64,000 nt of DNA, from IMG/VR virus record IMGVR_UViG_3300028591_000146, positions 30,040 through 94,039 of that record; one strand, written 5' to 3'. How positions within the stretch are numbered: the stretch's first letter is position 1; each line of letters begins with the position of its first letter. The translations under genes and the position numbers were made by a program. Under the pieces are notes generated by a model. That model worked only from the letters and a program-made list of their open reading frames with translations, was not told the DNA's origin and made no database searches. Below are positions 1-64,000 of this stretch, in pieces. This DNA comes from a virus (lineage: Duplodnaviria > Caudoviricetes).

Positions 1-1
1 G

Positions 2-1003
2 GTTGCAAAGAAGAATCTCAATGATGTTATACTGTTCGCAATCGACTCACAGACAAGACATATATCACTTGATGATGTTGCTTCAATCAAGTATATTCCG
101 ATCATCGCTGATGACAATGATGGTTCCGGTAGAGACCGTGAGCGTGGTCGTGAAATGTTCCTCTGGAATAGCAATAACGGCAAGCTTGATGAGATGTATG
201 AAATCTGTAAAGAGACTGATACAATCTTCGTTGTTACATCAGCTGCAGGTGGTACAGGTTCTGGTAGCTGTCCAGCACTTTGCAAACAGCTCAAAACACG
301 TAATGAATATTGCAACATCATCCCAATAATCATATGCCCGAACATGGATGATCCGGATGCATATCACCTCAACACAACAGACCTCATGGTTGAGCTCGGT
401 GATGTTGGTATCAGAACATACATGATCTTCCGTAATCCTAATTCATCAGACTACAGAAAGGTCAATGCTGAAATCGTTGAAGCTATTGATATTTTGCTTG
501 GTAATAAGTATGAGACAACAGACAACGATTCAATCGATGCATCAGATCTGAATAACATCCTCATGGTTGATGGAAGGCTCTTCGCAATATCTGTATCAGG
601 AGATTCTGTTGATGAAGTTAGTAGAAAGCTTGCAAAGGAAATAGTATCATCATATCAGCCGACATGGGATCCTTCTGATAGAGGTTACGGAGTTGCAGCA
701 TTCTCAATGAAATCCATCAATGCTGGAGAAGATTCAAAGATTGTATTTGATGATATCCTTCCTAAGATTGAGCATTGTTCAGACAGATACAAGAATATCG
801 TTATAGATGATAATAATGGTAAGATCGATGTATCTCTCATAGTTGCAGGACTTCAGCCAGTAGACTTCAAGACCATAGAAGTTAACTATACAGAGACAGC
901 ATCAATCAGTGAGAACCTCAAGAAAGCAGAGCGTCCAGCATTCATGACAAAACGCAAGAGACGTTCATTTGCAGAATTCGAAAAAGAAATGAGTAAGAAA
1001 TAA
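2..1003 (+). CDS. Tubulin/FtsZ-family GTPase (PhuZ/TubZ-like), 5'-partial
   Basis: Frame is open from base 2 (VAKKNLNDVILFAIDS...GSGRDRERGREM); tubulin signature AAGGTGSG; T7-loop-like IDASDL; basic C-terminal tail. Confidence 0.85.
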   Translation, partial: VAKKNLNDVILFAIDSQTRHISLDDVASIKYIPIIADDNDGSGRDRERGREMFLWNSNNGKLDEMYEICKETDTIFVVTSAAGGTGSGSCPALCKQLKTRNEYCNIIPIIICPNMDDPDAYHLNTTDLMVELGDVGIRTYMIFRNPNSSDYRKVNAEIVEAIDILLGNKYETTDNDSIDASDLNNILMVDGRLFAISVSGDSVDEVSRKLAKEIVSSYQPTWDPSDRGYGVAAFSMKSINAGEDSKIVFDDILPKIEHCSDRYKNIVIDDNNGKIDVSLIVAGLQPVDFKTIEVNYTETASISENLKKAERPAFMTKRKRRSFAEFEKEMSKK

Positions 1004-1222
1004 TGTATAAAATCCGTCCGGATTGTAGCCCTACCTATAATCCGGACTTGACATATACATATAATTATTCTGGTAACACGGTACAGCTGTGTATCCAAAA
1101 TAGGATCAATTGATTGTCGAATAAATTAATAAAGGAGGATATACTGACGGATTGGTTCTATTAAATCTCATGTCGACAGTGAGATAGCTTGGTTCCTCCC
1201 AAGTAGTCAGTAGAAATTTACC

Positions 1223-2110
1223 ATGGTAAGACTTATGGACACGGATGAAGTGTGTCTGGATTCTGTAGAGTCATATCTCAGAAGAACAGGTGCACCAATT
1301 CCAAGAAACCCGGAAGAAGAACTTGTCATCAAAAAGCATGCACGTGACATGTTATATTCCGACATCGCCAACAGACTCCCAAGAATTTCAGCATATCTGC
1401 TTGAAGTCGGAGACTCTGAAGAAAAGGCTAAAGCACTGAGATTCGCAATCGAACATCATTGTATGGATGCAGCATTTGTGAATGTTGTAATGCAAAGACT
1501 TGCAACAAACGGATTCCTTGAAGATGCACATCTTGTTGGAGCACTGTTTGTGACAGTAATCAATAAGTATTTTGAGGATCACAAACCTACATCCAAGATG
1601 AAGGCTGAAGAGATTGAGGATCTTCAGAAGAAGAATGTTCGTGAGACTCAGCATCTCAAGAATGCAATCTCTGTACTTCTCAAGGATATCATTGTTAATG
1701 TAAGAGAGCTCTGTCCAGGACTCGACGAAGACGTTGAAGTTCCAGCAATCGCAGGAGCAATCGCTGTAAACAATGAGACAACTCTTACAGAACTCATGAA
1801 CTTTGAGAAACAGCTCACTGCTGATATCTTCAAGGTATATACAGATCCTGAGAAGATCATCAGAGCAGCACTTCTGATGAAGAAGAACAACTATCTGAAG
1901 CTCACAGCTAATCAGCAGAAGTTCGTTCAGTCTCTCAAGGATTTCGTATTCAGCAAGCTCGATAGTCTCGATATGACACAGTGCTACAGATTCCTCTTAT
2001 CTGTATATAATGATATGAAGCCTAAGACTGCAGAATATCTTATATGCATTACAGATGTATCTAAGGCACAGTATCCTAATCTTCACGAAGTCGTAAATCA
2101 GTTCAAATAA
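1223..2110 (+). CDS. hypothetical protein
   Basis: 295-aa ORF with phage-like codon usage; no adjacent SD (see findings). Confidence 0.75.
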   Translation: MVRLMDTDEVCLDSVESYLRRTGAPIPRNPEEELVIKKHARDMLYSDIANRLPRISAYLLEVGDSEEKAKALRFAIEHHCMDAAFVNVVMQRLATNGFLEDAHLVGALFVTVINKYFEDHKPTSKMKAEEIEDLQKKNVRETQHLKNAISVLLKDIIVNVRELCPGLDEDVEVPAIAGAIAVNNETTLTELMNFEKQLTADIFKVYTDPEKIIRAALLMKKNNYLKLTANQQKFVQSLKDFVFSKLDSLDMTQCYRFLLSVYNDMKPKTAEYLICITDVSKAQYPNLHEVVNQFK

Positions 2111-2124
2111 GGAGGACGAAAATA

Positions 2125-2670
2125 ATGGATAACAACGCACAGTTCAGAATCTCGCCTCAGGTAGTTGAAGCACTGAGACCGATTATCTCTGATATGACAA
2201 GAGTCATGGCATTCCAGCAGGCACACGCTGGTGACACAAACTATAAGGTTCCCGACTGGGTATCAGCTGCAAAGAGATGCTGCTGTCATGTAGTATTCGA
2301 TGGACGTCAGCAGGCTAAGCTTGCAATCGCAAAGCGTTCTGATGGAAAACTCTGGTGCACAGCATGTGGAAGAGAGATCTCAACTGATTTCGGAAAGGAT
2401 TCAACTGAGAAACTTCTTGCTGCAATCGCAGAAGTAAACAAGGTTCTTCTCTTCGGAGTTATTAATGGTCTTGATCCTAAGGCTGCTCAGTCTATCGTAT
2501 CTGTAAAGGCTGTAATGCCTGATATCGTTCAGATGAATACAGAACTCAACCAGAAGCTTGATAACAACCAGAAGGCCGCTAAGGTTACAGGTGCTATCGG
2601 CGATGAGTACAGAGGCGAATTCGCAGCAATGTACAATACAGGTGATGCATTCACAACAATGCACGGTTGA
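2125..2670 (+). CDS. hypothetical protein with putative Zn-binding motifs
   Basis: AAGGAGG RBS; CCCH and CTAC motifs. Confidence 0.75.
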   Translation: MDNNAQFRISPQVVEALRPIISDMTRVMAFQQAHAGDTNYKVPDWVSAAKRCCCHVVFDGRQQAKLAIAKRSDGKLWCTACGREISTDFGKDSTEKLLAAIAEVNKVLLFGVINGLDPKAAQSIVSVKAVMPDIVQMNTELNQKLDNNQKAAKVTGAIGDEYRGEFAAMYNTGDAFTTMHG

Positions 2671-2677
2671 TGATTTA

Positions 2678-2706
2678 GAGGAGGGCGTGAAGCCCTCCTC
2701 TTTTTT
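2678..2706. terminator. intrinsic terminator between convergent genes
   Basis: GAGGAGGGC-GTGAA-GCCCTCCTC followed by T-tract. Confidence 0.75.
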
Positions 2707-3974
2707 CAACATAAACTTATTGTCGTTTTACCAGTGAACTTACCACTGCCAATGTTCGTAAATACATCAGTAACTTGCATCGGTCTGTAAACTCTATCGA
2801 TATTTATTCCACGTGGAAGATTATCGAATGTAAATGTAAATCTGTTGAATGCATGATATAAAACAGGACGTATGTAAGCAAGATCCATTGAAACATCGAT
2901 CTGAGTATTCTTTTCTTCAACAAGTGTTTTGTACATTGATGTCAAGAAATTATTTTTTGTTTTGTGGATTAAACTTGGAGCTGTAATGTTTGATGAATAT
3001 GAACGTTTGAATGTTTCTTTTAATTCAGATGATTCGACATCAAAATCTTCAACATTGATTGCTGAGAATATCTTTGGATTGACAGTTTGTTCAATATCTG
3101 TAGCACTCTTGATTGATACAGCTGTATCGGTAGTTATTGCTGTGCAAGACAATTCACCCGTAAGATTTGAATTATAATATAAACCTGAAAATGTATTTCC
3201 AGCTTTATATGAAGTGACTCTGATGTTTATTGTGTTATTGTGTAATAATTGGATATCTCGACTTAATGGACCTAATATTATATAACCAGATCCAGCATCA
3301 GTTGTTAACATCGCTCCAGATTTGTATAAACCATAATATGAATCCAAATAGGAAATTGCATCGATAAACGATAGATTCGGTATGAGTATCTGATCAAATT
3401 TTTCATTGTTATCTAATGAAGCTACTGTACCTTTCAAATTACATTCATTAGCCATGTAATTGATTACTTCCATAAGTGTTGTGTTCTTGAATATCGATGT
3501 GACTTTGCGTTTGATATTCCTTATAGCTTCTTCATCATAACAGTATAGAGTTATTGGTACCTTCGATGTAGTATTCAGAGAATCATCTTTTTTGATACCT
3601 TGTTGATAGTTATCGTACTCAGAGTACGGTGTATTCTTGGATTCAATGTAACATCTAAGCTTTTTATTTTGATATATACCAAATGCTGATGTTTCTAATG
3701 TTCTTCCGAAAGTTTTATCTTCCTGATTGATTTCACAAATATCTCGAGTTGCACTGATAGTCATGTCGAGATTCTTAGGATTCTCATTTATATATGTGAG
3801 AGTTGTGATATCAGTATAGAGACGAATACGAAACATTGGAAAGATGTTGTTATTGAAATCCTGTTGTATTGAAATAGAAACGACATCATCCTTAGATATT
3901 AACAACGGTGATGATACATTATTTATTAGAGTGATATCGAATCTGAGAATTGTGGCACACATTAAATTATCCAT
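2706..3974 (-). CDS. putative virion structural (baseplate hub-like) protein
   Basis: About 422 aa, beta-rich; QILIPNLSFIDAISYLDSYYGLY segment reminiscent of hub proteins; morphogenesis context. Confidence 0.45.
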   Translation of the reverse strand: MDNLMCATILRFDITLINNVSSPLLISKDDVVSISIQQDFNNNIFPMFRIRLYTDITTLTYINENPKNLDMTISATRDICEINQEDKTFGRTLETSAFGIYQNKKLRCYIESKNTPYSEYDNYQQGIKKDDSLNTTSKVPITLYCYDEEAIRNIKRKVTSIFKNTTLMEVINYMANECNLKGTVASLDNNEKFDQILIPNLSFIDAISYLDSYYGLYKSGAMLTTDAGSGYIILGPLSRDIQLLHNNTINIRVTSYKAGNTFSGLYYNSNLTGELSCTAITTDTAVSIKSATDIEQTVNPKIFSAINVEDFDVESSELKETFKRSYSSNITAPSLIHKTKNNFLTSMYKTLVEEKNTQIDVSMDLAYIRPVLYHAFNRFTFTFDNLPRGINIDRVYRPMQVTDVFTNIGSGKFTGKTTISLC

Positions 3975-4047
3975 TATAAGACCCCCAGACAAAATTGTAA
4001 TCTCGCTTTATAAAGCGTTATGAATATTAAATAAAGGACGTGAATTT

Positions 4048-4992
4048 ATGATTCAGATTATACAGGAAACAGCACTACCGAAATTATCTCAGACTTCATT
4101 GTATGAGAAATTCAACGAAACTTCTGATCTCAGTAATGGTGTTCGTGAAGAGATCAAGAAGATGAAAGAGTATAGAGTAAACCCTGAACATATTCAGGAG
4201 GTTATTTCAATAATGAAACTCAATGGTGATGCTATCTGCAAGAAAGCAATCGAAGCTGTCATCAAAGGTGAAATCATCATTCTTGATAATAAGGAAACAT
4301 CTAAGATTCCAGTATGTCTTCCATACATCATAATCTCTAAGGATGGTAAACATACAGCATTTGTATTTGCTAATACATTCCTTGACGTTATTACATCACT
4401 ACAAGAAACACCTAAACTCATGGCTGTACTTGAAGCTGCGTATCTTGCATTATGTATCACTCGTAAACAGAATGATTTCATAATGAACTCACAGCTAATG
4501 TTAACTTTGTGTAAGGTTTGGTTGGTAATGGTTACAGCTCCACTCCAACAAAAACTCTACATGAAGGGTGATAATCTTAACAAAGCGATGTTGTATCTCA
4601 TCACATATTTCTACATGTTATTCAGAGATGTCAATGAGCTTGATGCTACATCAATCCCATATGCAAAGATTATGGATGACAAGATTGATGCTAAGATTGC
4701 AGCTTCTATTATTGAAGATGCTAAAACTATAGGTTCTCAGAACTTCATGGATATTATCAATAAGATTAAGAAGATAAATGCTATACGTTATAAAGACTTG
4801 GATTCCATGTATATGTCATACTTCACAACTGTATGTGGAACCCCATTGATATTCAGTATCGAAAATATCTCATATCTGTTCTTGTTGCTTACTTCTTCAG
4901 CATACAAAACTAACATGACTGGATATGGTCTGAATAAACTTGTGCAACTCACATCAAGAAAGATACTCAATGTAATGTCAAGTATAGTATAA
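4048..4992 (+). CDS. hypothetical protein
   Basis: 314-aa ORF with AAAGGA RBS. Confidence 0.75.
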   Translation: MIQIIQETALPKLSQTSLYEKFNETSDLSNGVREEIKKMKEYRVNPEHIQEVISIMKLNGDAICKKAIEAVIKGEIIILDNKETSKIPVCLPYIIISKDGKHTAFVFANTFLDVITSLQETPKLMAVLEAAYLALCITRKQNDFIMNSQLMLTLCKVWLVMVTAPLQQKLYMKGDNLNKAMLYLITYFYMLFRDVNELDATSIPYAKIMDDKIDAKIAASIIEDAKTIGSQNFMDIINKIKKINAIRYKDLDSMYMSYFTTVCGTPLIFSIENISYLFLLLTSSAYKTNMTGYGLNKLVQLTSRKILNVMSSIV

Positions 4993-5010
4993 TCCCAAGG
5001 TGGTGATTAT

Positions 5011-6591
5011 ATGGCAAAGAATAAAAAAGACTATAAAGAAGGATGGATGACTGATGTTCTGCTGCACCCAGATACACACAATGCTGGTGGTTATCCTAGA
5101 ACTGATACTCCTCCGTATTTGAGTCCTGAAGAAAAAACTCTCACTCCTGAAGATCATTTTGTTCATGCTGTCGAAGCTATCAGGATCAGTAAAGAAAATT
5201 TCTATACTACAGATCCAAGTATGCATCTGACAAAGGATATCAATGACATGAATCTGGCAGATATACCAGCATATCATAAAGAATTAAAGAATGATGGTAG
5301 TATCATGGATGTTCCTGATTTCACTGGTAGTACAACGAATGTGAATCCGTTGAATGATCCTGTGAAACAGGAAATACTTGATACTGAGATGGCTTATTAT
5401 GAAGAGACTAATGATCGTACCAAGATATCACCTATAGCACCATTCATTCGTTCGGATCCGAAGATTGCTCATAGATCCATCATGTTCTCATATAATAGAA
5501 CAAAGACTCCAGTTGCTGATGTTGAATGGCGGAAAGGATTCCGCCATTTATTTTTCACTCGTCCTGAGTGTTATGTAATGTGCAGAGACAATGGAATCAA
5601 GCTTTGTTCACAAGCTGAGAATGATGAGGAATTCGCCTCAACATATACAAGACTCCCACATGTTGTTCAGATGTTAGCTCCTGTATATGTAACAGGCTCA
5701 TTTGATAATGATAAGCTTATATCTAATTGGCATTATCTATTATCTAACAGAATAGATGGATTCAACTCGACTGGTACAACAATTGGTATCAATGAAAATA
5801 CCGGCAAATCAGCACGGGGTTATTCAATCACTCCGGGTACATTCATAAATTCAAATATTGGTTCTACATTTGAAGCGTCATTCAGTGAAACCAAAAATCT
5901 TGAATGTTATGAAACATTGAGATTATGGATGATGTATATCAGTAAACGTCACAGTGGTATGTTTGCTCCATCATATAATGGATATCTGTACGATAATAAT
6001 TTCTATGAACCTGGTAAAGTAGTTGGTGAAGGAAAGATATTACATCCATACGATAGAGCACTTGATTATGCTGCAACATTATTTGACATTGTAACGAATG
6101 AATCTGGTACAAAGATTCTGTACTGGTGCAAATATTATGGAATATTCCCAGTATCTGCAACACCGTCATTAACAAATTCAAACAATGGTCCAATCACAAA
6201 TGTTAAAACATCAGCTACATTCAGGTATATGTTCAAAGTTGAAAACACTAACAAAGCTTTGTTGGAGTTCAACTACAACGCTGGTATTGTTGGTAAGACT
6301 GGAAAGCTTAATCCAGCGGGTGAAACACTTGCAAGTGATGTACAAGAGTCATTACCATTCCTTTTGAAAGATGAAGTCAATGACAAATATATCGGTGCTG
6401 CAGGAATGTTTACTGGTTCACCATATATTGTAATGGGACCTGATTACCAGACAGATCTTCTTAGTGCTAGTACACTTACAGTACCATACTTGAGATTTGC
6501 AAATATCAATAACAAATCTGTCAATAAGGAAATGAACCAGAATATCATCAATGATAACACTTACATATCATTGAATCCAATATCATTATAA
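5011..6591 (+). CDS. virion structural protein (tail tube/tube-initiator-like)
   Basis: HLFFTRPECYV and ILYWCKYYGIFPVS segments typical of jumbo-phage tube-fold proteins; adjacent to portal. Confidence 0.5.
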   Translation: MAKNKKDYKEGWMTDVLLHPDTHNAGGYPRTDTPPYLSPEEKTLTPEDHFVHAVEAIRISKENFYTTDPSMHLTKDINDMNLADIPAYHKELKNDGSIMDVPDFTGSTTNVNPLNDPVKQEILDTEMAYYEETNDRTKISPIAPFIRSDPKIAHRSIMFSYNRTKTPVADVEWRKGFRHLFFTRPECYVMCRDNGIKLCSQAENDEEFASTYTRLPHVVQMLAPVYVTGSFDNDKLISNWHYLLSNRIDGFNSTGTTIGINENTGKSARGYSITPGTFINSNIGSTFEASFSETKNLECYETLRLWMMYISKRHSGMFAPSYNGYLYDNNFYEPGKVVGEGKILHPYDRALDYAATLFDIVTNESGTKILYWCKYYGIFPVSATPSLTNSNNGPITNVKTSATFRYMFKVENTNKALLEFNYNAGIVGKTGKLNPAGETLASDVQESLPFLLKDEVNDKYIGAAGMFTGSPYIVMGPDYQTDLLSASTLTVPYLRFANINNKSVNKEMNQNIINDNTYISLNPISL

Positions 6592-6609
6592 GAAAGGAGT
6601 GTGATATAA

Positions 6610-8952
6610 ATGCCTACTAATAATCAAGATATCATCAATGGTTTGATGGCGGATCTTACTGGTAAACCTGCAATGTCTGGTGGTGGTGTATCTATCACCA
6701 AAGAAGAGATTCAGGATACGATTACCAGAATCTTCAAACAATACAATCTGTCAACAGACAAATCATTTGTTACTAAGATTGCTCAGATCAAATGGGATGA
6801 TAAGACTCAAGGAATTGATCTTGATTCAATTCCTCAGGAACTTCAAGATGCTGCATTTCTTCCAGTTAATACTATAGCAGATATAGCATTACGTCAAGAC
6901 TTGGATCTGGTTATATCACAGATACCAGAATGGTTCGTTGCATTACAGATTACTCGTGATGCAATATGTGAGTCAGATGTTGTTACTGGTAGAATGGCAA
7001 GAAATATCACATTTGATAGAACCAATCTTCCTGAAGAAGAAGTCAATAGCATTATGGAGAAGATCAATGATGTTGAAGAACGTCTCGATCTTGATTCTAT
7101 TATAAAGAACCACGTCGTATTCAACACACTCGAATATGGTGAAGGTTATTTGTATACAATCCCATATGCTAAAGTATTCCAGGATCTCTATAAGTTCAAA
7201 AACTCAAAGAGTACAAAGAACAAAAAAGACAAGTCCAACATAATGACCAACATGTTTCAACACCAACAGAACATGAAAGGTTATGGTTACAGTGAAACAT
7301 TTGAAGTATCTTTGAAAGATGCTATTATAAATGAACACACTGTTCATGGTACTCCCGAAAGTGTATTCACTGAATCGGAAATCATGGATCTCTACCCCTG
7401 GTATCATGATTCATCTGTTAAAGATCAGAAGAAATTCTCTGATGATGTTGATAATGATATCGATTACATCTCTCAGAATATCACATATGTTGAACAGGAT
7501 GTTGCACTTCCAGTAATTGAAGAGAGTGAATTTGAAATCCGTGAAGCCTACAAAGCCCATATGAACAAAGGTAAATATGATGGATTCAATTCATTTGTTC
7601 AAGAACATGATATCTTCACTGAAGTAAATAATCAGGATGATAACAATGATGGAATTCTTAATGAATTCTCTAATATCAGAGGTATCTATCTTAGAATACT
7701 TCCATCAACAAAACTGATTCCAATCAGAATTGATAGAGAAGTAATTGGTTATTACTACATATCTGATATGACTAAGACTGAGGAATCTGGTCAGCGTAAG
7801 AACTCTGGATTGACTGGATATACTCTTAGATCTCCATCAGTTGGATATGATACATTCTCACCAGACCAGATGTTCTGTGAGAAGCTTGCAACTAAGATAA
7901 TCAATAACTTCAACATCAAGTTCATGAGAGACAATACAACTCTTCACAAACAGATTGTCTCAATACTCATGTCTCATAAGTTTAATGAAGCAATGTTGAG
8001 ATTCATATTCATTCCTGCTGAACATGTTATCCAGTTCTCTATCAATAAGGATGGTATGAATAAAGGACATTCAATGCTCGAACCTGGTTTGGTTACTGCG
8101 AGAATGTACATGTTCTTGAAACTGTATTCATTGTTATTCCAGATAAACAATTCTGCTGTCAGAGTTTACTATCTCCACATGTCAGGTATTGATCACGACT
8201 ACAGACAACTTATCCAGAATACAATAAGAAAATTTGCAGCTCGTCGTATTACTGCAAATGATATCTTTAATTACAGATCATCAATGAACAAAGTATCCGG
8301 TGGTTCTGAATTGATTATGCCTATGGGTGCTGGTGATAAAGCTCCTATTACATTCGATAAGATCGAACCAGCTGATGCTCCGATCAATAATGAACTGCTT
8401 GAGCAGCTCAAGAATGAAGCAATCAACTCAACTCCAGTTCCTTCATTGATGGTTCAGACTGGTGGTCAATCTGAAATTGAGTTTGCTAAAGAAACTGAAC
8501 TTGCAAACACAAGATTCAATACAATGATTTCTTCATATAAACTTGATTTCAATAAAGATGCAACCTGGTTGTATCGTCGTATCATGAGATGGGAGACTGA
8601 TATTCCTGAAGAACTTATTGCAACAATGCATTATGTTCTTAGAATGCCTATGAGAAAACAGCTTGAAGTTACAAGTGAAATGATTCAGAACTTTGAATCA
8701 TTAACTGAAATGCTTGTTAAGACATTCCTTACAGCTGATGAAGCTAAACCTCCACAGAACAGTGAAGGATATTCAGATACAGTTCGTGAGTTCAGAAAGT
8801 TGTCTCTTGCAGATCAGATTCCACAACTCGACATTGATCATTATGAAGAACTTGCAAACAAGGCTCGTGAGAATGCTGGTAAGCTTAAACTTGCGGCTAC
8901 AAATAAAGCTGAGAATCTTGTACAACAAGATGAAGAGAATATGGAAATGTAA
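6610..8952 (+). CDS. portal protein
   Basis: 780 aa; TLEYGEGY, IGYYYI, 'AINSTPVPS...EIEFAKE' pattern of jumbo-phage portals. Confidence 0.65.
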   Translation: MPTNNQDIINGLMADLTGKPAMSGGGVSITKEEIQDTITRIFKQYNLSTDKSFVTKIAQIKWDDKTQGIDLDSIPQELQDAAFLPVNTIADIALRQDLDLVISQIPEWFVALQITRDAICESDVVTGRMARNITFDRTNLPEEEVNSIMEKINDVEERLDLDSIIKNHVVFNTLEYGEGYLYTIPYAKVFQDLYKFKNSKSTKNKKDKSNIMTNMFQHQQNMKGYGYSETFEVSLKDAIINEHTVHGTPESVFTESEIMDLYPWYHDSSVKDQKKFSDDVDNDIDYISQNITYVEQDVALPVIEESEFEIREAYKAHMNKGKYDGFNSFVQEHDIFTEVNNQDDNNDGILNEFSNIRGIYLRILPSTKLIPIRIDREVIGYYYISDMTKTEESGQRKNSGLTGYTLRSPSVGYDTFSPDQMFCEKLATKIINNFNIKFMRDNTTLHKQIVSILMSHKFNEAMLRFIFIPAEHVIQFSINKDGMNKGHSMLEPGLVTARMYMFLKLYSLLFQINNSAVRVYYLHMSGIDHDYRQLIQNTIRKFAARRITANDIFNYRSSMNKVSGGSELIMPMGAGDKAPITFDKIEPADAPINNELLEQLKNEAINSTPVPSLMVQTGGQSEIEFAKETELANTRFNTMISSYKLDFNKDATWLYRRIMRWETDIPEELIATMHYVLRMPMRKQLEVTSEMIQNFESLTEMLVKTFLTADEAKPPQNSEGYSDTVREFRKLSLADQIPQLDIDHYEELANKARENAGKLKLAATNKAENLVQQDEENMEM

Positions 8953-8963
8953 GGTGATCATGT

Positions 8964-10406
8964 ATGAAGATAGAGAAAACGACAACTGGTATCATTATAC
9001 ACGATCCATCAGATGAGATGAAACGTAAAGTATTGAGATATTTTTCACTGAAAGGTCCTGTTCGTGAATTCTTTATCTATACTGGTAAGGAATCTGCATT
9101 TCCAATATTTGGAAATCACGATACTATCTATATCACATCTGGTATTCTTGGTATTAAAGATGAAGCTCTTCAACATATGTTGAGAGGATACAAAACTCTT
9201 GATGTTCCAACTCCAGCATCTGTTGATATTGAGGTTAATATGAAACCTCGTTCCAGATTCCAAGAAGATTGTATAAATGCTATGCTGCATTCTACTAAAC
9301 CCAAACTTGCTATTGAAGCTAAGGGTGGATCCGGTAAAACGTTCATGGCATCATATGCAATATCTAAACTTCATCTCAAACCATTGATCATTGCACCAAC
9401 TGCCAATTTGAAGAATCAGTGGATTGAGAACTTTGAAAACTTTGGTATCGACCGTAAGGACATCGCAACCAATATTCATGATGGAAAAAATAAGAAGATG
9501 ACAATTGTTACGATTGCTGCACTTGGTAATGAACTTCGTAATGATTGGCAACAACTTATGAAATCCATCGAGGATGCTCGTTATGGTATTAAAGTTATCG
9601 ATGAAGCTCACTTAGCACTCAAAGCTATTATGAGATTCGATGCTATATGTAATATCAAACATAACTGGTATTTGTCTGCAACACTTGGTCGTAGTAGTAT
9701 TGAAGAAGATGATATCCTGAATCGTATGTATCTTGATGCTGATAGATTTGTTGGAAATGCTTCATATGAAGAATACCAAAAAGAATATATCAATATCTAT
9801 TTACAAGATATTCATTATAATCCGTCAAGGTTTACATGTAAACAATATTTGAAGTTTGGTAAAAAGGGTATCATAAAAGCTTCATACTATAATATGTTGA
9901 TGCATTACAGAAATGGACAACCGTTCTTGAATAATGTATTGCGAATGGCTAAGATTGCAAAAAAGACTGAAACTTATGATGGTCGTATACTTATACTATT
10001 ACCGATGTTGGAAATCATTGATACAGTTGCCAATATGATGAGAAAAGATCCTTTCTTTGCTGGTGCTAAGATTGGTGTCATCAATGGTAAAATGCCAATG
10101 AGAGAACGTATTCAAAGTATGGAATGTGACTACATATTATCAACAGCAGCATCCGCTGGTACTGGTGTTGACTTTAAGAATCTTGGTTGTGTTGTAAACT
10201 TTGATCAAGCAGCATCATTAATCATCACTGAACAAATTGTAGTTCGTTTGAGAGATCGTGGAAATGAATGTTGGTATTTCGATATACGTGACATTGTTAG
10301 ATATGCTAGATCTTTTGAACACTGGGGTCGTAATAGACGAATGGTATTAAGTTACATCCCTGGAGTGTATGCTGATCTCAAGAAGCTTCCAGATATACGT
10401 TGTTAA
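8964..10406 (+). CDS. SF2 DExH helicase (UvsW-like)
   Basis: Walker A GGSGKT, IIAPT, DEAH, SAT, GTGVDF, QIVVRLR. Confidence 0.9.
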   Translation: MKIEKTTTGIIIHDPSDEMKRKVLRYFSLKGPVREFFIYTGKESAFPIFGNHDTIYITSGILGIKDEALQHMLRGYKTLDVPTPASVDIEVNMKPRSRFQEDCINAMLHSTKPKLAIEAKGGSGKTFMASYAISKLHLKPLIIAPTANLKNQWIENFENFGIDRKDIATNIHDGKNKKMTIVTIAALGNELRNDWQQLMKSIEDARYGIKVIDEAHLALKAIMRFDAICNIKHNWYLSATLGRSSIEEDDILNRMYLDADRFVGNASYEEYQKEYINIYLQDIHYNPSRFTCKQYLKFGKKGIIKASYYNMLMHYRNGQPFLNNVLRMAKIAKKTETYDGRILILLPMLEIIDTVANMMRKDPFFAGAKIGVINGKMPMRERIQSMECDYILSTAASAGTGVDFKNLGCVVNFDQAASLIITEQIVVRLRDRGNECWYFDIRDIVRYARSFEHWGRNRRMVLSYIPGVYADLKKLPDIRC

Positions 10407-10410
10407 CAAG

Positions 10411-10443
10411 AAAAAAGAGCTCCCTGTGTGGGAGCTCTTTTTT
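10411..10443. terminator. bidirectional intrinsic terminator
   Basis: AAAAAAGAGCTCCC-TGTGT-GGGAGCTCTTTTTT. Confidence 0.8.
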
Positions 10444-10569
10444 CGTTAATCTGCCGTACATTAACAGTATATTTTACATCCCCTGTTGATATGGGATGTT
10501 GAGCTTATAGGTTAGATCAGTCCTTTAAGGACCATGATCATAACCTCGAGTATTTTTCTGCCAAACATA

Positions 10570-11040
10570 TTAGTTCTTATCGCTGTCAGTCATACCTGCG
10601 ATCTTGTTTCTGATTCCTTTCACGTGATCAACCGCAGATTTTATGTTTGCGATCTCATTTGTGATTGACATTGCATAGGTGTCGATGCCTTTTACTATAT
10701 CATTGGTTCTGCTTTCCTGAGAGTTTATTCTGTTTTCGAGCTTCTGGAATTTCGCATCAGAATCGATGCGATTGAGACGAGTATTACGCTCTCTCATTTC
10801 CTCGAGCTCCTTTTCAGACTTTCTTCTTGCCTCAGCCTGCTCAGCATCGTGCTTGTTCTGCTGAGCAAGAACCTCTTTGATGAGAGTTCCTACTACAGGC
10901 AGCGCCTTGTTAAGTGTCTCACCTGAGGTCTTCATGTCCTCAGCGGATACTTCAGTTGCGAGATTGAGTTCGTCGAGATTGACGTTTACACCACTGTCGT
11001 TGAAGTTGAAGCCCTTGATTGAAATGTTGAAGTTTGCCAT
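10570..11040 (-). CDS. coiled-coil hypothetical protein (early cassette)
   Basis: 156 aa, AAGGAGG RBS, own promoter and leader. Confidence 0.8.
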   Translation of the reverse strand: MANFNISIKGFNFNDSGVNVNLDELNLATEVSAEDMKTSGETLNKALPVVGTLIKEVLAQQNKHDAEQAEARRKSEKELEEMRERNTRLNRIDSDAKFQKLENRINSQESRTNDIVKGIDTYAMSITNEIANIKSAVDHVKGIRNKIAGMTDSDKN

Positions 11041-11150
11041 AATGATCCTCCTTAAAAGATCACACTCCGAAGAGTGGGGGTTGACTAGACCCCTAGTAAA
11101 ATATAAATATGTATACTTTGAATACTTGAGCCATTCTGCTCTTTCTTCAT

Positions 11151-11172
11151 ATTAATAATATATATATGGAAT
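11151..11172 (-). promoter_or_regulatory. putative early promoter
   Basis: ATTCCATATATATATTATTAAT on minus strand; motif repeated at 16830, 19712, 33794, 43569. Confidence 0.65.
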
Positions 11173-11290
11173 TATAAAATTCTAGATATAAATATATTCT
11201 TATAACTATATCATACTGAATTTGTAATTAGATATACACTGTATATCTATATGAACAGATAATATTATTTCAAAGGACGGGTGATAATTA

Positions 11291-13162
11291 ATGCCTAACG
11301 ACAAGCTTGATGAATTACTGCGTAGACACGCAGAAGCTAATGATATCACTACACCTGATACAGTAGAGAACACTCCTCAGGTTAATGATTTCAAGGAAAC
11401 CCCAGTAAAACCTACACCACAGCAAGCACCTTCTATATCAACTGATCCTCAGGTTGATGAAATCGATGATGATGATACTGATTATGATCCATACATCGAT
11501 TATGGTGATGATGATCAGGAAGCTGAACTCAAAGCTGAAGAAGAAGCTATCATGAGTGAACGTGAGAAGCTCTATAAGGAAGCTACAAAGAATAAGATTC
11601 CTGATGCTTTCCAACCACCGGATGAAAAGGATATGAATTACAACAGAGAAGCTATTGGATTTCAATCTGAAAAACTCGCAATCGTTGCACAGATGGTCAA
11701 TAGAGTTGTTGCGAAGTATCATATTATATCCGGAGAAATTCCACCTGTAAGAGAACTCGACAACGGTATGGTTGTCCAGAAGATGCATATCATGGGTGAA
11801 CTCATTGATATCTATCACACCAGCGGTGAGAAGATTACTCCTGAATTTGAGAGTCTCATTCTCAACAACTGGGTTCTTCCTAATGGTAAAACTGCAAGAG
11901 AAGAACTCGATGAGAAAGGTTCAATCGGTGATGTAGCTCCGGCTAATAACAACACGACTCAGACTCCTGTTGTTGCTGAAGCTCCTGACGTTGCAGCTGA
12001 GATCAACATCAATGTTGAACCCAATACTCCGGTTACATTGAATATCGATGAATCTCTTACCGCTAATATCAATAAGAGCCGTGAGATCAATGTAAACGTT
12101 AAAGAGATTTCTTCTGAAGATCTCAGTAAACGTGTCATTGTTAACAACTCTATTGAACAAGGTGTTATCAAGCCATATGATAGTGGTATCAATGATCAAC
12201 CTTTGACACTCCCTCGCTCAGCATACAGATGTACTGTATCTGCAATAAACTGGTTCGACTTTATTAAACTTACAATGGCTGCACCAACTGCAAGTATGGG
12301 TGATGAAGAACTTCGTAAGTGGAGTATCATTTATAAACATATTAAGAATGTATCAATCGGTGAGTTCGCAGACTTTGCAGACTTCTTACAGAAGACAAAG
12401 TTTGGTGATAGAGAACTTCTGATGTGGGCGTTACTCGTTGCAACTGCAAATCCTGAAGAGACTATTCCTCTCAGATGTGGTAATCCTGATTGTAAAAAGG
12501 TAACCACTGTGAAGTACATGCCATCAAAGCTTATTCACTTTAATGAAGACGCTCTTCCTAAACACTATAAGGATATCGCTGAAGCTGTTGGTGAACAGGC
12601 TGTACAGTTATTCAAAGAAAAGTCTGATACTCATGTTCTCTATACACTTCCGACTACTGGTATTACAGTAGAACTCAGAGAACCAAGTGTTTGGGAACAG
12701 ATCTATGAGAAGATGCCTCTGATGAATGATCTTTATAAACGTTATAAGCCTACAGGTGATATGACAGCTGATATGAAGAGACATGCTGAAGAAACTGGTG
12801 AAGCTGGATTCGATGACGATATGATGGAATTCCAGGTCATGCTTTCAATGATGCTCACAATCTCAGCTATCATCATTCATAAAGACGGTACTGATTATCG
12901 TTATGATAAATGGGATAGAATCGAAGAGATCATAACAACATCTCTCGATACTGTTGATTCCGGAGTTCTTATCAAACTTGCTCAGGTTGTAAGTGAAAAG
13001 AGTAACTGTTTCTCATTCTATATCGAAGATTTCGTTTGTCCACACTGTGGTCGCCGCGAGCCTCGTGTTCCGATAACAGACATCTCGAACACACTGCTTT
13101 CCCAATTATCTCGACGGCTGACCAATATAGAAATCAACTTGAACGAAATGGGATTGAGTTGA
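11291..13162 (+). CDS. putative baseplate/tail assembly protein (T4 gp26-like C-terminal region, acidic N-terminus)
   Basis: CGNPDC and CPHC motifs; 'YTLPTTGITVELREPS' repeat-like segments; acidic N-terminal region. Confidence 0.45.
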   Translation: MPNDKLDELLRRHAEANDITTPDTVENTPQVNDFKETPVKPTPQQAPSISTDPQVDEIDDDDTDYDPYIDYGDDDQEAELKAEEEAIMSEREKLYKEATKNKIPDAFQPPDEKDMNYNREAIGFQSEKLAIVAQMVNRVVAKYHIISGEIPPVRELDNGMVVQKMHIMGELIDIYHTSGEKITPEFESLILNNWVLPNGKTAREELDEKGSIGDVAPANNNTTQTPVVAEAPDVAAEININVEPNTPVTLNIDESLTANINKSREINVNVKEISSEDLSKRVIVNNSIEQGVIKPYDSGINDQPLTLPRSAYRCTVSAINWFDFIKLTMAAPTASMGDEELRKWSIIYKHIKNVSIGEFADFADFLQKTKFGDRELLMWALLVATANPEETIPLRCGNPDCKKVTTVKYMPSKLIHFNEDALPKHYKDIAEAVGEQAVQLFKEKSDTHVLYTLPTTGITVELREPSVWEQIYEKMPLMNDLYKRYKPTGDMTADMKRHAEETGEAGFDDDMMEFQVMLSMMLTISAIIIHKDGTDYRYDKWDRIEEIITTSLDTVDSGVLIKLAQVVSEKSNCFSFYIEDFVCPHCGRREPRVPITDISNTLLSQLSRRLTNIEINLNEMGLS

Positions 13163-13362
13163 TCAACACGGCTCAACTATTGAAGCATATTATACCAATA
13201 GAGGTACTGATGAACCTACCTTTGTCATTTGTACATCGCCTAAGAGACTTAAGAATTGAGCAATTAAAGGTACAGAATCAGGAAGAAGAAGCTGCAGCTC
13301 GATCAAATAAAATATCGTTCGATGCAGATACCTTGAATGACATACTCGAGGAAGGCATGTGA
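13159..13362 (+). CDS. small tail/baseplate assembly chaperone-like protein
   Basis: TTG start overlapping upstream TGA (TTGA); IPIEVLMNLPLSFVHRLRDLRIEQ motif. Confidence 0.5.
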   Translation: MINTAQLLKHIIPIEVLMNLPLSFVHRLRDLRIEQLKVQNQEEEAAARSNKISFDADTLNDILEEGM

Positions 13363-13381
13363 TCATATAGAGGTGATCTAT

Positions 13382-13507
13382 ATGTATACCACATTAAATG
13401 CATACGTTTATATGATAATATTGTCGAACGGATGGAGTTACGTAGTTAACAACTATGAACAAATCCGTTCCGACTATTATGCTAATAAATCAGAATCGAA
13501 GGAGTAA
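13382..13507 (+). CDS. small hypothetical protein (41 aa)
   Basis: GAGGTG RBS; MYTTLNAYVYMIILSNGWSY...; fills the intergenic gap. Confidence 0.45.
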   Translation: MYTTLNAYVYMIILSNGWSYVVNNYEQIRSDYYANKSESKE

Positions 13508-13510
13508 ACC

Positions 13511-14365
13511 ATGTTTAATATAAACAGATCTCATGTTGAGGAGTTCGATAAGATTCATAATCTCCATCGATACTTAATCAACAGAATGAATATATTCTCT
13601 CTGAATATATCTCTTATAAATAAGAAGCATCGTCATCTTGATCTGGACACATACAACAAGTGTTTCAGAAATGCCCTCAGTGATATCGAACTTAAGAGTG
13701 ATCCGATTGAGACCATTGTTCCATATACTGATGAGGAAACTGATGGATTCAAGAATGACAGAAGTTTCTATTTGAACTTTGAAAATGAAGAAGCTAAGAC
13801 GATCGTTGAACGTATTGATGCTGATACAATGCGTGACACATTGCTTCCTGGAAGTGAATTGCAGGCTAAGTTCGTTAACAACGAAGTATCTTTACAGGAT
13901 CTTCTTGATGATGTATATCTTTATTTCATCATAACTAAATATTGTGAACAAATCGATCTATTAAGACTTCAAGCTTTTTCAAATGCAACACCACTCATTG
14001 AATATACTGTCGACTTTGTCACAACCAAAGAACTGAAGAACTACATCAATACCAAAAGACTGAACCCAGAGAAATATGCTGAGAAATGTCAGGACATGAT
14101 ATTCAATCCATCGTTTGCTAAACAGGTTGAGTTCTATAAGAATGAAGAGAACTTGAAAGCATTCGATATCAAACCTTTCGATCTTCAGGAGTTCATGATG
14201 TTAGTTGCAACCAATACAGCCATCAAGACTGATATATTGATGCTGCTTGGAATATATGGAGCTTTATCATTTGCAATCACTGAGATCAAGAAAGGTGATA
14301 CCGAGAAAGTTTCACCATGTGTTGATTTCGTTAAACGTGTATCAAACGAATTTATCAACAAATAA
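13511..14365 (+). CDS. hypothetical protein
   Basis: 284 aa, AAGGAG RBS. Confidence 0.75.
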   Translation: MFNINRSHVEEFDKIHNLHRYLINRMNIFSLNISLINKKHRHLDLDTYNKCFRNALSDIELKSDPIETIVPYTDEETDGFKNDRSFYLNFENEEAKTIVERIDADTMRDTLLPGSELQAKFVNNEVSLQDLLDDVYLYFIITKYCEQIDLLRLQAFSNATPLIEYTVDFVTTKELKNYINTKRLNPEKYAEKCQDMIFNPSFAKQVEFYKNEENLKAFDIKPFDLQEFMMLVATNTAIKTDILMLLGIYGALSFAITEIKKGDTEKVSPCVDFVKRVSNEFINK

Positions 14366-14474
14366 TGTTACTGAATATACCCGGGGATATCCCCGGGTAT
14401 ATTTCTCATTGATATTTATATCATTATTTCGGTAACAGTCATGTACTGTCCAATATTCAGAAGGAGGATTACAT

Positions 14475-16733
14475 ATGGCATATGAACTCAAAAAAGTTAC
14501 ATTCCACAAAGTAATGAACAACAGTTCAGACATCAAACAGAAAATGGAGTCTGTTAATAAATACAGTCTCTGTGGAGTATCAGCACTTGGTTTCCCAGGT
14601 AAGATATCATCTGTTCGTAGCCTGATGTTCTCAAAACATGCATCTCAGAGAGTTGTTCTGACATCTGGTGAAGTTGCTCGTATCTTTACAGGTGCAGAAG
14701 ATGCATACGGAGTTTATTCATCTTACTTTGTAACAGCTAAGGATGACTACGTTCTTGAAAGGAAATTCGTCAAGTATCCTGACACACCTTATTCATCAAT
14801 CTTGTATATATTCCGAAATACAAAGACTGGTAAATATGTATGTCACTTAGCTGAAGCTGTTCATTGGAACACAGAGAAGTATGGATTCCAGAACATCGAT
14901 CTGTTAAATAAACCATACAGAGAAGGTTCTACAATCCCAGCAGGTACAGTAATGTCAAAGACTACATCATACGATAAGGTTAATCATTATTGTGCTGGAG
15001 CAAATCTCAGAATACTCTACACAACACTTCATGACCTTACCGAGGATGCTATCATCTTATCACAGTCAGCATGTGACAAGCTCAAGTATTCTATGGTAGA
15101 TAAGGTTGTTGTTGATATCTCTGAGAAGATGTTTATGCTTAATAACTACGGTACACTCGATAGTTATAAGTCATTCCCTGATATCGGTGAATCAATTCAG
15201 GATGGCGTATTATGTTCACTCAGAGAGATATCAGCCCTCTCATCTCTCAGTGAAGCGATGATTCCTCATATCAATGATATCAACTATTACACAGATGGAA
15301 TTATTACTGATATTGATATCTATAGTAATGCTACTGAGATTCAGGACAAACAGCTCAACTATTATCATCAGCATCTCATGAGATGGTATCAGGATATCTA
15401 TTCATACATATCAACTATAATATCTGATATTGACCAGGATGATTCCAAGCTTCTTGATATCTATCACAAAGCTGAGAAATATCTCACAAATGCTAAATGG
15501 TCTACCAAGGAGAAACTCCCATACATCTATGTCGTATTCAAGATACTTCAACCAAAGACCATTGAGAAAGGTCAGAAGATTACCGGTCGTCATGGTAATA
15601 AGTCTGTAATCTCTAAGATCATCCCAGATGAACTCATGCCAAAAGATCAGTATGGTAATCATGTTGAGATGCTTGCTAATGGATTCTGCCCGACTAACAG
15701 AATCGTTGCATTCGCACTCTATGAAGCTACTATCACTTTCCAGATGGAATGTATTCATCGTTATATTGTTGAGAATAAACTTTCTAAAGAAGAAACATTT
15801 GATATGATTATTGGATATATGGAATTATTCAATCATCAGTATGCTGCTAAGATATCAAGAAAGTGTAATCTCAACCCAGATAAAGCTTATGCTGATATCG
15901 TAAAGAATGGTCTGTATCTTATGCTTCCACCATTCCAGGAGGAAAATGTTAGAGATGCTATTATTGCTGCATATGAGAAATGGGATGTATTCGAATACTT
16001 CGATCTTTATACAAAGCTTCGTCATCGTTGGATCAAACAGAAAGAATCATATCCAATTGGTTATCAGTATACATGGGTACTCAAACAGGAAGCTTCTAAG
16101 AACATGTCTGCAGTTGCTACTGGTAGGACTACACTTTACGATTTACCTATCAAGACATCTAACTATAAGAATCGTAAGATGAAGTATTCTGATAATGCCA
16201 TCAAGTTCGGTGAATATGATACATACGGATTCCTTCAGGTTGTTGATGTTGAGACGTTTGCTAAACTCACAACATATTATCGTGGATCTCAGTATGAGCA
16301 GAACAGCTTACTCATGTCACATCTTAATGATATGCCTATACCAGAAGGAGCAATGAACCAGTTCCCTCAGCTTGACTGTCTGAAAGCATATCTCAAAGCA
16401 ATTGGTATTAAACTGGAAGATGACTTCACAGTTAACTCAATCAATGCTATAGATAAGATAGAGAATTTCAAGATAGGTAATCATGATATTGATATATCCG
16501 GAGGACATCTCAGAACTGCACTGGTTGTATATTCATACTATTCACAGTATAAGAACTATCTGAGACTTCGTAACAACAAACCAGAAGCTACTATCGATAT
16601 GAATGTATTTGTACAGAAGATGCTTACATGTACAGATGTATTCATTAATAAGAATCCTGATTTCATAAATACTGTATTCGCAATCTTCTTTGAATTGAGA
16701 CCAATCTTCGATGAAGAAAAGTTCCTTAAATAA
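14475..16733 (+). CDS. multisubunit RNA polymerase beta subunit, C-terminal part (probably non-virion RNAP)
   Basis: RSLMFSKHASQ (beta RALMGxNMQRQ), TEDAIILS, GQKITGRHGNKSVISKI, KFGEYD. Confidence 0.92.
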   Translation: MAYELKKVTFHKVMNNSSDIKQKMESVNKYSLCGVSALGFPGKISSVRSLMFSKHASQRVVLTSGEVARIFTGAEDAYGVYSSYFVTAKDDYVLERKFVKYPDTPYSSILYIFRNTKTGKYVCHLAEAVHWNTEKYGFQNIDLLNKPYREGSTIPAGTVMSKTTSYDKVNHYCAGANLRILYTTLHDLTEDAIILSQSACDKLKYSMVDKVVVDISEKMFMLNNYGTLDSYKSFPDIGESIQDGVLCSLREISALSSLSEAMIPHINDINYYTDGIITDIDIYSNATEIQDKQLNYYHQHLMRWYQDIYSYISTIISDIDQDDSKLLDIYHKAEKYLTNAKWSTKEKLPYIYVVFKILQPKTIEKGQKITGRHGNKSVISKIIPDELMPKDQYGNHVEMLANGFCPTNRIVAFALYEATITFQMECIHRYIVENKLSKEETFDMIIGYMELFNHQYAAKISRKCNLNPDKAYADIVKNGLYLMLPPFQEENVRDAIIAAYEKWDVFEYFDLYTKLRHRWIKQKESYPIGYQYTWVLKQEASKNMSAVATGRTTLYDLPIKTSNYKNRKMKYSDNAIKFGEYDTYGFLQVVDVETFAKLTTYYRGSQYEQNSLLMSHLNDMPIPEGAMNQFPQLDCLKAYLKAIGIKLEDDFTVNSINAIDKIENFKIGNHDIDISGGHLRTALVVYSYYSQYKNYLRLRNNKPEATIDMNVFVQKMLTCTDVFINKNPDFINTVFAIFFELRPIFDEEKFLK

Positions 16734-16829
16734 TACACTTATATTTGGAGGGGGTTAAACCCCTCCAAACTGTGTAATTTTTGTATGCTGAAAAGGAAGA
16801 GAGAGGTTGATAATTCCTAGAATTCTGAA

Positions 16830-16854
16830 ATTCGATATATATATTATTAATGTG
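16830..16854 (+). promoter_or_regulatory. putative early promoter
   Basis: ATTCGATATATATATTATTAATGTG. Confidence 0.65.
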
Positions 16855-16946
16855 AAGAAGGAGTAGAAGACTACTCTGGAATCAAAGATAAACCAATTTA
16901 AATAGGGGTCTAGTCAACCCCTTCGGATTTCAAAGGAGGAAATCTT

Positions 16947-17390
16947 ATGTTAAATATCTTTACAATCATCAATCTCGCTGCAAACGCTGTTAACATGGGC
17001 GCAAATGCATACAGCCTTAACGGAAACAGAAGAAGACGTAAGGAAAACAAGCAGCTTGCTGATCGTCTCGATAAGCTTGAAAGCAGCTATAAGGCTGACA
17101 TGAGCAACATCCAGAAAGATCTGGATGGCATTGCAAACGGCATGAAGGAAGTTAACACAAAGCTCGAAACCATTGGTACTTGTACCAATGGAATGGGCTA
17201 TGACCTTCAGCATCTGCAGGATGACACAAAGATGCTTCAGGGTAAGCTTGAAGCACTCTATCACCAGCAGCCACAGGTTCAGCCGGTTCAGGTACAGCAG
17301 CCACAGGTTCAGGTACAGCAGCCACAGGTTCAGGTACAGCAGCCACAGGTTCAGGTACAGCAGCCACAGCAGCCAGTGTCAAATTCATAA
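16947..17390 (+). CDS. coiled-coil protein with Gln-rich C-terminal repeats (early cassette)
   Basis: AAAGGAGG RBS; (QQPQVQV)n tail. Confidence 0.8.
   Translation: MLNIFTIINLAANAVNMGANAYSLNGNRRRRKENKQLADRLDKLESSYKADMSNIQKDLDGIANGMKEVNTKLETIGTCTNGMGYDLQHLQDDTKMLQGKLEALYHQQPQVQPVQVQQPQVQVQQPQVQVQQPQVQVQQPQQPVSNS
17265..17374 (+). repeat. 21-bp tandem repeat CAGCAGCCACAGGTTCAGGTA
   Basis: Three exact copies plus variant/partial flanking copies, in frame. Confidence 0.9.
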
Positions 17391-17529
17391 AGCCGGTTGA
17401 ACCGGCACGAACAGACACAAAATGGAAACTGCTTAAGATCAGAGTCGCATTAGCGGCTCTGATCAATGGCTTTGGCGACAATGTTCAGACGGTATAGAGA
17501 GCTAATTTAATTAGCTCTCTTTTTCTTCT

Positions 17530-19659
17530 TCAGAAGTTGTTTACTTCGTTGAAGAAACTGATCAATGATGCTTTGGTTCTAGCAGCATATGGGTCATCTT
17601 TGTATGCTAAAGCACCGGCATATTCAGATTTGGTATAACCATACTCATCGAACTCATGCATATTTTTATTTGCACGAATAATGTCACGACGAATCTGTTC
17701 TTCATGTCCAGTTGTCGGAACCATGTTGTTTATAGTATCTTCTTTTGTTTTTTCTTCATATTCATTCATAGCTTGTTTACCTGAATCGAATGTACATAAA
17801 TCACGATTGATGCCAAATCTCTGAAGATCCTTACCATAGAACAATACAAATACTGTATGCAAGTATGACATTACACAGTCATCATGTGCACCAGATTCAG
17901 CAGCAATCTTACCATTCTTCAGAATAGTGAGAGTGTTCAGATCTTGTACAAGGTTTGGTGTATTGATCTTATCACGGTGATCACGTACAAGTGTTTTCAA
18001 CAATGTCATCATTTCAGTACGAACCGATGGTGATACATTGGTTCCGATGTATTGTCTACTAATAGCTTTCTGCTTCAGAGTTGTTTCAATAGGATCAATG
18101 ATAGTTGCGTTCTTAGAGATGTCAAGTCTTGGATCATGATAAACTCTTCCTATCAGACTACCTTCCTGGAAGAAGTCCATTATAGGTTTACCAACACCAT
18201 TTGCTTCTGGACAGAACAATGCACGAGGAAGCATTCTTGCAAGTTCAGTAATAACACGCATCAAATCGAATGGACCCATGTATGGAGATTTACATTCTGC
18301 AACAACCTGAAGTGTGTATGGATGTAATATTGTAATAGCACTGTTGTCTCCACCAGTACCTGCAGCAATATCAATACCTATGAGATATGGAATAGTCAAA
18401 TCAAAGTAAGGTTGATCTGACATCAAGTCTACGTTATGAACTTCGTGTTTATATACGAGCATAACAAACTTGTTGAGAAGAAGTATCTCATAGTCATGAC
18501 GTATAACATGATTGTTGATATAATCAATATCTTCCTGACGGAACAGAACTTGTTCAGCACCACGATATCTTTGTAACAAGATACCACGACGGAACTCGTC
18601 CATCTTGTTAGCTTGGAGTGCAGCCTGATATTGTTCATTCAACCAAGCTTCACTCTTACGGAGTTGCTTGTAATCGAATTCGATATAGAATTTTGTAAGT
18701 GGAACACCATCATTTGCTGCAGATGTACCAGCAAACATTTCTTCAAGTTGATCATCCGGTACATCATAATATTTCTCAGAGAATCGAGGAGTCGCCTCAA
18801 TCATCTTCATTGCAGCTTTACCTGGAGCTGAGTCCAAGTTACCAGGTGTAGATGTATACAATATACAAGTACGACCATGGTTCATTCTAGCAATACCACG
18901 AGCTGAGATGATAGCAGGAGAACAACCTTCGACAACGTTATCAATGTGAGGAATATATTCCCACTCATCAATGAATGCCATAAACAACGTATCACCACGA
19001 AGCAAGTCTCGAGCTGTATCAGGAGAATCTGATGAAGCTTTTACAGCGATAGTATTATTATGAGCATCATATCTGAGTGATTTAAGTCCTGGTGGTTTAC
19101 GCCATTTAACCCATGGATTTGCCCACTTAGGTCCAGCCTCAATATAGTCACGAAGCATACCAGCATTACGAGTTGAATCAGCATCTTTAAGATGTAAGTA
19201 TGGAATATTGATATTCTTCTGATCATATATGAAAGCATGTTGTACTAATGCAGTTGCTGTAGTTGTTTTATAGGTCTGACGAGGTTGACATAACTCTATA
19301 TCGATTGAATGTATATAACACCAGATGGTTGCATGTGCAGCACGATGTAAATAGAATCGATACGGTTGAGGTGCACCCTTAGCAGGAACACGAACAACTT
19401 CTCTCATATAGAACCAAACATTTTCTTTTGATTCCAATACTAAAGCTTCTACTTCACGTCTTGTCAAGTCTTCTTTAAAAGGATCGATATCTTGAACATT
19501 AAGATGTGGATACTTAACTTCCAGACACTGATACCATCGTTTTATACCAAGATCTTTTAACTCTCGAGCTGTTTCAAGAAATGAACTATTAGATGTTCCA
19601 AAATCGTAGTAGCCTTTTTTATTAGTAATTGGATCAATTATCTCAACGATCTTACTCAT
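17530..19659 (-). CDS. terL: terminase large subunit
   Basis: PRQTYKT Walker A, FIDEWEY Walker B, TSTPG, RNase H-like GIDIAAG / PEANGVG / HDDCVMS. Confidence 0.9.
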   Translation of the reverse strand: MSKIVEIIDPITNKKGYYDFGTSNSSFLETARELKDLGIKRWYQCLEVKYPHLNVQDIDPFKEDLTRREVEALVLESKENVWFYMREVVRVPAKGAPQPYRFYLHRAAHATIWCYIHSIDIELCQPRQTYKTTTATALVQHAFIYDQKNINIPYLHLKDADSTRNAGMLRDYIEAGPKWANPWVKWRKPPGLKSLRYDAHNNTIAVKASSDSPDTARDLLRGDTLFMAFIDEWEYIPHIDNVVEGCSPAIISARGIARMNHGRTCILYTSTPGNLDSAPGKAAMKMIEATPRFSEKYYDVPDDQLEEMFAGTSAANDGVPLTKFYIEFDYKQLRKSEAWLNEQYQAALQANKMDEFRRGILLQRYRGAEQVLFRQEDIDYINNHVIRHDYEILLLNKFVMLVYKHEVHNVDLMSDQPYFDLTIPYLIGIDIAAGTGGDNSAITILHPYTLQVVAECKSPYMGPFDLMRVITELARMLPRALFCPEANGVGKPIMDFFQEGSLIGRVYHDPRLDISKNATIIDPIETTLKQKAISRQYIGTNVSPSVRTEMMTLLKTLVRDHRDKINTPNLVQDLNTLTILKNGKIAAESGAHDDCVMSYLHTVFVLFYGKDLQRFGINRDLCTFDSGKQAMNEYEEKTKEDTINNMVPTTGHEEQIRRDIIRANKNMHEFDEYGYTKSEYAGALAYKDDPYAARTKASLISFFNEVNNF

Positions 19660-19683
19660 TTAATAAACCTCCTTTGTTGAGAG

Positions 19684-19698
19684 TTATCCGTTGGTTTT
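19684..19698 (-). promoter_or_regulatory. putative late promoter (AAC-N7-TAA)
   Basis: AAAACCAACGGATAA upstream of terL; same spacing upstream of sheath, beta' and head-protein genes. Confidence 0.5.
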
Positions 19699-19711
19699 CG
19701 ATAATAATAAG

Positions 19712-19736
19712 ATTCCATATATATATTATTAATGTG
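19712..19736 (+). promoter_or_regulatory. putative early promoter
   Basis: ATTCCATATATATATTATTAATGTG. Confidence 0.65.
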
Positions 19737-19807
19737 GAGAAGTAGAAATACTTCACCAGTATGAATACCCACATTTCAAGCTTTCCACTTTTGAAAGGAG
19801 TGATCTA

Positions 19808-20182
19808 ATGAAAGCTGTATTATGCGAAGCTCGTCACGAGCATCCTGCAATCAATGGTTTACCCGCAATATACCCCAAGCAGGTGAACCCCATGGACTTT
19901 GGTCAGCTTGATCAGTTAGCGGCTGACTTCATGCTGTCACCTGTCAATTCAACCGATCTGGCTCTTAACGGGCTTGACCTGTACGTCACAGGTCTGACCC
20001 CGGCGGTCATCGCCGTAGTGCGTCAGTCTATCAATCTGAGTGTTGAGTTAAGGCTATGGCATTATGATCGTCAGACTGACGATTATGTCTGCCAGCCTGT
20101 AATCAGCACATGTATCGAGGAGCAGGCGTACGATTCCTATGGGGTCACAGTACCCTATGCTCCGAAGCTCTCAACTAACTGA
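19808..20182 (+). CDS. conserved phage hypothetical protein
   Basis: LYVTGLTPAVIAVV...LWHYDR motif; AAAGGAG RBS. Confidence 0.75.
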   Translation: MKAVLCEARHEHPAINGLPAIYPKQVNPMDFGQLDQLAADFMLSPVNSTDLALNGLDLYVTGLTPAVIAVVRQSINLSVELRLWHYDRQTDDYVCQPVISTCIEEQAYDSYGVTVPYAPKLSTN

Positions 20183-20195
20183 AGGGAGGAGTTTT

Positions 20196-20405
20196 ATGAT
20201 CGTAAGTTTAATGATTCTCAGTCTTGTAATTATCCTCATTAACACGGTCAAGCCAAGTATCAGCGGTACGCAGATCGTTAGCGTTATCGCAACGATATAC
20301 GTTATGCCAGCACTCATGGCAATGGTTGCAGGTGCAATGGTAATCATACCCATTAAGCGCCTGACAAAGCTGTTCAAGAAGAAGGGAGGAGGTGAAGCTG
20401 CATGA
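20196..20405 (+). CDS. small two-TM membrane protein
   Basis: GGGAGGAG RBS; two hydrophobic stretches, basic tail. Confidence 0.7.
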   Translation: MIVSLMILSLVIILINTVKPSISGTQIVSVIATIYVMPALMAMVAGAMVIIPIKRLTKLFKKKGGGEAA

Positions 20406-20863
20406 CAGCCTATGAAAGACGAGAGCATGTCCTCAATACTTTTAACGACATGAAAAAATGGTGGCCGGATGCAAAACCCAGCCACACACCTGGACAGCTC
20501 GACGGATTTATGCTGGAGGGTGGAATCTCAATGTGTCTGTGTGAAACTGGATGGAATATCCATTTCGCATGCACCTTTAGAAGTAAACCGATAGCCCACT
20601 ACATATTCAATACAGACTCTGGAATATGTATCTGTAATTTAGATTTCTCTATCACTGAGGAGATCACAGACGTAAGAAACATACTCAGTGATATCATTCC
20701 GTCAATGATGCATAAATATGACGAGGATTGTAATCTGGTGTCTGTATTTGAATGTCCAAACAAACCGGTTCGCATCGATTTAGATGCTGAGCCAGTCGAG
20801 AGATTATCAGCTGAGGAGATTGCGAAACGTATAATCGCATCTCTGAACAACGACAACGAATAA
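20402..20863 (+). CDS. hypothetical protein
   Basis: ATGA overlap, GGAGG RBS. Confidence 0.75.
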   Translation: MTAYERREHVLNTFNDMKKWWPDAKPSHTPGQLDGFMLEGGISMCLCETGWNIHFACTFRSKPIAHYIFNTDSGICICNLDFSITEEITDVRNILSDIIPSMMHKYDEDCNLVSVFECPNKPVRIDLDAEPVERLSAEEIAKRIIASLNNDNE

Positions 20864-20948
20864 TAATTATAAAAAAGAACCCCGATTAACACCCGGGGTT
20901 CTTTTTCTTGTTCCGTATTTATATCATTAATGTGAAAGGAGTGATAGT

Positions 20949-21650
20949 ATGATTGATTTTGATAAACTTAAAACAATCAATACATCAATAGATCACATAT
21001 TCCATGGTAAGATAATGGAATGTGATATGCGAGAAGCATCATTACAGATAGCAGAAAAATTCAATCTGTTATCCAGAGAGGAACTCGAAAGACTTAAGGT
21101 TCTTCCAAAGGAACAACGTGTTGTACAGGTAGGATGTATACAGCGAGATCATCCGGAATTCACAGAAGCGTATTACAGTAAGCTCAAGGAAATCAGAAAA
21201 CATTTCATCGAAGTAAATAAACTCACGGATGATAATATCATAGCACTTCATTCCGATGCATTGTTTGTAAATACGAAACGAAAACTCAAGTTGGTAATCG
21301 ATGGCATTGAGTTCCGTATCAAAGGTCAATGGACATCATTCATGAGATTTGATAATCTGGAGTTCTTTTATGATGATGACAATGAAGAGATGACGTATAA
21401 GAATGTACCGGATAGCTTGCTCAAGCTTCATACAATCGGATTATGTAAACACATTCTCACAGTATTCAAAATGATTGAGAATAATGATGAACGTATATTC
21501 GATTATCTGTCAGACTTCCAATCGAGGTATCTTAAAGGAGAACTCAGTTCGAACTATTACATACCATTTGCAAAGATCAATGGTGTTCCTTTGCAGGACA
21601 ATCTCAAATTACTTTCATTCTTATGTTTGATGGCAATAAAGGAGTGTTAA
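20949..21650 (+). CDS. family-B DNA polymerase-like palm-domain protein
   Basis: Motif-A-like IMECDMREAS, motif-C-like IIALHSDALFV; only 233 aa. Confidence 0.55.
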   Translation: MIDFDKLKTINTSIDHIFHGKIMECDMREASLQIAEKFNLLSREELERLKVLPKEQRVVQVGCIQRDHPEFTEAYYSKLKEIRKHFIEVNKLTDDNIIALHSDALFVNTKRKLKLVIDGIEFRIKGQWTSFMRFDNLEFFYDDDNEEMTYKNVPDSLLKLHTIGLCKHILTVFKMIENNDERIFDYLSDFQSRYLKGELSSNYYIPFAKINGVPLQDNLKLLSFLCLMAIKEC

Positions 21651-21651
21651 T

Positions 21652-22287
21652 ATGAATGATATATTTGAAATCGTCATACCATATCTGACTTCAAGTAAGA
21701 AGAAGACGATGCTGACGATTAGAGTCTATACCGATAAGCAGGAATGGGTTGAACTATTCGTCAAACAGCACAACATCAAAGTTTACGATGTTAATATCTT
21801 AGAACCTGAATCATTCGGTAGAGATTTCCCAGATACTGAAATGCTGGATAGATTCGTATTCGAATCAAATGTAGATGGACAACAATATACCATTATAACA
21901 TCAGAAGAGTTATTAGACAAAGCTATCGACTATGTCGGTTCTCAGTTCTCGGGTGTATGTGTGTTCGGAGATGCAATATTTAGAACAGATATCCCAATCA
22001 TTGACATTATCAATAGACTGATCGAGAAAGTAAAACATGCTAGCATATTGGATTACTTTATGCTGGAAGGTTTACCGGATGATGATATACGAGAAAGATA
22101 TAAGGCGTTCTCCGTTAAAGTATTCGATACATTACCAAATTCTCCATGTGAAGACGATCTCGTGGATGATTATATTTATGAAAGTCTTCATGTAAATTCA
22201 TACTTACATGGAAAAGGTCCAGAAGCAATTACAGTAGAAGGATATGTTGAATACATGGCAATGTTACTATCTGATAGCGTTGATTGA
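21652..22287 (+). CDS. hypothetical protein
   Basis: 211 aa, AAGGAG RBS. Confidence 0.75.
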   Translation: MNDIFEIVIPYLTSSKKKTMLTIRVYTDKQEWVELFVKQHNIKVYDVNILEPESFGRDFPDTEMLDRFVFESNVDGQQYTIITSEELLDKAIDYVGSQFSGVCVFGDAIFRTDIPIIDIINRLIEKVKHASILDYFMLEGLPDDDIRERYKAFSVKVFDTLPNSPCEDDLVDDYIYESLHVNSYLHGKGPEAITVEGYVEYMAMLLSDSVD

Positions 22288-22301
22288 AAGGAATGATTAC
22301 A

Positions 22302-22709
22302 ATGGCTAAGAATCTTTCACCGGAAGAGTTAATAATGACTCATATACCAAAGAAGATTGAGAAATATAAGTTCATCATCAAGGATGATGAATTGTTTGAT
22401 GAACTTGTAAAATCTGAATCATTTGATATGGAGATACTCGATACCATTAAGAATGATAAACTCGTAGATGTTGGATATCATATGAACTTCATGACATTTG
22501 ATAGGACAGTTGTAGCAAAGGCTAAACAACCGACTACGATTGATGAGGATAAAGGTATTGTAGTATCAAAGCAGCTTATAACCAAAGCAGACAAGAAGCT
22601 ATTATCAGTTGGAGTTGCTACATTCGGATATGAGAATGCATCATATGTAATGGTAAAGTTCGAGTATGAAAAGTTCGACATTGTCGAGATATTCTTATTA
22701 GTAGAATAA
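22302..22709 (+). CDS. hypothetical protein
   Basis: AAAGGA RBS before ATG 22302. Confidence 0.7.
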   Translation: MAKNLSPEELIMTHIPKKIEKYKFIIKDDELFDELVKSESFDMEILDTIKNDKLVDVGYHMNFMTFDRTVVAKAKQPTTIDEDKGIVVSKQLITKADKKLLSVGVATFGYENASYVMVKFEYEKFDIVEIFLLVE

Positions 22710-22756
22710 CATAAAGTGGGTGGGGCGTAAAGCCCCACCACACAGTATATTTTTTC

Positions 22757-23938
22757 TTACTCAGTAACGTACTGAGTACCTCTTCTATTTTTGAGACCAG
22801 AAGGATTTGTTCCTTTATCTCTGTTGAGATATTCGTTGTTAGGATCAGATGCGTAAGGGTTGCTGATAGGTGTAGATGTATACATAGGACCATTGTAGAT
22901 CTTGGAGTGATCTGCAGGTTTGAGATCCTTCTCAGGAGGCATAACACGTGTAGGATCTTCCAGTACAGAGTTGAATACAGGAGCGTTGCCGACACCACTC
23001 TGAACGGAATCGAGATCTGGACGCTTGCCGCCACGGAACATAGCTGCGTTGATATCGCCATAGTCTGCAGGAATCTTGTCGTCGAAGAATGCATCTCCAG
23101 CACCAGGGTTGAAGTTCATAGCATTTCCGAATACAGCAAACTGACGAACGTATCTTGCAGCAAGATCGTTTACGTATGTAGATTGAACAAACTGACAGCT
23201 GAATACGAGCTGGAGTGTTTCAATCTGTGAATTACCACTAGCGTTAGAGTTGAAGATTGTATTACCAACCTTAGCGGAAGGAACACAACCAAGTGCCATA
23301 ACAGCACCATCACATCTAGCACCTGAACGATCAAGTGCAATGATGAGGAACTCTGCAACCTCCCAAGCTGGTGATGGCTCCAATGCAGAAGCATTTGCAC
23401 CAGTGTTAGGAGCGAATACACGCTGAGGTGTCTTATCTTGTTTGCTGACAGAACCAGCAACAAGACCGTGGTATGTTGTGAGACCTGTGATAGGATCTGC
23501 GATACCATCTATCCACATATTGTGGAAGTTTGCAACAGGACGACCAACAAGTTCAGGAACCTGAAATGTCAGCTGTTGCTGTTGCTGTTGAGACTGAGTT
23601 GTCGGGAAGTTGATTGTTCTACCAGAGAAACCACCCTGAAGCATTGCAGGTGTAAGACCTGCATCACCGATATTACAAGTAATACCGGTGTTGTAGTATT
23701 CAATCATCTTCTTGTAGGTTGCGAACTCCTTATTTGTGAATGCGGAGCCGTTAGCACCTGCAAAGTAGTGCATCAGGAAGTAAGGACCACGATACATTAC
23801 TGCGATAACTCTGTTATTGGTTAATGGGTTAAGAGAACGAAGTGTATGCACATCAGGTGTGAGACCACCGAGCATACCAGTGTAGTGTGAGAGATCACCA
23901 GTATATTCTCTTATGCCGGTTTGTAATCCAATTGGCAT
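22757..23938 (-). CDS. tail tube protein
   Basis: Immediately downstream of sheath; WIDGIADPITGLTTYHG motif; strong codon bias. Confidence 0.65.
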   Translation of the reverse strand: MPIGLQTGIREYTGDLSHYTGMLGGLTPDVHTLRSLNPLTNNRVIAVMYRGPYFLMHYFAGANGSAFTNKEFATYKKMIEYYNTGITCNIGDAGLTPAMLQGGFSGRTINFPTTQSQQQQQQLTFQVPELVGRPVANFHNMWIDGIADPITGLTTYHGLVAGSVSKQDKTPQRVFAPNTGANASALEPSPAWEVAEFLIIALDRSGARCDGAVMALGCVPSAKVGNTIFNSNASGNSQIETLQLVFSCQFVQSTYVNDLAARYVRQFAVFGNAMNFNPGAGDAFFDDKIPADYGDINAAMFRGGKRPDLDSVQSGVGNAPVFNSVLEDPTRVMPPEKDLKPADHSKIYNGPMYTSTPISNPYASDPNNEYLNRDKGTNPSGLKNRRGTQYVTE

Positions 23939-23960
23939 AAAATGTCACTCCTTTCTTTCA

Positions 23961-26900
23961 TTATGCACGACGATTTACATTGACGATAATCGGTACACGT
24001 ACAATCAAGCCACGGAATGTAACATTCACTGTGCAGATTACGATGTCACCGCCATCAACGTTTACGTCACGTTCGAAGTCGATTCTAAGTGTTTGAACGA
24101 TATTTCCAACCCAGTTGGAGAACATGTTCTCACATTCAACCTTCATAGTCTTGAGAATTGAATCATCAGAATACTCGAACAGATAACGCTCGATCTTCTG
24201 ACGAAGCAGATATGTCAACTGAGAAAGTGTTCTCATGTTGGACTCCCAGATGAGATCAGATGTCTCATCGTCACCCTTCATGGTTCTCTGTGACATTCTA
24301 CGAACAGTACCATTCTCATCCATGATCCAAGCATTACCGCCGAAGTTCCAGAGATCTTCTCTCTCTTCCCAGCTGTCGCCATCGATATCAGGGAATATAG
24401 ATACGTACTCGGAAGAAGACATAGCTGTGTAGTCATTTGTGAATGGCTTGTTGATTGAATATGTCTTGCAGTGTGTGATAAGATTATCAGCACTACGCTT
24501 AGCATATGTGTATGTTACACCATCAAAAGTTGTGTAACCACCAACATCCCATGATGCATTCGGGTTAGTGAATCTTGAGTTGAATGAGTTATTGATGAGA
24601 ACAGATGTATTGCCATCAGCGAAGCAACTGTCGAAGAGAACACTGAATCCTGAACCAGGTCCGATAGGTCTCTTAGACTCGGGAATACGATCGTATACAC
24701 GCTCGATCATCAGATCATACATAGCCTGCTTAACATCAAGGTCAGCTGGTGAAAGATTCTTTATAAGTGAAGGATCGAAGAGAACCTCATCCTTTTCCTC
24801 ATCAGTGAAGATAACTGAACCATTGATCCAGTCAGAAACTGAGTGATTGATCATTGTTGAGAATGCAGAACCAACTACAGTGTTATATGCAGCATCAAAG
24901 AGGAATTTAGCAGGAGTTCTGATAGGTGACATGATTCTAGGGTCGATCTGACCTCTGAATGCTTTTGTAAGCATTGCAGCATATCTGTACTTGAACTCAA
25001 TCTCGTTGATTGTAGGATCATCGAGGAATCCAGCGTTACCGCCTTCAAGTTGTACACCACCACTCTTAGCATCAAGATTGATACCATAATCGTCAGAGTA
25101 ATAGTCGTTAGGAATTACAGTACCTCTATCCCATTCGATCTTGTAGAGTGAACCTACAATATTAGAGATGATGTATCTGTTGATTTCCTCAGGGTTACCT
25201 GTAACGAGCGGAGTGTTAGTGCTGTCAACAGCAATCTTCCAATCTACATCTTCGATCTTAAGCTGACAACCTGTACCAGAACCTGTTGTAGTTGTGTCAA
25301 GTGCTGTACCTGTGATTCTGTCACCGTTTACACGTCTTTCACCTTCAGTATCAGAAGGAACAACCTCAGCAACACCACCTGTTGTGTTAGAACCAGTAAT
25401 CTTAGTTACTGTGAACTTAATGCTATTGCTCGAAGAGTCTGTAACTGTAAGAATGTCGCCAACAGCATAACCTGAACCAGCATGATCTTCAGTTACCTTA
25501 GCACCCGTGTTCTCCCAAGTGTTGACATTTTCTGCATCATATGACAGTATATCATACTTAGAGTCGAAGATACCATCAACAACTGCACCAGTCTTAGTAG
25601 GAACAGGACCGAACTTACAAGAATAATTTCCAAGTATGTCTCTGTGACCGTTAGTTCCAGGGAACGCAGTATCTGATGTAGTAACATCATAGTTATTGAG
25701 ATATATCAAGCCATTCTGCTTATCGATAACTGCAAAGCCTGGAATGAATCCACGCTTAACATATTTCTCATCAGTTGTAGAACCGTCATAGATAGATATA
25801 ACGTTCTCGATACCGTACTTATCTTCGTAAGGAAGCTTCTTAATTATATCAGCCATACTATAAGCTGTTCCAAGTACAGGTACATCTTGGTCTTGTGCGT
25901 CAGCATTTACAGGATACAGTGTGAATGAAGTAATTGTGACTCCATCTTGACCTGTAATGAGCTGAGCAACCATTTCACCAGGTTTAACACCGTCTGCTTG
26001 AAGTTGAGTTGTGTTAATAACTGTATTTGAGTCATAAACCTTAACGATTTTTGACTTGATAAATCCAGTACCACCTTCAACAGTCATTGTGTGGTAGATA
26101 GAATCAAATGTTACTGAAGTAACAGCCTGTGAATACTGGTTGATTGCACAAACTATTGAGATTCTTGGATTCGAGTTCGATGAACCTTGAGTTGTGAGAT
26201 ATACATCACCGATGTATACAGACTGACCAGGTGTGTTAATACCATAAGCCATGTTGATCATCTTATCCTTAAGAACAACATAATCAGCTGGTTGATCAGG
26301 ATTGTGTGAAACCTCAAGATTATAAAGACGATACTCCTTTGGCAGCTGAGGAACGTCAGTGTCAATTGCATCAACCTGATAGAATGGAAGATTTACATCA
26401 AGACCTCCATCGTACAGATACTTACCTGTGATCATATCAAATGTGTTGATGCTGAGAGTTTTGATAGGCTTTGTGTACTGATCTGTAGTATACTCACCAG
26501 TCTGCATTTCACCGTTGTAACACTTCATGTATGCTTCGAAGATCTCAGCAACACACTTCTCATTGATAATAGGCTTTACAACAGAGCTACCAGCTTCACG
26601 AGCTGCGATCTGGTTGTTAACGGTCTCGATGTAATCAAGTCTGTCAACATTATCAATGTTTACAAGAGAAGCTGTAAACTCCTCAATTACATCAGATGTA
26701 CGGCTGTCAAGTGTAGCGAATACATATGCAGCGTTAGCAGGGTTTCTTGCCTGGTTTACAGTGTCGATAGAAAGATGCATGTTGTTGTAAACAGCACCAC
26801 GACCAGCAGCTACTACAACAGCGAAGACTCTTTCAGTCCAGCCGTCAGCTCCCTGACCCAGTTTAGCGTTCTGAGAAATAATAGCCTGAGCGAGTTTCTC

Positions 26901-27362
26901 AGGGCTCTTGAAGTTACTCATGATTGCACCAGTAGGTTCAACGTGTGCCTTGAGGAACTTAACATGGAACAGTTTTGCAACTGGATCCCACTTATATTTA
27001 GCTGTGATTGTCTCGAATGCGTATACTGAATCCTCAGGAGTTACACGCATCAGCTGTACAGGTGCACCTTGTGCGATAAGTGAAGTAGGATATTCAATTG
27101 CCTGACCATACTTCTTACGGTCGCTTGTGGTAATCTTGTTGATACCGTATGCAACACGTGGAATATCTGATCTAGCAACCTTGATCATCTTGCCGTCTTC
27201 ACCCATTGGGAAACCGCTAACTACCATTGTTGCGAAAACTGAAGGATCATCAGCGAATACGACAGGAGTCTGACCATTGAAACCGGATCTGTCTACAATA
27301 TGTATGATGGTGTGCGGAAAATGATATTTCATTCCGTATTTAGCCTCAATCATATTTTTCAA
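23961..27362 (-). CDS. tail sheath protein
   Basis: 1133 aa; C-terminal sheath fold (LRQKIERYLFEYSD...VNVTFRGLIVRVPIIVNVNR); GRGAVYN; inserted domain GSGYAVGDILTV. Confidence 0.8.
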   Translation of the reverse strand: MKNMIEAKYGMKYHFPHTIIHIVDRSGFNGQTPVVFADDPSVFATMVVSGFPMGEDGKMIKVARSDIPRVAYGINKITTSDRKKYGQAIEYPTSLIAQGAPVQLMRVTPEDSVYAFETITAKYKWDPVAKLFHVKFLKAHVEPTGAIMSNFKSPEKLAQAIISQNAKLGQGADGWTERVFAVVVAAGRGAVYNNMHLSIDTVNQARNPANAAYVFATLDSRTSDVIEEFTASLVNIDNVDRLDYIETVNNQIAAREAGSSVVKPIINEKCVAEIFEAYMKCYNGEMQTGEYTTDQYTKPIKTLSINTFDMITGKYLYDGGLDVNLPFYQVDAIDTDVPQLPKEYRLYNLEVSHNPDQPADYVVLKDKMINMAYGINTPGQSVYIGDVYLTTQGSSNSNPRISIVCAINQYSQAVTSVTFDSIYHTMTVEGGTGFIKSKIVKVYDSNTVINTTQLQADGVKPGEMVAQLITGQDGVTITSFTLYPVNADAQDQDVPVLGTAYSMADIIKKLPYEDKYGIENVISIYDGSTTDEKYVKRGFIPGFAVIDKQNGLIYLNNYDVTTSDTAFPGTNGHRDILGNYSCKFGPVPTKTGAVVDGIFDSKYDILSYDAENVNTWENTGAKVTEDHAGSGYAVGDILTVTDSSSNSIKFTVTKITGSNTTGGVAEVVPSDTEGERRVNGDRITGTALDTTTTGSGTGCQLKIEDVDWKIAVDSTNTPLVTGNPEEINRYIISNIVGSLYKIEWDRGTVIPNDYYSDDYGINLDAKSGGVQLEGGNAGFLDDPTINEIEFKYRYAAMLTKAFRGQIDPRIMSPIRTPAKFLFDAAYNTVVGSAFSTMINHSVSDWINGSVIFTDEEKDEVLFDPSLIKNLSPADLDVKQAMYDLMIERVYDRIPESKRPIGPGSGFSVLFDSCFADGNTSVLINNSFNSRFTNPNASWDVGGYTTFDGVTYTYAKRSADNLITHCKTYSINKPFTNDYTAMSSSEYVSIFPDIDGDSWEEREDLWNFGGNAWIMDENGTVRRMSQRTMKGDDETSDLIWESNMRTLSQLTYLLRQKIERYLFEYSDDSILKTMKVECENMFSNWVGNIVQTLRIDFERDVNVDGGDIVICTVNVTFRGLIVRVPIIVNVNRRA

Positions 27363-27527
27363 TTCCTTTCATATAAGATTTATCTGTACAATCATATGAA
27401 TCGCAAATATAATCAATACAAATATTATTCATCTATCTCTATATTTATAGAATCGCGATATAACTATAGAAGGTTAGATGCTTATTGATTCGTTAGTATA
27501 ACCGGGGGAAGTCCCCCGGTTATCTGA

Positions 27528-28484
27528 TTATATTTCATCTTCGCTAACTCTTACAACTGGATATGATCTGGACATTTCATCAGTTGCATTTTCACTTACA
27601 AAATCAACATCATTGATTGTTGCAGTTGGTAAGTTTGATTCGTCATCAAGTAAATTGTATTTACCACTTACTGGATCTTTGACAGCGTTTGCATAGTAAG
27701 CATCTTCAACACCACGACTTGATACTACAACCTGAACAACACCATCACGTTCATGCTGAATATTTACATTTGGATTTGATATGTCATCCAGAAGTTGTTC
27801 AGCTGCTGTTACGTCTGCAGTGACATATTGCTGTGGTTGCTGTGGAACAACAGTTCCTTTACTGAGTGAATCAAATATTGAATCAAGAACCATTGTATCA
27901 TTTGCTGGAGATCCACCGAGTGTTGATTCTGGAGTTTTACCATATGCTGAACCACCTGAAGCTGTATTTGAGACTTGTTGCTGTTTGATCTTGATATCCG
28001 CAATGTTCTTCTTAACAGCAACCTTTTCTTTGTTGATTGCAGTTATTGCATTACGTGCTGCGGTGATAGCTTGGAATGCAGCTATATCATCTTCGGTAAG
28101 ACCATACTTATTTTTATCATTGATAGATTCCATGAATTTCTTTTCGAAAGCTTTCAATGTTCTGAGTTGATCTGCAGCGGTAGCATTCAATGCAGTTATA
28201 TCAGATGAGAATATTCTATTAGGATCGATCTTGTCACTGAGTGGTGGCATGAATGATTGATCGTTCATAGTGTGTAATATAGGAGATGAACTCTCCCAAT
28301 GTGATGACGCATATGGTGACACGTATTGATTCAACCTGTAGTATGTTGGTTGGGTTCTTAACATGTCATAGTTTCCTTCCCATGAAGGGCATTCACTTGA
28401 ACCCACTGACAGTTCAACAGATTCAGGTTCTTCTTCAGATGTTCCATACTTATTGAAACATCCATAGATATCTGCTAATGACAT
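27528..28484 (-). CDS. hypothetical protein
   Basis: 318 aa with central coiled coil. Confidence 0.75.
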   Translation of the reverse strand: MSLADIYGCFNKYGTSEEEPESVELSVGSSECPSWEGNYDMLRTQPTYYRLNQYVSPYASSHWESSSPILHTMNDQSFMPPLSDKIDPNRIFSSDITALNATAADQLRTLKAFEKKFMESINDKNKYGLTEDDIAAFQAITAARNAITAINKEKVAVKKNIADIKIKQQQVSNTASGGSAYGKTPESTLGGSPANDTMVLDSIFDSLSKGTVVPQQPQQYVTADVTAAEQLLDDISNPNVNIQHERDGVVQVVVSSRGVEDAYYANAVKDPVSGKYNLLDDESNLPTATINDVDFVSENATDEMSRSYPVVRVSEDEI

Positions 28485-28488
28485 AAGT

Positions 28489-28803
28489 TTACCTCTCTTC
28501 GATAGTATTCATCCAACGTTGAATACAATGGAAACAATCACAGGTTTCATCATCGTTGAATGTACATTTAGGTTTTGATCCAAGTAATGATAATATACAA
28601 TATTTATTATCATCATGATACTTGGTGAGGTTATCATTCATAGTTATCAGAATATCGAATGTGTTGTATTTATTCAATGATAAGTAATGAGGCTTTCCAT
28701 TTTCCATTCGGAATAATGGACGTTGTTGCATTTTCTTTTTCGGTAATGGCTTTCGATATTTCTTTAATATATTTGGTATATCAAACATATTAAACCACTC
28801 CAT
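28489..28803 (-). CDS. hypothetical protein, Cys-rich C-terminus
   Basis: 104 aa in operon; C-x-C-x2-C motif. Confidence 0.6.
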   Translation of the reverse strand: MEWFNMFDIPNILKKYRKPLPKKKMQQRPLFRMENGKPHYLSLNKYNTFDILITMNDNLTKYHDDNKYCILSLLGSKPKCTFNDDETCDCFHCIQRWMNTIEER

Positions 28804-28806
28804 TCA

Positions 28807-30309
28807 TCATAGTTTAGTCAAAGTATATAATGCTGAAGTAAACTCCTTTCCTGTTGAATAAACTCCAGTACCCTGTAAACGTACGTTATTGACTTTGGCT
28901 AACATTAAACGTTCAGCTTCTTCATTAGCTTCGTCGGTCATCAAACCACAACTCTTAACGGTATCACCATCATAGTCGCCATTCCATTTAGGGAGGTTGC
29001 TATTGGATGGTGTAAGAGTATCCTTGAAGAATGTTGCAACCTGGTGATGATCCATTGTAACATCGACATACGGATAGTACGGAAAACGTTCATTCTGGAA
29101 TGTAATGTCACAAGTTTTGTTTGTTGACAAGATTACAACTCTAGTGAAGAACGCACCGAGGTAGTTGCCGATAGGATATCGAACAGTATAGCACATACGT
29201 TTCGCATCAACGATACCATGCTTTGCAGCAATGTAAATGACATCTGTCAATGTGAGTGGTCTTGTAAATGTTTCCTGTTTACGATTATCATACATTGTAA
29301 TCATGATTGGATGTTGATGTTCAGCATCAAGATACAGAATACGGAAACGAGCTCCATAGTTTTCACGATACACATCAAGCATATCAGCAATAGCACGTTC
29401 ATCATACATGTTTGCCAATACAGAACCATTGACTTCTTCTGGGTTATTGTGAATAGCTTTGATGTTATTGTATGATAAGAATTCCTTGATCTGATATCTA
29501 AGGATTGGATTGAATAATGTACACAACGAATGGAGAGGATAACCAGTATCAAAGATACCAATCGGAGGTTCGTCTTCTTTATAGGTTGGAGCTGAGATAA
29601 CGTTTCTCGCAGTCCATACAGCAGTCTTTGCGAGGAGATTCTTCTGAAGGAATCCATTCTTGGTTCCAAGATACTTCTGAATGTATGTATACAATTCAAT
29701 GATTGAATCTTGGAGTTTGTTGTGAACCTGTGCAGCGGTTGTAGTAACTCTTGCAGTGATACTTTTGAAACCGAGTATCTTCATATAGATAGAATTGATT
29801 TCCGATTTAACAGCACGACCATTCTTCATACCGATAGGACGGAAGTTTGGAGGTAATACAAGAAGCTTATTAATGAAGATAAGATCTCTTGGACACTTTG
29901 TCAGGATGTCAACATTGTCATCATTTCTGGTTTTAAGTGTTTTAGCAATATCGATATCATTCCATATCTTATACAGATCAACAATTCCCGAATACTGACC
30001 ATCCTGTGATTCAACAAGAACTCCATCTTCAAGATTGAATCTAGCTAAACCATATGCACATTTACGAAGAACACCACCACTTCTATTGATGATTGTCTTT
30101 GCTACTGTTGGATTGAATACTCTGATAGGAAGTTTGATGTATCCACATTTGTACCAGCGTTCTTTTGGAGTAACACCAAAGATCTCTTCAGAGAATAATC
30201 CATCTGGATTGTATACATTCTGAGCTCTGTAAATGACAGATGAAGTTACCTCTTTCAAATCATTTACTTTGATATCTTCTTCTATATTATACAAACCTTG
30301 AACTTTCAT
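28807..30309 (-). CDS. RNA polymerase beta' subunit N-terminal/catalytic part (probably virion RNAP)
   Basis: PDGLFSEEIFG, GYIKLP, LVLPPNFRP, ARNVIS, VRYP, catalytic NGDYDGD. Confidence 0.92.
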   Translation of the reverse strand: MKVQGLYNIEEDIKVNDLKEVTSSVIYRAQNVYNPDGLFSEEIFGVTPKERWYKCGYIKLPIRVFNPTVAKTIINRSGGVLRKCAYGLARFNLEDGVLVESQDGQYSGIVDLYKIWNDIDIAKTLKTRNDDNVDILTKCPRDLIFINKLLVLPPNFRPIGMKNGRAVKSEINSIYMKILGFKSITARVTTTAAQVHNKLQDSIIELYTYIQKYLGTKNGFLQKNLLAKTAVWTARNVISAPTYKEDEPPIGIFDTGYPLHSLCTLFNPILRYQIKEFLSYNNIKAIHNNPEEVNGSVLANMYDERAIADMLDVYRENYGARFRILYLDAEHQHPIMITMYDNRKQETFTRPLTLTDVIYIAAKHGIVDAKRMCYTVRYPIGNYLGAFFTRVVILSTNKTCDITFQNERFPYYPYVDVTMDHHQVATFFKDTLTPSNSNLPKWNGDYDGDTVKSCGLMTDEANEEAERLMLAKVNNVRLQGTGVYSTGKEFTSALYTLTKL

Positions 30310-30442
30310 TATTATCATTCCTTTCTGAACGAATGTTATTACGATGGAGTTTTTCCAATTATTTCGAAACAATATTTATATCATTTTTTTGTACTGAGGA
30401 TCAACATCTTTGTACACTTATAATCAGAAGGAGGAATATAAG

Positions 30443-31741
30443 ATGATAGACTACATTATCGACAACGATGACAACCCAATGATGGATATCAAGATTAACC
30501 TTGGTACTGATAAGCCATTATATAAGTATGTCATCAAAGCTCTCAAGTCATTGGAGATAATCAATCTCTTAAGATTGTATCCAATCAAAGAAGCACCAAT
30601 CAACACATATCCGTTTCTGTATGTAGGTAACTTCAAATGGAACCCACACCCTCATCCATCAGAGTTACAGACCAGACGTAGAGAAACAGGTACAAAGATC
30701 CAGACTAAAAGTATTGCTGATATCCGAGTTGGCTTACTCGACTTTGATATAGTCTGGGGTGCAAGGGATAAGAACAAATGTCTTGAAAAACACATCGACC
30801 ATAATGTTATCATGGTTCCTATTGCAGATGAACATGGACGTTATATGCTGGACAACATTTTGTATGCTGAATGGCAGTTGGTTGATAAATTCCTGTATCC
30901 ATCCGGTAAGAACTCAGTAACACTTAAATCATTACTTCCGATTGTGGTTCGGCGTTCTGAGCATGACCTTGTATCAATGGATGGATATGCTATTACCTGT
31001 ACCAAGGTAATGGATGTAATGATATTCAAAACATACGAACCAATCATATCATGTTTCATGCATATCACATCTCCACTGTCATTCCTTGGAGTATATCCAA
31101 TCGTACAGTTTACAGATACGATCATCAATGATAAGATGGACTATGAATATTATCAGCCGAATCCGGATGTTGAGGTATATATCAAAGCATATCGTAAAGG
31201 TCTGGAAGAATTCGAATATGTTCGTTCCATTGTATACATGCTCGTATCACTGATAAAGGAATATGAACCTAAGAATCTTGATGAACTCACAGATCCATCA
31301 TGGTGGGTATATCAGCTTTCATATTATCCGAATAATGAAATCGAACATCGTGGTGCATGTAATGTAATGCATGTAGCAAGAATGCTTGACACAATATCAG
31401 CGTGGGAACTTCCGATACCTGCATCTGATAAAAGTCATATGGTTTCATTGTTAAGATATGTACTTCAGACTGAGTTCACAGATATCAATATCTATTCATT
31501 CGAAAATAAACGTATCAGATTAAACGAAGTCGTTTCTACAATAGTGACTGCTAGAGTATCAGACAATCTCAAACGTTTATTCAGATATGGAATACTTGCA
31601 AAGACAAAAGATGCTGAAGCTAGTATGAAGTTTGCTCCGAATCTCATCATATCAAAGATTCATTCACTTGGCACTATTCATACAACAGACTTCACAAATG
31701 ACATGGACTTCTATCAGTCTATGAAGCTCACGAGAAAAGGT
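30443..31741 (+). CDS. RNA polymerase beta subunit N-terminal part, exon 1
   Basis: AAGGAGG RBS; FENKRIRL and MKLTRKG; joins exon 2 to give KG-PNSLG (beta GPGGL region). Confidence 0.85.
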
Positions 31742-32842
31742 CAATTAGCGGCCTGACATCTCATATATGCGGGAACGTCTCGTGCTACGTGAGGGAAGAA
31801 CGAGAGGCGACTTATAGTTTACGAACAGAATAAGCGTTGGGTAAAGCTTTAACTACCAAATGTCGAATGGTAATGCTGTAGACTTCCGAAAGGTATGGTA
31901 ATAAGGTTAAAGATATATCCTCAATCCGCAGGGAATCTTCTATCCAATTATAATATGAGGAGGTGATAATATGACAGATTTCAAAACGATAATCATCGAT
32001 GGATGTGAAACAAATTATACCGTTGACACGTCTGGTAGAATCTATAGTGGTTTTAGAAAAAGATTTTTAAAACCATATCCAAATAAAAATGGATATTTAC
32101 TTATAGATATTAATCACTGTGGCAAAGTGTATACACGTCAAGTACATAGACTTGTTGCTAAGGCATTTATTCCAAATCCACTACATCTTGAAACGGTTAA
32201 TCACAAAAATGGAAATAAAACTGATAATTCAGTTACCAATTTGGAATGGATGACTATAAAAGATAATGTAAGACATGCATGGAAAACAGGATTAGCAAAA
32301 CCTAGATGTGGGGAACTTAATCCTGCAAATGTATATCCAGAACAACTGATTCATTTGGTTTGTCAGTTAATCGAAGAACGATATTATTCAAATAAAGAAA
32401 TAGCTGAGATGTGTGGTGTGAACGTCACACTTATCCGTGATATAAAATTTCGTGGTAAATGGAAACAGGTATCATCATTATATGATATACCACATGTACC
32501 AAAATATTATGAACATACTAAACATCGAGATTTCATAGATAAATGCATTTCTAATGGAATGAGTAATATTGATATACTAATCGAACTTAATCCAACCGAT
32601 GAATCACGTCATTCATTTCATAGGTATATTCAAAGACGACGTGATATTTATAATCATGATAGAAGAACCCTCAACGACTATCCCAGCGATGGGAGTACAC
32701 TCGCAAGCTAATGGTGGGTGGATACGAGATGCATATGATTGTCGGGATGATAAGCATATGAAGATATAGTCTGCTCTTTAGGGAAATCCTAAAGAAGTTC
32801 ATAAGAGAACTGCGTGAAGTTGCGACTCACGTGAACACAAGG
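31742..32842 (+). mobile_element. group I intron (1101 nt) with HNH homing endonuclease
   Basis: 5' exon ends in U with U-G pair in P1 (AGGU/GCCU); terminal G; P/Q/R/S-like core ATGCGGGAA, AATCCGCAGG, TCAACGACTA, AAGATATAGTCT. Confidence 0.9.
31971..32711 (+). CDS. HNH homing endonuclease (NUMOD4/HNH type)
   Basis: VHRLVAKAFIPNP...VNHKNGNKTDNSVTNLEW; GAGGAGG RBS. Confidence 0.92.
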   Translation: MTDFKTIIIDGCETNYTVDTSGRIYSGFRKRFLKPYPNKNGYLLIDINHCGKVYTRQVHRLVAKAFIPNPLHLETVNHKNGNKTDNSVTNLEWMTIKDNVRHAWKTGLAKPRCGELNPANVYPEQLIHLVCQLIEERYYSNKEIAEMCGVNVTLIRDIKFRGKWKQVSSLYDIPHVPKYYEHTKHRDFIDKCISNGMSNIDILIELNPTDESRHSFHRYIQRRRDIYNHDRRTLNDYPSDGSTLAS

Positions 32843-33232
32843 CCTAATTCGCTTGGCAATACTGATGCTCACAAGATAGGATTCTCACATAAACAACTCA
32901 ACCCAAGTCAGATTGGAAAGATAGATTTGTTTGAATCTGTTAAGGATGTTGGACAAACATCGATGCTTTCACCATATGCAGATCTCTCAGATTTCAGAAA
33001 GTATGACAGAGATAAATATCCGAACATTAAGTATGACTTATATAAATTCATCAAGACTGAATTTGATGAGATTGTATCGGTTGAATTCAATTGTTCATCT
33101 ATCGAAGAATACAATGATATTATTGATAAACTTTGTCATGAATCAATAATTACACTTGATCACTTCATTCCTGATCTGATAAATAATTCAGAATTCTTCA
33201 ACTTTATCAAAAATAGTAAAGGAGGATTCTAA
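32843..33232 (+). CDS. RNA polymerase beta subunit N-terminal part, exon 2
   Basis: PNSLG...LNPSQIGKIDL...DVGQTSMLSP matches beta 'RDVHPTHYGRVCP...NIGLINSL'; spliced product about 562 aa. Confidence 0.85.
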   Translation, partial: PNSLGNTDAHKIGFSHKQLNPSQIGKIDLFESVKDVGQTSMLSPYADLSDFRKYDRDKYPNIKYDLYKFIKTEFDEIVSVEFNCSSIEEYNDIIDKLCHESIITLDHFIPDLINNSEFFNFIKNSKGGF

Positions 33233-33780
33233 TGAACCCACGCATATACTATACGTTGATGTATGGTACAATCAACAAGGATCTCAGAGTCGACTTTTGT
33301 TTTACTTACGACAAAGATCCAGAAAGTAAATTCAGAACCGTCAAAGAGAATGATGAAAAACAAACAGTCTATATCAGACCGAGTTATTCGGTAACAATCT
33401 CAGAAGGATTTGATAAACCTAGACTGTTTATTCCAGGTGCTCATCTTCCATATGTCACTGATATAATATCTAAGACTTTGAAAGCGGTATCAAAACATAT
33501 GATGGAATTATATCCTAAGATAGGAAACCCAGAATTTGATGTTGATATCGTCGCACTTGAAACATTCACAAAAGAACATGTGGTATCTGTTAATGGATAC
33601 AATGCAGTGCCATGTATTTATGTTACTAGAGAGAATGAATGCAAACCTGCTATCAGAGTTAACAATCCTAAAGGTGAATCTATTAAGTTACCACTTACGG
33701 ATGCTATCATCATATCAAGAAAGTTTGAGACACTTGATCCAGATACATTCGGACTTACATTATTTAATATGATACGATAA
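33232..33780 (+). CDS. hypothetical protein
   Basis: GGAGG RBS, coupled to upstream stop. Confidence 0.75.
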   Translation: MNPRIYYTLMYGTINKDLRVDFCFTYDKDPESKFRTVKENDEKQTVYIRPSYSVTISEGFDKPRLFIPGAHLPYVTDIISKTLKAVSKHMMELYPKIGNPEFDVDIVALETFTKEHVVSVNGYNAVPCIYVTRENECKPAIRVNNPKGESIKLPLTDAIIISRKFETLDPDTFGLTLFNMIR

Positions 33781-33793
33781 ATCTGGAATTCTA

Positions 33794-33823
33794 AAATTCC
33801 ATATTTATATTATTTAAGTGGAT
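33794..33823 (+). promoter_or_regulatory. putative early promoter
   Basis: AAATTCCATATTTATATTATTTAAGTGGAT, identical 30-mer at 43569-43598. Confidence 0.7.
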
Positions 33824-33828
33824 ATGCA

Positions 33829-34059
33829 ATAGTGTATTCAAAGAATCCGGTTTAAACACTATCAGAAATCTGTACCGGATTCATCCCTCCGTGGTAATTG
33901 GTCATGCCTCGGAAGGATGGTACATAAAAACAGCGGGACCTCGAGTAACCTGTTAAATGGATAAGGTGAAACTGGAATCCCATAAATTCCCTGTTTTGCT
34001 GTTCAGGGTATCCATATTATTTACCTTCATATGATGCCGGGGGATTCTCCCCTCGGCAT
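33829..34059 (+). ncRNA. putative structured ncRNA/leader
   Basis: Non-coding, multiple helices including a pseudoknot; see findings. Confidence 0.45.
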
Positions 34060-34087
34060 TGTAAATCTTTTTGAAAGGAGTATTTAT

Positions 34088-34318
34088 ATGACACCGAAAG
34101 AAAGAGTGGCACTTGAAATCAAGAGTATGGAAGCATTCAACAATGCAAGAGCTCTTGAGAAAGAGATTTATAAGTACAAGGAAGTACCACTTAAGTATGA
34201 ATGTGAACATCCTGGTTTCGATATCGATGAGACCTTACGTCTTTATCAGGAATTTATGGATGCATTTGACCAGACATATACACAGCTACAGGAGGACATT
34301 GCAAATGGACGTAACTAA
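34088..34318 (+). CDS. hypothetical protein
   Basis: AAAGGAG RBS. Confidence 0.7.
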   Translation: MTPKERVALEIKSMEAFNNARALEKEIYKYKEVPLKYECEHPGFDIDETLRLYQEFMDAFDQTYTQLQEDIANGRN

Positions 34319-34586
34319 AAAGTTAGCCGACATTCATCACATTGTGATCGAGAATCCTAAGGATGATGATCACACTTACCCCGAGCTTCAGAAGCTCTAC
34401 ACACGTCAGGAACTTGCTGATCGTCTCGAATCACTCTATGCTATCAAGCATGAAATTGAATATAATATGAGCAAGAGAAAGATTACAAGTTATGAAACAA
34501 AGAAATTTGCTGATGCAGTTTATTCCATTCAGTGGATCATGAGTGAACTGCTCAGAGATTTCAAATCAGAAAAGGAGGAAGAATAA
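34305..34586 (+). CDS. hypothetical protein
   Basis: GGAGG RBS. Confidence 0.7.
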   Translation: MDVTKKLADIHHIVIENPKDDDHTYPELQKLYTRQELADRLESLYAIKHEIEYNMSKRKITSYETKKFADAVYSIQWIMSELLRDFKSEKEEE

Positions 34587-34587
34587 T

Positions 34588-35463
34588 ATGTTACCCGTAT
34601 TAAAACATTCAACGCAGAAGGTGTTTGTATCCCAGGCGATGCAACACTCAACACCTGAAAAGGTTCACGCAGAACGTGAAGAAATTATGGAGAAGCTGAA
34701 AAAGCTGTATCCGAATAATGAATTCATACTGATAGATCAGTACGACATTCAGGATCCACCCGAATGGGAATCCAAATCTCCCAGAGGCATCAGATGGGCA
34801 CGACTTGCACGTTCCATTGATATGATGGCAGATGCGGATCTCATTGTATTTACAAACAATGCATTGGATTACAATCAGACCGGTATACTTGCACCTGGTT
34901 GTATGTCCGAACATGCAGTTGCTTCCAAATATCAGAATGAATATCCAAATGAATATAAGATCATGTATGAATATCAGTTGGATTATGAACTGACGAGTAT
35001 CGACGTACCACAGTTCAATGTTAACATCATTGAATGTGTGAAAGCTGATATCGACAGATACAACAGATATTGGTGTGAGTTGATATCAGTTGTAAAGAAA
35101 CACATGCCTGATATTGATATGAATGATTTTCTGATCAACGATACAGTTAGTAATTGGGTGTTAGAATACTCTTTAGGTTCAATGAGTATTGTTGTATCAT
35201 TGAATAAATGTGTCGTAACCCATGACATTTGTTATGATGATGGTGCGTTCTTTGAATTCAGCATTTTTATACCGACGAATGATGTTCCGGGAACAACATA
35301 CGCGAATATCATCATTAGATCATACTACCGTGATGATCTGGTCAATGGCATCAGAGTTCATGAATGCACTGACACTAAAGTTCCAATTATAAAAGATATG
35401 TTCGATGAATTAAAGGAGGTATGCAAACATGAAACCAGAACCGATAAACCAGATCTCTTTTGA
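34588..35463 (+). CDS. protein with N-terminal nucleoside 2-deoxyribosyltransferase-like (DUF4406-like) domain
   Basis: KVFVSQAM...LARSIDMMADADLIVF...GCMSEH. Confidence 0.55.
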   Translation: MLPVLKHSTQKVFVSQAMQHSTPEKVHAEREEIMEKLKKLYPNNEFILIDQYDIQDPPEWESKSPRGIRWARLARSIDMMADADLIVFTNNALDYNQTGILAPGCMSEHAVASKYQNEYPNEYKIMYEYQLDYELTSIDVPQFNVNIIECVKADIDRYNRYWCELISVVKKHMPDIDMNDFLINDTVSNWVLEYSLGSMSIVVSLNKCVVTHDICYDDGAFFEFSIFIPTNDVPGTTYANIIIRSYYRDDLVNGIRVHECTDTKVPIIKDMFDELKEVCKHETRTDKPDLF

Positions 35464-35860
35464 GCCAGTTTTGTGTTTTGGTAAATTTGTACTGTTTACT
35501 GGACACAGAATCGACAGATCCACAGTCCCCGAAGGACTGTGGGTATACGACATCAGGCATGGTGACGAAGGAGATTGGACAGATCCAGTTGAAATTCTTC
35601 CACATGTATTATGTAACTATATGGGAAGTATCGTTTCAACAGAACGTTTTCCAATTGACTTTAAGGAGTCATACGTTATTATGGATCAGAACGGTGGAGA
35701 CTGGGATTATATCGAATGTCTTGAAGATGAAGATCTTTGGGATGATTATGATAACATTCCCGATACACTGGAAGGATATATAAACTACACGAAAAATGAA
35801 ACTGGTTGGGACATTCCACTGAGTAGTCTCTTACCAAGAGAAAAAGAGGAGGAAAATTAA
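35429..35860 (+). CDS. LPD28-like domain protein
   Basis: LFTGHRIDRSTVPEGLWVYDIRHGD...VLCNYMGSIVS. Confidence 0.65.
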   Translation: MKPEPINQISFEPVLCFGKFVLFTGHRIDRSTVPEGLWVYDIRHGDEGDWTDPVEILPHVLCNYMGSIVSTERFPIDFKESYVIMDQNGGDWDYIECLEDEDLWDDYDNIPDTLEGYINYTKNETGWDIPLSSLLPREKEEEN

Positions 35861-35861
35861 T

Positions 35862-36713
35862 ATGGTAGTCATGATAAACAAGAACGAGGTTTGTGTCGTA
35901 AATGATGAAGAAGTTTCAACATACCAGAATAAAGGTTATGAAACACTCATAACCGATATGGGTTTCCGCAAGCATCCTGAATATGTAGAATGGGACGTAT
36001 TTAATCACATTGACACAATATATCCGCTGACAATCAAAGCAGACAGATACAGTGGAGCTTATAGTAGAGGTAAATACACCGCATGGCCATGCGGTGAAGA
36101 GGATATACCAGATGGAGTATTCATGGATGATGTTACATGCGCCCACGAATGGGGTGTAATAAAATCTGAAAGACAGCATGTTGGTATTGGTTGTACACCA
36201 TCAGTTGCACTTCTCGATCTGTATCTGAAGCAGCATTCAATCTTTGTAGAAGATTACATGTTTACTGTAAAGAATACAGACGATGGTATCAGTATCACAC
36301 CATTGAATGAAAGACCTATTAAAATAGATTTTAATACTGCAATGAAGATTGCGGAAATGGTGAGCTCTAAAGCAAGAGCAAAAGCTGATGCTGTAACTGA
36401 TAATGAAAGAGTTACTGATATTGCTGAGATGGAAGAAGAACCGTATAATTCACTCATCGATCCTGCATGGTATACAATGAGACTTGACGAGCTTGATCTT
36501 GAAAATGCAGCTCTTATGGTATCATCGTACGTATCGGATTATGACAGTGATCTCGATACAGGAATCCTTGAGACTGAAGGTGGTATGCTTGTCGTTGACG
36601 TAATCAACAAGAAGACCCACGAGAGTGATACTGTATTCTGGAATGACGATGAGACATTCCGTGTATCATTCAAGGAAAGACTTCTCAGAGTTCTCAGAAA
36701 GTTAACAGCATGA
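35862..36713 (+). CDS. hypothetical protein
   Basis: IYPLTIKADRYSGAYSRGKYTAW conserved-looking motif; GAGGAGG RBS. Confidence 0.75.
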   Translation: MVVMINKNEVCVVNDEEVSTYQNKGYETLITDMGFRKHPEYVEWDVFNHIDTIYPLTIKADRYSGAYSRGKYTAWPCGEEDIPDGVFMDDVTCAHEWGVIKSERQHVGIGCTPSVALLDLYLKQHSIFVEDYMFTVKNTDDGISITPLNERPIKIDFNTAMKIAEMVSSKARAKADAVTDNERVTDIAEMEEEPYNSLIDPAWYTMRLDELDLENAALMVSSYVSDYDSDLDTGILETEGGMLVVDVINKKTHESDTVFWNDDETFRVSFKERLLRVLRKLTA

Positions 36714-37132
36714 TCAACTCATTCAGAGACGACCATTTCTTCTTATCAAATTTCTATCCCGTTGAGATCAAACTTGACGGGATAGTTTATTTGAATGCTG
36801 AAGCAGCTTTCCAAGCTCAGAAAACATTCGATATTGATGAGAAGAATAAATTCGCAACAATGACTCCAACTCAAGCGAAGCGCTATGGTCGTAAAGTAAA
36901 GCTTCGTGAAGATTGGGAAGACGTCAAAGTTTCTATAATGACTGATGTTGTATCTCAGAAGTTTTTACAGCATCCACATCTGTTGGAGAAGCTGTTACAA
37001 ACTGGAGATGAAGAACTCATTGAAGGAAATACATGGCGTGATTATTTCTGGGGTGTATGTAAAGGTAAAGGTAAGAACAACCTCGGAAAAATTCTGATGA
37101 AAGTCAGAGAAGCATATAAATCAATAAGGTGA
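36710..37132 (+). CDS. NADAR (YbiA-like) family protein
   Basis: FLSNFYP, EAAFQAQK, KFLQHPHL..LLQTG, DYFWG, GKNNLGKILMKVR. Confidence 0.9.
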   Translation: MINSFRDDHFFLSNFYPVEIKLDGIVYLNAEAAFQAQKTFDIDEKNKFATMTPTQAKRYGRKVKLREDWEDVKVSIMTDVVSQKFLQHPHLLEKLLQTGDEELIEGNTWRDYFWGVCKGKGKNNLGKILMKVREAYKSIR

Positions 37133-37536
37133 TTAAGATGGAAGTAAAACATGCAATTGCTGTACCGACAGTAAGAATATCACCGAATGAATTTCATGAA
37201 AAAATATTCGGTACAATATCAAATGGCATATACCTTGGACAAACTTCATATCAGGCTATCATCGAACACAAACCAGTTCATTGTACGATAAAGAATATTT
37301 ATCTTTATGATGAACTGTATATGTATCTAGCCATAATCGAAGTTCCTGATGAGTATGTTGACAAATATAATGAACTCAAAGAGAAATACGGACTTGATCT
37401 CCGTCTTCATCCAGTATACTGTTCACCGGATAATACACCTGGACAACCTGACTGGAATAAATATTGGATTTGCTGTTGGATTCTGAATGGTCCCGATCCA
37501 GACGCTCCATTGGAAGGAGGTGATTCGAATGAGTGA
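37129..37536 (+). CDS. hypothetical protein (paralog of 47564-48091)
   Basis: YLAIIEVPDEY...LHPV. Confidence 0.7.
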   Translation: MIKMEVKHAIAVPTVRISPNEFHEKIFGTISNGIYLGQTSYQAIIEHKPVHCTIKNIYLYDELYMYLAIIEVPDEYVDKYNELKEKYGLDLRLHPVYCSPDNTPGQPDWNKYWICCWILNGPDPDAPLEGGDSNE

Positions 37537-37951
37537 AGAAGAAATCAGAAAACATTTCCAGCACAAATGTAATACTGGATATGACCCACTTCTTTGCGTT
37601 CATCTGATATACTATCCAACGTTCTTAGATAGAAATACAAAGACTGGACAGATGTCAATACGTAAAGATATTGATAACATTAAGGGTTACAACCATCAGT
37701 ACATATTTGTCGATAGAGTAATAACTGAAGACAAATATGTTGAACTTATCACCAAGACCAAGACTAAGACTATTGGTGAACTCGCTGATGTTGATAAACT
37801 TAATATGACCGAATGTGGTATCCCGACAAATGGTGCTGATGAAGAGGAAGCTGGAATATTCTGGCTGAAACCAACATCCAAATGTAAAACCTTGCAAGAC
37901 TTATTCACAGTCTACCAGGCTAAAATCAAAATCTTATTCGGTACAAAGTAA
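37529..37951 (+). CDS. hypothetical protein
   Basis: AAGGAGGTG RBS. Confidence 0.7.
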   Translation: MSEEEIRKHFQHKCNTGYDPLLCVHLIYYPTFLDRNTKTGQMSIRKDIDNIKGYNHQYIFVDRVITEDKYVELITKTKTKTIGELADVDKLNMTECGIPTNGADEEEAGIFWLKPTSKCKTLQDLFTVYQAKIKILFGTK

Positions 37952-37963
37952 GGAGGTGAACTT

Positions 37964-38200
37964 ATGTACACAATAGAAATCTCATGGGGTACATGTAGAG
38001 AATACAAAGTTAAACCCATAGCTGCGGAGAGCTTTGACAAAATGATCTCCGTTCTTCAGGGAGCTTGGGATGTAAATGTCCAGACTCTCAACATATCTGC
38101 AAAGGTGTGTGAAAATGACAAAGTTATTTATGATGGACCTCTCAACCAGTATGTGGTTAATGGATTCCGTTATAAAGCTATGAAGGAGGGAAAAGAATGA
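37964..38200 (+). CDS. hypothetical protein
   Basis: AAGGAGGTG RBS. Confidence 0.7.
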   Translation: MYTIEISWGTCREYKVKPIAAESFDKMISVLQGAWDVNVQTLNISAKVCENDKVIYDGPLNQYVVNGFRYKAMKEGKE

Positions 38201-40461
38201 ATTCCGCAGAATTAATAAAAATCGTATATGAATGGCTCAAGGATCTTGGAGTTGATCACAAATTCGATGTCCTCAGAGAAATGGATTGGGGAATGGATAA
38301 ATTCACAGTCAACTATAAAGATAGTATGTTCCATATCAATGTCATGACGATACTTGATGGTTCGATTGATCTCACTATCAACGATGAACCTATTCTGTCA
38401 ATCAATACGGAGACCGGTCATGTCACCATTGATGATTACTATCACAAGACTGTGTATGAAAAGAAGATGGGTCCACTTGCATTCTATCAGATCAATGATC
38501 TCTGCACAAGAGTAAAGAGTCCTATAACATCAAAGGTTTACGATATTGCTAAAGGTGTTGAAGAATGGCTCTCACATATGACAGTAACATATGACCAGCA
38601 TATCTATCATCCCACCGTAATATCAACTGGTATACAGTATGATGTTAAATCCGGTGACCACACCATTACAATCAAGATCTTTGTTCTGGAAGACAGATGT
38701 GTTCTTAAGATGAATGATGTAACAGTCTTGACATATAAGGATATGGTTCTGTTGAACATCAATGGTACATTCCCTCCGTTCTCACATGCTGAAATCATGA
38801 ATCTTGCGAAGTGTGTTTCTAAGCATACCGGTAACAACGAAGATGTTCGTGAACTCGAACAATGGGAAATTGGATCCAAGTGTTTCAATGTCGTTGAACA
38901 GTTCATCATGAAACTCACAAAGACAAATCCTCATTTCAGCAACGCTCGTTGTGTTGATAATAAAAAGGATTACAGTGAATGGAATGTTGACGCTGGAGTT
39001 ACTTCAAAGAGCAATGTAAGAATAAAACTTGTATGGCATAATAATAATCATTATATAATGTCAATAAGCACTCCATGCAAATGGTTCCATCTCTTCGATG
39101 TATATGATAACGGCTCTGTTATCAAATACTCTGAAGCCGGTGTACATAATATTCTTGATCAGGAATATCTTGATGATTTGTATGATGGATTCAAAAGAGT
39201 TTTCAATAATTTTGGAGACGATAAGAAATCTGAATCTGATGATGACAAACATCTCACTGATATCAAGGTTAGAGTGTATAAATGGTTGAAAGGTTTTATC
39301 AACATACATGGTGGACACATTGATGTATTCAGTGATAACAGTTGGACCTATCACGCCAACTTCAATGGAAAACCATCAGTCACTGTTGGAATATGCAATG
39401 CGCATGATAAATACTTATGGATCGGCAATCCTAGTAATAGAGTCATATTGTTCGATGTGAATGACAACTGGAAAGCTGAATTGTATGCATTCCATCATGA
39501 GTGGTTCCCAATAATGCAACAAGACATATTCAGACTTCAGGAGTCTCTTAATGAACTCTACTTAGCAAACAAACCTGATTCCACTGATGAGGATCTGCTT
39601 GCATCAATCAGTAAAGAATACAGAACAATCACTGATGTTCTGACCGATGATTTCAAGGAGAAAGTGGATGAACGCAACAAGGAATATGAGGAAATGAAAA
39701 AGTTCATCGATGACCTCAAGAAACTCGTTGAAGAAGACCCTGAACTTGCTGCAAAGAAACTTGGAATCAAATGTGCTGATGACATAGTCCACAAACAACC
39801 TGAATGTGCATATACATTCACTGAGAGTGGTGTGAAGTGTACATATGTGGATGATGGTTCCATGGAAGACACTGTGGTGATATCAAAATCTGCAGCTGAG
39901 AAACTCTGCTCGAAACCTCCTGCTGTTATCAATAATGCAAGTGACTTCATAGAGAAATCTATGTTGCTTAATGCATTTCCTCCTAAGGTCGAGGTTGTTA
40001 AGTCTAGACCTCATAACTTCAAGACTTGGGCTGGAATGTTCTCTCACAGACCAGTTGACGAAATCAGAAAAGATCTCAAAGAAGCTGTTGAGGGATTTAA
40101 ACCTGATGTATGTTATATCGATAAAATATTTGCAGCTGATGTTATTAATATAAGAAAGGATGAAAGTAAAATGAATATCCCTACAATAAAGCATGTTCTC
40201 TTTAATGAGACGAAGAAAGTCACAACAGTTCTCTTCACCGATGGAACTCGTGTGACATCAAAAGCGGTGCCTAATGTTGAATTCGATCCTGAGGTCGGAT
40301 TCGCTATGTGCATCATGAAGAAGCTTTATGGTAACAGATCCAAGTTCCAGAAGGTAATCAAGAAATACCGCAAAGCTGGAGAGCACAGAAACAAGAAGAT
40401 TGCTGATAAGGCAGAGCGTAAAGAAGCTAATGCTGAAAAAGCATCTGACGAAGAAATATAA
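38197..40461 (+). CDS. large multidomain hypothetical protein
   Basis: 754 aa; repeated ~110-aa units; C-terminal TTVLFTDGT...FDPEVGFAMCIMKK domain. Confidence 0.8.
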   Translation: MNSAELIKIVYEWLKDLGVDHKFDVLREMDWGMDKFTVNYKDSMFHINVMTILDGSIDLTINDEPILSINTETGHVTIDDYYHKTVYEKKMGPLAFYQINDLCTRVKSPITSKVYDIAKGVEEWLSHMTVTYDQHIYHPTVISTGIQYDVKSGDHTITIKIFVLEDRCVLKMNDVTVLTYKDMVLLNINGTFPPFSHAEIMNLAKCVSKHTGNNEDVRELEQWEIGSKCFNVVEQFIMKLTKTNPHFSNARCVDNKKDYSEWNVDAGVTSKSNVRIKLVWHNNNHYIMSISTPCKWFHLFDVYDNGSVIKYSEAGVHNILDQEYLDDLYDGFKRVFNNFGDDKKSESDDDKHLTDIKVRVYKWLKGFINIHGGHIDVFSDNSWTYHANFNGKPSVTVGICNAHDKYLWIGNPSNRVILFDVNDNWKAELYAFHHEWFPIMQQDIFRLQESLNELYLANKPDSTDEDLLASISKEYRTITDVLTDDFKEKVDERNKEYEEMKKFIDDLKKLVEEDPELAAKKLGIKCADDIVHKQPECAYTFTESGVKCTYVDDGSMEDTVVISKSAAEKLCSKPPAVINNASDFIEKSMLLNAFPPKVEVVKSRPHNFKTWAGMFSHRPVDEIRKDLKEAVEGFKPDVCYIDKIFAADVINIRKDESKMNIPTIKHVLFNETKKVTTVLFTDGTRVTSKAVPNVEFDPEVGFAMCIMKKLYGNRSKFQKVIKKYRKAGEHRNKKIADKAERKEANAEKASDEEI

Positions 40462-40670
40462 AAAGTGGAACAAAGTAACATATAAATACATCAATCATTA
40501 ATTGAATGAACCTGTCAAATGATTTTGATTAATGATTGATGACATTACCTTAGGCGACATGCATGTTATTCGCGGTCATTGAAGAGTAGACAGCTGGTGC
40601 ATGTCCGCCATGGTATTCTATATCGAGGAATGCCTCCTCAATTCCCCGGGTGTTTGTACATCCGGGATCT

Positions 40671-40743
40671 CGCACGTTAGCTCAGTTGGTAGAGCATATG
40701 ATTCATACCCATATGGTCGGTTGTTCGATTCAACCACGTGCGA
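40671..40743 (+). tRNA. tRNA-Met/Ile2 (CAT)
   Basis: CGCACGT/ACGTGCG acceptor, GCTC/GAGC D-stem, loop TTCATAC, GGTTG-TTCGATT-CAACC. Confidence 0.85.
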
Positions 40744-40749
40744 CTATAT

Positions 40750-41056
40750 GCCTGAATGTCGAAATCGGCAGACGAGACAGAATATTGAACAGATGGTGAA
40801 CAATTTATGGATAAATTTGTTAATCAATACTTGAATTTCCTTAAAACATACATATTCCCAAAACAATGTTCATCTTATTATGGAAGAATGACTCAATTAG
40901 GTAAACATCCCGATATGGCGAAATAGGCATACGCGCTGGCTTCAAGTACCAGTTCCGAAAGGAATATGAGTTCGACTCTCATTATCGGGATTTTCCATCA
41001 TCTGTTCAAAATCTGTTGTGAGAAATCACGTGTGGGTTCAAGTCCCACTTCAGGTA
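40750..41056 (+). tRNA. interrupted tRNA-Leu(CAA): 5' part 40750-40781, 3' part 41005-41056
   Basis: GCCTGAA/TTCAGGT acceptor, ACAGA/TCTGT anticodon stem, loop TTCAAAA, long variable arm, GTGGG-TTCAAGT-CCCAC; 223-nt insert. Confidence 0.75.
40909..40990 (+). tRNA. tRNA-Leu(CAA), nested within the insert of the interrupted tRNA-Leu
   Basis: CCCGATA/TATCGGG acceptor, loop TTCAAGT, TTCC-GAAA-GGAA variable arm, ATGAG-TTCGACT-CTCAT. Confidence 0.85.
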
Positions 41057-41166
41057 TTAAGGGATGACCATCAAAGACTTGTTTGCGTGTCTCTGACTTT
41101 TGGTTCACCGGTCATCTCTCTCACCCCTATCCCCGGGTAGCCTTGCGTATCTACCCGGGCAAAAAA

Positions 41167-41280
41167 CGACGGATAACTCAGCTGGTAGAGTACGTAAAGG
41201 AATCTAGATTTAGATTCGTACAGCAATTAACTTGCATTCTAAGCACGGTGTCGTAGGTTCGAGTCCTACTCCGTCGACCA
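41167..41280 (+). tRNA. interrupted tRNA-Arg(TCT) with 38-nt insert (41196-41233)
   Basis: CGACGGA/TCCGTCG acceptor plus encoded CCA; removing the insert gives CGTGC-ATTCTAA-GCACG and exactly 76 nt. Confidence 0.75.
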
Positions 41281-41363
41281 TTATTGTTATTGATATTCCG
41301 GGGCACGAAGCCCCGGAATATTTAATAATATATTTTATATTAAATTAAAAGGAGAGATTTAAA

Positions 41364-42443
41364 ATGACAGATCATGAAAAGGAATTAAACGATATGAGGG
41401 TGAAAGACTTCCTTAAACGAGCTGAAGTTCTTAAGGAGATACAAGTTCCATTGTATGCATTAACAGATGTCACTGAAGAAATCAAGAGTATCTTCACACA
41501 GAGAGTTGAAGGTTACATGGAGATGTCACCCGAACAGAATGTATACGATCAGTATATAATGTCAGCAGAAACATGCGATGTTGAAAGGGATCTTCATGAA
41601 TTTGAATTCAATAAGAAGTTATATGGTTTAACCAACCTTGGACTTGCACCAGCAGACATCTTCTTCTCAAACACCATACCTGTTAAACACATGGTAATTC
41701 AACCAAAACTTTATCCAACCGACAAAGTAATTGACTCATATGAGCTTCATGTTGTTGATGATGAAACACGACTTAAGAATATTCAAGCTGTTCTCAATGG
41801 AGATGCTAAAAATGCTACTGTTATGTGGATGCGGCATACAGCATATACAATAAAGAATGGTGTTAAAGGTTGGATGAGGGTATATAAGAAATTCACTGTA
41901 GAAAAAGATGCCAACTATATTGGACTAAATAAAACCATATATCTGGAAACATCTGAATCATTCAAGGAATTATTCGGTGTGGAAGTTTACAGAAGAAGTC
42001 CGGTTCATTCATTAAATTTGCTTGGTGAAGAAGAACACCAGGTTATGATGGAAGTATATAACGCATGGTATACTCTTCAGCAGTGTATCTTAACAAAAGA
42101 ACTTAGTTCGTATGTCAAGAAGACAAGAACCTCAATGGATTTCATGAAGAATAAATACGTATCAAGTAAGAATAAGAAGATGATAAATAAATACATCATT
42201 CAGCTTGAGAAAATCCAGGAGGCTTTCATTATCAACTCTGAAGAAACTGGAGATTCTGGTAGAAAGTATCGTAAACCATTATGGCACGTAACCGGTCATT
42301 GGAGACATTATAAATCCGGTAAAATGGTCTTCGTTCAGGGCTACTGGAAAGGTTCAGAAAGAAATAACGACAACATCAAGACTGCACCTGTTGAGATCTC
42401 AATTGACAACTGGCTTGACACACTTAATGTCGACAACAATTAA
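41364..42443 (+). CDS. hypothetical protein with C-terminal V(T/R)GHWR motif
   Basis: WHVTGHWRHYKSGKMVFVQGYWKG. Confidence 0.8.
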   Translation: MTDHEKELNDMRVKDFLKRAEVLKEIQVPLYALTDVTEEIKSIFTQRVEGYMEMSPEQNVYDQYIMSAETCDVERDLHEFEFNKKLYGLTNLGLAPADIFFSNTIPVKHMVIQPKLYPTDKVIDSYELHVVDDETRLKNIQAVLNGDAKNATVMWMRHTAYTIKNGVKGWMRVYKKFTVEKDANYIGLNKTIYLETSESFKELFGVEVYRRSPVHSLNLLGEEEHQVMMEVYNAWYTLQQCILTKELSSYVKKTRTSMDFMKNKYVSSKNKKMINKYIIQLEKIQEAFIINSEETGDSGRKYRKPLWHVTGHWRHYKSGKMVFVQGYWKGSERNNDNIKTAPVEISIDNWLDTLNVDNN

Positions 42444-42504
42444 CCGGTAGGATATATATATATTACACAATATAGTGAACATATAAATATATTGTGTAAT
42501 ATAT

Positions 42505-42577
42505 GAGAATATAGCGCAGTCGGTAGCGCAACGCTCTTTTAAAGCGTGGGTCGAGAGTTCGAGCCTCTCTATTCTCA
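42505..42577 (+). tRNA. tRNA-Lys(TTT)
   Basis: GAGAATA/TATTCTC, ACGCT-CTTTTAA-AGCGT, GAGAG-TTCGAGC-CTCTC. Confidence 0.92.
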
Positions 42578-42798
42578 TTAGGTGGTCTTCAGACAACCAC
42601 CAGATATCTTCCTAACAGCCAGCGTATCTAAACAATGCGCTGGTACATATGTACATTCTTAAGTTGGTCGCTTAGAATGTGCTCCCCCTAGCGACATTCA
42701 TGGTCGCGACATATCCTTTCAATATGGCTCCCGAAGGAGCCATATACCTCTATTTTTTATACTGGATTATAAATTTTATATGAAAGGAGTGTTTCTAT

Positions 42799-43179
42799 AT
42801 GAAACCTGAGATTGAACAGAGAATGCAGACAGAAATCACAAACGCAACTAAATGGAATCAGTTGTTTGATACCATTGTTGGTGTGACTGAAACTGTATTC
42901 GAAACAACAATGACATTCGTACCTGACAACATGTTCGAAGGAACTCCAACGGTTGGTACAACCAGACTCAAAATCAGTATTATATGTAATGATAATGTGT
43001 GGGATACAATCACCGTATCAATTAACAACTTCGAGACTGATGAAAGATATGAATCTCTGACAATTGACCTCCAGGGTAATATCAGAGAAGAAGGAGTTCG
43101 TATACCGAGATCCATCAGATCAACCATCTATGAATACATCGATGAGATCGATCTTGCAATCAACCCTGAAGAAGAATGA
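42799..43179 (+). CDS. hypothetical protein
   Basis: AAAGGAG RBS. Confidence 0.75.
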   Translation: MKPEIEQRMQTEITNATKWNQLFDTIVGVTETVFETTMTFVPDNMFEGTPTVGTTRLKISIICNDNVWDTITVSINNFETDERYESLTIDLQGNIREEGVRIPRSIRSTIYEYIDEIDLAINPEEE

Positions 43180-43246
43180 CTGTGAATATTCCGGGGATAA
43201 TCCCCGGAATATATTTTTTTATTTTTAACAACATTAAAGTATATGA

Positions 43247-43319
43247 TTGGGCATCGTCAAGCGGTAAAGACAATAGATTTTGAATCTATCATACGCAGGT
43301 TCAAATCCTGCTGCCCAAA
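43247..43319 (+). tRNA. tRNA-Gln(TTG)
   Basis: TTGGGCA/TGCCCAA, ATAGA-TTTTGAA-TCTAT, GCAGG-TTCAAAT-CCTGC. Confidence 0.9.
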
Positions 43320-43568
43320 TTCTGAGGAAACAATTTCCTCAAAACATTATCCAGTGAAATTTATCCAACACTGGAGTAGTGTCTCCTTCAATGGTTCAGG
43401 AATTGGTTTAACCATTCCATCTCATTCAATCGTTTTTCACGATTGTCTCCTTAACTTATTTGGGCTGGGTGATGTGCTCCACCTTTTCATCACCTAAACC
43501 ACTATTTGTTCTATACTGTTTCTTTATCCTAAGCATACCCGGGTTATTCCCGGGTATCTATTTTTTCT

Positions 43569-43598
43569 AAATTCCATATTTATATTATTTAAGTGGAT
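43569..43598 (+). promoter_or_regulatory. putative early promoter
   Basis: Identical to 33794-33823. Confidence 0.7.
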
Positions 43599-43644
43599 TC
43601 AAGAAACACAGAATCAAAAAAACTATTTGGAGGTATAGAAGCAA

Positions 43645-43719
43645 ATGTTTAAGAAACTTATAAACTTCGTAAAAGATTTCATCTCGTTTCTTGGTGAAAT
43701 GTTATTTGCAATTAGATAA
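43645..43719 (+). CDS. 24-aa amphipathic peptide
   Basis: GGAGGT RBS; MFKKLINFVKDFISFLGEMLFAIR; stop abuts next RBS. Confidence 0.6.
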   Translation: MFKKLINFVKDFISFLGEMLFAIR

Positions 43720-43733
43720 AGGAGGAATATAAA

Positions 43734-44471
43734 ATGCAAATATTATTAGACAACAAATCACTCGCAGAAAAAATAGCACATGTGGATGCGGTAGAATGTG
43801 TTGCATCGTGTGGTGATCATTATGGATATGACGCATTTCATAATGTTACCATTACAAAGGATGGTCTCGAATTTGATGTAGATTTCTACATTGGAGACCC
43901 GTATGACGTCGACTGGGATTACACACAACTCGATACGGAAACTGTCAGATTCAGATTTGATAAATTCGATCTGGAACTTATCAAAGAGGCTTCTAATTCT
44001 AAAGAACTCAATCAGACAGTTCACAGTCTCTTTACAACATACATCGATAATCTCAATAAAGAATTGAGTGCTTTGATCGGTGAAGGATATGTTGATTTCC
44101 AGACAATGATACATTATAATGGATATGCTGAAGTCATCAGAAGTTGGAAGAAACTTGAAGCTCGTAATGGTTGGCAGATAGCATGTCCAGAAAATTATAA
44201 TGCATCATTCAGTGTAAAACGCGGTGACAGCGATTGGGGTGCGCTCCAGTTCATATGGGGAACAGCGGTCTACAAGTTTGGAGACTATGGCACTTCACCA
44301 AGATTCGGATGGATAGACATAAGAGAACATCCAGAGTTCTATGAGTGGGTAGATGCCACCTGTTTAGATGATATAGACTATTCATTCAAGACAAGTGAAC
44401 TCACCAATGAATTCAGAAAGGTGGTGAAGAACCTTGGTACTGTCCGTCTTGAAAATGATGAGAGCGATTGA
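43734..44471 (+). CDS. hypothetical protein
   Basis: AAGGAGG RBS; FGDYGTSPRFGWI motif. Confidence 0.75.
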   Translation: MQILLDNKSLAEKIAHVDAVECVASCGDHYGYDAFHNVTITKDGLEFDVDFYIGDPYDVDWDYTQLDTETVRFRFDKFDLELIKEASNSKELNQTVHSLFTTYIDNLNKELSALIGEGYVDFQTMIHYNGYAEVIRSWKKLEARNGWQIACPENYNASFSVKRGDSDWGALQFIWGTAVYKFGDYGTSPRFGWIDIREHPEFYEWVDATCLDDIDYSFKTSELTNEFRKVVKNLGTVRLENDESD

Positions 44472-44572
44472 TGTACGGACCCTAATTGACTTCGGTGGAA
44501 TCGCAATTTGTATGCTGGTGTTGATCCGCTGTAGACAATTAGAAAAAATCAAAAAGAAAAGAGGTGGAACCA

Positions 44573-45034
44573 ATGGACGATAAGATTTACGTTCATTATG
44601 GATCGAATAACTTTGATCCAGACAAATTCGAAGAGCCATATTATGAAGGCAAGCTGAGATTCAAACCATGGGGTGGTTTGTGGGCTTCGGAAGATACTGA
44701 CAGAGATGGTTATTGGTCATGGAAAGACTGGTGTGAAGCAGAACAATTCCAGATTGGACGTTTGGACAGATGGTTTAGATTCAAACTCAATGACAATCAG
44801 AAAGCTTTTGTGATCGATGATACATCGGTAGTGGACACGCCATATGCTTTCTATCAGTATCCGTTTGAAGATACAACAGTATTTTCAAGAATATGGATTG
44901 ATGTCGAAAAACTTAAAGAGGATGGATACACCCATGTCGAATTCCATGAAAACGCCAAAACTCACTATCCGTTTTGGTCGTGGGACTGTGATTGCATATT
45001 TATCATAGACCCAACAGTAATAAGACCAATATAA
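44573..45034 (+). CDS. conserved phage hypothetical protein
   Basis: YVHYG...KPWGGLWAS...WKDWCEAE...WDCDCIFI. Confidence 0.75.
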   Translation: MDDKIYVHYGSNNFDPDKFEEPYYEGKLRFKPWGGLWASEDTDRDGYWSWKDWCEAEQFQIGRLDRWFRFKLNDNQKAFVIDDTSVVDTPYAFYQYPFEDTTVFSRIWIDVEKLKEDGYTHVEFHENAKTHYPFWSWDCDCIFIIDPTVIRPI

Positions 45035-45050
45035 AGCGAGGTGAGTAAGA

Positions 45051-45320
45051 ATGGTTATAATGGAATTGGCATGTATTCCGAAGACAGAAAAAGAAACGGA
45101 ATACGAATTGATCACTGGTAAAGAGAGAACTGTGACAATAAAACGACACAACATTGGACTTCAGTTTGAGGCGGAACTGACGTTCGATGAATACTATTGG
45201 GTGTTTGGAGACAAACGTCCGGAAAAGTTCAACAGAGCGTTTGAAGAAGCATTGTATGACTTCATACGCGACGAATTAATTGAGGAGGACACAGATGAAC
45301 AAATTAAAGATAACGGGTAG
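45051..45320 (+). CDS. hypothetical protein
   Basis: GAGGTG RBS. Confidence 0.65.
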   Translation: MVIMELACIPKTEKETEYELITGKERTVTIKRHNIGLQFEAELTFDEYYWVFGDKRPEKFNRAFEEALYDFIRDELIEEDTDEQIKDNG

Positions 45321-45594
45321 TACACCCCTGAGCTGTACAGGTCTCGTAACCGGAGACTACTATATCATCGACAATGGAACACAGACAAAGATAGGACAGT
45401 TGATCGACGCGACTATTCTGAACATCGTATTCAGAATCTATGTATCAGATGGAAGAATTGTTTATGATGAACTGAAACTTCCTACAATCAGTTTGATAGA
45501 CGGTCCCGTTACATTAACTCACATTGGAGACAATTTGCTAGTGAACGAGTTGGCTGAACTCGTTTGTGAGATTCCAAAGGATGAGATGATGTAA
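45295..45594 (+). CDS. hypothetical protein
   Basis: GAGGAGG RBS. Confidence 0.65.
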   Translation: MNKLKITGSTPLSCTGLVTGDYYIIDNGTQTKIGQLIDATILNIVFRIYVSDGRIVYDELKLPTISLIDGPVTLTHIGDNLLVNELAELVCEIPKDEMM

Positions 45595-45902
45595 TGAAAA
45601 TCTTTAAATCCGCCGAGTTTAGTAAACATCCTGATATGATCAATATCAAGGATATTATCTATATGACTTCACAGCTTGACAAGTTCGTAAAGTTATATGA
45701 TAAATGTATCCGTGAGACTGATGATGAACAGAGATGTTTATTAAACAGACTTGAAGACATTGCCAATTGTTTGAAGAAACAGCAGTATGATTATCTCTTT
45801 GAGGATAAGATCAAGATGATCGATTGGGATCCATCAAATGCGAAATTCGAACCTGGTGAATTACAGGCGTGGTGTGACTTCTTCAAAAGAAATCCGTATT
45901 GA
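45594..45902 (+). CDS. hypothetical protein
   Basis: TAATG coupling. Confidence 0.65.
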   Translation: MKIFKSAEFSKHPDMINIKDIIYMTSQLDKFVKLYDKCIRETDDEQRCLLNRLEDIANCLKKQQYDYLFEDKIKMIDWDPSNAKFEPGELQAWCDFFKRNPY

Positions 45903-45918
45903 TGAGGAGTTGATAACA

Positions 45919-46815
45919 TTGGACATCCAACAATTTAGACCATTTGTAATCGAGAAACTGTTACTGTCGTTGGTCAGACGACATCAGATTCGAGATGTCA
46001 AGTTAACAGATGCGCGTTTTGATATTAAGACCGAGAATCATATCATTCACGGTTATTCGTATGAAACCAACGGACTCCAATGTCTATCGATATCCATTGA
46101 AAGGAATAAGAATGAAGAGTATCTTATAAAGCTCTACTATTCTGAAGATTCCAAATACCATGAAATGGTGAAGGAACATCTTTCGACCTTTGATGCTGAT
46201 GTACTTTCACCATTGAACAATGTCTTTGACGATTGGGATCACAGTCGACTAGCTGTGATCTCATTCGGTCATAGAGATGCTGTTGCTAACTTATTCAGAT
46301 ACAAGATAGCAGTTAGTCAGCAGAACAAACTGATGATAGCTCGATCAAAGAGTGGATTCAGTTATGCATTCCTTGATTCTGATATGAAAGCATTCATTGA
46401 GAATCGTGACCGGGGAATTACAACCAATATCGTATTAAGGAGACTTGATAATTTGAGATTCAAATCATTGACGGTTGAGATGCCGTTTGGTCCAGCGCTT
46501 GAATTATTCGAAGATGCAATCAAAGCTCCACTTGAAAAACCTCCATCACATTACAACTTCACTACTATACAGAATCGACCACCGTATATAATGAAATCTC
46601 CAACTCGTAATGTATGGATCGTTGTACTCGAGATTGATGATAAACACACTAAATGCAAAAGTGGATACATGGATGAAGAACCTGATCCGTATGCTGTATC
46701 GTGGAATGTGTATAATATAAGAACCACGAAGATATATTACTTCAAGGATCTCAGAAGATATCAGATTCTGAGAAGTAATGACTGCGTGGATATCACACAT
46801 CTCATCAGAGAGTAA
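45919..46815 (+). CDS. hypothetical protein (start uncertain)
   Basis: Long ORF; GAGGAG before TTG 45919. Confidence 0.65.
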   Translation: MDIQQFRPFVIEKLLLSLVRRHQIRDVKLTDARFDIKTENHIIHGYSYETNGLQCLSISIERNKNEEYLIKLYYSEDSKYHEMVKEHLSTFDADVLSPLNNVFDDWDHSRLAVISFGHRDAVANLFRYKIAVSQQNKLMIARSKSGFSYAFLDSDMKAFIENRDRGITTNIVLRRLDNLRFKSLTVEMPFGPALELFEDAIKAPLEKPPSHYNFTTIQNRPPYIMKSPTRNVWIVVLEIDDKHTKCKSGYMDEEPDPYAVSWNVYNIRTTKIYYFKDLRRYQILRSNDCVDITHLIRE

Positions 46816-46878
46816 TAATTAATACACCCGGGTTTAACCCGGGTGTATATAAATTTAATTATGAAAGGAAAATGTAAA

Positions 46879-47571
46879 ATGATTTTCAAACATCAACCGG
46901 TGTGGACATATAATGTCACAATATTCGAATTCAAACTTGAAGACATTCCTGATGAAGCCAGAGCTTTCATTCAGCGTGGAGTAATCCCACAGCTTGCTGA
47001 AAATAAAATGGAATGTGATGAATTTGATGTGATGGTGAATTTCACACCACGTCCTGATACGATGAATCTTTCATTCATCTTATTCAGAGAACTCAAGAAA
47101 GGATTGTTGGAAATTTCATTACCAGCGAAACTTGACCAGAATAATATCTGTGAAAATCTCGACGATCAACTTATAACTGCTCTTGAACCTGAATACGACA
47201 TTGTTATTCCGTGGTCGCAAGAAGAAGTACATCTTAGATACTTGGATCTCTTCATTGAATGTATAAATAAACCTATGGACGAAGTATATGAATCAAATCA
47301 TATAAATATATCCATATCAAGTAAATACGCTCAACCTGACGATGGAAAGATTGCTATCATCTATAAAGGTATCTTCAGAGGTTTCGTTGATAGTAATTTC
47401 GCTAATGAAGTTGCTGATGTTATAAAGGATGATCTGTTTGAATACATGAATGAAGAACGTCTGATGCTTATAAGAGAAAAGTATAGACGTTTCAGAAGAA
47501 AGTATATCCTTGAAACACATGCTGATATGTTGTATGAGAAAATGAAACAGGAGCCTGAGGAAGATGAGTAA
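46879..47571 (+). CDS. hypothetical protein
   Basis: AAAGGA RBS. Confidence 0.7.
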   Translation: MIFKHQPVWTYNVTIFEFKLEDIPDEARAFIQRGVIPQLAENKMECDEFDVMVNFTPRPDTMNLSFILFRELKKGLLEISLPAKLDQNNICENLDDQLITALEPEYDIVIPWSQEEVHLRYLDLFIECINKPMDEVYESNHINISISSKYAQPDDGKIAIIYKGIFRGFVDSNFANEVADVIKDDLFEYMNEERLMLIREKYRRFRRKYILETHADMLYEKMKQEPEEDE

Positions 47572-48091
47572 ACTGAAAGAACTCAATAAGACACAACCAT
47601 ACATGACAACAAACTGTCAACTCGTATTCTCTAACAAATTCAACCCACTTGAAGTATATGATATGTTATTCAATGATGACACATTGAAAGAAATATTCAA
47701 ATCAGGATGGGTGGTGTGTCGAATTGGTGAATATGACGACATCAGATGTGGTTATTATTCGTATGACCGTTTCATCACAAAATTCTCTCGTCCATGTGTA
47801 ATAATAGATGACATCGTTGACATGGATCATACATACTTGGCAAATATAACCGTGCCGGATAGATATTTGTCAATATTCAAAGAAATAAAACAACCCGTCA
47901 TACATCCAGTTGTTTTAGGAGATTTAAAAACACGATCTGGATTTAAAATCGCATACTTTGTATTGTATGACAAATCCGAACTGAACTCGGAAAATATATA
48001 TTCAGGAAAACCGTGGGATTATATGCCCAATGTTGAATTTAAACCTAAGGAGGATAATAATGAACACAAGACAGAAAAAGAAACATGTTAA
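47564..48091 (+). CDS. hypothetical protein (paralog of 37129-37536)
   Basis: YLANITVPDRY...IHPV. Confidence 0.7.
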   Translation: MSKLKELNKTQPYMTTNCQLVFSNKFNPLEVYDMLFNDDTLKEIFKSGWVVCRIGEYDDIRCGYYSYDRFITKFSRPCVIIDDIVDMDHTYLANITVPDRYLSIFKEIKQPVIHPVVLGDLKTRSGFKIAYFVLYDKSELNSENIYSGKPWDYMPNVEFKPKEDNNEHKTEKETC

Positions 48092-48383
48092 CATAAAACA
48101 GTTTGACAAAATTCATTCTGCTGCTCGGTATGAAATAGCAGAATCTATAAAGCATAGAGCCGTTAAAGCCGGTGTGGAACCCAATACAAGAGCCATCTGG
48201 AGTTATACCAGATGGCTCGCTAATAATTTGTCGGATGATGATTGGTTTGTTACAACACTGCTAGTATGTGGAATGCCACGTGGAATATTAACTAAACCCA
48301 TATCAGAATTCGATGATGAAGAACTTAGGTTTCTGAAAGCGCTTGATGATCACAAAGTCGGGGAGGGTAATCATGAAAAATAA
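48060..48383 (+). CDS. hypothetical protein
   Basis: AAGGAGG RBS; MNTRQKKKH start. Confidence 0.7.
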   Translation: MNTRQKKKHVNIKQFDKIHSAARYEIAESIKHRAVKAGVEPNTRAIWSYTRWLANNLSDDDWFVTTLLVCGMPRGILTKPISEFDDEELRFLKALDDHKVGEGNHEK

Positions 48384-48639
48384 ATGGTTCAGAAAGAAAG
48401 AGAAAGAATGTAAATCAAAATACGAAGGTTTCATACACCTTCATACGAAGACCTATGATTACACCAGAGGAATGATTAAGGTGATCGATGCAATCAAAGG
48501 AAAATATGACTTTGATTCAAGAGCATATCATCGTGCTATTTCATACCACAAACGTACAGTTATCATCCCCAAAGCTAGAGAGAAGAGAACAGAACACATC
48601 AACCGTGGGTGGCGTATGTTTGGTAAGAACTTTACATGA
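48373..48639 (+). CDS. basic hypothetical protein
   Basis: GGGAGG RBS. Confidence 0.65.
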   Translation: MKNKWFRKKEKECKSKYEGFIHLHTKTYDYTRGMIKVIDAIKGKYDFDSRAYHRAISYHKRTVIIPKAREKRTEHINRGWRMFGKNFT

Positions 48640-48650
48640 GGTGATCAGAA

Positions 48651-49049
48651 ATGAGTATAGAACAAGACCAAGAAGTTCTTCATTCAGAGTTCAATATCGA
48701 AACTCATAAGAATACTTTCATTAACTATTTGGAAGTAATAATAGACGATGAAGGAAAGATAATGTATGCAGTCCCATCGCATATGGAACGACTCATTGAA
48801 ATATATATGGAACGTTACAATGTAACTCGTGAAGAAATCATATATAAACTCACATATGAACCATCATGGGAATATGGATTAGATATGTCTGCTTGGTTGT
48901 GTGAGAAGCTTCATTGTATCTGTGTATGGTTTGACTGTTATAAAGGAAAACCGAATCAAATACAACTCAACAAATTAAAAACACTTCGTTTGTCTGGAGT
49001 GTATAGTGGACCTGTTAACAGAACTGCAGATGGAGGAAAGGAAAAATGA
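48651..49049 (+). CDS. conserved phage hypothetical protein
   Basis: HKNTFINYLEVII...YAVPSH. Confidence 0.7.
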   Translation: MSIEQDQEVLHSEFNIETHKNTFINYLEVIIDDEGKIMYAVPSHMERLIEIYMERYNVTREEIIYKLTYEPSWEYGLDMSAWLCEKLHCICVWFDCYKGKPNQIQLNKLKTLRLSGVYSGPVNRTADGGKEK

Positions 49050-49396
49050 AGAAACGCATTAAAAAGAAACACCGCATGTATGGTGAAGTATACTTAAAAT
49101 CGTACGATCGACAATACGGTTTACCATTTGCATGGTTCGAGTTGTGTAAGAAGATTCGAAACGATCTTGGACATCGAATCGGTAAAAGGAGATATAAACT
49201 GTTACAACAGTATTTTCGCCGTAAATATTATCGGTCCGAGAAACAGATCCGGAGCTTTTGGAACAACCCTGCATATAAACTCAAAGATTGCGGAACTCCA
49301 GATGTGTTTTATGGTATGATGGTGGACACCATTGTTACCGAACGTGAACAATATGAAGATGCTATGGTACTGGATTATCTTGAAGAAAGGTTGTGA
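49046..49396 (+). CDS. basic hypothetical protein
   Basis: MKKRIKKKH start; GGAGG RBS. Confidence 0.65.
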   Translation: MKKRIKKKHRMYGEVYLKSYDRQYGLPFAWFELCKKIRNDLGHRIGKRRYKLLQQYFRRKYYRSEKQIRSFWNNPAYKLKDCGTPDVFYGMMVDTIVTEREQYEDAMVLDYLEERL

Positions 49397-49400
49397 TTAA

Positions 49401-49754
49401 ATGAAACTCAATATCAACAAATATCTGGTGTCCTATAAACGTGGACCATCAGTGACAGTTAAAAATGTCAAAGAAGTCGCAATTGCGACAAAGGTATTTC
49501 TTAAACAGACAGAAGAAACTTTAAAACATGAAGGTCACAATGTTGAAGAATATACACCATTAATCCGACCCGTTTATGGTACAACATTGAATCTGCAGAT
49601 GTACGTATTAAACGATATTGCATTATTACATGTCGAGGTTCCATATATAGTATTTATGGATGAATATGATGGAATGAAAACTGTTGAAAATTTCAACAAC
49701 ATGAAATTGGAACTGATAACAGAACTGCAGATGGAGGAAAATAAAAATGAATAG
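49401..49754 (+). CDS. hypothetical protein
   Basis: ORF in operon. Confidence 0.65.
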   Translation: MKLNINKYLVSYKRGPSVTVKNVKEVAIATKVFLKQTEETLKHEGHNVEEYTPLIRPVYGTTLNLQMYVLNDIALLHVEVPYIVFMDEYDGMKTVENFNNMKLELITELQMEENKNE

Positions 49755-50535
49755 AAGTTTTAGAAACAATAATAAAGTTGTAGTGATAAGAGAGTATTGT
49801 GATGATGTCCCAACACAATTAAACGATATTCTTGAATATCTGTATAATATTGAGGATGTGATGAGTGACAACATTGAAAAACGAATAAAATTCGCACGTG
49901 GTCAGATAACATGGTCACCTGATAATTTTATATTCACAATTGACAGAGATAAAGTATTATCAACTAATGAAAATCTAGATGCTATAACAAAAATCATTGA
50001 TGATGCAAAAAACACCAATTCAAATTTGTATGCTATAGTGTATGACATAGTCGACGATTCAACAATATCACCAATGCTGTCAAATCCAAGATTACATATT
50101 CCGGTATTAACTCCGATACCGTGTAAACAGCTTATCTTTGAACATAATAAATTCATAATAATAGAATCATCTAAACCAGGATATGAAATCGTAGATAATT
50201 CAGAATTAATTCATTTTGACAATAATGAACATGTTGATCCAGAAACCAGTTCATTCTATTTAAAATATATGTGTCCGGCGTTTACACGTGACGTTCCATC
50301 AGATACATTTAGACCAGAAGGTTTATATGTATTAGATGAGGATGTTGACAAAATACAACCGACGTTGGATTATATTAATAAACGAATGATCAAATGTTGT
50401 GATTGTAAAAAGTCATTCTACTTAGATGATAATTATCGTCAGTGGTTTGATGATCGTAAGATGCCATATCCGAAACGTTGCAAACTGTGTGTTGATAAGC
50501 GACGTCATCGTGTGGAGGAAACAAAACATGAATAA
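49747..50535 (+). CDS. protein with C-terminal zinc ribbon
   Basis: CCDCKKSF...PKRCKLC. Confidence 0.7.
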   Translation: MNRSFRNNNKVVVIREYCDDVPTQLNDILEYLYNIEDVMSDNIEKRIKFARGQITWSPDNFIFTIDRDKVLSTNENLDAITKIIDDAKNTNSNLYAIVYDIVDDSTISPMLSNPRLHIPVLTPIPCKQLIFEHNKFIIIESSKPGYEIVDNSELIHFDNNEHVDPETSSFYLKYMCPAFTRDVPSDTFRPEGLYVLDEDVDKIQPTLDYINKRMIKCCDCKKSFYLDDNYRQWFDDRKMPYPKRCKLCVDKRRHRVEETKHE

Positions 50536-50941
50536 ACGTATAAAGAAAAAGAAGTCACCTCGTCTTTTGAATCCGGTAACGGTTGCATACATCGTTGCGA
50601 CAAAAATAAACACCCAGTGTCCGGGTTTCGCATCGGATTTTAAATTGACTCATCGAAACCTCAAAAGATGTTTGATGTATCATTACTATATATTCAAACA
50701 CAACCGGAAATCATTATCACATTTATACTATACAGAACCAACACTGAACAAACGTTATTACTCACCGGAATGTGTGTTTGATGCAATATGTAGATCTCAC
50801 AGACGGTATAATGGTGAACATGATCATCCGGTTGGTGGTGAACACACCATGTATACTTCAACGGCATCTGGTATTCAGTTTGCGCCACGCATTCATGATG
50901 GTAGAATCATCAGTGTTGATCTTTGTAAGGAGGAAAATTAA
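50528..50941 (+). CDS. basic hypothetical protein
   Basis: GGAGG RBS; MNKRIKKKK start. Confidence 0.65.
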   Translation: MNKRIKKKKSPRLLNPVTVAYIVATKINTQCPGFASDFKLTHRNLKRCLMYHYYIFKHNRKSLSHLYYTEPTLNKRYYSPECVFDAICRSHRRYNGEHDHPVGGEHTMYTSTASGIQFAPRIHDGRIISVDLCKEEN

Positions 50942-50943
50942 TT

Positions 50944-51663
50944 ATGTCTGAAAATAATAGAATAGAATCAAAAACATACATCTGTATCACACTCGACATC
51001 AATACACGTTTTATTGATGTGATCGATGTGTGCACAACCATTGAAGATGGTAAGATGGCATGTATGAAACATATGGATTCATTGGCAACAGATGATGGTC
51101 ATGTTGATGAAGTTCATTACACAAAATGGGAACCAACAAACGCAGATACCGGTATATGTATGAGATATACCTTCTATGATAAAGAGGACAATCCCAAGGG
51201 CTCAGGTATTTTGGTTATCATTGAATTTGTCCGTGATTTAACGGATATCATGAACAGATTAAAAGATACAAAGACTCTGGAACTGGATCTCAAAGTACCA
51301 TTTGCATACTCTACAAAACGTTTCAATTACAAGGTTCCTGATGATCTTTTAAAGTATGTAAAACCATCGGATGAAATCACTGACGGAGTTGCTGCACCAA
51401 TATTCAGGATGGGTGCCTTTAAATGGGGTGAACCATATGCAATAAAATTTATAATACCTGATATGGTTAAATCATCCACAAAGATTGTGTATGGTATTGC
51501 TGCATCGATATCAAAAGATTGTAAAGAGGTTACATTCTTAACAACACACAACCAGTACGGTGATCACATGTTCGGTAGACCACATGAAGTAAAAATATCA
51601 ATTGATCAGATATTAAAAGGTGGAATCGTTGACTCAATCACATATTGTGGTATAAACGAATAA
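50944..51663 (+). CDS. hypothetical protein (tandem paralog 1)
   Basis: Similar along its length to 51678-52385. Confidence 0.75.
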   Translation: MSENNRIESKTYICITLDINTRFIDVIDVCTTIEDGKMACMKHMDSLATDDGHVDEVHYTKWEPTNADTGICMRYTFYDKEDNPKGSGILVIIEFVRDLTDIMNRLKDTKTLELDLKVPFAYSTKRFNYKVPDDLLKYVKPSDEITDGVAAPIFRMGAFKWGEPYAIKFIIPDMVKSSTKIVYGIAASISKDCKEVTFLTTHNQYGDHMFGRPHEVKISIDQILKGGIVDSITYCGINE

Positions 51664-51677
51664 GGGGGTAAATACAA

Positions 51678-52385
51678 ATGGGATATATAGAAAAGGATAA
51701 CATCATCAGAAGCTACGTTTGTATTTCTGATGATACAGATACTGGTTTAATGCAAGTATTGGGTATTGTCGATTCGTACGATAAAGCACAAAGTATATGT
51801 ATGAAACATATGTTTGCAATTGTTGAAGACCTCGGTGATGATACCGCACAGGTTGCACATTCTATGTGGAAGATAATGGAACAAGAAACGGGAATGATTT
51901 TGCATTATTCAATAATCTCAGATCAGATTGCTCAACCTAACGGTCAAAATCTCATCATACTCATATATGACAGAGATATGAAGATGGTAACGGAAGAACT
52001 CAAAAAGATCAGAGGTATTTCAATTCCAGTTGAAGATGACATTGTAGACTACAAAGGACTTAACGCTCCTGTGAAGCCAAACAATGAATACATGGAATAC
52101 AATTTCCGATTCCTGTCAACAAAAATTCATAATGGTACAGAAAGTGTCATTATTAATGCAGCTGAATTCAGACGTGGAAGTCCATATATCATCATGCAGG
52201 CTGATGGACGTGTGGTGTATGGAATTGCAGCATATGGTAATAACGATCAAATGGTCTTCATTACCACAATTGATGATCCGAAAGATAAAAATTTCGGTAA
52301 ACCCAGAGAAATAACAATAACTGCAAAAGATCTTTGTAGTATAGTAAAAATAAAATATATCGGTATGTTAAAAGGAGAAGTATGA
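51678..52385 (+). CDS. hypothetical protein (tandem paralog 2)
   Basis: Shared CMKHM, VYGIAA, FG(R/K)P motifs. Confidence 0.75.
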   Translation: MGYIEKDNIIRSYVCISDDTDTGLMQVLGIVDSYDKAQSICMKHMFAIVEDLGDDTAQVAHSMWKIMEQETGMILHYSIISDQIAQPNGQNLIILIYDRDMKMVTEELKKIRGISIPVEDDIVDYKGLNAPVKPNNEYMEYNFRFLSTKIHNGTESVIINAAEFRRGSPYIIMQADGRVVYGIAAYGNNDQMVFITTIDDPKDKNFGKPREITITAKDLCSIVKIKYIGMLKGEV

Positions 52386-52933
52386 TGAATAACTTAACAA
52401 TGAGAAATGATAAACTGCTCCAGAAGCGTTTTAACGCGCTTAAAGCAGAAGCAGACAAAAAATATGCTGATGATCCTGAGATGGCAAAACAGGTAAAAGG
52501 AACATTATCAACAACCGCATTGGTTGTTTCCGGTCTTTGGGCAGAGTTTTATGGTGAGTTTAAATATGACTCACCATGGATTATGTCTTCTATGGGCAAT
52601 TCAACACCGTTCATCAAATCATTTTCTAATAAACATTTGACGAATATAGTATTGCTGAATTTGCCAAATGATGTAATAACATTATTTGTTATACCTGAAA
52701 TCAATAGAATCGAAATAATCATCGGTACAACTTCAGTTGCTGTGATAAAAATAGATGATACAAATGTTCATGTTAGCTTTGTTAAAGACAAGAAGTTTGA
52801 ATTATATAAGTTCGTAGAAGATCATGTCAAATCAGCGCTCGTAAAAATCAATCGTTTGATAGAAATGACTGATGGTATGTTTAATAATCAGACTGATACC
52901 GAAGAAGACGATGAATCTGATATAGACGAATAA
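52382..52933 (+). CDS. hypothetical protein
   Basis: AAGGAG RBS. Confidence 0.7.
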   Translation: MMNNLTMRNDKLLQKRFNALKAEADKKYADDPEMAKQVKGTLSTTALVVSGLWAEFYGEFKYDSPWIMSSMGNSTPFIKSFSNKHLTNIVLLNLPNDVITLFVIPEINRIEIIIGTTSVAVIKIDDTNVHVSFVKDKKFELYKFVEDHVKSALVKINRLIEMTDGMFNNQTDTEEDDESDIDE

Positions 52934-53069
52934 GAAGTATATTAACCCCGGGATATCCCGGGGTTAATAATACAACTTTTTGGGTGTGATTCTACCAACC
53001 ATAGAATCGGTCAACCCCAGTGTTAATATATATTTTCCGGTCTAGTTTACTTGATTGGAGATGATATAC

Positions 53070-53228
53070 ATGGATCAACTTTCACATGTTGTTATTCCAG
53101 ATAATCTGAATAGATTCACGAATAGCATCATAAAATGGTACAAAGAACATCCCACTGTTCATGTACCGAAACAGAATGAACCCACTATAATACCGATTGG
53201 TTCATCCGTTGGTTTTAGTAAACAATAA
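53070..53228 (+). CDS. small hypothetical protein (52 aa)
   Basis: GGAG RBS; MDQLSHVVIPDNLNRF... Confidence 0.4.
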   Translation: MDQLSHVVIPDNLNRFTNSIIKWYKEHPTVHVPKQNEPTIIPIGSSVGFSKQ

Positions 53229-53294
53229 AACCGATTCACTCGCATAAATGCATTCGATCCCGGAGAATATATATTATACATATAGTATACAGAT

Positions 53295-53603
53295 TTATTT
53301 ATTTAATTCAATCACGATTTGTTCCTGATTGAATTTGACATAACAATCGATGTACATCAAATCATTAGCTTTGTCATATGTTACTTCGTAATACTTGCCG
53401 TCTGGAAGAGATGTTGATATCATTGCTTTCTGATTTCCTAATATGTATCCGTGAGTAACCTCATATACATCATCGATACCGATCTCAACATTGTCAGTTG
53501 GATCAAGTTGACTTCTCACAACATCGAGTACAGCAAGTCTTGCGGTAGCAATAAAGTCAGTACTACCAAAGAAAGGCTTTTCGATCTTAATCACATTATC
53601 CAT
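53295..53603 (-). CDS. DUF6275-like phage protein
   Basis: NQKAMISTSLPDGKYYEVTYD...YIDCYVK. Confidence 0.65.
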   Translation of the reverse strand: MDNVIKIEKPFFGSTDFIATARLAVLDVVRSQLDPTDNVEIGIDDVYEVTHGYILGNQKAMISTSLPDGKYYEVTYDKANDLMYIDCYVKFNQEQIVIELNK

Positions 53604-53889
53604 TGCTTATATCCTCCACATCATGTTTGACACGATCACGTTCCTCGGCACGTTTACCGTCATTGAAACGATCCAGCGTGCCCACTAAATAGCCGGTGAT
53701 ACGACGAATTCTTACAAATGGGACTGAGTGTTTATGGATCTCCAAGTTTGCATATCCTTCATCATCAAAAGATATTATGATAGTATCGATGATTTCATCA
53801 GGATACTTCTTACGTGCATAATCCATATATGCTCTTCTTTCCTCTTCTGAGATCTCGGTGATATCATCCTGTTTGAAAATGACGTTCAT
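53596..53889 (-). CDS. stand-alone NrdD C-terminal glycyl-radical domain protein
   Basis: RIRRITGYLVG...FNDGKRAEERDRVKH. Confidence 0.8.
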   Translation of the reverse strand: MNVIFKQDDITEISEEERRAYMDYARKKYPDEIIDTIIISFDDEGYANLEIHKHSVPFVRIRRITGYLVGTLDRFNDGKRAEERDRVKHDVEDISNG

Positions 53890-53908
53890 AAAGAACCCTC
53901 CTAACGTA

Positions 53909-54916
53909 TTAAATCATATATTCAATAACTGGAATGTTGTCTATCCTACCGTCACCAAAGTCGTTCTTTACCTGATTAATGACACTTGTAACTGCACTTC
54001 TACACATGTCTTTGAACTCATTGAAAGTTTTCTGACAACGCTTCAGGAATTCAGAGAATACATTTGTTATGAAGTTAGCCTCAGATTTCTGTTCATCGGA
54101 ACTATTTTCCTGAGTACCTTCATAAACTTTCTTTACGATATTCTGTGTAACTTCTGAAACATGTTTATCGCTGAAGTTATTATTAACCATTGCGATTCTA
54201 CCCTGAACATGTTTGAATCTTTTGAATATATAAGTGATTGAAACAGCAGAACCTCTTTTGTTAACGAGTTTTACTGATTTATTGATACCATCGTGCATGA
54301 GATCATAAAAGTCTTTATTGAAAATTTCCTTCAGTATATCATTGTCAATTGACTTGGATTTTGATTTACTGGTTATACACTTTTCGTAGAGTTTACCGAT
54401 TGTATCACCCCAGTTCATAGTTCCAGCAGCCAGAGTTTCAGCAACATCTTCAAAATAGTTGAGAGAATCCTTATCGATATTAATGACTTTATCGTTATGA
54501 ACAGCTACTGGTTTCTTATTCAGAGCTTTTAAGGCTTTATTAATTGTCTCAGAGTTTTTCTCGGCTTCTTCCTTCATACGATTAATCTCTTTCGTCAATG
54601 GATCATTTTCCCATAGCTTATCAAGAAGATGCAGATAACCATCGAGAAGGAATTTACCAATTGCTATAAAGAAACGCGGTATTCCGAGGATTATCTTTAT
54701 AACGATAGGTTCTTTCTTACCGGATCCAGTTACATAGTCCTTCAGATCTCCGATCTCTTTCTTGAACCAGCTGTCTTTCTTAGCTTCCTGATAGAAACTG
54801 AGATTCTTTTCATACTCCATGTACATAGAACACAGTGTGTCCATGTCATGTGCTTCGCATGCAGATTCCATGAATGTCTCAAATGGATCCACATTTAATA
54901 AAATACATTCTTTCAT
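53909..54916 (-). CDS. putative internal head protein
   Basis: Acidic N-terminal propeptide-like region (FETFMES...YQEA) then amphipathic helix; paralog of next gene. Confidence 0.5.
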   Translation of the reverse strand: MKECILLNVDPFETFMESACEAHDMDTLCSMYMEYEKNLSFYQEAKKDSWFKKEIGDLKDYVTGSGKKEPIVIKIILGIPRFFIAIGKFLLDGYLHLLDKLWENDPLTKEINRMKEEAEKNSETINKALKALNKKPVAVHNDKVINIDKDSLNYFEDVAETLAAGTMNWGDTIGKLYEKCITSKSKSKSIDNDILKEIFNKDFYDLMHDGINKSVKLVNKRGSAVSITYIFKRFKHVQGRIAMVNNNFSDKHVSEVTQNIVKKVYEGTQENSSDEQKSEANFITNVFSEFLKRCQKTFNEFKDMCRSAVTSVINQVKNDFGDGRIDNIPVIEYMI

Positions 54917-54929
54917 ATAGATTTCCTCC

Positions 54930-55889
54930 TTAAGGTAGATCTCGATGGCTAATGCTTGGAAGGTCTATCATTATAAGGCTGCTACACAAATACCAAGCAT
55001 TGTTGAGTTCCTTAAAATAGTCTGATATAATAAATCGAATGCAACCCGCTTGTTTCTCTGTTAGACCTTTGGATTCAAGCGTGTCATAATCAAAATGTAT
55101 ATCATTTACCGCTTTATCGAGACGTTCGATTATATCACAAAATCTGTTATAATTATCAAAAATAGCATCCAAATAATCAATAACATTTGTCTTTGTACCC
55201 TGGTTGTAGTCATATTTTTGGTTAAATTTGTCAAAATATTTATAGAATATTTCTTCAATTCCAGATCGATCTTCGGTTTTTGTGTCTATTACTTCTTTTA
55301 AAAATGCTGTAAATTTATTATTTAAATTTACTGGAAGTTTTTCAAGAATATCCAAATTCTTGTTCATTAGTAACAATTTATCAGGATTAAAGTCAGTCTC
55401 GAATTTTGAAAGCTTTTTAATCAACTCTTCTCGTTTATCACTTTCAACTTTCAATTCTTCATACTTTTCCTTAGCTTCAGCAGCTTTGTCAGATTGCTCA
55501 AACATCTTTTTTTCTAAAATACGACCGACGTTCTTAAGCCACTCAGCATTTTTGTTAGCGCTTTTAAGTTTATAATCTGCAACATCGAGATCAGTTTTCA
55601 GTTTAAGAACCTCATCCTCAAGTTCTTTGATTCTGTTCTTATTTTTGTTTATCTTATTTTTTATTGCTCTAACAACAGCTTTTACAAGTCTTGGGATAAA
55701 CTTGATAATTTTGATAAGAAGGTTTTCATCTTTACCCTTACCAGTAGCAGCATCAAGTATCTTACCCTCTTGAATTATATCAGCTAATTCAGCGTAAGAA
55801 TCTGTCATCTCAGCAAACAGTTCAAGTTCATCACGATTGAGTTCTTCATCGTATGATTCCATGAACGTTTCAAAAGATTTAAGTTGCAT
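54930..55889 (-). CDS. putative internal head protein
   Basis: FETFMES...IQEG, IKIIKFIPRLVKAV, coiled coil. Confidence 0.5.
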   Translation of the reverse strand: MQLKSFETFMESYDEELNRDELELFAEMTDSYAELADIIQEGKILDAATGKGKDENLLIKIIKFIPRLVKAVVRAIKNKINKNKNRIKELEDEVLKLKTDLDVADYKLKSANKNAEWLKNVGRILEKKMFEQSDKAAEAKEKYEELKVESDKREELIKKLSKFETDFNPDKLLLMNKNLDILEKLPVNLNNKFTAFLKEVIDTKTEDRSGIEEIFYKYFDKFNQKYDYNQGTKTNVIDYLDAIFDNYNRFCDIIERLDKAVNDIHFDYDTLESKGLTEKQAGCIRFIISDYFKELNNAWYLCSSLIMIDLPSISHRDLP

Positions 55890-56076
55890 ATATCACACCT
55901 CATTCTATTTAAATTTATTATCAGTATCATAGATAATATGTTATTCGTTGGTTCGTTAGCTATTACTTTGAAAATGCATGTGAGGAATATATGCATGCAT
56001 TGCATAATAAGAAAGACAAAGTATCAGTAATAACACAATAATTTGAGGGGGCTTTATGCCCCCTCAATATATTTTT

Positions 56077-59000
56077 TTATTTTATTCCGTATACTGCGAC
56101 AATTAATGGTGTCCATGATGGAGATGATATTGACCATCCAGATGATGTCATTGTTGCAGTTTGTGTTTTTCGTCCTGCGGTGATATTGTATTTTCCAGTA
56201 GTCGAGCCACTTGTTATTTGAATGAAACCAGATGTCACTATACATGATCCTCCACCGGTTGTTGGACCTGCTCCTATGGTGATCGGGAAGTAATGAACAC
56301 CTATGATTTTCGGAACCTGTATTGTATAATGTTCATCTGATTCACCGTTAACCTTGAGAACGATTGTCAAGAACTTCACAGCACTATCAATTGTACAATT
56401 GCTAACGGTTGATGCAGCTGGTACTGATGACGATGTTGTTGCGATCGTATCAATAAGACTCATAGTGCCATTCATCATAGGAATTGTTATATTGTAATTA
56501 TCAGGACCAGGAACATCTGCAGGTTTCAATGTTACAGTGTCCATGGTTTCATCACCATCACCATGCATCTTGATCGAACCACCAATTGCACTACTGTCAA
56601 CTGTGTATGATTGACCAAGTTCAAGTTTTGAACCATAGATATCACGAACGTGAGCGTCATTAAACACCCATGTTGCAGTTCCCAGAGACGAATGTGGTGA
56701 TTTCATTGTACCTGCTGCGGCAGGAATAAATCCATAATTTGTTGTTCGGATCCATCCCTGAGTTCCGTCACCATCAGCTAATCCATAAAACGTGGTTGTT
56801 CCTTTTGCCTGTATTGTAGCTCTACCGGTTATTGGTGGAATTGTTATCGTGTATGCTGTACTACTCATGTATCCAATAATATCACAATATTGGGTAGATG
56901 TTGTATATAATCTGATACGTCCGCTCTTGTTACCTGCAGTACCAGATGCGGTTGTATTACCCAGAATCAATGTACTAACACCAGCAGACGATGTGGTTCC
57001 TTCTTTAGTACGATATGCAAGACCATTGTTCACAAAACGTTCCTTCACTCCTGCGGATGTATTATTACCACCAAATGAAATTGCATATGATGTTTCTGAT
57101 GATGGATTCTGTAATGTATGATAAACTAACGCATTGGTTGCATTTGCTGCAAACATCCAGTTGTTTATTTTATTACTGTAGAAACCATGGTTTGTACCAC
57201 CTGAGGCAACACCGAACCAACATGTTATTGATGTATCAGAACGTGATGCATAGTATCCAGTATCACCTGAAGTTTTTGTAATCTTGATATTACCTGTAAC
57301 ATCGGTCGAACCAATCAAAGGAATATATGCATCCCATCTGGATGATACAATATGACCTGTACCCGCGGGTAATGATGCAATACCATGCTGTGAACCTGTA
57401 ACTATCATATCCCACATTGGTGCGGTGGACACTCGTGTTCCTTCTGATAATATATTGAAACGCCATCCATCAGCACGTGTTGTGATCTTAACATAGATAT
57501 CAACAGTGCATGAATTTGTACCATTTGTATATACAACAACATAGTCTTCGGTATTGATACCAGTGCCTGTGAATATCCATTTGAATATACCTGATTCAAA
57601 ATGATAATCTGAACCTGTATGTATTTTAACTGCTAGGATACCTACGCATTGTTCATATGTTGACCATGTTTTTTGTACAAGAAATGTTGCTTCATGATCG
57701 GTGTAGTTACCAGTGATAGTGGTTGTTGCAATTTTATGCCATGGATATGATGCGAAATCTTCAGAATCATCAAGAACATGACCATATCGAGATGTGTAAT
57801 CTGTGTAGTTATCTTCAGTAATAAAGTTGCGCCATTTACAATCCGCATCAGACCAGTCTGCAGATGCGTTTTGAACACGATACTGTGGTGGTTTTACTTT
57901 TGAATATGAATTTGGTAAAAATAACTGTGCTTGATATTTACCAGTATTATCCCAATCCATGTTCAGGATATAACCATCACCAGCGGGTTTTCCTGATGTC
58001 ATTGCTGATGTTGACAATAACATTTGTAATGATGTATCGCCCTTGGTTGTTAAGTTTGCTGATGTCGGACGTGATGTTGAATATTGTGCAAGTTTACCAT
58101 GTAACACCGCATCTTGTTTCATTGTGATATTTGCAGTTGATGAATTAATAGTCAACGCATCGAAATACGTGTCAGTTGATGTTGTGTTTGATTGTATCTT
58201 TAAATGTCCACCAGAATCCTTGATTAGCCAATCATTCAAATTGTCTGTCAATGTACCACATTGGAATCTTAATGCTGGCGAGTCTCCTGATGCAGAATAC
58301 AATGTCAGACTACCCGTCATTGTATCACCAGCCTTAAGGACATAATCATCTGCATCATGAGTTACAATTGTTCCAAACCCCAAATCAGATGCCGTCGGTT
58401 TATTTGATGAATCATATATTTTACGCCATGAACCCCATGCAGTAGTACCATTAGAAGTTCTAACATATAATGGAGTTGTACGCTGATCTGAATTATGCGA
58501 TGGACCAGCAAGCTCCCATGCAGAGTATCCAGATGTCCAGCCTCGCATATGTAATATAGACCACCATTTACTTGTATCAGGAGTTCCAGTCTGATGGAAA
58601 TAAAAATTCGCCGCATTGTGACCATGTTCTGGATTTATAGTAACACTTCTACAATCATAAATATGATATCCACCGGTTGGAGCTGTTGATTGATTTTCAG
58701 TACCAGAACCATAAATCTGTGTTGCCGTAAGTGCTCCGGTTGATGGATTTACATATATTGAATTATTGCGAAGAATTGTGTCATTAACTGTTGCGGTTGT
58801 AACAGACGTTTGAGATTTTGCAATTAACAGAGGATGTTTCTCATTAGCAGAAGACAAGACCTGATCAACCTTAGTATCTGTATTTGTATTTGTTTCACAA
58901 TACAAATCTGTCGAAGTTCCATCGATAGTAATCGTACCAATTTTAGTTCCAGATGTTAATGAACGTGATATTGATACTTTGGAATAGTCCGTTGTGGATT

Positions 59001-60639
59001 TGGTTACAATTGTACCAAATGCACCTCTGTTACAATATGTGAGATTTGAATTTCCTGCAGAGCTATATGATCCATCCCAATATGACATCCATCCCTTTGT
59101 GACAAGTACTGTTCTTTCTGAAGTAGTTGACCAATCGGAATGTATTTTTGCTGATGGTGTTGCTGTTACATGTCTACGATCGATGATATTAGACCAGTCA
59201 GTCCAATTTGTTGAATCTGAACCACCGGTATCATTGAAACGGATTGCCAAATCCGATCCATTTGTTATCAATTGGAATTTATCTCGATCATCGCCAATCT
59301 GGAGACCAACCCAGTCTGTGTCTGGAAATGGATCATTCGCACCACGGAATGCAAAACTTCCTTCGGCAGCATCTATATTGGTTGAATTCAGATCAATATT
59401 CTTGAGATGTTTTGCAACCAATGCATCACCACCAACGGAATCGGATAATGCATATTTTGTTGTCGTTGGTAAATAATCCAATGCAGGAATATCTCCTTTG
59501 GCAACAGCAGCAGTTGCAGAAACGTGACCAGTTCCATCAACTGTAATTTTATACAATCCAGATGTTTTAGATGTATATGTTGGATGAACATATTGTGCTG
59601 GTAATGTGACCGTTTTGGTATTGATCTTTGTCACATGTCCATTTGTTTCACGTGTTACTGAATCGATACATGTGAATGTTCCACCATGTGATGGTGATGC
59701 AGTTGATGTTGTATCTGCAGATTTTGTTATCGTTGGATGCTGGGTTAAGAATGTCGAACCTTTGGTTGCAGTCACTTTACCATTTGCAAATGAAATCGAT
59801 GTGACAGCATTACCGGATCCTGTAACTTCCGATGATATATTACCAAAATGAAGGACTTCATAATTGGATGCATTTGTGTTATCTGCATTTGGTACTGAAA
59901 CATATATTGACGAATATCCTACTGAATTAGTTGAATCATAACCTGATGAAATGTATGTTCTTCCAACATGGTGTGTTGCTTGAGTCTGATATGCACCAAG
60001 CCACAGATTTGTACCGTTATCATAGACACCAGCATATTCATTACCTGCAGAATCTTTAAGATAAAATCCTTTATTGGTAGCATTCATCTTAAGACTACCC
60101 GTCATTGTATCTCCTGCTTTAAGGACATAATCGGAATGTGTATGTGCGGGAAGATCCGATGCTGCAACTGCCGCTGTTGCTGATACATGACCCTTTGCGT
60201 CTACTGTGATTTTATATAATCCAGAAGATTTAGCAGTATATGTTGGGTGAGTATAAACGGTTGTCTCAGTACCGTTGATTTTGATATTTCCATTGGTTGA
60301 TGATGATGTCACTTTCGAATAGTCCAATGCTGGAATATCTGCAGCAACAAGCTTTCTGAAAGTAGCGGTACCATTTGAACCATTTGGAGCTGCAAGTACA
60401 GTATTAGCTGTTCTTGATATCGTGGAATCATAGTATTGAGTGTGCGTGTGGTTATTCGCAGCACCCCAATATGTTGACGTACCGTTGGATGTCAGAACCT
60501 GACCATTGGAACCAGCACTATACGCCGCTCCACCAGAAGTTGACGGAGCACGTATTGTCGTTGTCTGAATAATATCCGTTAGCGTTGTATCTGTAACACG
60601 AAGATTACCTTGTACAATGCTATCTTTTAATTGTGCCAT
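56077..60639 (-). CDS. tail fibre protein
   Basis: 1520 aa, Thr/Ser/Gly-rich; repeats YVLKAGDTMTG, HPTYT..SGLYKITVD.GHVS, HTH motifs. Confidence 0.8.
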   Translation of the reverse strand: MAQLKDSIVQGNLRVTDTTLTDIIQTTTIRAPSTSGGAAYSAGSNGQVLTSNGTSTYWGAANNHTHTQYYDSTISRTANTVLAAPNGSNGTATFRKLVAADIPALDYSKVTSSSTNGNIKINGTETTVYTHPTYTAKSSGLYKITVDAKGHVSATAAVAASDLPAHTHSDYVLKAGDTMTGSLKMNATNKGFYLKDSAGNEYAGVYDNGTNLWLGAYQTQATHHVGRTYISSGYDSTNSVGYSSIYVSVPNADNTNASNYEVLHFGNISSEVTGSGNAVTSISFANGKVTATKGSTFLTQHPTITKSADTTSTASPSHGGTFTCIDSVTRETNGHVTKINTKTVTLPAQYVHPTYTSKTSGLYKITVDGTGHVSATAAVAKGDIPALDYLPTTTKYALSDSVGGDALVAKHLKNIDLNSTNIDAAEGSFAFRGANDPFPDTDWVGLQIGDDRDKFQLITNGSDLAIRFNDTGGSDSTNWTDWSNIIDRRHVTATPSAKIHSDWSTTSERTVLVTKGWMSYWDGSYSSAGNSNLTYCNRGAFGTIVTKSTTDYSKVSISRSLTSGTKIGTITIDGTSTDLYCETNTNTDTKVDQVLSSANEKHPLLIAKSQTSVTTATVNDTILRNNSIYVNPSTGALTATQIYGSGTENQSTAPTGGYHIYDCRSVTINPEHGHNAANFYFHQTGTPDTSKWWSILHMRGWTSGYSAWELAGPSHNSDQRTTPLYVRTSNGTTAWGSWRKIYDSSNKPTASDLGFGTIVTHDADDYVLKAGDTMTGSLTLYSASGDSPALRFQCGTLTDNLNDWLIKDSGGHLKIQSNTTSTDTYFDALTINSSTANITMKQDAVLHGKLAQYSTSRPTSANLTTKGDTSLQMLLSTSAMTSGKPAGDGYILNMDWDNTGKYQAQLFLPNSYSKVKPPQYRVQNASADWSDADCKWRNFITEDNYTDYTSRYGHVLDDSEDFASYPWHKIATTTITGNYTDHEATFLVQKTWSTYEQCVGILAVKIHTGSDYHFESGIFKWIFTGTGINTEDYVVVYTNGTNSCTVDIYVKITTRADGWRFNILSEGTRVSTAPMWDMIVTGSQHGIASLPAGTGHIVSSRWDAYIPLIGSTDVTGNIKITKTSGDTGYYASRSDTSITCWFGVASGGTNHGFYSNKINNWMFAANATNALVYHTLQNPSSETSYAISFGGNNTSAGVKERFVNNGLAYRTKEGTTSSAGVSTLILGNTTASGTAGNKSGRIRLYTTSTQYCDIIGYMSSTAYTITIPPITGRATIQAKGTTTFYGLADGDGTQGWIRTTNYGFIPAAAGTMKSPHSSLGTATWVFNDAHVRDIYGSKLELGQSYTVDSSAIGGSIKMHGDGDETMDTVTLKPADVPGPDNYNITIPMMNGTMSLIDTIATTSSSVPAASTVSNCTIDSAVKFLTIVLKVNGESDEHYTIQVPKIIGVHYFPITIGAGPTTGGGSCIVTSGFIQITSGSTTGKYNITAGRKTQTATMTSSGWSISSPSWTPLIVAVYGIK
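58871..58989. repeat. 119-bp direct repeat, copy 1 (copy 2 at 63527-63645)
   Basis: About 6 mismatches by eye; encodes DYSKVS..RSLTSGTKIGTITIDGTSTDLYCETNTNTDTK. Confidence 0.85.
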
Positions 60640-60658
60640 TTAAGCAACCTCCTAAATT

Positions 60659-61240
60659 CTAAAACTCTATAAATTCATATGATTGAATATTACCATTTTT
60701 GTGGATTTTACATATATCATCAATCTCAAACATACTTGATCTGTCTGATACATATAATGGATCGGTTGATGCTGGAACCCATGGTGTTGGAACCGAACCT
60801 TCTTCAAATTTAACTTTTTTGACTGATATTGTACCAGAACCTTGTCCACTAACTAATCTTGGAAATATCACTGTTTTTGTAGCTGTAGTTTCTGATTGCG
60901 TGTATGTTACCCAATAATATGTCCATTCAGTTGACAGTGTGAAATTTATATGTCCATCGGAATAAGTTGATGTAGCACCTTGACTAGTAACAGCATGAGT
61001 TGTTGTATTCGGACTATAATAATGAGCTCTGATTTTATCTCCATTGACTGTAGACTTTGCATAGAATGACAAAGTGTACTGTGATCCAGATGGTACTATA
61101 ATCGTTTTCTTCACATATTTATCCGAATAACTTGTTTCTGGATATGTATAATGAGCCTCTGAGCTAGAGGTGTTTGGTATTATATTTGGATTTGCAAAAC
61201 CCGTAGCGGTAACAACACCATGTTTAGATATATTTGCCAT
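60659..61240 (-). CDS. carbohydrate-binding-module-like tail accessory protein
   Basis: YTLSFYAKS, LSTEWTYYWVT, KFEEGSVPTPWVP. Confidence 0.65.
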   Translation of the reverse strand: MANISKHGVVTATGFANPNIIPNTSSSEAHYTYPETSYSDKYVKKTIIVPSGSQYTLSFYAKSTVNGDKIRAHYYSPNTTTHAVTSQGATSTYSDGHINFTLSTEWTYYWVTYTQSETTATKTVIFPRLVSGQGSGTISVKKVKFEEGSVPTPWVPASTDPLYVSDRSSMFEIDDICKIHKNGNIQSYEFIEF

Positions 61241-61242
61241 TA

Positions 61243-63012
61243 TTATCCCTCTTTCATTTCATATCCTGTCATAGCGCCATTATCAGCAACACGTGCTCCA
61301 GTATGATATAATGTCAGAATATCAGAATCGGTTAATTCAGTTGCGTACAAACGAAAATCAGATAATTGACCATTAAAATTATAGCTCGTTCCAGAATCCC
61401 ACCCATTCATATAGATAGTAGTACCTGTTATACCTTTATATGTTTTAGCATTACCTTTAAACTCTCCGTCGATATATAGCTTTGTCGCTGTACCATCACC
61501 CGTCACTGCGAAATGATGCCATTGATTGTCACCGTATGTTGATGCTGATACATTGAATGGGTTGTTAGATCCATCACCGGTATTCCAATAAAAGTTGCCA
61601 CTGCTCATGTATAAGTTCAATCTATTACCATTAGAAAAGCCCCACATCATATGACCACTATAGTTAGAATATTTACCCCACCATGAGAATGTATATGAAT
61701 TTGCAAAACCAGAGGTGACCAACGTTGTATGTATATGTGATCCAGAAACGAATTTGGTGCTATACGAATATCTCGGAGTCGATGTTGATATTGTGATATC
61801 ACCAGTCTCAGTTCCATGATTATTGTATCCGGATCCATCCGTGATACCAGGATCAGTTCCTATATAATCATATTCTGGCAGTATCTCATCATGCCCTTCA
61901 AGAAGATGTGGACAACAGAAATCAATAATGATTGGTACTCCCGCTTCGGCGCTCGGTGTTTTAAACGAAGTGAATATTGAATCTATTTTATCCGAAGTGA
62001 CGTTTCCTTTTCTACACTGACCAACAATGAACCAATTGTCATCATATTTCTTCATTGGTATTTCAGTCCATCCTGATATATTGCTTGCAGTACCGCCAAC
62101 AATCGTATCGGGATGTGATATTGGTTTACATAATATCCAGAAACAATACTTGGTATTTGCGAGGAATGTCCTACTGAAACCGCAGATACCATGATTAGCT
62201 AAAGATGATTTAACATTGTTCAATTTTGCCGTATCAGAACCTGGGGTATAAGTTAATCTATATATTCTGCAACTATTATGTGTTCTACCAGTATTAACAA
62301 GAGACGCAGTAAACCCGGCGCTTGAGTAGTTATTGTATACACCGTAACTAACGTTTCTGACCAAATTACTAATTGACGCTGGTGTGTCTAGTTTATAATG
62401 GATAACAAGGCCTTTGGCGAGTTCTGATACTTCCAACGGAGATAATGCATGATCATAGAAACGAACATCATTAAGATATCCATTTAATGGATTATCACTA
62501 AATGTTGATGCTGATTGATGACATAATCCAATTACAAAATTCGCGGAATTAACAGCGGTCTGGGTTCCAACCGTTGTTGTGGAACTCACAAGGGTACCAT
62601 TGATATATAGATATTTGCCAACACCTTTTTTACGAATAATACAAACATGGTACCATGCATTGGCTGATAAAGCATTTGTTGGTTGCCAACGAACGCCATC
62701 ATCGATCAGCCAATATCCATTGCTATAGAATATTGTAATACCATTGGGATTTACGGCATTTCTACAAGAAAACAATGTTTGTGTCGTATTAACAACATTT
62801 AATTTCATCCAACATGCAAATGACCAATTGTTTGTATCATTGGTAATAACAGTTTGTGTTCCATATATATGGGAAGAAGATCCATTGAATGAATAACACC
62901 CACCCAGTTTGCCATTTGCATTTTGAGTAGCATTTGATACAGTAACATTGCTTGGATGACATCCTTTGTTTATTGCGTTCTTTGTAAGAGGTAACCAGAT
63001 TTGAAGTGACAT
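61243..63012 (-). CDS. LamG/concanavalin A-like domain tail protein
   Basis: Two LamG-like repeats (WYHVCI...LYINGTL...LNDVRFYDHAL; WHHFAVT...LSDFRLYATEL). Confidence 0.8.
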   Translation of the reverse strand: MSLQIWLPLTKNAINKGCHPSNVTVSNATQNANGKLGGCYSFNGSSSHIYGTQTVITNDTNNWSFACWMKLNVVNTTQTLFSCRNAVNPNGITIFYSNGYWLIDDGVRWQPTNALSANAWYHVCIIRKKGVGKYLYINGTLVSSTTTVGTQTAVNSANFVIGLCHQSASTFSDNPLNGYLNDVRFYDHALSPLEVSELAKGLVIHYKLDTPASISNLVRNVSYGVYNNYSSAGFTASLVNTGRTHNSCRIYRLTYTPGSDTAKLNNVKSSLANHGICGFSRTFLANTKYCFWILCKPISHPDTIVGGTASNISGWTEIPMKKYDDNWFIVGQCRKGNVTSDKIDSIFTSFKTPSAEAGVPIIIDFCCPHLLEGHDEILPEYDYIGTDPGITDGSGYNNHGTETGDITISTSTPRYSYSTKFVSGSHIHTTLVTSGFANSYTFSWWGKYSNYSGHMMWGFSNGNRLNLYMSSGNFYWNTGDGSNNPFNVSASTYGDNQWHHFAVTGDGTATKLYIDGEFKGNAKTYKGITGTTIYMNGWDSGTSYNFNGQLSDFRLYATELTDSDILTLYHTGARVADNGAMTGYEMKEG

Positions 63013-63024
63013 TTAAACACCTCC

Positions 63025-63999
63025 TTATGCGAATACAAAGTCTAATGATTGTGTTGTTGCATTGTATTCCATTCTACAACCTGATGTATTTGCAGAATTA
63101 CCTCCAACAGTTACAGATCCATTGAATACTGCATTACCTGCACCACTAATAGAAGCAACGGGACCATCGGTCTTCTTTCTGAAGATCCATCCTCTTGTTG
63201 TTGCACCTTGGTTCATTGTGAAATAAGTAGCCCAATCAGATTGAACATAACCATGTTTACCAGAGTTGGTTGTTCCTCTGAACATGATACCATATGTTTC
63301 TGGATCAGTTGAATATAATGATATACCACCTGCTGTTGAACTGTTGCCAGTGTTGGCACATACAGTTGATGATGCTTTTACATTTGTTGCACATAAACCA
63401 CCTGCAGTTGTATCAAGATAAACTCCTGTATCAGAAACAGATGTAACTGCTTGAGCCGTAGATGTTGGAGTCGTAGATGTTCCAAGTAGATATGCTTTTG
63501 TAGTTGTTGCAAGTGTTACATTTACTTTAGTATCTGTATTTGTGTTTGTTTCACAATACAAATCTGTCGAAGTTCCATCGATTGTAATCGTACCAATTTT
63601 AGTTCCAGATGTTAATGAACGTGTGAATGATACTTTTGAATAGTCATGCGTGTGATCTGATAATGAAAATGTTAAACCTTTGGTGAATGTGATTTTTCTA
63701 TTATTACCATCATCAGAAATTGATGCTGCTGTAATTGCATTACCTGTACCAGTGGTTGTAACTGTGATCAATGATTTGAATAATGTCCATAATGCCGATA
63801 ATGGACGTCGATGATATGATGTTGTCGTAGTACCACCAGCTGCATATTGTGATACATAATAATCATTCAATGATGGTGTTGATGTTCCAGTGCTTAAAAG
63901 GTTTATCGCTGCAGATACACCTGCTGATGTATTTGGTACATAATCCAATGCAGGGATATCGCCTTTAACGACATTTGCAATTCCAGTGATATGTCCCTG
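63025..63999 (-). CDS. tail fibre protein, 5'-partial
   Basis: Frame open to window end (QGHITGIANVVKGDIPALDY); shares modules with 56077-60639. Confidence 0.75.
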   Translation of the reverse strand, partial: QGHITGIANVVKGDIPALDYVPNTSAGVSAAINLLSTGTSTPSLNDYYVSQYAAGGTTTTSYHRRPLSALWTLFKSLITVTTTGTGNAITAASISDDGNNRKITFTKGLTFSLSDHTHDYSKVSFTRSLTSGTKIGTITIDGTSTDLYCETNTNTDTKVNVTLATTTKAYLLGTSTTPTSTAQAVTSVSDTGVYLDTTAGGLCATNVKASSTVCANTGNSSTAGGISLYSTDPETYGIMFRGTTNSGKHGYVQSDWATYFTMNQGATTRGWIFRKKTDGPVASISGAGNAVFNGSVTVGGNSANTSGCRMEYNATTQSLDFVFA

Positions 64000-64000
64000 T

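What the first reader, a model, noticed from the sequence alone, without database searches (positions are those of the whole stretch)
41167..41280. Second interrupted tRNA: tRNA-Arg(UCU) with a 38-nt structured mini-insert in the anticodon stem
Seen: deleting 41196-41233 (AAAGGAATCTAGATTTAGATTCGTACAGCAATTAACTT; the boundary can slide by 1 nt) gives a perfect 76-nt CCA-ending tRNA with stem CGTGC/GCACG and anticodon TCT. The insert has a 7-bp hairpin (GAATCTA/TAGATTC). Its GCAA can pair with TTGC and so competes with the anticodon stem. It is far too short for a self-splicing intron. As in the Leu case, the break is on the 5' side of the anticodon arm and the loop stays on the 3' piece. AGA is visibly a heavily used Arg codon in this phage. 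Inference: the two loci together point to a phage tRNA splicing or conditional-activation system.
Basis: partly seen in the sequence, partly recalled or inferred. Interest (0 to 1): 0.8.

Follow-up and report, generated by a model that had tools for sequence, protein, structure and literature searches.

The report
Protein-handle insert inside phage tRNA-Arg
A giant rumen phage's arginine tRNA gene carries a conserved 38-base hairpin-plus-ACAGCAA unit in its anticodon stem; the same unit marks non-tRNA small RNAs and, in other phages, lies beside one protein family, so it looks more like a protein-docking arm than a classical intron, and its use is unknown.

Summary
Removing 41196-41233 leaves a perfect 76-nt, CCA-ended tRNA-Arg(UCU), and the standard tRNA finders miss the gene.

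The insert is not a one-off. It is a portable module: a capped 7-bp helix, then GU, then single-stranded ACAGCAA.
- Its core is unchanged in three different tRNA bodies of related rumen jumbo phages.
- Modules with unrelated helix sequences sit in two non-tRNA RNAs of the same cluster.
- One carrier has an intact tRNA body but no restorable anticodon arm.
- Every DNA copy found keeps the insert.

It is neither an archaeal bulge-helix-bulge intron nor a group I intron, and it matches no Rfam family.

In other phages I found ACAGCAA RNA arrays next to a DUF2828 gene. One array includes a tRNA-Thr-shaped gene with the module at 28/29. No DUF2828, TROVE, RtcB, EndA or RNA ligase gene is found in the 35-68% of these genomes that is available.

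Splicing could not be tested, because the one RNA run does not cover the gene.

Best reading (0.5): a protein-docking handle on a tRNA-shaped RNA. Main rival (0.3): a new protein-dependent intron. The link to the split tRNA-Leu is not supported.

The scan noted this module before on other DNA, including a relative of this phage.

The parts
41132..41159 (+). Upstream stem-loop (CCCGGGTAG ... CTACCCGGG) 7 nt before the tRNA 5' end; conserved in G001; similar CCCGGG hairpins precede tRNA-Met
   Evidence: Read. Function not tested.
41167..41195 (+). 5' part of tRNA-Arg: acceptor 5' strand, D arm, positions 26-29 (ends CGT)
   Evidence: Acceptor and D stems covary across carriers.
41196..41233 (+). 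38-nt insert between tRNA positions 29 and 30 (the boundary can slide by 1 nt)
   Evidence: Present in every DNA copy found.
41200..41217 (+). Capped 7-bp helix of the module (arms 41200-41206 and 41211-41217, loop GATT)
   Evidence: The arms are unchanged in 7 distinct copies while the loop varies (GATT, GTGA, GATG, GTTG). Helices of other sequence stand before ACAGCAA in two other RNAs.
41218..41226 (+). GT linker plus ACAGCAA, the sequence-conserved single-stranded part of the module
   Evidence: The same heptamer lies in arrays beside DUF2828 genes in other phages.
41227..41233 (+). Variable tail (TTAACTT). Its last bases with G30 C31 can pair with GCAA of the module.
   Evidence: The tail differs between carriers. 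41228 T>C in the contigs of runs X2 and X6.
41234..41280 (+). 3' part of tRNA-Arg: G30 C31, loop ATTCTAA (anticodon TCT 41238-41240), GCACG, variable loop, T arm, acceptor 3' strand, ACCA
41295..41319 (+). GC-rich hairpin followed by a T-rich stretch; terminator-like by eye, closing the Met-Leu-Arg unit
   Evidence: Read. The terminator scan did NOT call it (0 found).

Best explanation
The 38-nt element is one copy of a portable RNA module: a short helix whose 3' strand runs on, after 0-4 nt, into single-stranded ACAGCA(A). Here the module is built into the 5' strand of the anticodon stem of an otherwise normal tRNA-Arg(UCU) gene.

The gene is probably transcribed with tRNA-Met and tRNA-Leu and trimmed like any tRNA; its CCA is encoded. 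The product would then be a tRNA-shaped RNA with an extra arm, a three-way junction that still shows an authentic Arg anticodon loop.

The arm most likely serves as a docking handle for a protein. In other phages the gene next to such RNAs encodes a DUF2828/DUF7788 protein with a vWA-type DxSGS motif. The RNA would therefore work as a tRNA-shaped particle (bait, adaptor or reserve copy) and not as a conventionally spliced decoder.

**Shown:** the module, its recurrence outside tRNAs, its fixation in all copies, and its link to DUF2828 in other phages.

**Inferred:** protein binding, the identity of the partner in this phage, and that the RNA acts unspliced.
For: 1. **Recurrence with different helices.** In relative G001, 5 hairpin+ACAGCA modules lie within 733 nt (35167-35899). 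They are 5 of the 9 such sites among 135 ACAGCA sites on both strands of 182 kb. They use three unrelated helix sequences, and two lie in RNAs that are not tRNAs.
2. **A carrier with no anticodon arm.** G001_2 keeps perfect acceptor, D and T arms, with compensatory T-stem changes against type X. No deletion restores an anticodon arm.
3. **Type X is unlikely to decode.** Its copies have A33. The L009 variant changes the anticodon from ATG to CTG yet keeps the His-type G-1:C73.
4. **The bodies are under selection.** 13 of 27 consensus pairs, all in the acceptor, D and T stems, show compensatory changes across 6 carriers. The 8 predicted pairs of the insert arm (the 7-bp helix and one flanking A-U) never vary.
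5. **Stronger conservation than the neighbours.** The window and G001 differ at 4 of 114 positions of the gene. Neighbouring proteins are 33-88% identical.
6. **Link to DUF2828, tested here.** From a scan for three ACAGCAA spaced 90-120 nt I gave 41 loci. 33 records were searched and 5 hold DUF2828. In 4 of those 5 the array lies within 3.1 kb of the gene on the same strand, and in 3 within 1 kb.
7. **A close parallel.** In L077 a tRNA-Thr(UGU)-shaped gene (10683-10808) carries a capped 9-bp helix plus ACAGCAA at 28/29, about 280 nt upstream of the DUF2828 ORF. That phage also has an ordinary tRNA-Thr(UGU) of unrelated sequence.
Against: - **No partner gene found here.** No DUF2828, DUF7788, TROVE or VWA_2 gene is in G000 (35% complete), G001 (68%) or G002 (11%). 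My own profile search was also negative, while its positive control scored 5.9e-247. In the other phages the gene is adjacent; here nothing like it lies within 30 kb of the cluster.
- **The restored tRNA is flawless.** The Arg gene restores to a flawless decoder. No other Arg(UCU) gene is seen in the available parts. AGA is 49% of Arg codons here. All of this fits a tRNA that must be used in translation.
- **Binding is unshown.** That DUF2828 binds these RNAs, or resembles Ro60, was not shown here. There is no Ro60 hit in PDB sequences. hhalign against the Bxz1 Ro protein gives probability 19% over 55 columns.
Confidence: 0.5

Rival explanations
1. A new kind of protein-dependent tRNA intron. 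The module is recognised by an endonuclease (from the phage, the host, or a handle-binding particle) that cuts at 29|30 on both sides. A ligase such as host RtcB rejoins the halves and gives a working tRNA-Arg(UCU).
For: - Exact restoration of a canonical tRNA with U33 and R37 in Arg and in G001_3.
- A 5-bp anticodon stem is kept across the insert.
- The anticodons UCU and AUG fit preferred codons: AGA 49% or 25% of Arg codons, CAT 76-81% of His codons.
- No uninterrupted copy exists. Exon-only scans find 2 and 3 contigs, all with the insert.
- In L077 the module in tRNA-Thr is also exactly removable.
- Lak megaphages have unexplained conserved tRNA introns (PMC6784885, passages read).
Against: - No junction was seen, though the RNA run does not cover the gene.
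- No RtcB, EndA, Rnl1, Rnl2-type ligase or CCA enzyme is in the available contigs.
- The same module occurs where nothing can be spliced: two non-tRNA RNAs and G001_2.
- Type X copies would give tRNAs with A33.
- L077 has a normal Thr(UGU) as well.
Confidence: 0.3
2. A selfish or protective insert at the DNA level. The 38 bp would be a scar, or a shield that destroys the target site of tRNA-directed homing endonucleases, and the interrupted genes would be dead or dying.
For: These tRNA clusters are invaded by nuclease genes. A 160-aa PDDEXK_5 ORF (E 1.2e-19) splits tRNA-Lys in G001, and the Leu gene of the window is split. The helix is a DNA palindrome.
Against: - Compensatory changes keep the acceptor, D and T stems in all carriers.
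- The gene with its insert is far better conserved than its neighbours.
- Modules with other helix sequences keep pairing plus ACAGCAA, which argues for an RNA-level unit.
- There is no presence/absence polymorphism, unlike the Leu insert.
Confidence: 0.08
3. Excision without rejoining, or a processing signal. The module would guide an RNase that trims spacers and cuts out the arm. This would leave a nicked two-piece tRNA held together by its stems, as with the intervening sequences of bacterial 23S rRNA.
For: The module also sits in spacer-like RNAs between tRNAs. After two cuts the halves would still share 7+3 bp and the tertiary contacts.
Against: There is no precedent for a working nicked anticodon stem, and no long duplex for RNase III. 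Nothing in the data speaks for it specifically.
Confidence: 0.05
4. A mimic of a host RNA (a CRISPR repeat or a type III antitoxin repeat) carried in a tRNA scaffold to disarm a host defence.
For: The size (38 nt) and the layout of a hairpin plus a conserved tail resemble such repeats in general terms (recalled, not tested against any sequence).
Against: The core pattern is in none of 185,579 species genomes except 3 chance hits in coding DNA. No Rfam family matches.
Confidence: 0.04

Closest known systems
YrlA-type Y RNAs with Ro60/Rsr in bacteria and mycobacteriophages (Chen et al. 2014, PMC4201824, passages read; Iyer et al. 2021, PMC7824862, passage read)
   Same: A tRNA-shaped non-coding RNA whose anticodon side carries a protein-binding element. 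It is encoded near tRNA genes, also in large phages, and is processed by tRNA enzymes.
   Different: - YrlA is permuted: its ends lie at the binding stem and it has no anticodon loop. Here the order is normal and the anticodon loop is intact.
- The known binding motif GNCGAAN0-1G is absent.
- No TROVE gene was found and Rfam gives no match.
- In phage Bxz1 the RNAs beside the Ro gene carry GGCCGA-type motifs and no ACAGCAA.
'Enigmatic' conserved introns in tRNA genes of Lak megaphages (Devoto et al. 2019, PMC6784885, passages read)
   Same: Phage tRNA genes are interrupted by short, highly conserved inserts with no known splicing route.
   Different: The Lak example in the text is an insert that may itself encode a tRNA. 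The paper reports no hairpin+ACAGCAA unit in the passages I read.
Archaeal non-canonical tRNA introns with a bulge-helix-bulge motif (review PMC4090602; only the search listing and abstract were seen)
   Same: A short insert at a non-canonical site in the anticodon stem, removed by proteins.
   Different: No bulge-helix-bulge motif can be drawn in any of 5 carriers. No EndA was found. The virus has the gene content of a bacterial jumbo phage.
Group I introns of bacterial tRNA genes and I-Ssp6803I-type nuclease inserts (PMC3984707, search listing and abstract only)
   Same: They interrupt tRNA genes of bacteria and phages. A PDDEXK_5 ORF splits tRNA-Lys in the relative G001.
   Different: The insert is 38 nt where a ribozyme needs about 200 nt or more. 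It lies in the stem and not the loop, its last base is not G, it has no ORF, and Rfam gives no intron match.

Membership tests
Helix + ACAGCA(A) module RNAs (unpublished as far as my searches show; seen beside DUF2828 genes) | A helix of about 7-9 bp whose 3' strand is followed within 0-5 nt by ACAGCA(A) | tested here: met
   41200-41217 plus GT plus ACAGCAA. The same layout occurs in L077 10720-10751 and in the two non-tRNA RNAs of G001.
Helix + ACAGCA(A) module RNAs (unpublished as far as my searches show; seen beside DUF2828 genes) | The helix sequence is free to vary while the pairing and ACAGCA stay | tested here: met
   Three unrelated helices in G001, and further ones in L077, L079 and L047. 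Within the tRNA-borne copies of this phage group the helix never varies.
Helix + ACAGCA(A) module RNAs (unpublished as far as my searches show; seen beside DUF2828 genes) | A DUF2828-family gene in the same genome, usually adjacent | tested here: not met
   0 of 3 records (with a positive control). The records are only 35%, 68% and 11% complete.
YrlA / Y RNA with Ro60 | The Ro-binding motif GNCGAAN0-1G (or GGUCCGA) near the 5' end of a long stem | tested here: not met
   The motif comes from PMC4201824. It is absent from 41167-41280.
YrlA / Y RNA with Ro60 | A TROVE-domain protein is encoded | tested here: not met
   PF05731 matched 0 of 3 records. The controls matched, and Bxz1 was positive by the same search.
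YrlA / Y RNA with Ro60 | A match to the Rfam model | tested here: not met
   No such match at E<=1 in 39500-45000. I did not check that the family is in the release used.
Archaeal bulge-helix-bulge tRNA intron | Two 3-nt bulges that hold the splice sites, separated by a 4-bp helix | tested here: not met
   0 of 5 carriers reach 4 of 4 central pairs with flanking helices in any register.
Archaeal bulge-helix-bulge tRNA intron | A splicing endonuclease (EndA) and RtcB are available | tested here: not met
   PF01974 and PF01139 matched 0 of 3 records. The host is unknown.
Group I intron | A ribozyme core (P3-P9), a terminal G, and a position in the anticodon loop | tested here: not met
   The insert is 38 nt, ends in T and lies in the stem. 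Rfam gives no intron match.
Functional spliced tRNA (any mechanism) | A joined 76-nt form exists as RNA | tested here: inconclusive
   No joint at 41195/41234 appears in 4 runs. The RNA run X18 has no contig on the 5' part or on the insert.

The most novel reading that the evidence does not exclude
The module is both a handle and an intron. A handle-binding particle, like the ones encoded beside such RNAs in other phages, would hold a masked pre-tRNA-Arg(UCU) in reserve. It would cut out the arm and reseal the anticodon stem on demand, for instance when host anticodon nucleases deplete tRNA. That would be protein-guided, conditional tRNA splicing in a virus of bacteria.
Probability: 0.15. Interest if true: 0.9.

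Novelty: new variant of a known kind. Interest (0 to 1): 0.72.

Why it matters
Bacteria and their viruses are thought to interrupt tRNA genes only with self-splicing introns. Here a 38-nt unit that cannot splice itself is fixed in otherwise flawless tRNA genes and is conserved better than the surrounding proteins.

It belongs to a module that recurs across unrelated large phages next to one uncharacterised protein family. My searches found no paper on this: the DUF2828 search returned 5 papers, none on phage or RNA (listing), and further searches were.

Whichever reading holds, the result would be new:
- a second, undescribed kind of tRNA-shaped ribonucleoprotein beside Ro60/Y RNA, or
- a protein-dependent tRNA splicing route in bacterial viruses.

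The tRNA-Arg gene is a clean, testable example. One Northern blot or one small-RNA library separates the two readings.

Tried and rejected
- **Bulge-helix-bulge intron:** rejected by hand and by script.
- **Group I or any Rfam ribozyme or family:** no match.
- **ARAGORN enumeration of all deletions:** too permissive to discriminate. I replaced it with a strict test. A His(GTG) reading of type X needs a broken stem and was dropped.
- **Host or bacterial origin of the core:** 3 chance hits in coding DNA of unrelated MAGs.
- **The 754-aa ORF just upstream (38197-40461) as the partner protein:** no evidence.
  - No Pfam or PHROG hit.
  - hhalign against DUF2828 gives probability 0.2%.
  - No PDB sequence hit, and the ESM Atlas was uninformative.
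  - The library search shows only a widespread C-terminal domain of about 100 aa: 5227 hits at E<=0.001, 10 at 1e-30. 8 of those proteins gave no useful Pfam hit.
- **Neighbour proteins to find relatives:** 0 loci with the 359-aa ORF, and only the known contigs with alignment A3.
- **The ACAGCAA x3 scan:** it returned mostly coding or tandem repeats, and only the DUF2828-positive records were informative. The 28 negative records were not inspected one by one. 8 of the 41 loci given were not held.
- **Sequencing runs:** parts without cover in run X18 say nothing about expression. Small shares were not used.
- **Terminator after the gene:** seen by eye only, and the scan found none.
- **Devoto et al., Table S6:** supplements were closed and may hold intron sequences that bear on the comparison.

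Full report
**Observation.** The window is bases 30040-94039 of a 94-kb IMG/VR virus record. It has 37% G+C and CheckV puts it at 35% complete. At 41167-41280 the sequence reads as a tRNA with a 38-nt block between positions 29 and 30.
- Removing 41196-41233 gives a 76-nt tRNA-Arg(tct) with all four stems perfect and an encoded CCA.
- My stricter test accepts only this deletion, in two equivalent registers. It gives U33 and a purine at 37.
- ARAGORN finds 4 tRNAs and none here. Rfam gives 6 matches at E<=1 in 39500-45000 and no tRNA match here.
- A scan for T-arm motifs finds 6 in the whole record. Four belong to called tRNAs, one to this gene and one to the outer split tRNA-Leu.

**Relatives.**
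- A pattern anchored in both exons with a free gap of 20-50 nt finds the same interrupted gene in 2 viral contigs, of 182 kb and 50 kb.
- The window and the 182-kb relative (G001) differ at 4 of 114 positions, 2 in the D loop and 2 in the insert tail. Proteins around the cluster are only 33-88% identical.
- Patterns made from the 5' exon alone find no uninterrupted copy: 2 and 3 contigs, all with the insert.
- I laid four public runs on 40500-43500. Contigs of three DNA or DNA-like runs (X19, X2, X6) span the gene with the insert in place, and none skips it.
- In contrast, one X19 contig joins 40767 to 41005. It lacks the insert of the split tRNA-Leu yet keeps the Arg insert.
- The one RNA run (X18) holds exact pieces of two neighbouring ORFs. 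At the Arg gene it holds only a 33-nt piece of a foreign contig. Splicing is therefore untested.

**A family of inserts.**
- In G001 I saw two more tRNA-like genes with the same core. Core-based scans then gave 19 matches in the window and 12 loci, which collapse to 7 distinct sequences.
- The carriers are Arg(UCU); a gene with G-1:C73 and loop ATATGGC (G001_3); a second G-1:C73 type (X) with loop AAATGAA or, in L009, AACTGGA; and G001_2.
- Across 6 carriers, 13 of 27 consensus pairs, all in the acceptor, D and T stems, show compensatory changes. The 8 predicted pairs of the insert arm (the 7-bp helix and one flanking A-U) never vary, and only its loop does.
- All restorable carriers share the anticodon stem CGTGC/GCACG, and the break follows CGT.
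- Type X has A33. L009 changes the anticodon yet keeps the His-type acceptor. G001_2 has no restorable anticodon arm at all.
- I noticed G001_2 and G001_3 before any core-based search, so the identity of the core in three G001 genes is not an artefact of the pattern. The type X copies were found with the core pattern, so their invariance is partly ascertained.

**What it is not.**
- No register gives a bulge-helix-bulge motif in any of 5 carriers.
- The insert is too short for a group I intron, lies in the stem and does not end in G. No Rfam family matches.
- The core occurs in no representative bacterial or archaeal genome, apart from 3 chance matches in coding DNA.
- G000, G001 (68% complete) and G002 (11% complete) hold no RtcB, EndA, Rnl2-type ligase, Rnl1 or CCA enzyme. 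The Rnl1 search had no positive control.

**The module.**
- I scanned for ACAGCA preceded within 5 nt by a hairpin of at least 7 bp. G001 has 9 such sites among 135 ACAGCA sites on both strands, and 5 of them lie within 733 nt of the tRNA cluster.
- Three are the tRNA inserts. Two have unrelated helices and lie in RNAs that are not tRNAs. One sits inside a 13-bp closing stem. The other sits inside a 10-bp closing stem together with a T-loop-like hairpin.
- The unit is therefore helix plus ACAGCA(A), not the particular 38 nt. Earlier notes of this scan on a relative say the same (e1-5747832, e1-5747842). I reached it independently and then read them.

**The protein link.** Earlier notes claim that this handle lies beside DUF2828 genes, which they describe as Ro60-like. 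I tested the claim.
- Of the 41 loci I gave, 33 records were searched, and 5 hold DUF2828.
- In L077, L079 and L089 the array lies within 1 kb of the gene. In L047 it lies 3.1 kb upstream on the same strand. In L104 it is 84 kb away and looks like a coding repeat.
- In L077 (a 170-kb record with terminal repeats) the RNAs just upstream of the DUF2828/DUF7788 ORF include a tRNA-shaped gene at 10683-10808. It carries a capped 9-bp helix plus ACAGCAA at 28/29. Removing 52 nt restores a perfect tRNA-Thr(UGU) arm. The same locus has an ordinary tRNA-Thr(UGU) of unrelated sequence.
- In L079 the ACAGCAA follows the 5' strand of a closing stem, with the cargo inside. That is the same unit with an open instead of a capped helix.

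**Limits of that link.**
- No DUF2828, TROVE or VWA_2 gene is in G000, G001 or G002. My own profile of five DUF2828 proteins finds only its positive control.
- The canonical Ro system differs. Its motif is GNCGAAN0-1G (PMC4201824). The RNAs beside the Ro gene of phage Bxz1 have no ACAGCAA.
- The claim that DUF2828 resembles Ro60 rests on earlier notes. Here the profile hits no Ro60 among PDB sequences. It aligns to the Bxz1 Ro protein only over 55 C-terminal columns, at probability 19%.

**Reading.**
- The handle reading explains the non-tRNA carriers, G001_2, type X and the L077 duplicate.
- The intron reading explains the flawless Arg restoration, the lack of any other Arg(UCU) gene in the available parts, and the fit to preferred codons.
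- The two readings are not exclusive.
- I put the handle reading at 0.5, a new protein-dependent intron at 0.3, and the rest on DNA-level, excision-only and mimic readings.
- The proposed common system with the split tRNA-Leu is not supported.

**Literature.** Searches for phage tRNA introns, interrupted tRNAs, RtcB with phage tRNAs, YrlA in phages, DUF2828, and huge-phage tRNA introns were run. They gave no description of this module. The nearest are the Lak 'enigmatic introns' and the Ro/tRNA-like partner noted in jumbo phages.

Noticed in passing
L002 2838-3445 (G001 tRNA-Lys): tRNA-Lys is split at the anticodon loop by about 530 nt that is almost all a 160-aa PDDEXK_5 (I-Ssp6803I-type) ORF with its own ribosome-binding site. 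There is no room for a ribozyme. The two junctions are a 10-nt inverted repeat that could pair.
   Followed up: partly
window 40553-40612: A structured RNA (closing stem GGCGACATGCA / TGCATGTCCGCC) lies between the 754-aa ORF and tRNA-Met. It sits at the place of the G001 module RNA, but it reads ACAGCTG and has no hairpin before it.
   Followed up: no
window 42799-43179: A 126-aa ORF between tRNA-Lys and tRNA-Gln is 94-98% identical in three relatives whose neighbouring proteins are 55-89% identical, and it is absent from G001. It has no Pfam or PHROG hit. It is either mobile or under unusual constraint.
   Followed up: no
window 38197-40461: A 754-aa protein specific to this phage group ends in a domain of about 100 aa that is widespread in small proteins (5227 library hits at E<=0.001). 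That domain has no Pfam family.
   Followed up: partly
L084 (minus strand) 4020-4420, a 512-kb viral contig: A tandem array with a 51-nt period: 5 adjacent units are an 8-bp hairpin (7-bp in one unit) plus 1-2 nt plus ACAGCAA, and 3 more ACAGCAA at the same period flank them. The record is not held, so it was not searched for DUF2828. L051 has a 57-nt array with 17 ACAGCAA.
   Followed up: no
L002 2590-2690: A further tRNA-like stretch has a good D arm and T arm, but its acceptor strands do not match and it has no module.
   Followed up: no
window 40647-40668 and 41132-41159; L004 14068-14100: Each tRNA unit is preceded by a CCCGGG...CCCGGG stem-loop a few bases before the mature 5' end. It may be a processing or transcription signal.
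   Followed up: no
window 42030-42351 and 42782-43178: A sheep-gut metatranscriptome run (X18) holds exact contigs of these ORF parts. This is consistent with expression, but it is not proof, because DNA can be present in such libraries.
   Followed up: no
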